From Candidatus Saccharimonadota bacterium (GTDB taxonomy: Bacteria > Pseudomonadota > Gammaproteobacteria > Enterobacterales > Enterobacteriaceae): a DNA stretch of 32,000 nt. The notes beneath the pieces were generated by a model, which ran no database searches, was not told the DNA's origin, and was given only the letters and a program-made list of their open reading frames with translations. Both the position numbers and the translations under genes were made by a program. The stretch spans positions 1-32,000 of the forward strand of contig CP188086.1 of assembly GCA_049942765.1 (NCBI GenBank), given 5' to 3'. Positions within the stretch are counted from its first letter, which is position 1. Each line of letters starts with the position of its first letter. This document shows positions 1-32,000 of this stretch, in pieces.

Positions 1-383
1 AAAAATAAACCTATATGAGTTGTTTGTTTTTATAGAACAATATAGTTTTAACATAAACTGTTTGATTGTAAACATGTTGTTAACATTATTTTTATTTTAA
101 TAAATTATACAAATAAAAAAAAAAATATACAAATAAAAATATAGAAAGATATTTGCATTTATTTTTACTTATATATTTTTATATTTTATGAATAGATAAT
201 CAAAATATCAAATGTTATGAATATTATAAACATTTATTTTTGTTTTATAAATTATTAATTAATTAATGATAATTTAGTACTAAAAATATTATATTTGATA
301 ACATCAAAATATGAATTTTTAACATAAATTAAATTGATGTTTTCGTTTTTTAAAAAACATTTTAATATTTAATTTATTTTATT

Positions 384-3300
384 ATTAAAGAGAATAAAGA
401 TAGTAAGATACTAAAGAGAATTAAAAGATTAAAGACCATGATAGTATTAAAGAGAATAAAGATAGTAAGATACTAAAGAGAATTAAAAGATTAAAGACCA
501 TGATAGTATTAAAGAGAATAAAGATAAGATACTAAAAGAATACTAAAGAGAATTAAAAGATTAAAGACCATGATAAAGACCATATAAAGTATAAAGAGAA
601 TAAAGATAGTAAGATACTAAAAGAATTAAAAGATTAAAGACCATGATAGTATTAAAGAGAATAAAGAATAGTAAGATACTAAAAGAATTAAAAGATTAAA
701 GACCATGATAGTATTAAAAGAATAAAGATATAGAGAATTAAAAGATTAAAGACCATGATAGTATTAAAGAGAATAAAGATAATAAGATACTAAAGAGAAT
801 TAAAAGATTAAAGACCATATTAAAGAGAATAAAGATAGTAAGATACTAAAGAGAATTAAAAGATTAAAGACCATGATAGTATTAAAGAGAATAAAGATAG
901 TAAGATACTAAAGAGAATTAAAAGATTAAAGACCATGATAGTATTAAAGAGAATAAAGATAGTAAGATACTAAAGAGAATTAAAAGATTAAAGACCATGA
1001 TAGTATTAAAGAGAATAAAGATAGTAAGATACTAAAGAGAATTAAAAGATTAAAGACCATGATAGTATTAAAGAGAATAAAGATAGTAAGATACTAAAGA
1101 GAATTAAAAGATTAAAGACCATGATAGTATTAAAGAGAATAAAGATAGTAAGATACTAAAGAGAATTAAAAGATTAAAGACCATGATAGTATTAAAGAGA
1201 ATAAAGATAGTAAGATACTAAAAGAATTAAAAGATTAAAGAAGATACTAAAGATAGTAAATTAAAAGATTAAAGACCATGATAGTATTAAAGAGAATAAA
1301 GATAGTAAGATACTAAAGAGAATTAAAAGATTAAAGACCATGATAGTATAAAGAGAATAAAAGTAAGAATAAAGATAGATAAAGAGAATTAAAAGATTAA
1401 AGACCATGATAGTATTAAAGAGAATAAAGATAGTAAGATACTAAAGAGAATTAAAAGATTAAAGACCATGATAGTATTAAAGAGAAAAGATAGTAAGATA
1501 CTAAAGAGAATTAAAAGATTAAAGACCATGATAGTATTAAAGAGAATAAAGATAGTAAGATACTAAAGAGAATTAAAAGATTAAAGACCATAAAGAGAAT
1601 AAAAGATTATTAAATTAAAGAATAAAGATAGTAAGATACTAAAGAGAATTAAAAGATTAGTATTAAAGAGAATAAAGATAGTAAGATACTAAAGAGAATT
1701 AAAAGATTAAAGACCATGATAGTATTAAAAAGAATAAAGATAGTAAGATACTAAAGAGAATTAAAAGATTAAAGACCATGATAGTATTAAAGAGAATAAA
1801 GATAGTAAGATACTAAAGAGAATTAAAAGATTAAAGACCATGATAGTATTAAAGAGAATAAAGATAGTAAGATACTAAAGAGAATTAAAAGATTAAAGAC
1901 CATGATAGTATTAAAGAGAATAAAGATAGTAAGATACTAAAGAGAATTAAAAGATTAAAGACCATGATAGTATTAAAGAGAATAAAGATAGTAAGATACT
2001 AAAGAGAATTAAAAGATTAAAGACCATGATAGTATTAAAGAGAATAAAGATAGTAAGATACTAAAGAGAATTAAAAGATTAAAGACCATGATAGTATTAA
2101 AGAGAATAAAGATAGTAAGATACTAAAGAGAATTAAAAGATTAAAGACCATGATAGTATTAAAGAGAATAAAGATAGTAAGATACTAAAGAGAATTAAAA
2201 GATTAAAGACCATGATAGTATTAAAGAGAATAAAGATAGTAAGATACTAAAGAGAATTAAAAGATTAAAGACCATGATAGTATTAAAGAGAATAAAGATA
2301 GTAAGATACTAAAGAGAATTAAAAGATTAAAGACCATGATAGTATTAAAGAGAATAAAGATAGTAAGATACTAAAGAGAATTAAAAGATTAAAGACCATG
2401 ATAGTATTAAAGAGAATAAAGATAGTAAGATACTAAAGAGAATTAAAAGATTAAAGACCATGATAGTATTAAAGAGAATAAAGATAGTAAGATACTAAAG
2501 AGAATTAAAAGATTAAAGACCATGATAGTATTAAAGAGAATAAAGATAGTAAGATACTAAAAAGAATTAAAAGATTAAAGACCATGATAGTATTAAAGAG
2601 AATAAAGATAGTAAGATACTAAAGAGAATTAAAAGATTAAAGACCATGATAGTATTAGATACTAAAGAGAATTAAAAGATTAAAGACCATGATAGTATTA
2701 AAGAGAATAAAGATAGTAAGATACTAAAGAGAATTAAAAGATTAAAGACCATGATAGTATTAAAGAGAATAAAGATAGTAAGATACTAAAGAGAATTAAA
2801 AGATTAAAGACCATGATAGTATTAAAAGAGAATAAAGATAGTAAGATACTAAAGAGAATTAAAAGATTAAAGACCATGATAGTATTAAAGAGAATAAAGA
2901 TAGTAAGATACTAAAGAGAATTAAAAGATTAAAGACCATGATAGTATGATAGTAAAAGAATAAAGATAGTAAGATACTAAAGAGAATTAAAAGATTAAAG
3001 ACCATGATAGTATTAAAGAGAATAAAGATAGTAAGATACTAAAGAGAATTAAAAGATTAAAGACCATGATAGTATTAAAGAGAATAAAGATAGTAAGATA
3101 CTAAAGAGAATTAAAAGATTAAAGACCATGATAGTATTAAAAGAGAATAAAGATAGTAAGATACTAAAGAGAATTAAAAGATTAAAGACCATGATAGTAT
3201 TAAAGAGAATAAAGATATAAGATAAAGAGAATTAAAAGATTAAAGACCAAAGTATTAAAGACCTAAAGAGAATTAAAAGATTAAAGACCATAGTATTAAA

Positions 3301-5590
3301 GAGAATAAAGATAGTAAGATACTAAAGAGAATTAAAAGATTAAAGACCATGATAGTATTAAAGAGAATAAAGATAGTAAGATACTAAAGAGAATTAAAAG
3401 ATTAAAGACCATGATAGTATTAAAGAGAATAAAGATAGTAAGATACTAAAGAGAATTAAAAGATTAAAGACCATGATAGTATTAAAGAGAATAAAGATAG
3501 TAAGATACTAAAGAGAATTAAAAGATTAAAGACCATGATAGTATTAAAGAGAATAAAGATAGTAAGATACTAAAGAGAATTAAAAGATTAAAGACCATGA
3601 TAGTATTAAAGAGAAATAAAGATAGTAAGATACTAAAGAGAATTAAAAGATTAAAGACCATGATAGTATTAAAGAGAATAAAGATAGTAAGATACTAAAG
3701 AGAATTAAAAGATTAAAGACCATGATAGTATTAAAGAGAATAAAGATAGTAAGATACTAAAGAGAATTAAAAGATTAAAGACCATGATAGTATAAAGAGA
3801 ATAAAGATAGTATTAAAGAGAATTAAAAGATTAAAGACCATGAAGTATTATTAAAAGATTAAAGACCATGATAGTATTAAAGAGAATAAAGAATTAAAAG
3901 ATTAAAGACCATGATAGTATTAAAGAGAATAAAGATAGTAAAAGATACTAAAGAGAATTAAAAGATTAAAGACCATGATAGTATTAAAGAGAATAAAGAT
4001 AGTAAGATACTAAAGAGAATTAAAAGATTAAAGACCATGATAGTATTAAAGAGAATAAAGATAGTAAGATACTAAAGAGAATTAAAAGATTAAAGACCAT
4101 GATAGTATTAAAGAGAATAAAGATAGTAAGATTAAAGAGAATTAAAGAAAAGATTAAAGACCATGATAGTATTAAAGAGAATAAAGATAGTAAGATACTA
4201 AAGAGAATTAAAAGATTAAAGACCATGATAGTATTAAAGAGAATAAAGATAGTAAGATACTAAAGAGAATTAAAAGATTAAAGACCATGATAGTATTAAA
4301 GAGAATAAAGATAGTAAGATAAAAGAGAATTAAAAGATTAAAGACCATGATAGTATTAAAGAGAATAAAGATAAAGATATAGAATTAAAAGATTAAGTAT
4401 ATAAAGAGAATTAAAGAGAAAAAGATTAAAGACCATGATAGTATTAAAGAGAATAAAGATAGTAAGATACTAAAGAGAATTAAAAGATTAAAGACCATGA
4501 TAGTATTAAAGAGAATAAAGATAGTAAGATACTAAAGAGAATTAAAAGATTAAAGACCATGATAGTATTAAAGAGAATAAAGATAGTAAGATACTAAAGA
4601 GAATTAAAAGATTAAAGACCATGATAGTATTAAAGAGAATAAAGATAGTAAGATACTAAAGAGAATTAAAAGATTAAAGACCATGATAGTATTAAAGAGA
4701 ATAAAGATAGTAAGATACTAAAGAGAATTAAAAGATTAAAGACCATGATAGTATTAAAGAGAATAAAGATAGTAAGATACTAAAGAGAATTAAAAGATTA
4801 AAGACCATGATAGTATTAAAGAGAATAAAGATAGTAAGATACTAAAGAGAATTAAAAGATTAAAGACCATGATAGTATTAAAGAGAATAAAGATAGTAAG
4901 ATACTAAAGAGAATTAAAAGATTAAAGACCATGATAGTATTAAAGAGAATAAAGATAGTAAGATACTAAAGAGAATTAAAAGATTAAAGACCATGATAGT
5001 ATTAAAGAGAATAAAGATAGTAAGATACTAAAGAGAATTAAAAGATTAAAGACCATGATAGTATTAAAGAGAATAAAGATAAAAGAATTAAAAGATAAAG
5101 ACCATGATAGTATTAAAGAGAATAAAATTAAAAGATTAAAGACCATGATAGTATAAAGAGAATAAAGATATAAGTAAAGAGAATTAAAAGATTAAAGACC
5201 ATAATAGTATTAAAGAGACCATGATAGTATTAAAATAAAGATAAAAGATTAAAGATACTAAAGAGAATTAAAAGATTAAAGACCATGATAGTAAAAGATT
5301 AAAGACCAAAGTATTAAAGAATAAAGATAGTAAGATACTAAAGAGAATTAAAAGATTAAAGACCATGATAGTATTACTAAAAGAGAATAAAGATAAAAAG
5401 ATTAAAGACCATGATACTAAAGTAAGAATTAAAAGATTAAAGACCATGATAGTATTAAAGAGAATAAAGATAGTAAGATACTAAAGAGAATTAAAAGATT
5501 AAAGACCATGATAGTATTAAAGAGAATAAAGATAGTAAGATACTAAAGAGAATTAAAAGATTAAAGACCATGATAGTATTAAAGAGAATA
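384..5590. repeat. Satellite-like tandem repeat array: 62-bp unit, ~84 copies, ~5.2 kb, non-coding
   Basis: Consensus unit is ATTAAAGAGAATAAAGATAGTAAGATACTAAAGAGAATTAAAAGATTAAAGACCATGATAGT. In perfect stretches the pattern advances 2 nt per 60-nt line, giving a 62-bp period. The first recognisable unit starts at ~384 (ATTAAAG). The last partial unit ends at ~5590 (AAAGAGAATA, followed by unrelated TGTATCTAAT). Stop codons occur in all frames of both strands, and only one spurious 68-aa ORF falls in the whole array. Confidence 0.97.
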
Positions 5591-5651
5591 TGTATCTAAT
5601 TTAAGATTGCAACTGTATTATAATATGGAATATATAATATTATGGATCTTA

Positions 5652-5679
5652 TTGATAAATAAATGTAATTATGTATAAT
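5652..5679 (+). promoter_or_regulatory. Possible sigma70-type promoter upstream of yfgM (TTGATA, 16-nt spacer, TATAAT)
   Basis: TTGATA at 5652-5657 and TATAAT at 5674-5679, ~90 nt upstream of the yfgM ATG. Hexamers like these arise easily by chance in DNA this AT-rich. Confidence 0.25.
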
Positions 5680-5769
5680 AATTAAAATTGATTTTAATCA
5701 TAATTATAAAATTAGTTATTTAAAATTTTTTTTGTATGTAATTTTATTTAGTTTTTTAATGAGAATAAT

Positions 5770-6384
5770 ATGTTCTGTCAATTAAATTTTTTTACTTTAT
5801 TTACTACAGATATAAAGAAAAATAAATTTTTTCTAACATTGTTGTTTTTTGTGTGTTTGTTATTTTGTGTGATATTTTGTTTTTATGTTAACAAAGAATA
5901 TAATGTTGGTGTTGACTTTGATACTTATGATTTTTTATCTCAGAAATTAGATGAACGAACTTATTTGATTAATCACTATGATAAATTAAAAAAATTTTTA
6001 TTAAGTAACCATAATATTTATGGAACTTTGATTGCTTTAAAATTAGCTTCTAAGTATTTTGAGTTAGGAAAAATTGATAATGCTATTCAGTTATTGAAAT
6101 CATGTTTATTATATACATCAGATGATTATTTTCGAACAGTGATATGTTTACGATGGGTACACATGGAAATGGAAAAAAGAAAATTAAATATAGTTCCTAG
6201 TATATTAAATAAAATTGATTATGAATCTTGGATAAATTTTATAACAGATATTAAAGGTGATTTGTTTATGTTACAACAAAAAAAACAATTAGCTTTAAAT
6301 TCTTGGAAAAAAAGTTATTTTTATGAACAAGATAATATTTTAAAAAATATTATACGAATGAAAATTAACTATGTTGCAGAATAG
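5770..6384 (+). CDS. yfgM: YfgM-like membrane-anchored TPR-like protein (ancillary SecYEG translocon subunit)
   Basis: 204 aa, against ~206 aa in E. coli. It has one N-terminal TM helix (FFLTLLFFVCLLFCVIFCFYV). Recalled E. coli YfgM segments align: NTYGALASLELAQQF with NIYGTLIALKLASKYF, DTSDENLKAVINLRLARV with YTSDDYFRTVICLRWVHM, and C-terminal MQMKINNL with IRMKINYV. It sits directly upstream of der, as in E. coli. Confidence 0.85.
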   Translation: MFCQLNFFTLFTTDIKKNKFFLTLLFFVCLLFCVIFCFYVNKEYNVGVDFDTYDFLSQKLDERTYLINHYDKLKKFLLSNHNIYGTLIALKLASKYFELGKIDNAIQLLKSCLLYTSDDYFRTVICLRWVHMEMEKRKLNIVPSILNKIDYESWINFITDIKGDLFMLQQKKQLALNSWKKSYFYEQDNILKNIIRMKINYVAE

Positions 6385-6440
6385 TATGAATTTTTTTTTA
6401 ATGAAATTTTCATGTATATGATGAAAAAAGGAATTAATAT

Positions 6441-7826
6441 ATGATACCGATAATTTCAATTATTGGTAGAAACAATGTAGGAAAATCTACAATATTTAAT
6501 CAATTTACAAAAACGAAAGATGCTTTAGTCACAGATATCCCTGGAACAACTCGAGATAGACAATATGGATATGTTTCTATTAACAATAAAAAATTAATCT
6601 TTGTAGATACAGCGGGTTTAAGTGATCAAAATCACACTATAATAGCAATTAAAAATAAAACTGTGAATCAAACTAATATAGCTATTCAGATGTCAGATAT
6701 TATTGTGTTTGTAGTGAATGCGTATGAAGGTTTGTTACCTACAGATTATGATATAATTAATAATATTAGAAAAACTAAACAAAATATTTTTTTAGTAATA
6801 AATAAAATTGATTTATTAAGAAATGATATTTCTTTTAAATTAGAATTTTATGATTTAGGTTTTCAAAAAATTTATTATGTTTCTGCTTTAAAAAAAATAG
6901 GTTTTAGTTCATTAGTTGATGATTTTTTAAAGCAAATTAAATATTTACAGGAAACTTCAATACATACAGTTCACAGAAAAGATAAGAATTCTTCAATATT
7001 ATATAAAGATATAAATCATTTTTGTAGTAATAACCATTTAAAATTAATTGTGCTTGGAAAACCTAATGTAGGAAAATCTACTTTAATCAATTCTTTAATA
7101 GGTGAACAAAGAGTTATTACTCATGATTGTGCTGGAACAACTAGAGATATGATTTTTATTCCTTTATTACATGAAAATAAAAAATATATATTGATAGATA
7201 CTGCTGGTATTTTAAAAATCAAACATAAAACTAATTATATTCAATATATTTCGTCGAAAAAAACATTATCATATATCGATAAAAGCAACGTTGTTTTACT
7301 TGTGATAGATGTATTAGAATGTATTACAAATCAGGATTTATCTTTGTTAAACGTAGTAATGAAATTAGGTAAATCTATGATTATTTTGATCAATAAATGG
7401 GATTTAATACCTGTTCACAAAAGAAAATTTACTAGATTATGTGTAGAACACAAATTAAAATTTTTAAAAAATTTTAAAATCCATTATATTTCTGCATTGC
7501 ATTCAATGAATGTAAAAAAAATAATGTTAATGGCTGATCGATTATATAAATTATCTATGACTAAATTAAGTTCTTTAAAATTAAATATTATAATGAAATC
7601 GGCTGTTGGTGAACATGCACCACCATTAATTAATGGTCATAAAATAAAATTTAAATATGTACATCCAGGAGGGTATGATCCATTAATTGTTATAGTGCAT
7701 GGTACTAAATTAAAGTATTTAATTAACTCTTATAAACAATATTTAATAAATTATTTTCAAAGATCTCTAAATTTAATTAATATCCCTTTGAAATTATATT
7801 TTAAAGATCATAGTAAAGTATTATGA
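6441..7826 (+). CDS. der: Ribosome-associated GTPase Der (EngA), two tandem G domains plus KH-like C-terminus
   Basis: 461 aa with two P-loops (GRNNVGKST and GKPNVGKST), two DTAG motifs and two NKxD motifs (NKID, NKWD). An AAGGA Shine-Dalgarno lies upstream of the ATG. Confidence 0.95.
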   Translation: MIPIISIIGRNNVGKSTIFNQFTKTKDALVTDIPGTTRDRQYGYVSINNKKLIFVDTAGLSDQNHTIIAIKNKTVNQTNIAIQMSDIIVFVVNAYEGLLPTDYDIINNIRKTKQNIFLVINKIDLLRNDISFKLEFYDLGFQKIYYVSALKKIGFSSLVDDFLKQIKYLQETSIHTVHRKDKNSSILYKDINHFCSNNHLKLIVLGKPNVGKSTLINSLIGEQRVITHDCAGTTRDMIFIPLLHENKKYILIDTAGILKIKHKTNYIQYISSKKTLSYIDKSNVVLLVIDVLECITNQDLSLLNVVMKLGKSMIILINKWDLIPVHKRKFTRLCVEHKLKFLKNFKIHYISALHSMNVKKIMLMADRLYKLSMTKLSSLKLNIIMKSAVGEHAPPLINGHKIKFKYVHPGGYDPLIVIVHGTKLKYLINSYKQYLINYFQRSLNLINIPLKLYFKDHSKVL

Positions 7827-7889
7827 AATCTATTTTTGTTAAAATAATTGCAATAAAAAATTTTTTAAAAAAAAATTTTGATGTGTTAT

Positions 7890-8225
7890 TTATGATTCGT
7901 TAACATGATTAATAGTATAGAATGGTATTTCTATTTCGACATCTTTATCACCTAATCTTGCTTGACATCCTAATCGACTGTATTGTTGTACTCCCCAGGC
8001 TTTATCTAATACATCTTCTTCTTGTTCATTTATGTTAGATAGAGATTCGAATCCAGAATGGATAATACAATGGCAGGTGCTACAGGCACAAGATTTTTCG
8101 CATGCATGTTCCATGTGAATTCTATTGTTTAAAGCTATTTCTAAAATACTTTCTCCTGATTTTGCATTAATGGTTTTTTTTTTTTTTTCTTGCATAACAT
8201 AAAATATAAATGTAACTTTCGGCAT
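7890..8225 (-). CDS. fdx: ISC-type [2Fe-2S] ferredoxin
   Basis: 111 aa. HACEKSCACSTCHC and the later Cys (LGCQA) match the E. coli Fdx cluster ligands, and the C-terminus EIPFYTINH aligns with EIPRYTINH. It is the last gene of the isc cluster. An in-frame A15 run encodes EKKKKT at 8174-8188. Confidence 0.95.
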   Translation of the reverse strand: MPKVTFIFYVMQEKKKKTINAKSGESILEIALNNRIHMEHACEKSCACSTCHCIIHSGFESLSNINEQEEDVLDKAWGVQQYSRLGCQARLGDKDVEIEIPFYTINHVNES

Positions 8226-8405
8226 TTTTAGATCTCGTTTAATTAGTTAAGATATTTTTCAGAGGATAATGGTTAGTTTGTATAATAAATGAAATAAAAA
8301 ATATTAAATTAATTAATGTTTTTTTATGATGTAATTTTATTTTTAAAATATAAGTGATTGGATAATATTTTTTTAATTAGTATATGTTTAAAATAGGATA
8401 ATGTT

Positions 8406-9922
8406 CTAAATGTGATTTATATCATTAATTAATTTATTTTTTTGTTTTTTGGATGATTTATCCATAGCTATGACGTTTAGTAATCCTTCAGCATTAATTT
8501 CAAATGTTATAGAAATTTTATGTGTTCCAGCTAATTTAGGTTCTAGTCCTTTAAATGAAAATCGTTGTAGAGATTTACAGTGTTTAACTTGATCTGATTC
8601 TCCTTGTAATATATGAATGATAATAGCAGTTTGACCATCTTTATAAGTTGTGAATTCTTTAGTTTGAGAAGTTGGTATTTTAGTATTTTTAAAAATGATT
8701 TTTTCTACTAAACCACCTATTACTTCTATACCTAATGATAATGGCAGAACATCTAATAATAACCAATTATTTTTTGGTTTATGTGTTATTAGGTTATGAG
8801 CATGTATAGCAGATCCTAATGCAACAGTTTCTTCTGGATTTAAAGTAGATAATGGTGTTTGTTGAAAAAATATTTCAACTTTTTGTTTGATGAATGGAAT
8901 GTGAGTAGAACCTCCTACTAATATAATATTATTAATATTTTTTAATTTAATTTTAGCGTCATTTAAAGCGATTTTACAGCAATTTAATGTTTTATTTATG
9001 GAAGGTTCAATTAATTCATTAAATTCTGTTCTAGTGATGGAATAAGATGTATTTTTGTGTTTAAAAGGAACATTGATAAATTTTGATAATTGTTTTTTGA
9101 TATTTTTAGCTGATAAAAAAAATTTTTGACGTTCATCTAAAGTAATATTACTTTGATTTAGTTTTAATTTTGATAATATATGATTATATAACATGTAGTC
9201 AAAGTCATCACCACCTAAATTAGTATCTCCATTAGTAGCTAACACTTCAAAAATATTTTTGTTTATTTTTAATATTGAAAAATCAAAAGTACCTCCTCCT
9301 AAATCATAAATAGCAATAATTCCTTTTTTTGAGTTATTAAAACCATATGCAATAGCAGCAGCTGTTGGTTCATTTAATAAACGAAAATTAGTTAATCCTG
9401 ATTGTATAATAGCTTCTTTTGTTGCTTTTCTTTGAACATCATTAAAATATGCAGGAACAGTAATTACTGCATATTCAATGTTTTTTTTGTGATTGTTTGT
9501 TGTTCTTTTTATTAATGATTGAATTATTTTGCTTGAAATTTGAGTAACTGAAAACATTCCCTGTACAGTTGAAATTAAGGTTTGGTTATTTTTATCTGCT
9601 GAGAGCAAATATGGTATGTTTGGATATAGACGTTTAATTGTTTCTAAAGATAGTCCCATCAGACGTTTTATAGAGACAATGGTATTAGTAATATCAGTAT
9701 TAAGATAATTAATGGCTTTCTGACCTACAGTAATTTTATTAGGACCAACATGTACAATAGAATGTAAAATTTTATGGTTATGATGATCAGTTAATATTTT
9801 CAATTGATTATTGTAATTAGTAGCAATTAAAGAATGTGTAGTACCTAAATCAATTCCAATAGAAAACTTGTTAGTTTGGTGAATATCAATATTTTTATTT
9901 TTTTTTTAATATGTGTTATCAT
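8406..9922 (-). pseudogene. hscA: Fe-S cluster chaperone HscA (Hsp70 family), frameshifted in an A10 tract near the 5' end and missing the C-terminal helical lid
   Basis: The tracked ORF (8406-9803, TTG start) begins at the equivalent of about residue 50. The same frame continues upstream through KNKNIDIHQTNKFSIGIDLGTTHSLIATNYNNQ, which contains the Hsp70 phosphate-1 motif, and reaches an in-frame TAA. An ATG at 9922-9920 lies 11 nt after the hscB stop, reads MITHIKKK into the A10 run (T10 on + at 9898-9907), and is one base out of frame. The product would be ~505 aa, against 616 aa for E. coli HscA. It ends about 16 residues after the AMDKSS (AMEKST) segment. Confidence 0.85.
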
Positions 9923-9933
9923 TTAAGGTTCTC

Positions 9934-10455
9934 TTATGTAATTTCAGTAGTGTCAATAATCTCGTTTACTTGTTTTTTTAATTTCAAAAAATATTCTAGT
10001 TTTTGTACTATTAAACTAGCATTTATCCATTCTTGTTGATTAAAATATTTTGTTAAAATAGAATAATATTTTTTAATTTTGTATTTTACTATATTTTTTT
10101 TAAATGTATATAATGTTTCTCTTGTAGCATGATTTAATTTTAAATTATGTAAATCTTCACATAATGTATAATATTTTACAAAAAAAATTTTATCAGTTAA
10201 ACAATAATTTTTATGACTAATATTGATTTTATTTAATTGTAATAAATATTTAGCTCGATCCTGTGGGTTTTTTAAAATATGATATCCTTGATTGATAATC
10301 ATTGATTTTTTTAAAGCTTTTTTTTGATTATTTATGGTATCTAATATAAATAAATCTGGATGATATTTTTTTTGCAAAAAATAAAAATTTTTAGTTAATT
10401 TATTTTTATTAATTGCAAATTCTTGATTTAAATTAAATAATTCAAAGTAATTCAT
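9934..10455 (-). CDS. hscB: J-domain co-chaperone HscB
   Basis: 173 aa with an N-terminal J domain carrying the HPD motif (KKYHPDLF). Located between iscU and hscA, as in the E. coli isc operon. Confidence 0.9.
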   Translation of the reverse strand: MNYFELFNLNQEFAINKNKLTKNFYFLQKKYHPDLFILDTINNQKKALKKSMIINQGYHILKNPQDRAKYLLQLNKINISHKNYCLTDKIFFVKYYTLCEDLHNLKLNHATRETLYTFKKNIVKYKIKKYYSILTKYFNQQEWINASLIVQKLEYFLKLKKQVNEIIDTTEIT

Positions 10456-10513
10456 TATATTCTCATGTTTTAATTGAAGTATTAAACATCTTTGATTTAT
10501 TTTTTAATAAGTT

Positions 10514-10921
10514 TCAATTTTTAGAATCAAATTGTTGATTTTTTAGTTTTTTATTTTTGTAGTCTAAAATAGCTGCTTTAATGGCTTCTTCTGCTAAAAT
10601 TGAGCAATGTATTTTTACTGGTGGTAGTTCTAGTTCTTTTACTATGCTAGTGTTTTTTATTTTTTCTGCTTCTGTTAAAGACTTACCTTTAATCCATTCT
10701 GTGATTAATGAACTAGATGCTATAGCAGAACCACAACCGTAGGTTTTAAAACATGCATCTTCGATCATACCTTCATTGTTAACTTTAATTTGTAATTTCA
10801 TAACATCCCCACAGGCTGGTGCTCCTACTAAACTACTTCCAATATTAACGTCATTTTCTGGAAATGATCCTACATTTCTGGGGTTTTCATAATGATCTAT
10901 TACTTTTTTACTGTATGTCAT
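10514..10921 (-). CDS. iscU: Fe-S cluster scaffold protein IscU
   Basis: 135 aa and near-identical in blocks to E. coli IscU: VIDHYENPRNVGSF, GAPACGDVMKLQIKV, FKTYGCGSAIASSS, LPPVKIHCSILAE. Confidence 0.97.
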   Translation of the reverse strand: MTYSKKVIDHYENPRNVGSFPENDVNIGSSLVGAPACGDVMKLQIKVNNEGMIEDACFKTYGCGSAIASSSLITEWIKGKSLTEAEKIKNTSIVKELELPPVKIHCSILAEEAIKAAILDYKNKKLKNQQFDSKN

Positions 10922-10961
10922 ATGGCATTCCTTATTTTAATAAATGTATGTAAAAAATAAG

Positions 10962-12176
10962 TTATAATTTCCAATTAATATCGTTTAAATTAATACCAGA
11001 TTGGTGCATTTCCCACAATGGAGATAATGCTCTTAATTTAGATATGGATGTATGAATTGATTGAATTGTGTAATCGATTTCCTCTGTTGTAGTAAAAAAA
11101 CCTATAGAGAATCTAATAGAACTATGTGCTAATTCATCTTTAATATTCATAGCTTTTAAAACATACGATGGTTCTAAACTAACCGATGTACAAGCTGATC
11201 CAGATGAAACTGCTAGATTTTTTAGTCCCATAATTAATGATTCACCTTCTACGTAATTAAAACTAACATTTAAGATGTGAGGAGCACTATTGTTCATGTG
11301 AGAATTTAAGTATACTTCTTCAATATTTTTAATTCCATTCCATAGTCGTTCTTTTAGCAATTGAAGTCTATTTGGTTCTTTTTGAATGTGATAGACTGCT
11401 AATCGACAAGCTTCTCCCATTCCTACAATTTGATGTACAGGCAAGGTTCCTGATCGAAAACCTCTTTCATGCCCACCTCCGTGAATTTGTGGAACAAGTC
11501 TTATTCTAGGTTTTCTTTTAATATATAAAGCACCAATACCTTTAGGTCCATAGATTTTATGTGAACTAAAAGAAATTAATCCAATATTGATTTTTTTTAC
11601 ATCTATTGGTATTTTTCCAATGCTTTGTGTCATATCTACATGAAATGTAAGATTATATTTTTCGCACAATAGAGCAATAGATTCTATGTCTTGTATAATA
11701 CCTGTCTCATTATTAACATGCATAATAGAAATTAGTATTGTATTTTTTGTTATAGAATCTTCTAGATTTTTTAAATTAATTAACCCATTTGATTCAGGAT
11801 TTACATAAGTTATATTAATTTTTTTAGTTTCTAAATATCGACATGTATCTAATATAGATTTATGTTCTGTACTGCTGGTGATAATATGATTACCTTTAGA
11901 TTGATAGAATTCTGTAAAACCTTTAATAGATAAATTATTAGATTCTGTTGCTCCAGATGTAAATATTATTTCTCTTTCATCTGCATTTATTAATGTAGCA
12001 ATGTGGTTTCTAGCAATATCGATGGCTTCTTCAGCTTTCCATCCAAAAACATGTGATCTTGAAGCAGCATTTCCAAAATTTCCCGGTATGGTATAGTAGG
12101 AATTCATTTTTTCTATTACTTCAGGCATCATAGGTGTAGTAGCTGCGTAATCTAAATAAATTGGAAATTTAATCAA
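10962..12176 (-). CDS. iscS: Cysteine desulfurase IscS (PLP-dependent)
   Basis: 404 aa, the same length as E. coli IscS. It carries the [20 protein letters not shown]-lysine region and the SSGSACTS active-site Cys loop. The start codon is TTG, preceded by GAGG 5 nt upstream. Confidence 0.97.
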
Positions 12177-12537
12177 GTGAACCTCAATTTAATTTAATAA
12201 TTTTTCTCTGATAATTATTAAAATTAATAATTTATCTAAATGTTTATTTAATTATATATTATAAATCATTTTTTATGATATAAGTAATACTTATTACATA
12301 TATATTTTTTAAGAAGTTATTGATTTTTTATATAACCCAATATAATATTATTAATATAATCGATATTAATGTAATATTACTGTCTGACTTTGTTAATTGT
12401 TTAAGTTTTATTTATTTTTAGATATTAAATTTTTGGGATTTAGTTTCTTTTATAATATATGTATGTATATATTAAAAATAATTACTTAAATTTTGATTTA
12501 TCATTTAAGTTTTGAGATAGTATTTAAATTTATGTAA

Positions 12538-12611
12538 GAGGGCGTAGTTCAATTAGGTAGAGCATCGGTCTCCAAAACCGAGTGTTGGGGGTTCGATTCC
12601 CTCCGCCCTTG
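12538..12611 (+). tRNA. trpT: tRNA-Trp (anticodon CCA)
   Basis: A cloverleaf can be drawn by hand. Acceptor stem GAGGGCG/CGCCCTT, anticodon arm TCGGT-CTCCAAA-ACCGA, T arm GGGGG-TTCGATT-CCCTC. Near-identical to recalled E. coli tRNA-Trp. The 3' CCA is not encoded. Confidence 0.9.
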
Positions 12612-12634
12612 TAAAATATGATAGAGAATGTTGA

Positions 12635-12733
12635 TTGTTTCATAATTTTATAAATTAAAAATAAGGTTTTAAATAAATTTCATAATGAAATTTATTTAAA
12701 ACCTTATTTTTAATTTATAAAATTATGAAACAA
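12635..12733. repeat. Perfect 99-bp palindrome (two 49-bp arms around a single central base) between tRNA-Trp and ilvD; possible terminator or RNA-structure element
   Basis: The reverse complement of the left arm (12635-12683) was checked base by base and equals the right arm (12685-12733); the centre is A12684. The right arm ends inside or next to the ilvD Shine-Dalgarno (AAGGA, 12733-12737), and the ATG is at 12744. Confidence 0.9.
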
Positions 12734-12743
12734 AGGAATTATT

Positions 12744-14582
12744 ATGTTAAAATATCGATCAAGCATAACGACTAGCGGAAAGAATATGGTTGGTGCACGT
12801 TCATTATGGAAAGCTACTGGAATGAAAGATGGAGATTTTAATAAACCTATCATCGCTATCGTGAATTCTTTTACAGAATTTGTACCTGGTCATATTCATT
12901 TACGTGGTGTAGGATCTATTGTTTCTCGATCTATCTATGATGCCGGAGGTGTTGCAAAAGAATTTAATACTATTGCTATAGATGATGGTATAGCAATGGG
13001 TCATTCTGGTATGTTGTATTCTCTACCTTCTAGGGAATTGATCGCTAATTCTATAGAATATATGATTAATGCACATTGTGTAGATGCTATGGTTTGTATT
13101 TCTAATTGTGATAAAATAACTCCAGGTATGTTAATGGCTGCATTACGTCTTAATATCCCCGTTGTTTTTGTTTCTGGTGGTCCAATGGAAGCTGGTCGTA
13201 TTTTAGATAGGGATAAAAAAATTATTAAATTAGATTTAGTTGATGCAATTATTCATGGATCTAAAAATTATTCTGAAGAACAGTCGAAAGTTATAGAAAA
13301 TGCTGCTTGCCCTACTTGTGGTTCATGTTCTGGATTATTTACTGCTAATTCGATGAATTGTCTTATGGAAGTGTTGGGTTTAGCATTACCTGGAAATGGT
13401 ACTTTATTAGCAACACATAAAGATCGGAAACAGTTGTTTATTGATATTGGAAAAATAATTGTTAAGATTACAAAATCTTATTATCAAAAAGGTAATAAAC
13501 AGGTTTTACCAAGAGTAATCGCAAATAAATCAGCTTTTAAAAATGCTATGATATTAGACATTGCTATAGGTGGTTCAACAAATACTATTTTACATTTATT
13601 AGCAGCTGCACATGAAGGTGAAGTTGATTTTGGTATCAAAGATATTGATCATTTGTCTAGACTAGTACCACATATATGTAAAGTTTCACCAAGTAGCTCA
13701 CAGTATTATATGGAAGATATGCACCGATCTGGTGGGGTTATGGGTATATTAGGTGAATTACAAAAAGTTAATTTGTTAGATGTGCAAACTAAAAATATTT
13801 TAGAATTAACATTAAAAGATACTTTAAGTCAATATGATGTAATGCAGACAACAAATAAACAAATAATAAAAATGTTTCGTGCTGGTCCTATGGGAGTACG
13901 TACTATTATACCATTTTCTCAAGAATTTCGATGGGATTCAATTGATAGTGATCGACGCTATGGATGTGTGCGATCTGTAGAGTATGCATATAGTAAAGAA
14001 GGTGGTTTAGCTGTATTATACGGTAACATTGCTAAAGATGGATGTGTAGTAAAAACGGCAGGTGTTAATAAAAACAATTATATTTTTGAAGGTGTTGCTA
14101 AAGTATATGAAAGTCAAGAAGATGCAGTGTATGCTATTTTAAATAGACAGGTTTTTGATGGTGATGTAGTGGTAATTAGATATGAAGGACCTAAAGGTGG
14201 TCCAGGTATGCAGGAAATGCTTTATCCTACAACATATTTAAAATCTATGAAATTAAATGAATCATGTGCTCTTATTACAGATGGAAGATTTTCAGGAGGA
14301 ACTGCTGGATTGTCTATAGGACATATATCTCCTGAAGCTGCCAATAAAGGTATAATTGCATTAGTAAAAGATGGTGATGTTATTATAATTAATATACCTA
14401 AACGTTTTATCCATCTTAATATTTCAGAAGAAGAACTCATCGTACGAAAAAAATTAGAAGAATCTCGAGGTCATAAAGCATATAAACCTCATTGCAAGCG
14501 TAAGAGAGTAGTTTCCTCTGCTTTAAAAATGTATTCTTTTTTTGCTACTAGTGCTGATCAAGGTGCTATTTTAAAAATGTAA
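12744..14582 (+). CDS. ilvD: Dihydroxy-acid dehydratase
   Basis: 612 aa (E. coli 616 aa). Conserved blocks include MLKYRS..TTxGxNMxGARx[19 protein letters not shown]-like CGSCSG, and FSGGT in the C-terminal region. Confidence 0.97.
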
Positions 14583-14726
14583 TGTATATAGTATTTATTA
14601 TACCTATCGTAATAGATAAATTTGATGTTATTATTAATATTTTAAATGGTTATTTTTTATTATAAAAATATTTTTATGTATGTTTTTATAATTGGATATC
14701 AATATAATTTTTTTTTGGACAAACAT

Positions 14727-16202
14727 ATGATAAATTATTTTAGTAACTTAAATTTTAGAAAACAATTGATAGAACTTCAAAAATGTCGTCTGATGAGATC
14801 AGAAGAATTTTATAGTCAATGTTCATGCTTAATTGAAAAAAAAATAGTTATTGTAGGATGTGGTTCTCAAGGATTAAATCAGGGTTTAAACATGAGAGAT
14901 TCAGGATTAAACATTTCCTTTGCTTTAAGATCAGAATCTATTCGTTCTAAAAACCAATCATGGAAAAGAGCTATTAAACATAATTTTCTTGTAGATACAT
15001 ATGAAAATTTAATTCCTAATGCAGATTTAGTTATTAATTTAACACCGGATAAACAACATACTATAGTAGTTAAAGAACTTCAACCACTAATGAAAAATGG
15101 ATCAATATTAGGATATTCACATGGATTTAATATCGTAGAAATGGGTGAAAATATTAGAAAAGATATTACTGTGGTTATGGTTGCACCTAAATGTCCTGGT
15201 TCAGAAGTTAGAGAAGAATATCAAAGAAATTTTGGAGTTCCAACGTTAATTGCTGTTCATCAAGAAAACGATCCGAAAAACATAGGTTTAGAAATTGCTA
15301 AAGCTTGGTCTGTAGCTTTAGGTAGTCATCATGCTGGAGTTTTAGAATCTTCTTTTGTAGCTGAAGTAAAATCAGATTTAATGGGAGAACAAACTATTTT
15401 ATGTGGTATGTTGCAAACTGGTAGTTTGGTATGTTATGAATATCTTATTGATCAAGGACATGATGCTGGTTATGCATGTAAGTTAATACAATATGGTTGG
15501 GAAGTCTTAACTGAATCGCTCAAACATGGTGGAATTACATTAATGTTAGATAGGGTTTCTAACACAGCAAAATTTAGAATATGTCAATTATCTTGTAAAT
15601 TAAAAAAATTGTTTAGACCATTATTTGAGAAGCATATGGATGATATTATTTCAGGTAATTTTTCTTCTAATATGATGTTAGATTGGAAGAATCATGATAA
15701 TCAATTGTTAACATGGAGAGAAGAAACAAAGCATACTAGTTTTGAAAATGCACCTAACTATACAGGCATGATTACAGAACAAGAGTATTTTAATCATTCT
15801 ATTTTTATGATTGCTATTATTAAATTTGGAGTTGAATTATCATTTGAAGTTATGACAGAAACCGGTATTATTCCAGAATCAGCATATTATGAATCTTTAC
15901 ATGAATTACCATTAATAGCAAATACAATTGCTAGAAAAAGATTATATGAAATGAATGTAGTAATATCAGATACAGCAGAATACGGTAATTATTTATTTTC
16001 TAAGTCTGCTTATCCTATTTTAAAAAAATTTGTAAAAACATTAGAATATGGTGACATGGGGCATGACATTATGTTTAAAAATATTAATAATATAGATTTG
16101 AATGCATTAAATTATGATATTGAACATCATGCTGCTATTGAATTAGTAGGTAAGGAATTAAGAAAAAAAATGAAAAATATGAAAGTTGTTTCTTGTATAT
16201 AA
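14727..16202 (+). CDS. ilvC: Ketol-acid reductoisomerase (class II)
   Basis: The tracked ORF starts at 14646. The ATG at 14727 gives [14 protein letters not shown], which aligns with the E. coli N-terminus MANYFNTLNLRQQL and yields 491 aa, the E. coli length. It carries the [22 protein letters not shown]-binding motif. Confidence 0.93.
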
Positions 16203-18441
16203 TACATATCAAATAATGTTTTTTTATAGAAGACTATAAGTATTACTCTTTTGTTAAATATAAATTAGTGGTTGAATTATTTGTAAAAATATCAATTTTA
16301 TATATAGATATAGTCGTATATAATAATATTATTAACTATTTTTATTAATTTTGAATTGTTAAATATAAAAGATTATTTTTTAAGCATTTAATGAAAGAAT
16401 ATATTTGTATGTATTAATTGGTTTTATTTATATTTTTTTTGCTAAAAAATTATGTTATATATTTAATTAATTATTTTATTATTAATCATAATTATATTAC
16501 TAATTTAGTAATAGTTACTTTTTAAGTAATAGAAAATATTAATAATATTAAATGTAATTATATAGTTAATAATTGTTAATTCTTCATGGATTATTTCTTC
16601 TTTAGTATAGATATATATATAATATTTAAATTCTATTATGAATATTTTAAATTAATTTCGAATATAGAGAAGCAATGTTAGTGTTTATGTTAAAAAACTA
16701 TTTTTATTAAATTTAAGTTAGTTAATAAAATTTAAAAAAAATAGTTTAATTAATTGTATAAATAATTAATGTTAATTGTTTTTTTGATTTTTATAAAAAA
16801 TATTATTTATATTTAATATATTTTTAAATGATGGATTTTAATAATTTATTCTTTTCTATGTTAAGATCGAATGATCTTTTAATAAAATTGATTTTTGTAA
16901 TACAAAGTGTAATATTAATCAATTTATAAGGTTAATATTTTTAAAAGATAAGCATATAAAATTATTGATGTGTTTAAGGTTACAATTTTATTGTATTAAA
17001 TAATAACTAGTTATATATTGTTGTATAATATTAACAATTAATTTTAGTTAGTATATATTTATAATAAAATTTATTAATATGAATATTAATGATGGAATAG
17101 AGTTTATATTTTATCTACAAAACATTAATAATATTGAATATTTTTAATTCTAATAATTTAATAAATTAATGAATTGTCGATATTGTCATGTAATGTTTAT
17201 GTTTAAAGTTAATATATATAATATTTATATATAAAGGAATTTAAGAAAATTTTTTTATACAAAATATATAAATTTTGTTGTTAAAAAAGAAATTTATTTT
17301 TATTGTTATATTATTTAAATATTTAATCTTTTTTATTATGTACGGAGTCTATTAATGTTTAAATATAATATAAAATTTTTAGATGTTAATTATTCAAAAT
17401 TTAAAAAATTGTTTTTTATTGATAATTCATTAATAATTTATAAGATTAATTTTATAGAACAGTTATTAATATTTTTTTTTGATTTTTATTAAAAAATAAA
17501 TTATATAAATTCAACATATTATTAAAAAATTATTATTTGAATTTTTTATCTAAGTAATTTCTTTTTAAATGTTATTAATATAATAATATATATTTTTATA
17601 TTTTGATTTATATTTTTTTTAAATTGTTGAAGTAATTGAACATTTATAAAATTTTTTATTGTAGAATGGATATTGATTTTTTATATATAAACTTTAAAAA
17701 AAATAAATATATATTAGATTAAATTTCATACTAATAGTATGGATATTTTTTAATATAAAATAGAAATAGAAAAAATATAAATTAATTACTATAGAAAATT
17801 TATTTTTTATTTTATTTACTATTAATACATATGTAGATATAGTATCTATGTTATAAATAACAATTATACAAGAAATAAATTTAAATTAATGATAAAAATA
17901 GTGATTTACTAGTAGTTGAGTTCAAAATATTTATTATATATAAATAACAATGGTGAATTATTAGTTATTAACGATAATAAAAATAAAATTAATATAGATC
18001 AACAATTGTATTGTATTAATATTAAAAATGTGAATAAATTCAACTAATTAATTGTAATAAAAATTAAAATATATATTTTAAATAATAAAATTTATCAATA
18101 TAAAATAAGTTTTTTATTAAATGTATTGTAAAAATTTTTAATTAATTACTTAATGATAATTATTTCAAAATTATAAAATATAATAATTATTATTCATGTA
18201 TTTTAATTAATTATTAAGATAAAATTTGATGTAATATATACAGTTCTTAAAATTTTTTCTATTTTTTTTAAAAATTTGTATATATAATCTATAAAATTAT
18301 TAATTTGATATAATTTTAATAAATTTTTTTTTATGTATTTAATAGTGATAAAATATTTAATAGATGAAAAGATTATTAATATAATTTAATTAATGTTATA
18401 TAATATTTTAATGTTTCACACATAACTTATATAGGTTTAAT
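16203..18441. other. 2.24-kb non-coding gene desert (no ORF of 60 aa or more), probably the eroded remnant of ancestral gene(s)
   Basis: The six-frame track lists no ORF in this interval. The sequence is almost pure A/T, with no GC-rich island that would suggest a structured RNA. In E. coli the ilvC-trxA interval carries ppiC, rep, gppA and rhlB. Confidence 0.7.
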
Positions 18442-18771
18442 ATGAATCAAGGTAAAGTTATCATTTTAAATGATAAAAATTTTGATGATTATATTGCTAA
18501 TAATGTAGGATTATTATTAGTAGATTTTTGGGCTGAATGGTGTAATCCATGTAAGTTACTATTACCGATAATAGAAGAATTGTCTATAGAATACGATAAT
18601 CAATTAGTTATATCAAAAATAAATGTTTCAGATAATCCTGCTATAAGTGAAAAATATTGTATTCAAAGTATTCCTACAATATTGTTGTTCAAAAAAAATG
18701 ATATTGTTGATAAAAAGATAGGTATGTTATCTAAAATTGAGTTAAAAGAATGGATATCTACATATTTATAA
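18442..18771 (+). CDS. trxA: Thioredoxin 1 with a variant active site (WCNPCK instead of WCGPCK)
   Basis: 109 aa, collinear with E. coli TrxA (LVDFWAEWC.PCK, IPTLLLFK-like IPTILLFK). The codons TGG TGT AAT CCA TGT AAG were read directly at ~18538-18555. Confidence 0.93.
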   Translation: MNQGKVIILNDKNFDDYIANNVGLLLVDFWAEWCNPCKLLLPIIEELSIEYDNQLVISKINVSDNPAISEKYCIQSIPTILLFKKNDIVDKKIGMLSKIELKEWISTYL

Positions 18772-18804
18772 AAATTTTAAAAAATATAGTTTTCATATGG
18801 GTTA

Positions 18805-18837
18805 AGCGGTTTTATATATAAACATAAAAAAACCGCT
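18805..18837 (+). terminator. Possible intrinsic terminator or hairpin downstream of trxA
   Basis: A 9-bp stem, AGCGGTTTT (18805-18813) paired with AAAACCGCT (18829-18837), with a 15-nt loop. It is one of very few GC-containing stems in this AT-rich spacer. It is followed by AAATTTT rather than a clean U-run. Confidence 0.35.
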
Positions 18838-19022
18838 AAATTTTGAATGTATAAGAATATTAGTTTTATTGTGATTTTAGATAATAATATTTCTTATATT
18901 AAAAAAATATTGTAAAATATATATTTATTAAATGTAATATTGTTTTGTTAAGTTAATTTTTTAAATTTATTTTAATTTTTCATTTCGAGATTTACTTCAA
19001 GTTTACTAAGAAACCCACCATT

Positions 19023-28948: not shown

Positions 28949-29868
28949 ATAAATTATACATTTTTATTTATTAACGATATTTTTAGTATATATGAAAGAA
29001 AATAATTATTTATCTAAAAGTTTTTTTAATTTGATAGTTTAATATTATTTAAATAATAAATAATAATTTTTTTATATGAAGTATAAAATATAGAATATTT
29101 TTATCTAATATTTTTTTGTTATTTTTGATTATAATATTTCTTATTTGTTTTTATATAGAATATTGTATATGTAATTTCATGATAATTAATAAGTATTGAT
29201 TTATGTTTAATGGTATATATTTTTTTAGTTAATATTTAGTTTTTAATTATTATATAATCGTTTTTTTGTAAAAATATTTTTTTATTTTTAGTATATTAAT
29301 TTAATTGATTCATTTGTTTCATGTTTATTTTTATTAAATATAATAAAAATATGGTTTAAGTATTTTTTGTCGCATAAAACTGAAATCTTATTAATTGATA
29401 AAAAATATGATTCTTTATTAATATTATTTAAAATATATGGATACATTAATGATTTTTTATTATTTATTTTCTAAGAAAATTGATGTATATAGTGTATAAT
29501 TTTTTTATATCATTATTTTAGATTTTTTAATACAATAAATATTTTTTTATAAGTAATATAAGTTTTTTATTTTTATTTACTTGTAATATTATGATTTATT
29601 TTTAATTTATATAAGAATAAAACGAGTTATATATTTTTTATAAATTATTTGTAAATATATCGTTATGATGATAATTGATAAAATTTTTTTTATTGGTGTC
29701 TGTATAGATTATATACTTAATTGTAAATGTATTTCTAAAATATTTTTTTTAGTTAATTAGATGTAATTAATAAAATAAAACACATGTAATTATATAGAAA
29801 TATTGAAAAAATGTTATTTCTAATCTTATTTTATTTTGTATTTATTTTGTTTTGATTATGTATATATT

Positions 29869-30645
29869 TTACCAATAATTTTCAGTGGTAATTTGTCCTG
29901 GTGTTTTTTTTAAATTTTTTCTTAATTTTTTTGTTGTTTGTAATAATAATTTCATATGTTTAACCATATTTGGATTACCACAAATCATAACATGTGATGT
30001 TTTTGGTTGAATTTCATATCCAATTTTTATTTCTAACTGATTGTTGTGAATAAAATCAGTAATTCTTCCATGTAGAAATCTATGAGTATATTCCTGACTA
30101 GTGATAGCTTCAAAAATAAATCTATTTTTATATAGTTTTTTAAAGTGATTAATTAATGATATGTAGGTTAAATCATTAACATATTTTACAGAATGAATTA
30201 ATATAATTTTTTTAAATTTACATACCCAGGTACCTTCTTGTAAAATAGACAAGAATGGACCAATACCTGTTCCACTTGCAAACATCCATAGTATGTCGCA
30301 ATTATGAATGTTATCAATAGTAAAAAATCCAAATGAATTTTTATTAATTAATATATTATCTCCTGGTTTTAATTTGTATAGGTAATTAGTAAATGTACCT
30401 TGAGGAATTAAAGTGATGTAAAATTCTAAATTGCAGTTATTCGGAGAGTTAACATAAGAATAAGCTCGTTGTATTGTTTTTCCATTAGTGTTAATCATTG
30501 CTAGTTGGTTAAATTGCCCTGCTGAAAAAGGTTTAATTGGTGCTCTTATGATTATGCTAAATAAGAACTTTGTCCATTTTGTAATTTTGAAGACAGTACC
30601 GTTCAGCCATCTATTCATATTGATTGCTATTTTCTTTTTGATCAA
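29869..30645 (-). CDS. fpr: Ferredoxin/flavodoxin-NADP+ reductase
   Basis: 258-aa ORF. Matches E. coli Fpr at FSAGQFNQL (FTAGQFTKL), QRAYSYVNSPNNCNLEFY (QRAYSYVNSPDNPDLEFY), WMFASGTGIGPFLSIL, SHVMICGNPNMV and the C-terminal TTENYW (TAEHYW). The internal ATG at 30618 (MNRWLNG) aligns better with the E. coli N-terminus and may be the true start. Confidence 0.93.
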   Translation of the reverse strand: MIKKKIAINMNRWLNGTVFKITKWTKFLFSIIIRAPIKPFSAGQFNQLAMINTNGKTIQRAYSYVNSPNNCNLEFYITLIPQGTFTNYLYKLKPGDNILINKNSFGFFTIDNIHNCDILWMFASGTGIGPFLSILQEGTWVCKFKKIILIHSVKYVNDLTYISLINHFKKLYKNRFIFEAITSQEYTHRFLHGRITDFIHNNQLEIKIGYEIQPKTSHVMICGNPNMVKHMKLLLQTTKKLRKNLKKTPGQITTENYW

Positions 30646-30850
30646 AATTGATATGATGATTTTATCAAAGAAGAAGATTTATTAACACAGTTTTATAGAA
30701 TTAATTTAATATTTAATTGTGTTTAAAGTATTTTTAATTTTTTATATTAATAAATATATTATTGCGCATATAGTAAATTACCTATATAAAATATATTTAT
30801 AATAGGTAATTTTATGTAATGTTAATTATTTAATATTTTTAATTAATAGT

Positions 30851-32000
30851 TTACAATATAAATTTACTAAGGTCAGTATTAGATACTAGTTGATCTAAAT
30901 GTTGGCTAACGTATTCAGGATTTATATTAATTTCTGTTGTATTATTTTCTTCAGAAGCATTAAAAGAGATTTCTTCCATTAATTTTTCTAGAACAGTATG
31001 TAATCTTCGAGCACCTATATTTTCCATTGATTCATTTACTTTCCAGGCTGCTTCTGCGATGGATCTAATACCATCTTTAGTAAAGTTAATAGAAATACCT
31101 TCTGTTTGAATTAATGCTTGATATTGTACTGTGATAGAAGCATTTGGTTCTGTTAAAATTCTTTCAAAATCATCAATAGTTAGTGCTTTTAATTCTACTC
31201 TTATTGGTAATCGACCTTGTAATTCAGGTATTAAATCGGAAGGTGTAGATGTTTGAAATGCTCCAGAGGCTATAAATAAAATATGATCAGTTTTGACCAT
31301 TCCATGTTTAGTTGATATAGTACATCCTTCAACTAATGGTAATAAATCTCTTTGCACTCCTTCTCTAGAAATATCTGTACCTGAGGTATTATTGCTTCTT
31401 TTACATACTTTATCAATTTCATCAATAAATACAATTCCATGTTGTTCTACTGCATAAATAGCTTTTTTTTTAATTTCTTCTGGGTTTATTAATTTTGTAG
31501 CTTCTTCTTCAATTAATAATTTCATAGCATCTTTAATTTTTAATTTTCTAGTGTTTTGTTTTTTTCCACTTAGATTTTGAAATAAAGATTGTAGTTGACT
31601 AGTTAATTCTTCCATACCAGGTGGTGCCATTATTTCAACTCCCATAGGTACGGCTGCTACATTAATTTCAATTTCTTTATCATTTAACATTCCATCTTTA
31701 AGTTTTTTTTTAAATGATTGGATTGTTGACGTTTTTGGTTCTGAAGTTTTTTCTTTATCCCAATTATTTTTTGGAGTAGGGACTAAAACATCTAATATTC
31801 GATCTTCGGCTAGTTTTTTAGCTTTGTGTTGGTTTTTTTTTATTTCTTGTCCTCTAATCATTTTTATAGCAGAATCAGTTAAATCTCTGATAATTGAATC
31901 AACTTCTTTACCAACATAACCAATTTCTGTAAATTTTGTAGCTTCTACTTTAATAAATGGAGCATTAGCTAATTTAGCTAATCGTCTAGCAATTTCTGTT
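30851..32000 (-). CDS. hslU: ATP-dependent protease ATPase subunit HslU (partial; 5' end beyond the window)
   Basis: The tracked ORF starts at an internal Met (31861). The frame stays open to the window edge, reading [47 protein letters not shown], which matches E. coli HslU residues ~64-110. Downstream blocks [36 protein letters not shown] and the C-terminus LSKFIL also match. Confidence 0.96.

Follow-up and report, generated by a model that had tools for sequence, protein, structure and literature searches.

Buchnera is the textbook case of a genome that is static, free of repeats and shrinking, and a deletion bias is usually attributed to reduced genomes. How, then, does one such chromosome come to carry 5.2 kb of tandemly repeated DNA? 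The stretch analysed here (the window, 32,000 nucleotides, ~5% of the genome) is the beginning of record CP188086, Buchnera aphidicola (Eriosoma harunire), the symbiont of that aphid. Its IlvD is 100% identical to that of this organism and the contig measures 627,315 bp, in agreement with an initial sequence-only reading that had spoken of a streamlined endosymbiont chromosome. That reading had left three options for the repeat (a function, an active expansion mechanism or an assembly problem), and these proved to be the right set. We propose, with a probability of roughly 60%, that the array is a non-coding minisatellite peculiar to this lineage, produced on the spot by replication slippage in the DNA separating the origin core from the yfgM promoter; slippage as the generating mechanism is what we infer.

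The array spans positions 383-5590 of the window (5,208 bp, no strand assigned) and consists of ~84 head-to-tail copies of TATTAAAGAGAATAAAGATAGTAAGATACTAAAGAGAATTAAAAGATTAAAGACCATGATAG (5,208/62 = 84 units), amounting to 0.83% of the chromosome. TRF reported a period of 62 with 80.0 copies over 383-5293 (87% matches, 7% indels) and a final 2.9 copies at 98% matches; the remaining TRF hits in the 32-kb window score at most 157, as compared with 3,812-4,845 for the array, and the other long spacers within the window yielded no arrays. A wraparound alignment to the consensus gave 5,097 matches, 21 substitutions, 228 deleted and 90 inserted bases. The 62-bp unit, the ~84 copies and the 5.2-kb length given by the sequence-only reading are all present in the sequence record. 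The identical 62-mer is found in 48 of the 79 anchor-delimited units, the anchor spacing is exactly 62 bp in 51 of 79, and the longest perfectly periodic run reaches 831 bp, so that the periodicity is far above chance level. The unit (A34 C3 G11 T14) is 73% purine, with the plus strand being the purine-rich one (array GC skew +0.56, AT skew +0.42).

Internal variation is dominated by indels (318 indel bases versus 21 substitutions), which are grouped in ~30 patches. The presence of only 21 substitutions in 5.2 kb points to recent expansion or ongoing homogenisation. At its right end the array closes with a terminal partial unit, TATTAAAGAGAATA, at positions 5577-5590 (no strand assigned; junction read directly), which may be the original copy that gave rise to the array. 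With its non-coding head-to-tail repeats between mnmG and yfgM, and a unit within the 10-100 bp typical of such loci, the array has the structure of a bacterial intergenic minisatellite (VNTR).

The location of the array, which had been missing from the sequence-only reading, is the spacer between mnmG (gidA) and yfgM, namely the oriC spacer, which measures 5,769 bp here versus ~430 bp in Buchnera APS. An origin-spanning APS contig shows the two genes side by side in divergent orientation, 432 bp apart, with a perfect DnaA box between them. Records of sister Eriosoma Buchnera end just upstream of yfgM, the T. akinire record from the same laboratory as CP188086 begins directly after mnmG, and this point is where the same-laboratory record CP188088 starts, with yfgM on the plus strand. 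Third-codon GC skew on the plus strand is positive for genes of both strands (+0.47 and +0.25), which puts the origin at the window's left end or farther left.

To the left of the array, positions 1-382 (GC 18%, no strand assigned) form the mnmG-proximal part of the oriC spacer. The first 12 bases (AAAAATAAACCT) resemble both the first bases past the mnmG ATG in APS (L007, from 2620) and the start of the T. akinire record; the window probably starts right after the mnmG start codon, which would itself lie just outside. Promoter-like sites on the minus strand at 183-315 point left. On the other side, the first gene right of the spacer is a yfgM-like gene (TPR_21; Pfam PF09976, E=4e-11) at 5770-6384 on the plus strand, whose position is syntenic with APS, Eriosoma, Tetraneura, Schlechtendalia and Thelaxes. 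The best sigma-70-like promoter match (TTGATA-16-TATAAT, 11/12) lies ~90 bp upstream of yfgM at 5652-5679, also on the plus strand, and points away from the array.

Could the array be a product of the assembly? CP188086 was assembled with Miniasm and Racon from ONT reads having an N50 of 3,150 bp, shorter than the 5,208-bp array, and was polished by Pilon with 75-bp reads; the depth is 431x and the contig was circularised. The assembly concern is therefore a concrete one. An Illumina-derived Logan contig (L001) matches window positions 5561-12664 without a difference, its first 30 nt (k-1) being array. Since this contig begins with exactly k-1 bases of array, it gives independent support for the right junction and for the unit being repeated. 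In the unique sequence, none of 7,104 bases differed, and a comparison over 11,879 bases showed one 3-bp indel. The copy number, left junction and internal variants are those of the ONT assembly alone, and what is confirmed about them is the sequence record rather than the molecule.

On this basis one could argue that the array is largely an assembly artefact, in which a short real repeat was inflated or mis-sized by the Miniasm layout of too-short reads and the internal variants are consensus errors. The N50 and the Miniasm plus Racon pipeline fit this explanation, as do the 75-bp Pilon reads, unplaceable inside a 62-bp repeat, and the patchy excess of indels over substitutions in the array (318 bases versus 21), whereas the unique sequence is nearly error-free. 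However, the Illumina contig stops exactly k-1 bases into the array, the depth is 431x on a circularised contig, the same pipeline yielded a clean 2.1-kb array in T. akinire at which the Illumina contig breaks too, and independent Illumina projects left the Eriosoma origins unclosed. We consider a largely artefactual array unlikely. The copy number and the ~30 internal indel patches are nevertheless untrustworthy, given the 3.15-kb ONT N50, Miniasm/Racon and 75-bp polishing; the assembled 5.2-kb length and the patches are provisional and may in part be nanopore or polishing artefacts. That the array length and left junction are supported by the ONT assembly alone also speaks against the minisatellite reading.

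AT-rich tandem repeats occur in aphid genomes and mitogenomes, and this, together with a left junction that lacks Illumina confirmation, would allow for foreign or chimeric DNA, such as a host aphid satellite or mitochondrial repeat misjoined to the Buchnera contig. The Illumina contig contains the junction between the array and unique Buchnera sequence on the right, arrays occupy the same site in sister Buchnera, and searches of metagenome, viral and plasmid collections did not find the unit; these results make a foreign origin extremely improbable.

We found the array to be non-coding, as the sequence-only reading had held. No frame is open on the plus strand, and the minus strand offers, per unit, only a 26-codon hydrophobic ORF, which is the longest in consensus units. 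A protein-coding tandem repeat would be expected to keep its frame, but 62 is not divisible by 3 and the indel sizes show no multiple-of-3 bias. The minus-strand ORF is ATG-initiated in each consensus unit, and the array might on this ground be expressed, whether as a repetitive RNA or as a 26-residue hydrophobic peptide (MVFNLLILFSILLSLFSLILSWSLIF) made in many copies. The composition of the peptide, however, is the default yield of a T-rich strand, direct reading revealed no Shine-Dalgarno-like sequence before the ATG, consensus units have no promoter-like sites, and flanking promoter matches are directed away from the array. In addition, indel sizes are indifferent to the reading frame and the strand is predicted to form neither RNA nor DNA structure, so that expression of either kind is hardly credible. 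The exclusion of CRISPR and of flanking mobile elements also held up: the units abut without spacers, and we found no transposase, integrase, cas, par, rep or sop gene in the window, where every ORF is a housekeeping gene.

The position in the oriC spacer raises the alternative of a functional origin-associated array, whose units would serve as sites for initiator, nucleoid or segregation proteins (iteron-, datA- or centromere-like) and, in a highly polyploid symbiont whose DnaA-box origin has decayed, would control that origin or take its place. This alternative is favoured by the location, by the presence of arrays in that spacer in all three Eriosoma Buchnera, and by the fact that E. harunire shows no recognisable counterpart of the DnaA-box core conserved between APS and T. 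akinire. In iterons and in F sopC (12 x 43 bp) each repeat carries a protein-binding motif and the gene of the binder is adjacent. Within Buchnera itself there is a precedent in the pTrp plasmid, where a 55-nt tandem repeat with a DnaA box has been proposed as the plasmid origin (PMC4898801). As in these systems, the E. harunire repeats are direct and adjoin a replication origin, but the 62-mer has no DnaA box, inverted repeat or partner gene.

The unit itself provided no signals of this kind. No DnaA box with up to one mismatch was found inside 383-5590, so the array lacks the multiple TTATNCACA 9-mers of an oriC core or a datA-like titration site; window-wide, such DnaA-box-like 9-mers number 52, below the shuffle expectation of 66.5. 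Promoter-like sites are depleted in the array (23 versus 50 expected) and terminators are absent from it. As a single strand the unit is almost structureless (-3.6 kcal/mol per 124 nt), and it has no inverted repeat or hairpin of the type seen in iterons and plasmid centromeres (sopC/parC), with no rep, par or sop gene in the window. We also considered DNA curvature, as about six TAAAGA-like sub-repeats per unit (62/6 = 10.3 bp) hinted at phased A-tracts; the Fourier sub-period is 8.86 bp, and A-tract power at 10.3 bp is 0.009 (P=0.88 versus shuffles), out of keeping with the ~10-11 bp of curved DNA. Hairpin-driven expansion was set aside as well: the E. harunire unit does not fold, and only the E. 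lanigerum 43-mer does (z=-3.3).

The functional option of the sequence-only reading thus keeps its location in the oriC spacer in its favour, but finds no DnaA box, promoter, terminator, hairpin or A-tract phasing in the unit. In addition, the four Eriosoma units have no common motif, composition, strand bias or hairpin, there is no par, rep or initiator gene nearby, and comparable arrays are found at a non-origin site in Tetraneura. Judged from its sequence, the unit carries no evidence of function, a functional origin element appears unsupported, and we regard such an element as decidedly unlikely. A broader version, in which the Eriosoma Buchnera origin has been remodelled, with its DnaA-box core decayed and the species-specific arrays serving as working parts of a new origin region, seems to us a little more doubtful still. 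The arrays could then offer low-specificity sites at which an initiator or nucleoid protein is titrated or loaded, or could assist, in a centromere-like manner, the segregation of a highly polyploid chromosome, and replication or copy number would be adjusted through the length of the array. If the arrays do act in origin function, this would bear on replication control in polyploid endosymbionts. Arrays in one spacer of all three Eriosoma Buchnera, and the disappearance there of a DnaA-box core common to APS and Tetraneura, could indeed mean a remodelled origin involving arrays, and this counts against the minisatellite reading.

Further evidence comes from the relatives. In the same spacer, the Buchnera of E. 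lanigerum carries two arrays (74 bp x4.8 and 43 bp x5.9) and that of E. grossulariae one (55 bp x4.9), all 98-100% homogeneous. The 62-mer has no significant similarity to these units (P=0.12-1.0) and no 7-mer in common with them. By eye the 62-mer and the E. lanigerum 43-mer look alike (AAAGAGA..AAAG.TAG), but we rejected homology because P=0.12 and no 7-mer is common to both. Tandem arrays are also present beyond the origin: the hscB-iscU spacer holds a 69 bp x ~30 array (2.1 kb) in T. akinire and a 38 bp x at least 9 array with an N gap in T. ulmi, the two units having a common 15-nt core. The sister Eriosoma records are Illumina assemblies, described by their authors as unclosable across a "low-complexity replication start"; their copy numbers are probably truncated, and a quantitative comparison of the arrays is therefore impossible. 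As far as these sequences go, the different units in sister species show turnover, while copy-number polymorphism is a separate matter, there being one E. harunire assembly.

The 62-bp unit was not found in the relatives, but arrays in sister Eriosoma and in Tetraneura Buchnera make it a known kind of feature. A search with the consensus, as the sequence-only reading had proposed, recovered no 62-mer from the sister loci compared, and we found no source copy elsewhere in the window, the related loci compared, JGI metagenomes, IMG/VR or PLSDB.

A "low-complexity replication start" has been mentioned for some Buchnera (Manzano-Marin et al. 2023, Methods; bioRxiv 10.1101/2022.08.28.505559), and the E. 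lanigerum and E. grossulariae records most likely belong to that study (same accession series). The organism group, the locus and the blocking of short-read closure by repeats are the same, with the E. lanigerum and E. grossulariae records ending in arrays, and in E. harunire too the array lies in the mnmG-yfgM spacer and the Illumina contig ends 30 nt into it. Earlier it was only an assembly nuisance, truncated or N-filled, whose unit, copy number and structure were never described, whereas the E. harunire array is read through as 62 bp x ~84.

Intergenic tandem-repeat expansion despite deletion bias has been reported in Portiera from Bemisia tabaci, where it was linked to the loss of replication and repair genes (Sloan & Moran 2013, PMC3673631). 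Portiera is likewise an obligate insect symbiont with intergenic tandem-repeat growth, and E. harunire Buchnera has similarly lost rep. The Portiera repeats, however, are mostly 7-bp microsatellites across many spacers and are accompanied by rearrangements, unlike the one 62-bp minisatellite in one spacer of E. harunire; within the 32-kb window (~5% of the genome) we saw no such genome-wide proliferation, and the gene order matches other Buchnera. We considered rep loss as a cause, since the three sampled rep-less genomes are E. harunire and T. akinire, both with kb-scale arrays, and T. ulmi, with an unresolved array. Because the rep-less genomes include the only two ONT assemblies, this link is confounded by sequencing technology, and we keep it as a lead only. 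A neutral 5.2-kb insertion is in itself unexpected under deletion bias, which also speaks against the minisatellite reading.

Non-coding head-to-tail intergenic repeats with units of tens of bp are familiar from mycobacterial MIRU and from VNTR-105/141 of Wolbachia, itself an endosymbiont; those usually have 2-15 copies in less than 1 kb and are not tied to oriC, unlike the ~84 copies (5.2 kb, 0.83% of the chromosome) in the oriC spacer of E. harunire. In animal mitochondrial control (A+T-rich) regions, the repeats of any one lineage are homogeneous and those of different lineages unrelated, with replication slippage as the usual explanation. There, too, head-to-tail arrays lie in the large non-coding origin region of a small, AT-rich, multicopy, recombination-poor genome, but here we deal with a bacterial chromosome and bidirectional, presumably DnaA-dependent replication, so that the resemblance is one of analogy and not of homology.

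Under the minisatellite reading, a 62-bp stretch of the local spacer would have been duplicated and then amplified. Buchnera is generally reported to be without recA, and both the amplification and the homogeneity would come from RecA-independent replication slippage or unequal sister-chromosome misalignment. The expansion would be tolerated because the stretch lies outside genes and the origin core, between diverging promoters, and is hence unopposed by selection; unit sequence and length would change quickly between species.

If the length holds, a 5.2-kb homogeneous array at the origin shows that local, fast gain of DNA is possible in such genomes. The sister-species arrays in the same spacer and the kb-scale arrays of Tetraneura point to the same local gain, and short-read Buchnera assemblies conceal such DNA behind N stretches and truncations. 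The locus is a natural system for RecA-independent repeat expansion, and may serve as a hypervariable marker for Buchnera populations.

On both sides of the array lies sequence that resembles sequence in relatives. A block at 100-140 on the plus strand, identified by alignment with E. lanigerum and containing two TATACAAAT 9-mers ~20 bp apart, is ~88% identical over ~41 nt to positions 48-88 of the E. lanigerum sequence (L004), immediately left of the arrays there; it thus lies left of the arrays in both species. TRF reports a 20-bp x1.9 repeat at 102-139, and TTATACAAA at 105 is a one-mismatch match to the DnaA box, although such matches are no commoner than chance; the two 9-mers may be decayed DnaA-box remnants.

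On the right, TGTATCTAA (5591-5599, plus strand) directly abuts the array. Read from the array's final A (5590) onwards, it gives ATGTATCTA, which differs by one mismatch from ATGCATCTA. The latter is found upstream of yfgM in S. chinensis (L008, 134), in both palindrome arms of E. grossulariae (L005, 305/318) and in every 43-bp unit of E. lanigerum, against a background frequency of ~1 per 5-10 kb; the alignment of the array junction with E. lanigerum is marginal only (P=0.046). We rejected TGCATCTA as a mobile element common to the arrays, as the motif was chosen post hoc; that the Tetraneura hscB-iscU units contain it could be coincidence. From its distribution (S. chinensis, E. grossulariae, E. 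lanigerum and, with one mismatch, E. harunire), TGCATCTA is better read as a conserved site of the origin spacer.

Tandem Repeats Finder reported a single dominant array of period 62 bp at window positions 383-5590, bearing out in the record the array of about 84 copies proposed in the sequence-only reading (5,208 bp, or 84 units when divided by 62); no other repeat in the 32-kb window scored above 157. The stretch 383-5293 holds 80 copies with 87% matches and 7% indels, and the last 2.9 copies match at 98%. A wraparound alignment of the array to the consensus unit, TATTAAAGAGAATAAAGATAGTAAGATACTAAAGAGAATTAAAAGATTAAAGACCATGATAG, gave 5,097 matches, 21 substitutions, and 228 deleted and 90 inserted bases; an identical 62-mer was found in 48 of the 79 anchor-delimited units, and the longest run of perfect periodicity spans 831 bp. 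These alignment and unit counts therefore indicate an array of near-identical units broken by about 30 partial-unit indel patches. The plus strand of the array is 73% purine, with a GC skew of +0.56 and an AT skew of +0.42.

The array ends about 180 bp upstream of yfgM (TPR_21), which is followed by der, fdx, hscA, hscB, iscU, iscS, tRNA-Trp, ilvD, ilvC, trxA, rho and further housekeeping genes. In the Buchnera APS contig spanning the chromosome start, yfgM and mnmG (gidA) are divergent neighbours 432 bp apart, and their spacer carries a perfect DnaA box, TGTGGATAA, together with related boxes. In the Buchnera records of E. lanigerum, E. grossulariae, T. ulmi, S. chinensis and Thelaxes, no gene lies between yfgM and the record end. 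The laboratory that produced CP188086 also produced the T. akinire record, whose position 1 directly follows the mnmG start codon and whose yfgM is on the plus strand; our window opens with similar sequence (AAAAATAAACCT...). We infer that window 1-5769 represents the entire spacer between mnmG and yfgM in CP188086, roughly 13 times as long as that of APS. Third-codon GC skew on the plus strand is positive for genes of both strands (+0.47 and +0.25), consistent with a left-end origin and leading-strand DNA extending away from it. Of the promoter-like matches, the best (5652-5679, plus strand) is directed to yfgM and those at 183-315 (minus strand) are directed left, so that the array lies between diverging promoters.

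How reliable is this record? The IlvD protein of the window is 100% identical to one annotated "MAG: Buchnera aphidicola (Eriosoma harunire)" on a 627,315-bp contig, its nearest relatives being those of Buchnera from E. lanigerum (75%) and E. grossulariae (72%). According to the genome announcement (Tong et al. 2025, PMC12243488), which says nothing of an array, CP188086 was sequenced with ONT R10.3 and Guppy 4 (read N50 3,150 bp, depth 431x), assembled with Minimap2 and Miniasm followed by Racon, polished three times by Pilon with 75-bp Illumina pairs, and then reoriented to the APS strain. Window 5561-12664 is matched base for base by L001, a 7,104-bp Logan contig built from Illumina reads of the same sample, and a second Illumina contig (L003) differs from the window by a single 3-bp indel over 11,879 bases, at 16130-16133; the record is therefore accurate in unique DNA. 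This indel falls at the 3' end of ilvC in a CATCATGCTGCT context, so that IlvC has 518 aa in the record against 517 aa in L003. L001 starts with exactly 30 nt (k-1) of the array and is thus independent support for the right junction and for the unit being repeated; a chimera with host DNA is highly improbable. The array exceeds the typical ONT read, and 75-bp reads cannot be placed within a 62-bp repeat; for copy number, left junction and indel patches the source is the ONT assembly, and the figure of 84 copies is provisional. That the array is a substantially mis-sized assembly product is unlikely.

The array was also described beforehand as non-coding, and this holds: the plus strand is closed, and the minus strand offers only one 26-codon ORF per unit. 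The hydrophobic product of this ORF is the default output of a T-rich strand; no Shine-Dalgarno-like sequence precedes its start, and array indel sizes have no multiple-of-3 bias. We found no promoter-like or terminator-like sites in the consensus units, and predicted single-strand structure is negligible; expression of the array as RNA or peptide would be very surprising. Helical A-tract phasing of the unit was rejected, the actual A-tract period being 8.9 bp. Allowing up to one mismatch, we found no DnaA box in the unit, and the array flanks hold degenerate boxes no more often than expected by chance. A function at the origin is kept under consideration by one observation: APS and T. akinire share a DnaA-box core that can be aligned cleanly (...TACTATTATTAG...CTGTGGATAA...ATTAACTGTGTAYAA...), and this core is unrecognisable in the E. 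harunire spacer; we regard such a function as quite unlikely. When window 1-382 is compared with APS (L007 2620-3051) and T. akinire (L009 1-410), their well-conserved cluster of TGTGGATAA, TGTGTAYAA and adjacent TACTATTATTAG finds no recognisable counterpart, and 1-382 has one-mismatch matches only, at chance frequency.

Both sister genomes carry tandem arrays of differing units in the same spacer: 74 bp x 4.8 (100% identity) and 43 bp x 5.9 (99%) in E. lanigerum, and 55 bp x 4.9 (98%) in E. grossulariae. These arrays of about 5 copies are close to one read length and therefore probably truncated in the records. The Eriosoma units share no significant similarity and no common 7-mer, and are unlike in composition and folding. 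Left of the arrays, E. harunire (100-140) and E. lanigerum have in common a conserved block of 41 nt that contains two TATACAAAT 9-mers. In E. grossulariae, a perfect palindrome (L005 293-346) stands between the 55-bp array and yfgM; its arms are about 24 nt long (TATAAAATATGTCTAAATGCATCTATTAATAGATGCATTTAGACATATTTTATA), each carrying a ATGCATCTA site. The spacer has no array in APS, T. akinire or Thelaxes, (AT)n-type low complexity only in S. chinensis, and a 56-bp duplication in Ceratoglyphina.

Away from the origin, the hscB-iscU spacer, within the isc operon, holds arrays in Tetraneura Buchnera: 69 bp x about 30 in T. akinire (CP188088, L009 5012-7171; 2.1 kb, 98-99% identity), markedly G+C-richer than its surroundings, and 38 bp x at least 9 in T. 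ulmi (OZ060366, L006 4740-5083), with a 20-N gap inside. Their units contain hairpins and have a common core, GTACTTGCATCTATG; the Illumina contig of T. akinire breaks at the array edge. The E. harunire hscB-iscU spacer is only 58 bp.

We consider it probable (roughly 0.6) that the array is a lineage-specific minisatellite. The unit would have arisen in place in the origin spacer, and slippage during replication or unequal misalignment of sister strands would have amplified it. The array's position clear of genes, promoters and the origin core would explain why it is tolerated, and its sequence would turn over fast between species. Intergenic minisatellites are known in bacteria, and among the tests made there was no sign of a new mechanism. 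Such behaviour would resemble that of repeats in mitochondrial control regions; a symbiont parallel is found in Portiera from Bemisia, whose spacers are rich in repeats. The exact 62-bp repeat is new and not found in relatives: the consensus has no further copies in the window or the related loci compared, sisters included, and is absent from JGI metagenome contigs, IMG/VR and PLSDB plasmids. The kind of element is not new: one Methods sentence in the literature mentions that replication starts in Buchnera can hold tandem or low-complexity DNA, which was never characterised. Buchnera genomes have been pictured as free of repeats and able only to shrink; the array runs counter to this, and shows that short-read assemblies conceal such DNA.

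Several other features of the window deserve mention. Window 16203-18441 is ORF-free (GC 11-15%), and this position encodes a Rep/UvrD-type helicase (about 640-680 aa) in Buchnera of E. lanigerum, E. grossulariae, APS, S. chinensis, Ceratoglyphina and Thelaxes; the E. lanigerum protein gave no tblastn match there, indicating that rep is eroded in E. harunire Buchnera. rep is missing in both Tetraneura Buchnera too, and its loss may be relevant to repeat instability, a link confounded by sequencing technology. A 451-aa ORF at 27535-28890 (plus strand) has no Pfam match, and none is on record for syntenic ORFs (481-493 aa) of Tetraneura and Ceratoglyphina Buchnera. hscA (8406-9890, minus strand) is C-terminally truncated: its alignment with the E. 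grossulariae HscA (614 aa) covers residues 12-495 of the latter and no more; HscA is 611 aa in APS and about 500 aa in other Eriosomatinae.

Directly upstream of ilvD, all three Eriosoma Buchnera carry a long palindrome (window 12635-12733; L004 7508-7607 in E. lanigerum; L005 7365-7514 in E. grossulariae), which is absent from APS, Tetraneura, Schlechtendalia, Ceratoglyphina and Thelaxes. Its arms are 49 nt and 100% complementary in E. harunire and E. lanigerum, and 75 nt and 95% complementary in E. grossulariae. Illumina contigs break exactly at this palindrome. Except for an AAGGTT core the arms differ between species, which means that both arms evolved together; the palindrome could be a functional ilvD-leader hairpin, or its perfection could be kept by template switching.

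Follow-up and report, generated by a model that had tools for sequence, protein, structure and literature searches.

The spacer between tRNA-Trp and ilvD in the genome analysed here (GCA_049942765.1, contig CP188086.1, 627,315 bp; hereafter G000) raises the question of how a long palindrome arises between two genes and what keeps it perfect. The genome is a single contig with a GC content of about 22% overall and about 20-28% by 2-kb window, and the window, meaning the whole stretch of 32,000 nucleotides that was analysed, carries hscA, hscB, iscU and iscS on the minus strand followed by tRNA-Trp, ilvD and ilvC on the plus strand. A sequence-only reading had described two arms that are exact reverse complements, lying 23 nt after the tRNA gene and ending at the Shine-Dalgarno sequence of ilvD. 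A repeat search gave the same arms, complementary at 49 of 49 positions, and the positions of the tRNA end, the Shine-Dalgarno sequence and the start codon agreed as well (Table 1). The element is thus an intergenic palindrome of 99 bp with a gap of 1 nt.

Table 1. Features of the trpT-ilvD region of G000, and giant palindromes in G000 and four relatives
Feature	Genome	Position	Strand	Description
tRNA-Trp	G000	12538-12611	+	CCA anticodon; upstream neighbour of the palindrome; ARAGORN; Rfam tRNA, 62.9 bits
tRNA-Trp-to-palindrome spacer	G000	12612-12634	+	23 nt, unpaired
Left arm	G000	12635-12683		49 nt; 100% complementary to right arm (repeat search)
Core, left half	G000	12653-12668		AATTAAAAATAAGGTT; A-tract and stem base; 15/16 identical in G003, 13/16 in G004 (alignments, blastn)
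Inner terminator-like hairpin	G000	12662-12716	both	~20 pairs (3 G-C), then T-run; consensus scan
Axis of symmetry	G000	12684		one central base
Right arm	G000	12685-12733		49 nt; final base doubles as the first A of the Shine-Dalgarno sequence of ilvD
Core, right half	G000	12700-12715		AACCTTATTTTTAATT; stem base and T-tract; mirror of left half
ilvD Shine-Dalgarno	G000	12733-12737	+	AAGGA; only first base paired
ilvD	G000	12744-14582	+	dihydroxy-acid dehydratase; ATG at 12744; NF009103, 1055 bits
ilvC	G000	14646-16202	+	ketol-acid reductoisomerase; downstream gene of the unit
trpT-ilvD palindrome	G000	12635-12733		arms 49 bp, loop 1, 0 mismatches
trpT-ilvD palindrome	G004			arms 49 bp, loop 2, 0 mismatches
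trpT-ilvD palindrome	G003			arms 65 bp, loop 0, 0 mismatches
trpT-ilvD palindrome	G052	582402-582495 (locus L158)		arms 46 bp, loop 2
purH-metE palindrome	G000	597504-597646		arms 71 bp, 0 mismatches; overlaps metE end
purH-metE palindrome	G003	30337-30519		arms 91 bp, 0 mismatches
purH-metE palindrome	G004	30469-30652		arms 73 bp, 1 mismatch
Census	G000 (627 kb)			two perfect giants, arms 71 and 49; longest after these 22
Census	G004 (627 kb)			arms 60, 59, 49 and 36 perfect; one more of 73 (purH-metE; 1 mismatch, loop 38 nt)
Census	G003 (607 kb)			18 giants, arms 33-91; 16 perfect, 2 with one mismatch
Census	G052 (588 kb)			one of 46; next 31 and 28
Census	G002 (531 kb, sister clade)			none above 20

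Folding in silico, a check that the earlier reading had proposed, showed the palindrome to be very stable both as RNA (-56.9 kcal/mol, z = -12.3, with 0 of 200 shuffles as good) and as single-stranded DNA (-44.8 kcal/mol, z = -15.2). When the whole 627,315-bp genome was searched for further copies of the arm, as had also been proposed, the arm sequence turned out to be single-copy. In a scan against Rfam 15 the tRNA alone exceeded its gathering threshold and the palindrome matched no RNA family, its best scores being subthreshold resemblances to plant miRNA precursors (28.5 bits versus 83). A promoter scan of the arms found 10 sites, against 7.0 ± 2.7 in shuffles, and thus gave no evidence of promoters. 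A chance origin is excluded, since the next longest perfect hairpin of G000 has arms of only 22 bp and a 531-kb sister genome of similar composition (G002) has none above 20.

We then compared the region upstream of ilvD in 63 small genomes of 0.4-1.2 Mb, G000 included, which we call Buchnera-like as a descriptive term. A search with the IlvD protein returned free-living bacteria only and was of no use for comparing the spacer, since the protein is too conserved. Among the 63 genomes the trpT-ilvD spacer holds a giant perfect palindrome in four (G000, G004, G003 and G052), and in the remaining 59 a mismatch-tolerant scan found no giant palindrome, the best hairpins having arms of at most 24 bp. 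A tree built from the N terminus of IlvD together with IscS (501 columns, 63 rows, of which 17 were without IscS) recovered a clade consisting of G000, G003 and G004 (SH-aLRT, 97), whose sister clade (G001, G002 and G005) is entirely without the palindrome. In the comparison of related spacers that the earlier reading had called for, the two closest relatives, G003 and G004, proved to have in this spacer a perfect palindrome that is homologous to that of G000. The spacer separating it from the tRNA is not conserved, measuring 10 and 18 nt in these relatives. G052 lies far from this clade in the tree and its arms have no similarity to those of G000, G003 or G004, indicating that palindromes originated in this spacer twice, and independently. 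On account of G052, the trpT-ilvD spacer seems prone to palindrome formation.

Elsewhere in the window, positions 383-5590 hold ~80 tandem copies of a 62-nt unit (87% matches; 5.2 kb in all), an array that is purine rich on the plus strand (GC skew of ~0.5, AT skew of 0.3-0.4) and almost devoid of ORFs, which is remarkable in a reduced genome of 627 kb. At a comparable place, G002 has repeat-encoded ORFs (5081-7189). The hscA frame (8406-9803, minus strand) encodes only 465 amino acids, covering HMM positions 42-500 of 621, and is followed by a 111-amino-acid ORF (7890-8225); as judged from these frames, hscA may be truncated or split. On the other side of the palindrome, the segment after ilvC (16203-18441) is free of ORFs and has a GC content of ~13%.

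Sequence comparison within the clade showed that the arms have diverged. Those of G004 and G003 are identical at 32 of 43 positions (1 of 500 shuffles as good) and those of G000 match the other two at 32 of 44 and 35 of 48 (about 21 of 500 shuffles as good), all of these figures being upper estimates because the sequence is AT rich and of low complexity. For ~30 nt the outer arms of G003 can be aligned in register with those of G004, and the two have rare G's and the outer boundary in common, while the homology of the G000 arm to both is only modestly above shuffles outside a 16-nt core. Each pair of arms compared differs by 11-13 substitutions plus indels, yet there are 0 mismatches within each genome, so that each fixed substitution or indel is present in both arms. 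The indels between genomes are internal as well as central, leaving a varying amount of sequence beside the axis, and the 163 pairs at this locus in G000, G003 and G004 include neither a G-U (G-T) pair nor a bulge. The symmetry comes as close as 0-2 nt to the axis, which is of no use to an RNA hairpin with its required loop of at least 3 nt. We infer that independent compensatory point mutations can neither mirror indels nor keep symmetry this close to the axis. At 4-fold-degenerate sites, ilvD differs by 51-54% among the three genomes, showing that the carriers are deeply diverged. The sequence-only reading had held the element to be either very young or maintained; with homologous palindromes in three diverged genomes, each of them perfect, maintenance is favored and youth disfavored.

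To see this locus in its genomic setting, giant palindromes, defined as those with arms of at least 33 bp, were counted in G000 and in four relatives (G002, G003, G004 and G052) rebuilt from overlapping 20-kb pieces. The search was ungapped (score of +1/-2), with a maximum loop of 30 nt for G000 and G004 versus 60 nt for G003, G002 and G052, and it undercounts palindromes whose arms differ by an indel. It returned 18 giants in G003, 5 in G004, 2 in G000, 1 in G052 and 0 in G002. Summed over the five genomes, the giants contain 3 mismatches in ~1,470 paired positions, and there was no tail of long decayed or imperfect palindromes in this census. If nothing corrected the arms, more decayed than perfect copies would be expected. 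The three mismatched pairs, all in giants of G003 and G004, hint at possible intermediates.

Of the G003 giants, 6 lie in convergent, 6 in divergent and 5 in tandem spacers, and the ends of ORFs are overlapped by several of them, and one giant of G004 lies between the divergent genes serS and trxB. Giants thus occur in convergent, divergent and tandem spacers, and perfection is not tied to one transcript architecture. Another perfect palindrome of G004, with 59-bp arms (44761-44886), separates a Thr-Tyr-Gly-Thr tRNA cluster from secE, an arrangement identical to that of trpT, palindrome and ilvD. A palindrome between purH and metE is common to G000, G003 and G004 and absent from G002 and G052 (Table 1). 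The 25 giants compared are each single-copy and form no sequence family, their only similarities, within and between genomes, being short AT-rich chance matches.

The part of the trpT-ilvD palindrome that has changed least is the 16-nt block AATTAAAAATAAGGTT with its mirror, which is nearly invariant; its consensus, AATTAAAAAyAAGGTT / AACCTTrTTTTTAATT, is conserved across the three carriers of the clade. A scan for the terminator consensus gave 4 hits, compared to 0.1 expected in shuffles, covering 12662-12706 plus TTTTTAATTT on both strands, so that a G/C-containing hairpin is directly followed by a T/U run, as in an intrinsic terminator; the T-run is weak in G004. The inner hairpin therefore looks like a bidirectional intrinsic terminator buried in the palindrome, and a terminator role limited to this inner 20-bp hairpin and its T-run is plausible. 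RNA polymerase arriving from the tRNA gene would transcribe the T-run ahead of the outer right arm, and the core could thus still terminate. As far as sequence conservation can tell, selection looks to act on the inner core alone (A-tract, GG/CC stem base and T-tract), which would terminate the tRNA transcript. A terminator seed as a general rule was unsupported, as 6 of the 17 giants in G003 are flanked by the starts of divergent genes.

The outer end of the palindrome falls at the ribosome-binding site of ilvD. In G000, G003 and G004 it lies 10-11 nt before the start codon, at the Shine-Dalgarno sequence, where complementarity stops abruptly, and in G052 it lies 25 nt before the start codon. 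As the palindrome stops short in every carrier, it does not pair with the Shine-Dalgarno sequence beyond the first base. Since the outer arms of G000, G003 and G004 are homologous, these three ends represent one inherited boundary and not an independent replication of the pattern. Its placement is consistent with selection against burying the ilvD ribosome-binding site.

We also surveyed replication and repair genes. No recA match was found in G000, a 99.7%-complete genome (positive controls in 14 genomes), so that any correction of its arms would be independent of RecA; sbcC and xseA were not found either (positive controls elsewhere). The genome does encode mutS, sbcB (ExoI), rnc (RNase III) and rho. 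In E. coli, quasipalindrome mutations are suppressed by two exonucleases, of which ExoI is one. Perfect palindromes in E. coli form hairpins that are cleaved by SbcCD (Azeroglu et al., 2014, PMC4245961), and the tolerance of the palindrome in G000 is plausibly explained by SbcC not being found there.

In a comparison of all ORFs, priA and dnaT were not found in G000, G003 or G004, whereas both are present in the palindrome-free G002 (confirmed by HMM) and in G052. Loss of the PriA-DnaT replication-restart primosome in the clade ancestor might then have caused giant palindromes genome-wide, with stalled nascent ends folding back and copying themselves. Under this proposal the hairpins would be self-perpetuating and growing, halted only at selected sequence, and the trpT-ilvD palindrome would now double as trpT terminator and ilvD leader. 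We regard this cause as a long shot, because the pattern concerns one evolutionary branch only and G052 has both genes and yet one giant; it is only a lead. Among the ORFs common to G000, G003 and G004 and missing from G002, no DNA repair gene was recognized by eye from N-terminal sequence, the sole replication-related candidate being a fast-evolving holA-like ORF. Mismatch repair is not among these ORFs and so does not account for the contrast between the two clades. A full-length Rep helicase is encoded beside ilvC in G003, G004 and G052, and no rep was found in G000 or G002; loss of Rep was rejected as a cause on this distribution, since G003 and G004, both rich in palindromes, have the gene and it was not found in the palindrome-free G002.

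Taken together, these data make it probable that the palindrome is an overgrown trpT terminator hairpin that has turned into a self-maintaining DNA palindrome. In the ancestry of this small group of Buchnera-like aphid symbionts, a long inverted repeat would have grown out of the hairpin that follows tRNA-Trp, and from then on a substitution or indel in one arm would be either copied to the other arm or erased. The likeliest route of this upkeep would be fold-back (intrastrand) template switching of the nascent strand at replication, for which RecA is not needed. Template switching is described as correcting imperfect inverted repeats to perfect ones and as able to create and maintain stems (PMC5941160; PMC8794818), and also as lengthening repeats (PMC5941160; PMC8794818; PMC7202029; PMC13100816). 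The earlier reading had named it as a possible origin; it would be the best-fitting mechanism for origin and upkeep alike. What speaks against it is that the suppressor exonuclease gene sbcB is still present in G000, and mismatch repair on an extruded hairpin (mutS is present) or another RecA-independent conversion between the arms would leave the same footprint. The palindrome would survive in the absence of the hairpin nuclease subunit SbcC, and its rightward spread would be limited by selection on the ilvD ribosome-binding site.

The pairing could instead be kept by selection on an RNA duplex, acting as a terminator, RNase III site or insulator between the tRNA and ilvDC, with compensatory mutations restoring lost pairs. 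The palindrome does lie in a presumably transcribed position between tRNA-Trp and ilvD, is predicted to fold very stably as a 49-bp RNA duplex, is terminator-like in its inner part and stops at the Shine-Dalgarno sequence in three genomes; G052 has acquired an unrelated palindrome in the corresponding spacer, and G000 encodes RNase III (rnc). We nevertheless consider this reading unlikely, as 163 pairs without a G-U pair or bulge, indels mirrored in both arms and symmetry up to an axis where RNA cannot pair are not what it predicts, and 59 of 63 relatives do without the palindrome. Moreover, equally perfect giants in divergent promoter spacers and inside coding ends of the same clade show that RNA-level roles, be it as RNase III substrate, as insulator or in occluding the ribosome-binding site, are not needed for perfection. 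Selection is weak in reduced symbionts of this type, and 49-91 consecutive perfect pairs would be beyond its reach. That the palindromes were instead born recently and independently in each lineage, through a single event of inverted duplication where hairpins form readily, with perfection reflecting youth, is more doubtful still. G052 shows that a separate origin in this spacer is possible, and the range from 0 to 18 giants per genome implies ongoing gain and loss. However, the outer arms of G003 and G004 stay in register, with their rare G's and outer boundary in common, and the purH-metE locus has an identical three-genome distribution; it would be unparsimonious to assume three separate births at either locus, every one of them only a few mutations ago.

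An assembly or library artefact, about which the earlier reading had warned and which chimeric reads can in principle generate, is very improbable: the palindromes of G003 and G004, two independently assembled genomes, are homologous to that of G000, perfect, differently spelled and flanked by an intact tRNA-Trp and ilvD. Least credible of all is that the palindrome is one copy of a REP-, MITE- or RPE-type mobile element or the target of an enzyme acting on hairpins, either of which would suit its palindromic shape and intergenic location. REP/BIME, MITE and RPE elements occur in multiple copies, whereas the arm is single-copy in G000, the giants share nothing beyond short AT-rich chance matches, no flanking direct repeat was seen and no Rfam family was matched.

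The overgrown and self-maintaining hairpin that we favor resembles several known systems. Quasipalindrome correction by short-range template switching, as in the Ripley model and the E. coli lacZ quasipalindrome reporters (PMC7202029), likewise yields exactly complementary arms and mirrors multibase and indel changes, is independent of RecA and can lengthen the repeat. Conserved perfect inverted repeats have been described in Proteobacteria (PMC5941160), as have the creation and upkeep of RNA stems (PMC8794818). Described quasipalindromes mostly have stems of ~6-20 bp, whereas the arms at the present loci measure 49-91 bp, are nearly spacerless and persist across deeply diverged species. In Blochmannia, the endosymbionts of ants, intergenic palindromes of 62-136 bp number from 6 to 20 per species (Williams and Wernegreen, 2010, PMC3017870); there, too, an AT-rich, reduced insect endosymbiont carries long intergenic palindromes whose count varies between species. 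The 99-bp palindrome with its 1-nt gap falls within the bounds of that study (at least 30 bp, a gap of at most 20 bp, intergenic, in a reduced AT-rich endosymbiont). The Blochmannia study, on a different symbiont lineage, allowed up to 3 mismatches and proposed selection, and it did not trace orthologues or mirrored changes. Among the papers searched for Buchnera palindromes, none describes such elements.

Like a bidirectional intrinsic terminator, the palindrome has a G/C-closed inner hairpin with A-tract and T-tract flanks, directly after an RNA gene, and a conserved core; unlike one, it is predicted from its sequence to continue the stem ~18 pairs past the T-tract on both sides, and up to the axis, well in excess of what a terminator requires. 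It also resembles the palindromes engineered into the E. coli chromosome, which are likewise perfect and expected to form hairpins at replication (Azeroglu et al., 2014, PMC4245961). There they are hotspots of double-strand breaks that need recombinational repair, whereas the palindrome of G000 is tolerated in a genome in which sbcC and recA were not found.

For annotation, these findings call for caution, as perfect covariation at such palindromes is no proof of a selected RNA structure. For the biology of these symbionts, they mean that a perfect palindrome of 100-180 bp can persist for a very long time, with 4-fold-degenerate sites of ilvD saturated between carriers, while its sequence drifts and although no recA was found. 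The palindrome thus documents, in nature, how one arm is copied from the other in the absence of homologous recombination, and the range from 0 to 18 giants among close relatives provides a natural comparison for which losses of replication and repair functions permit them.
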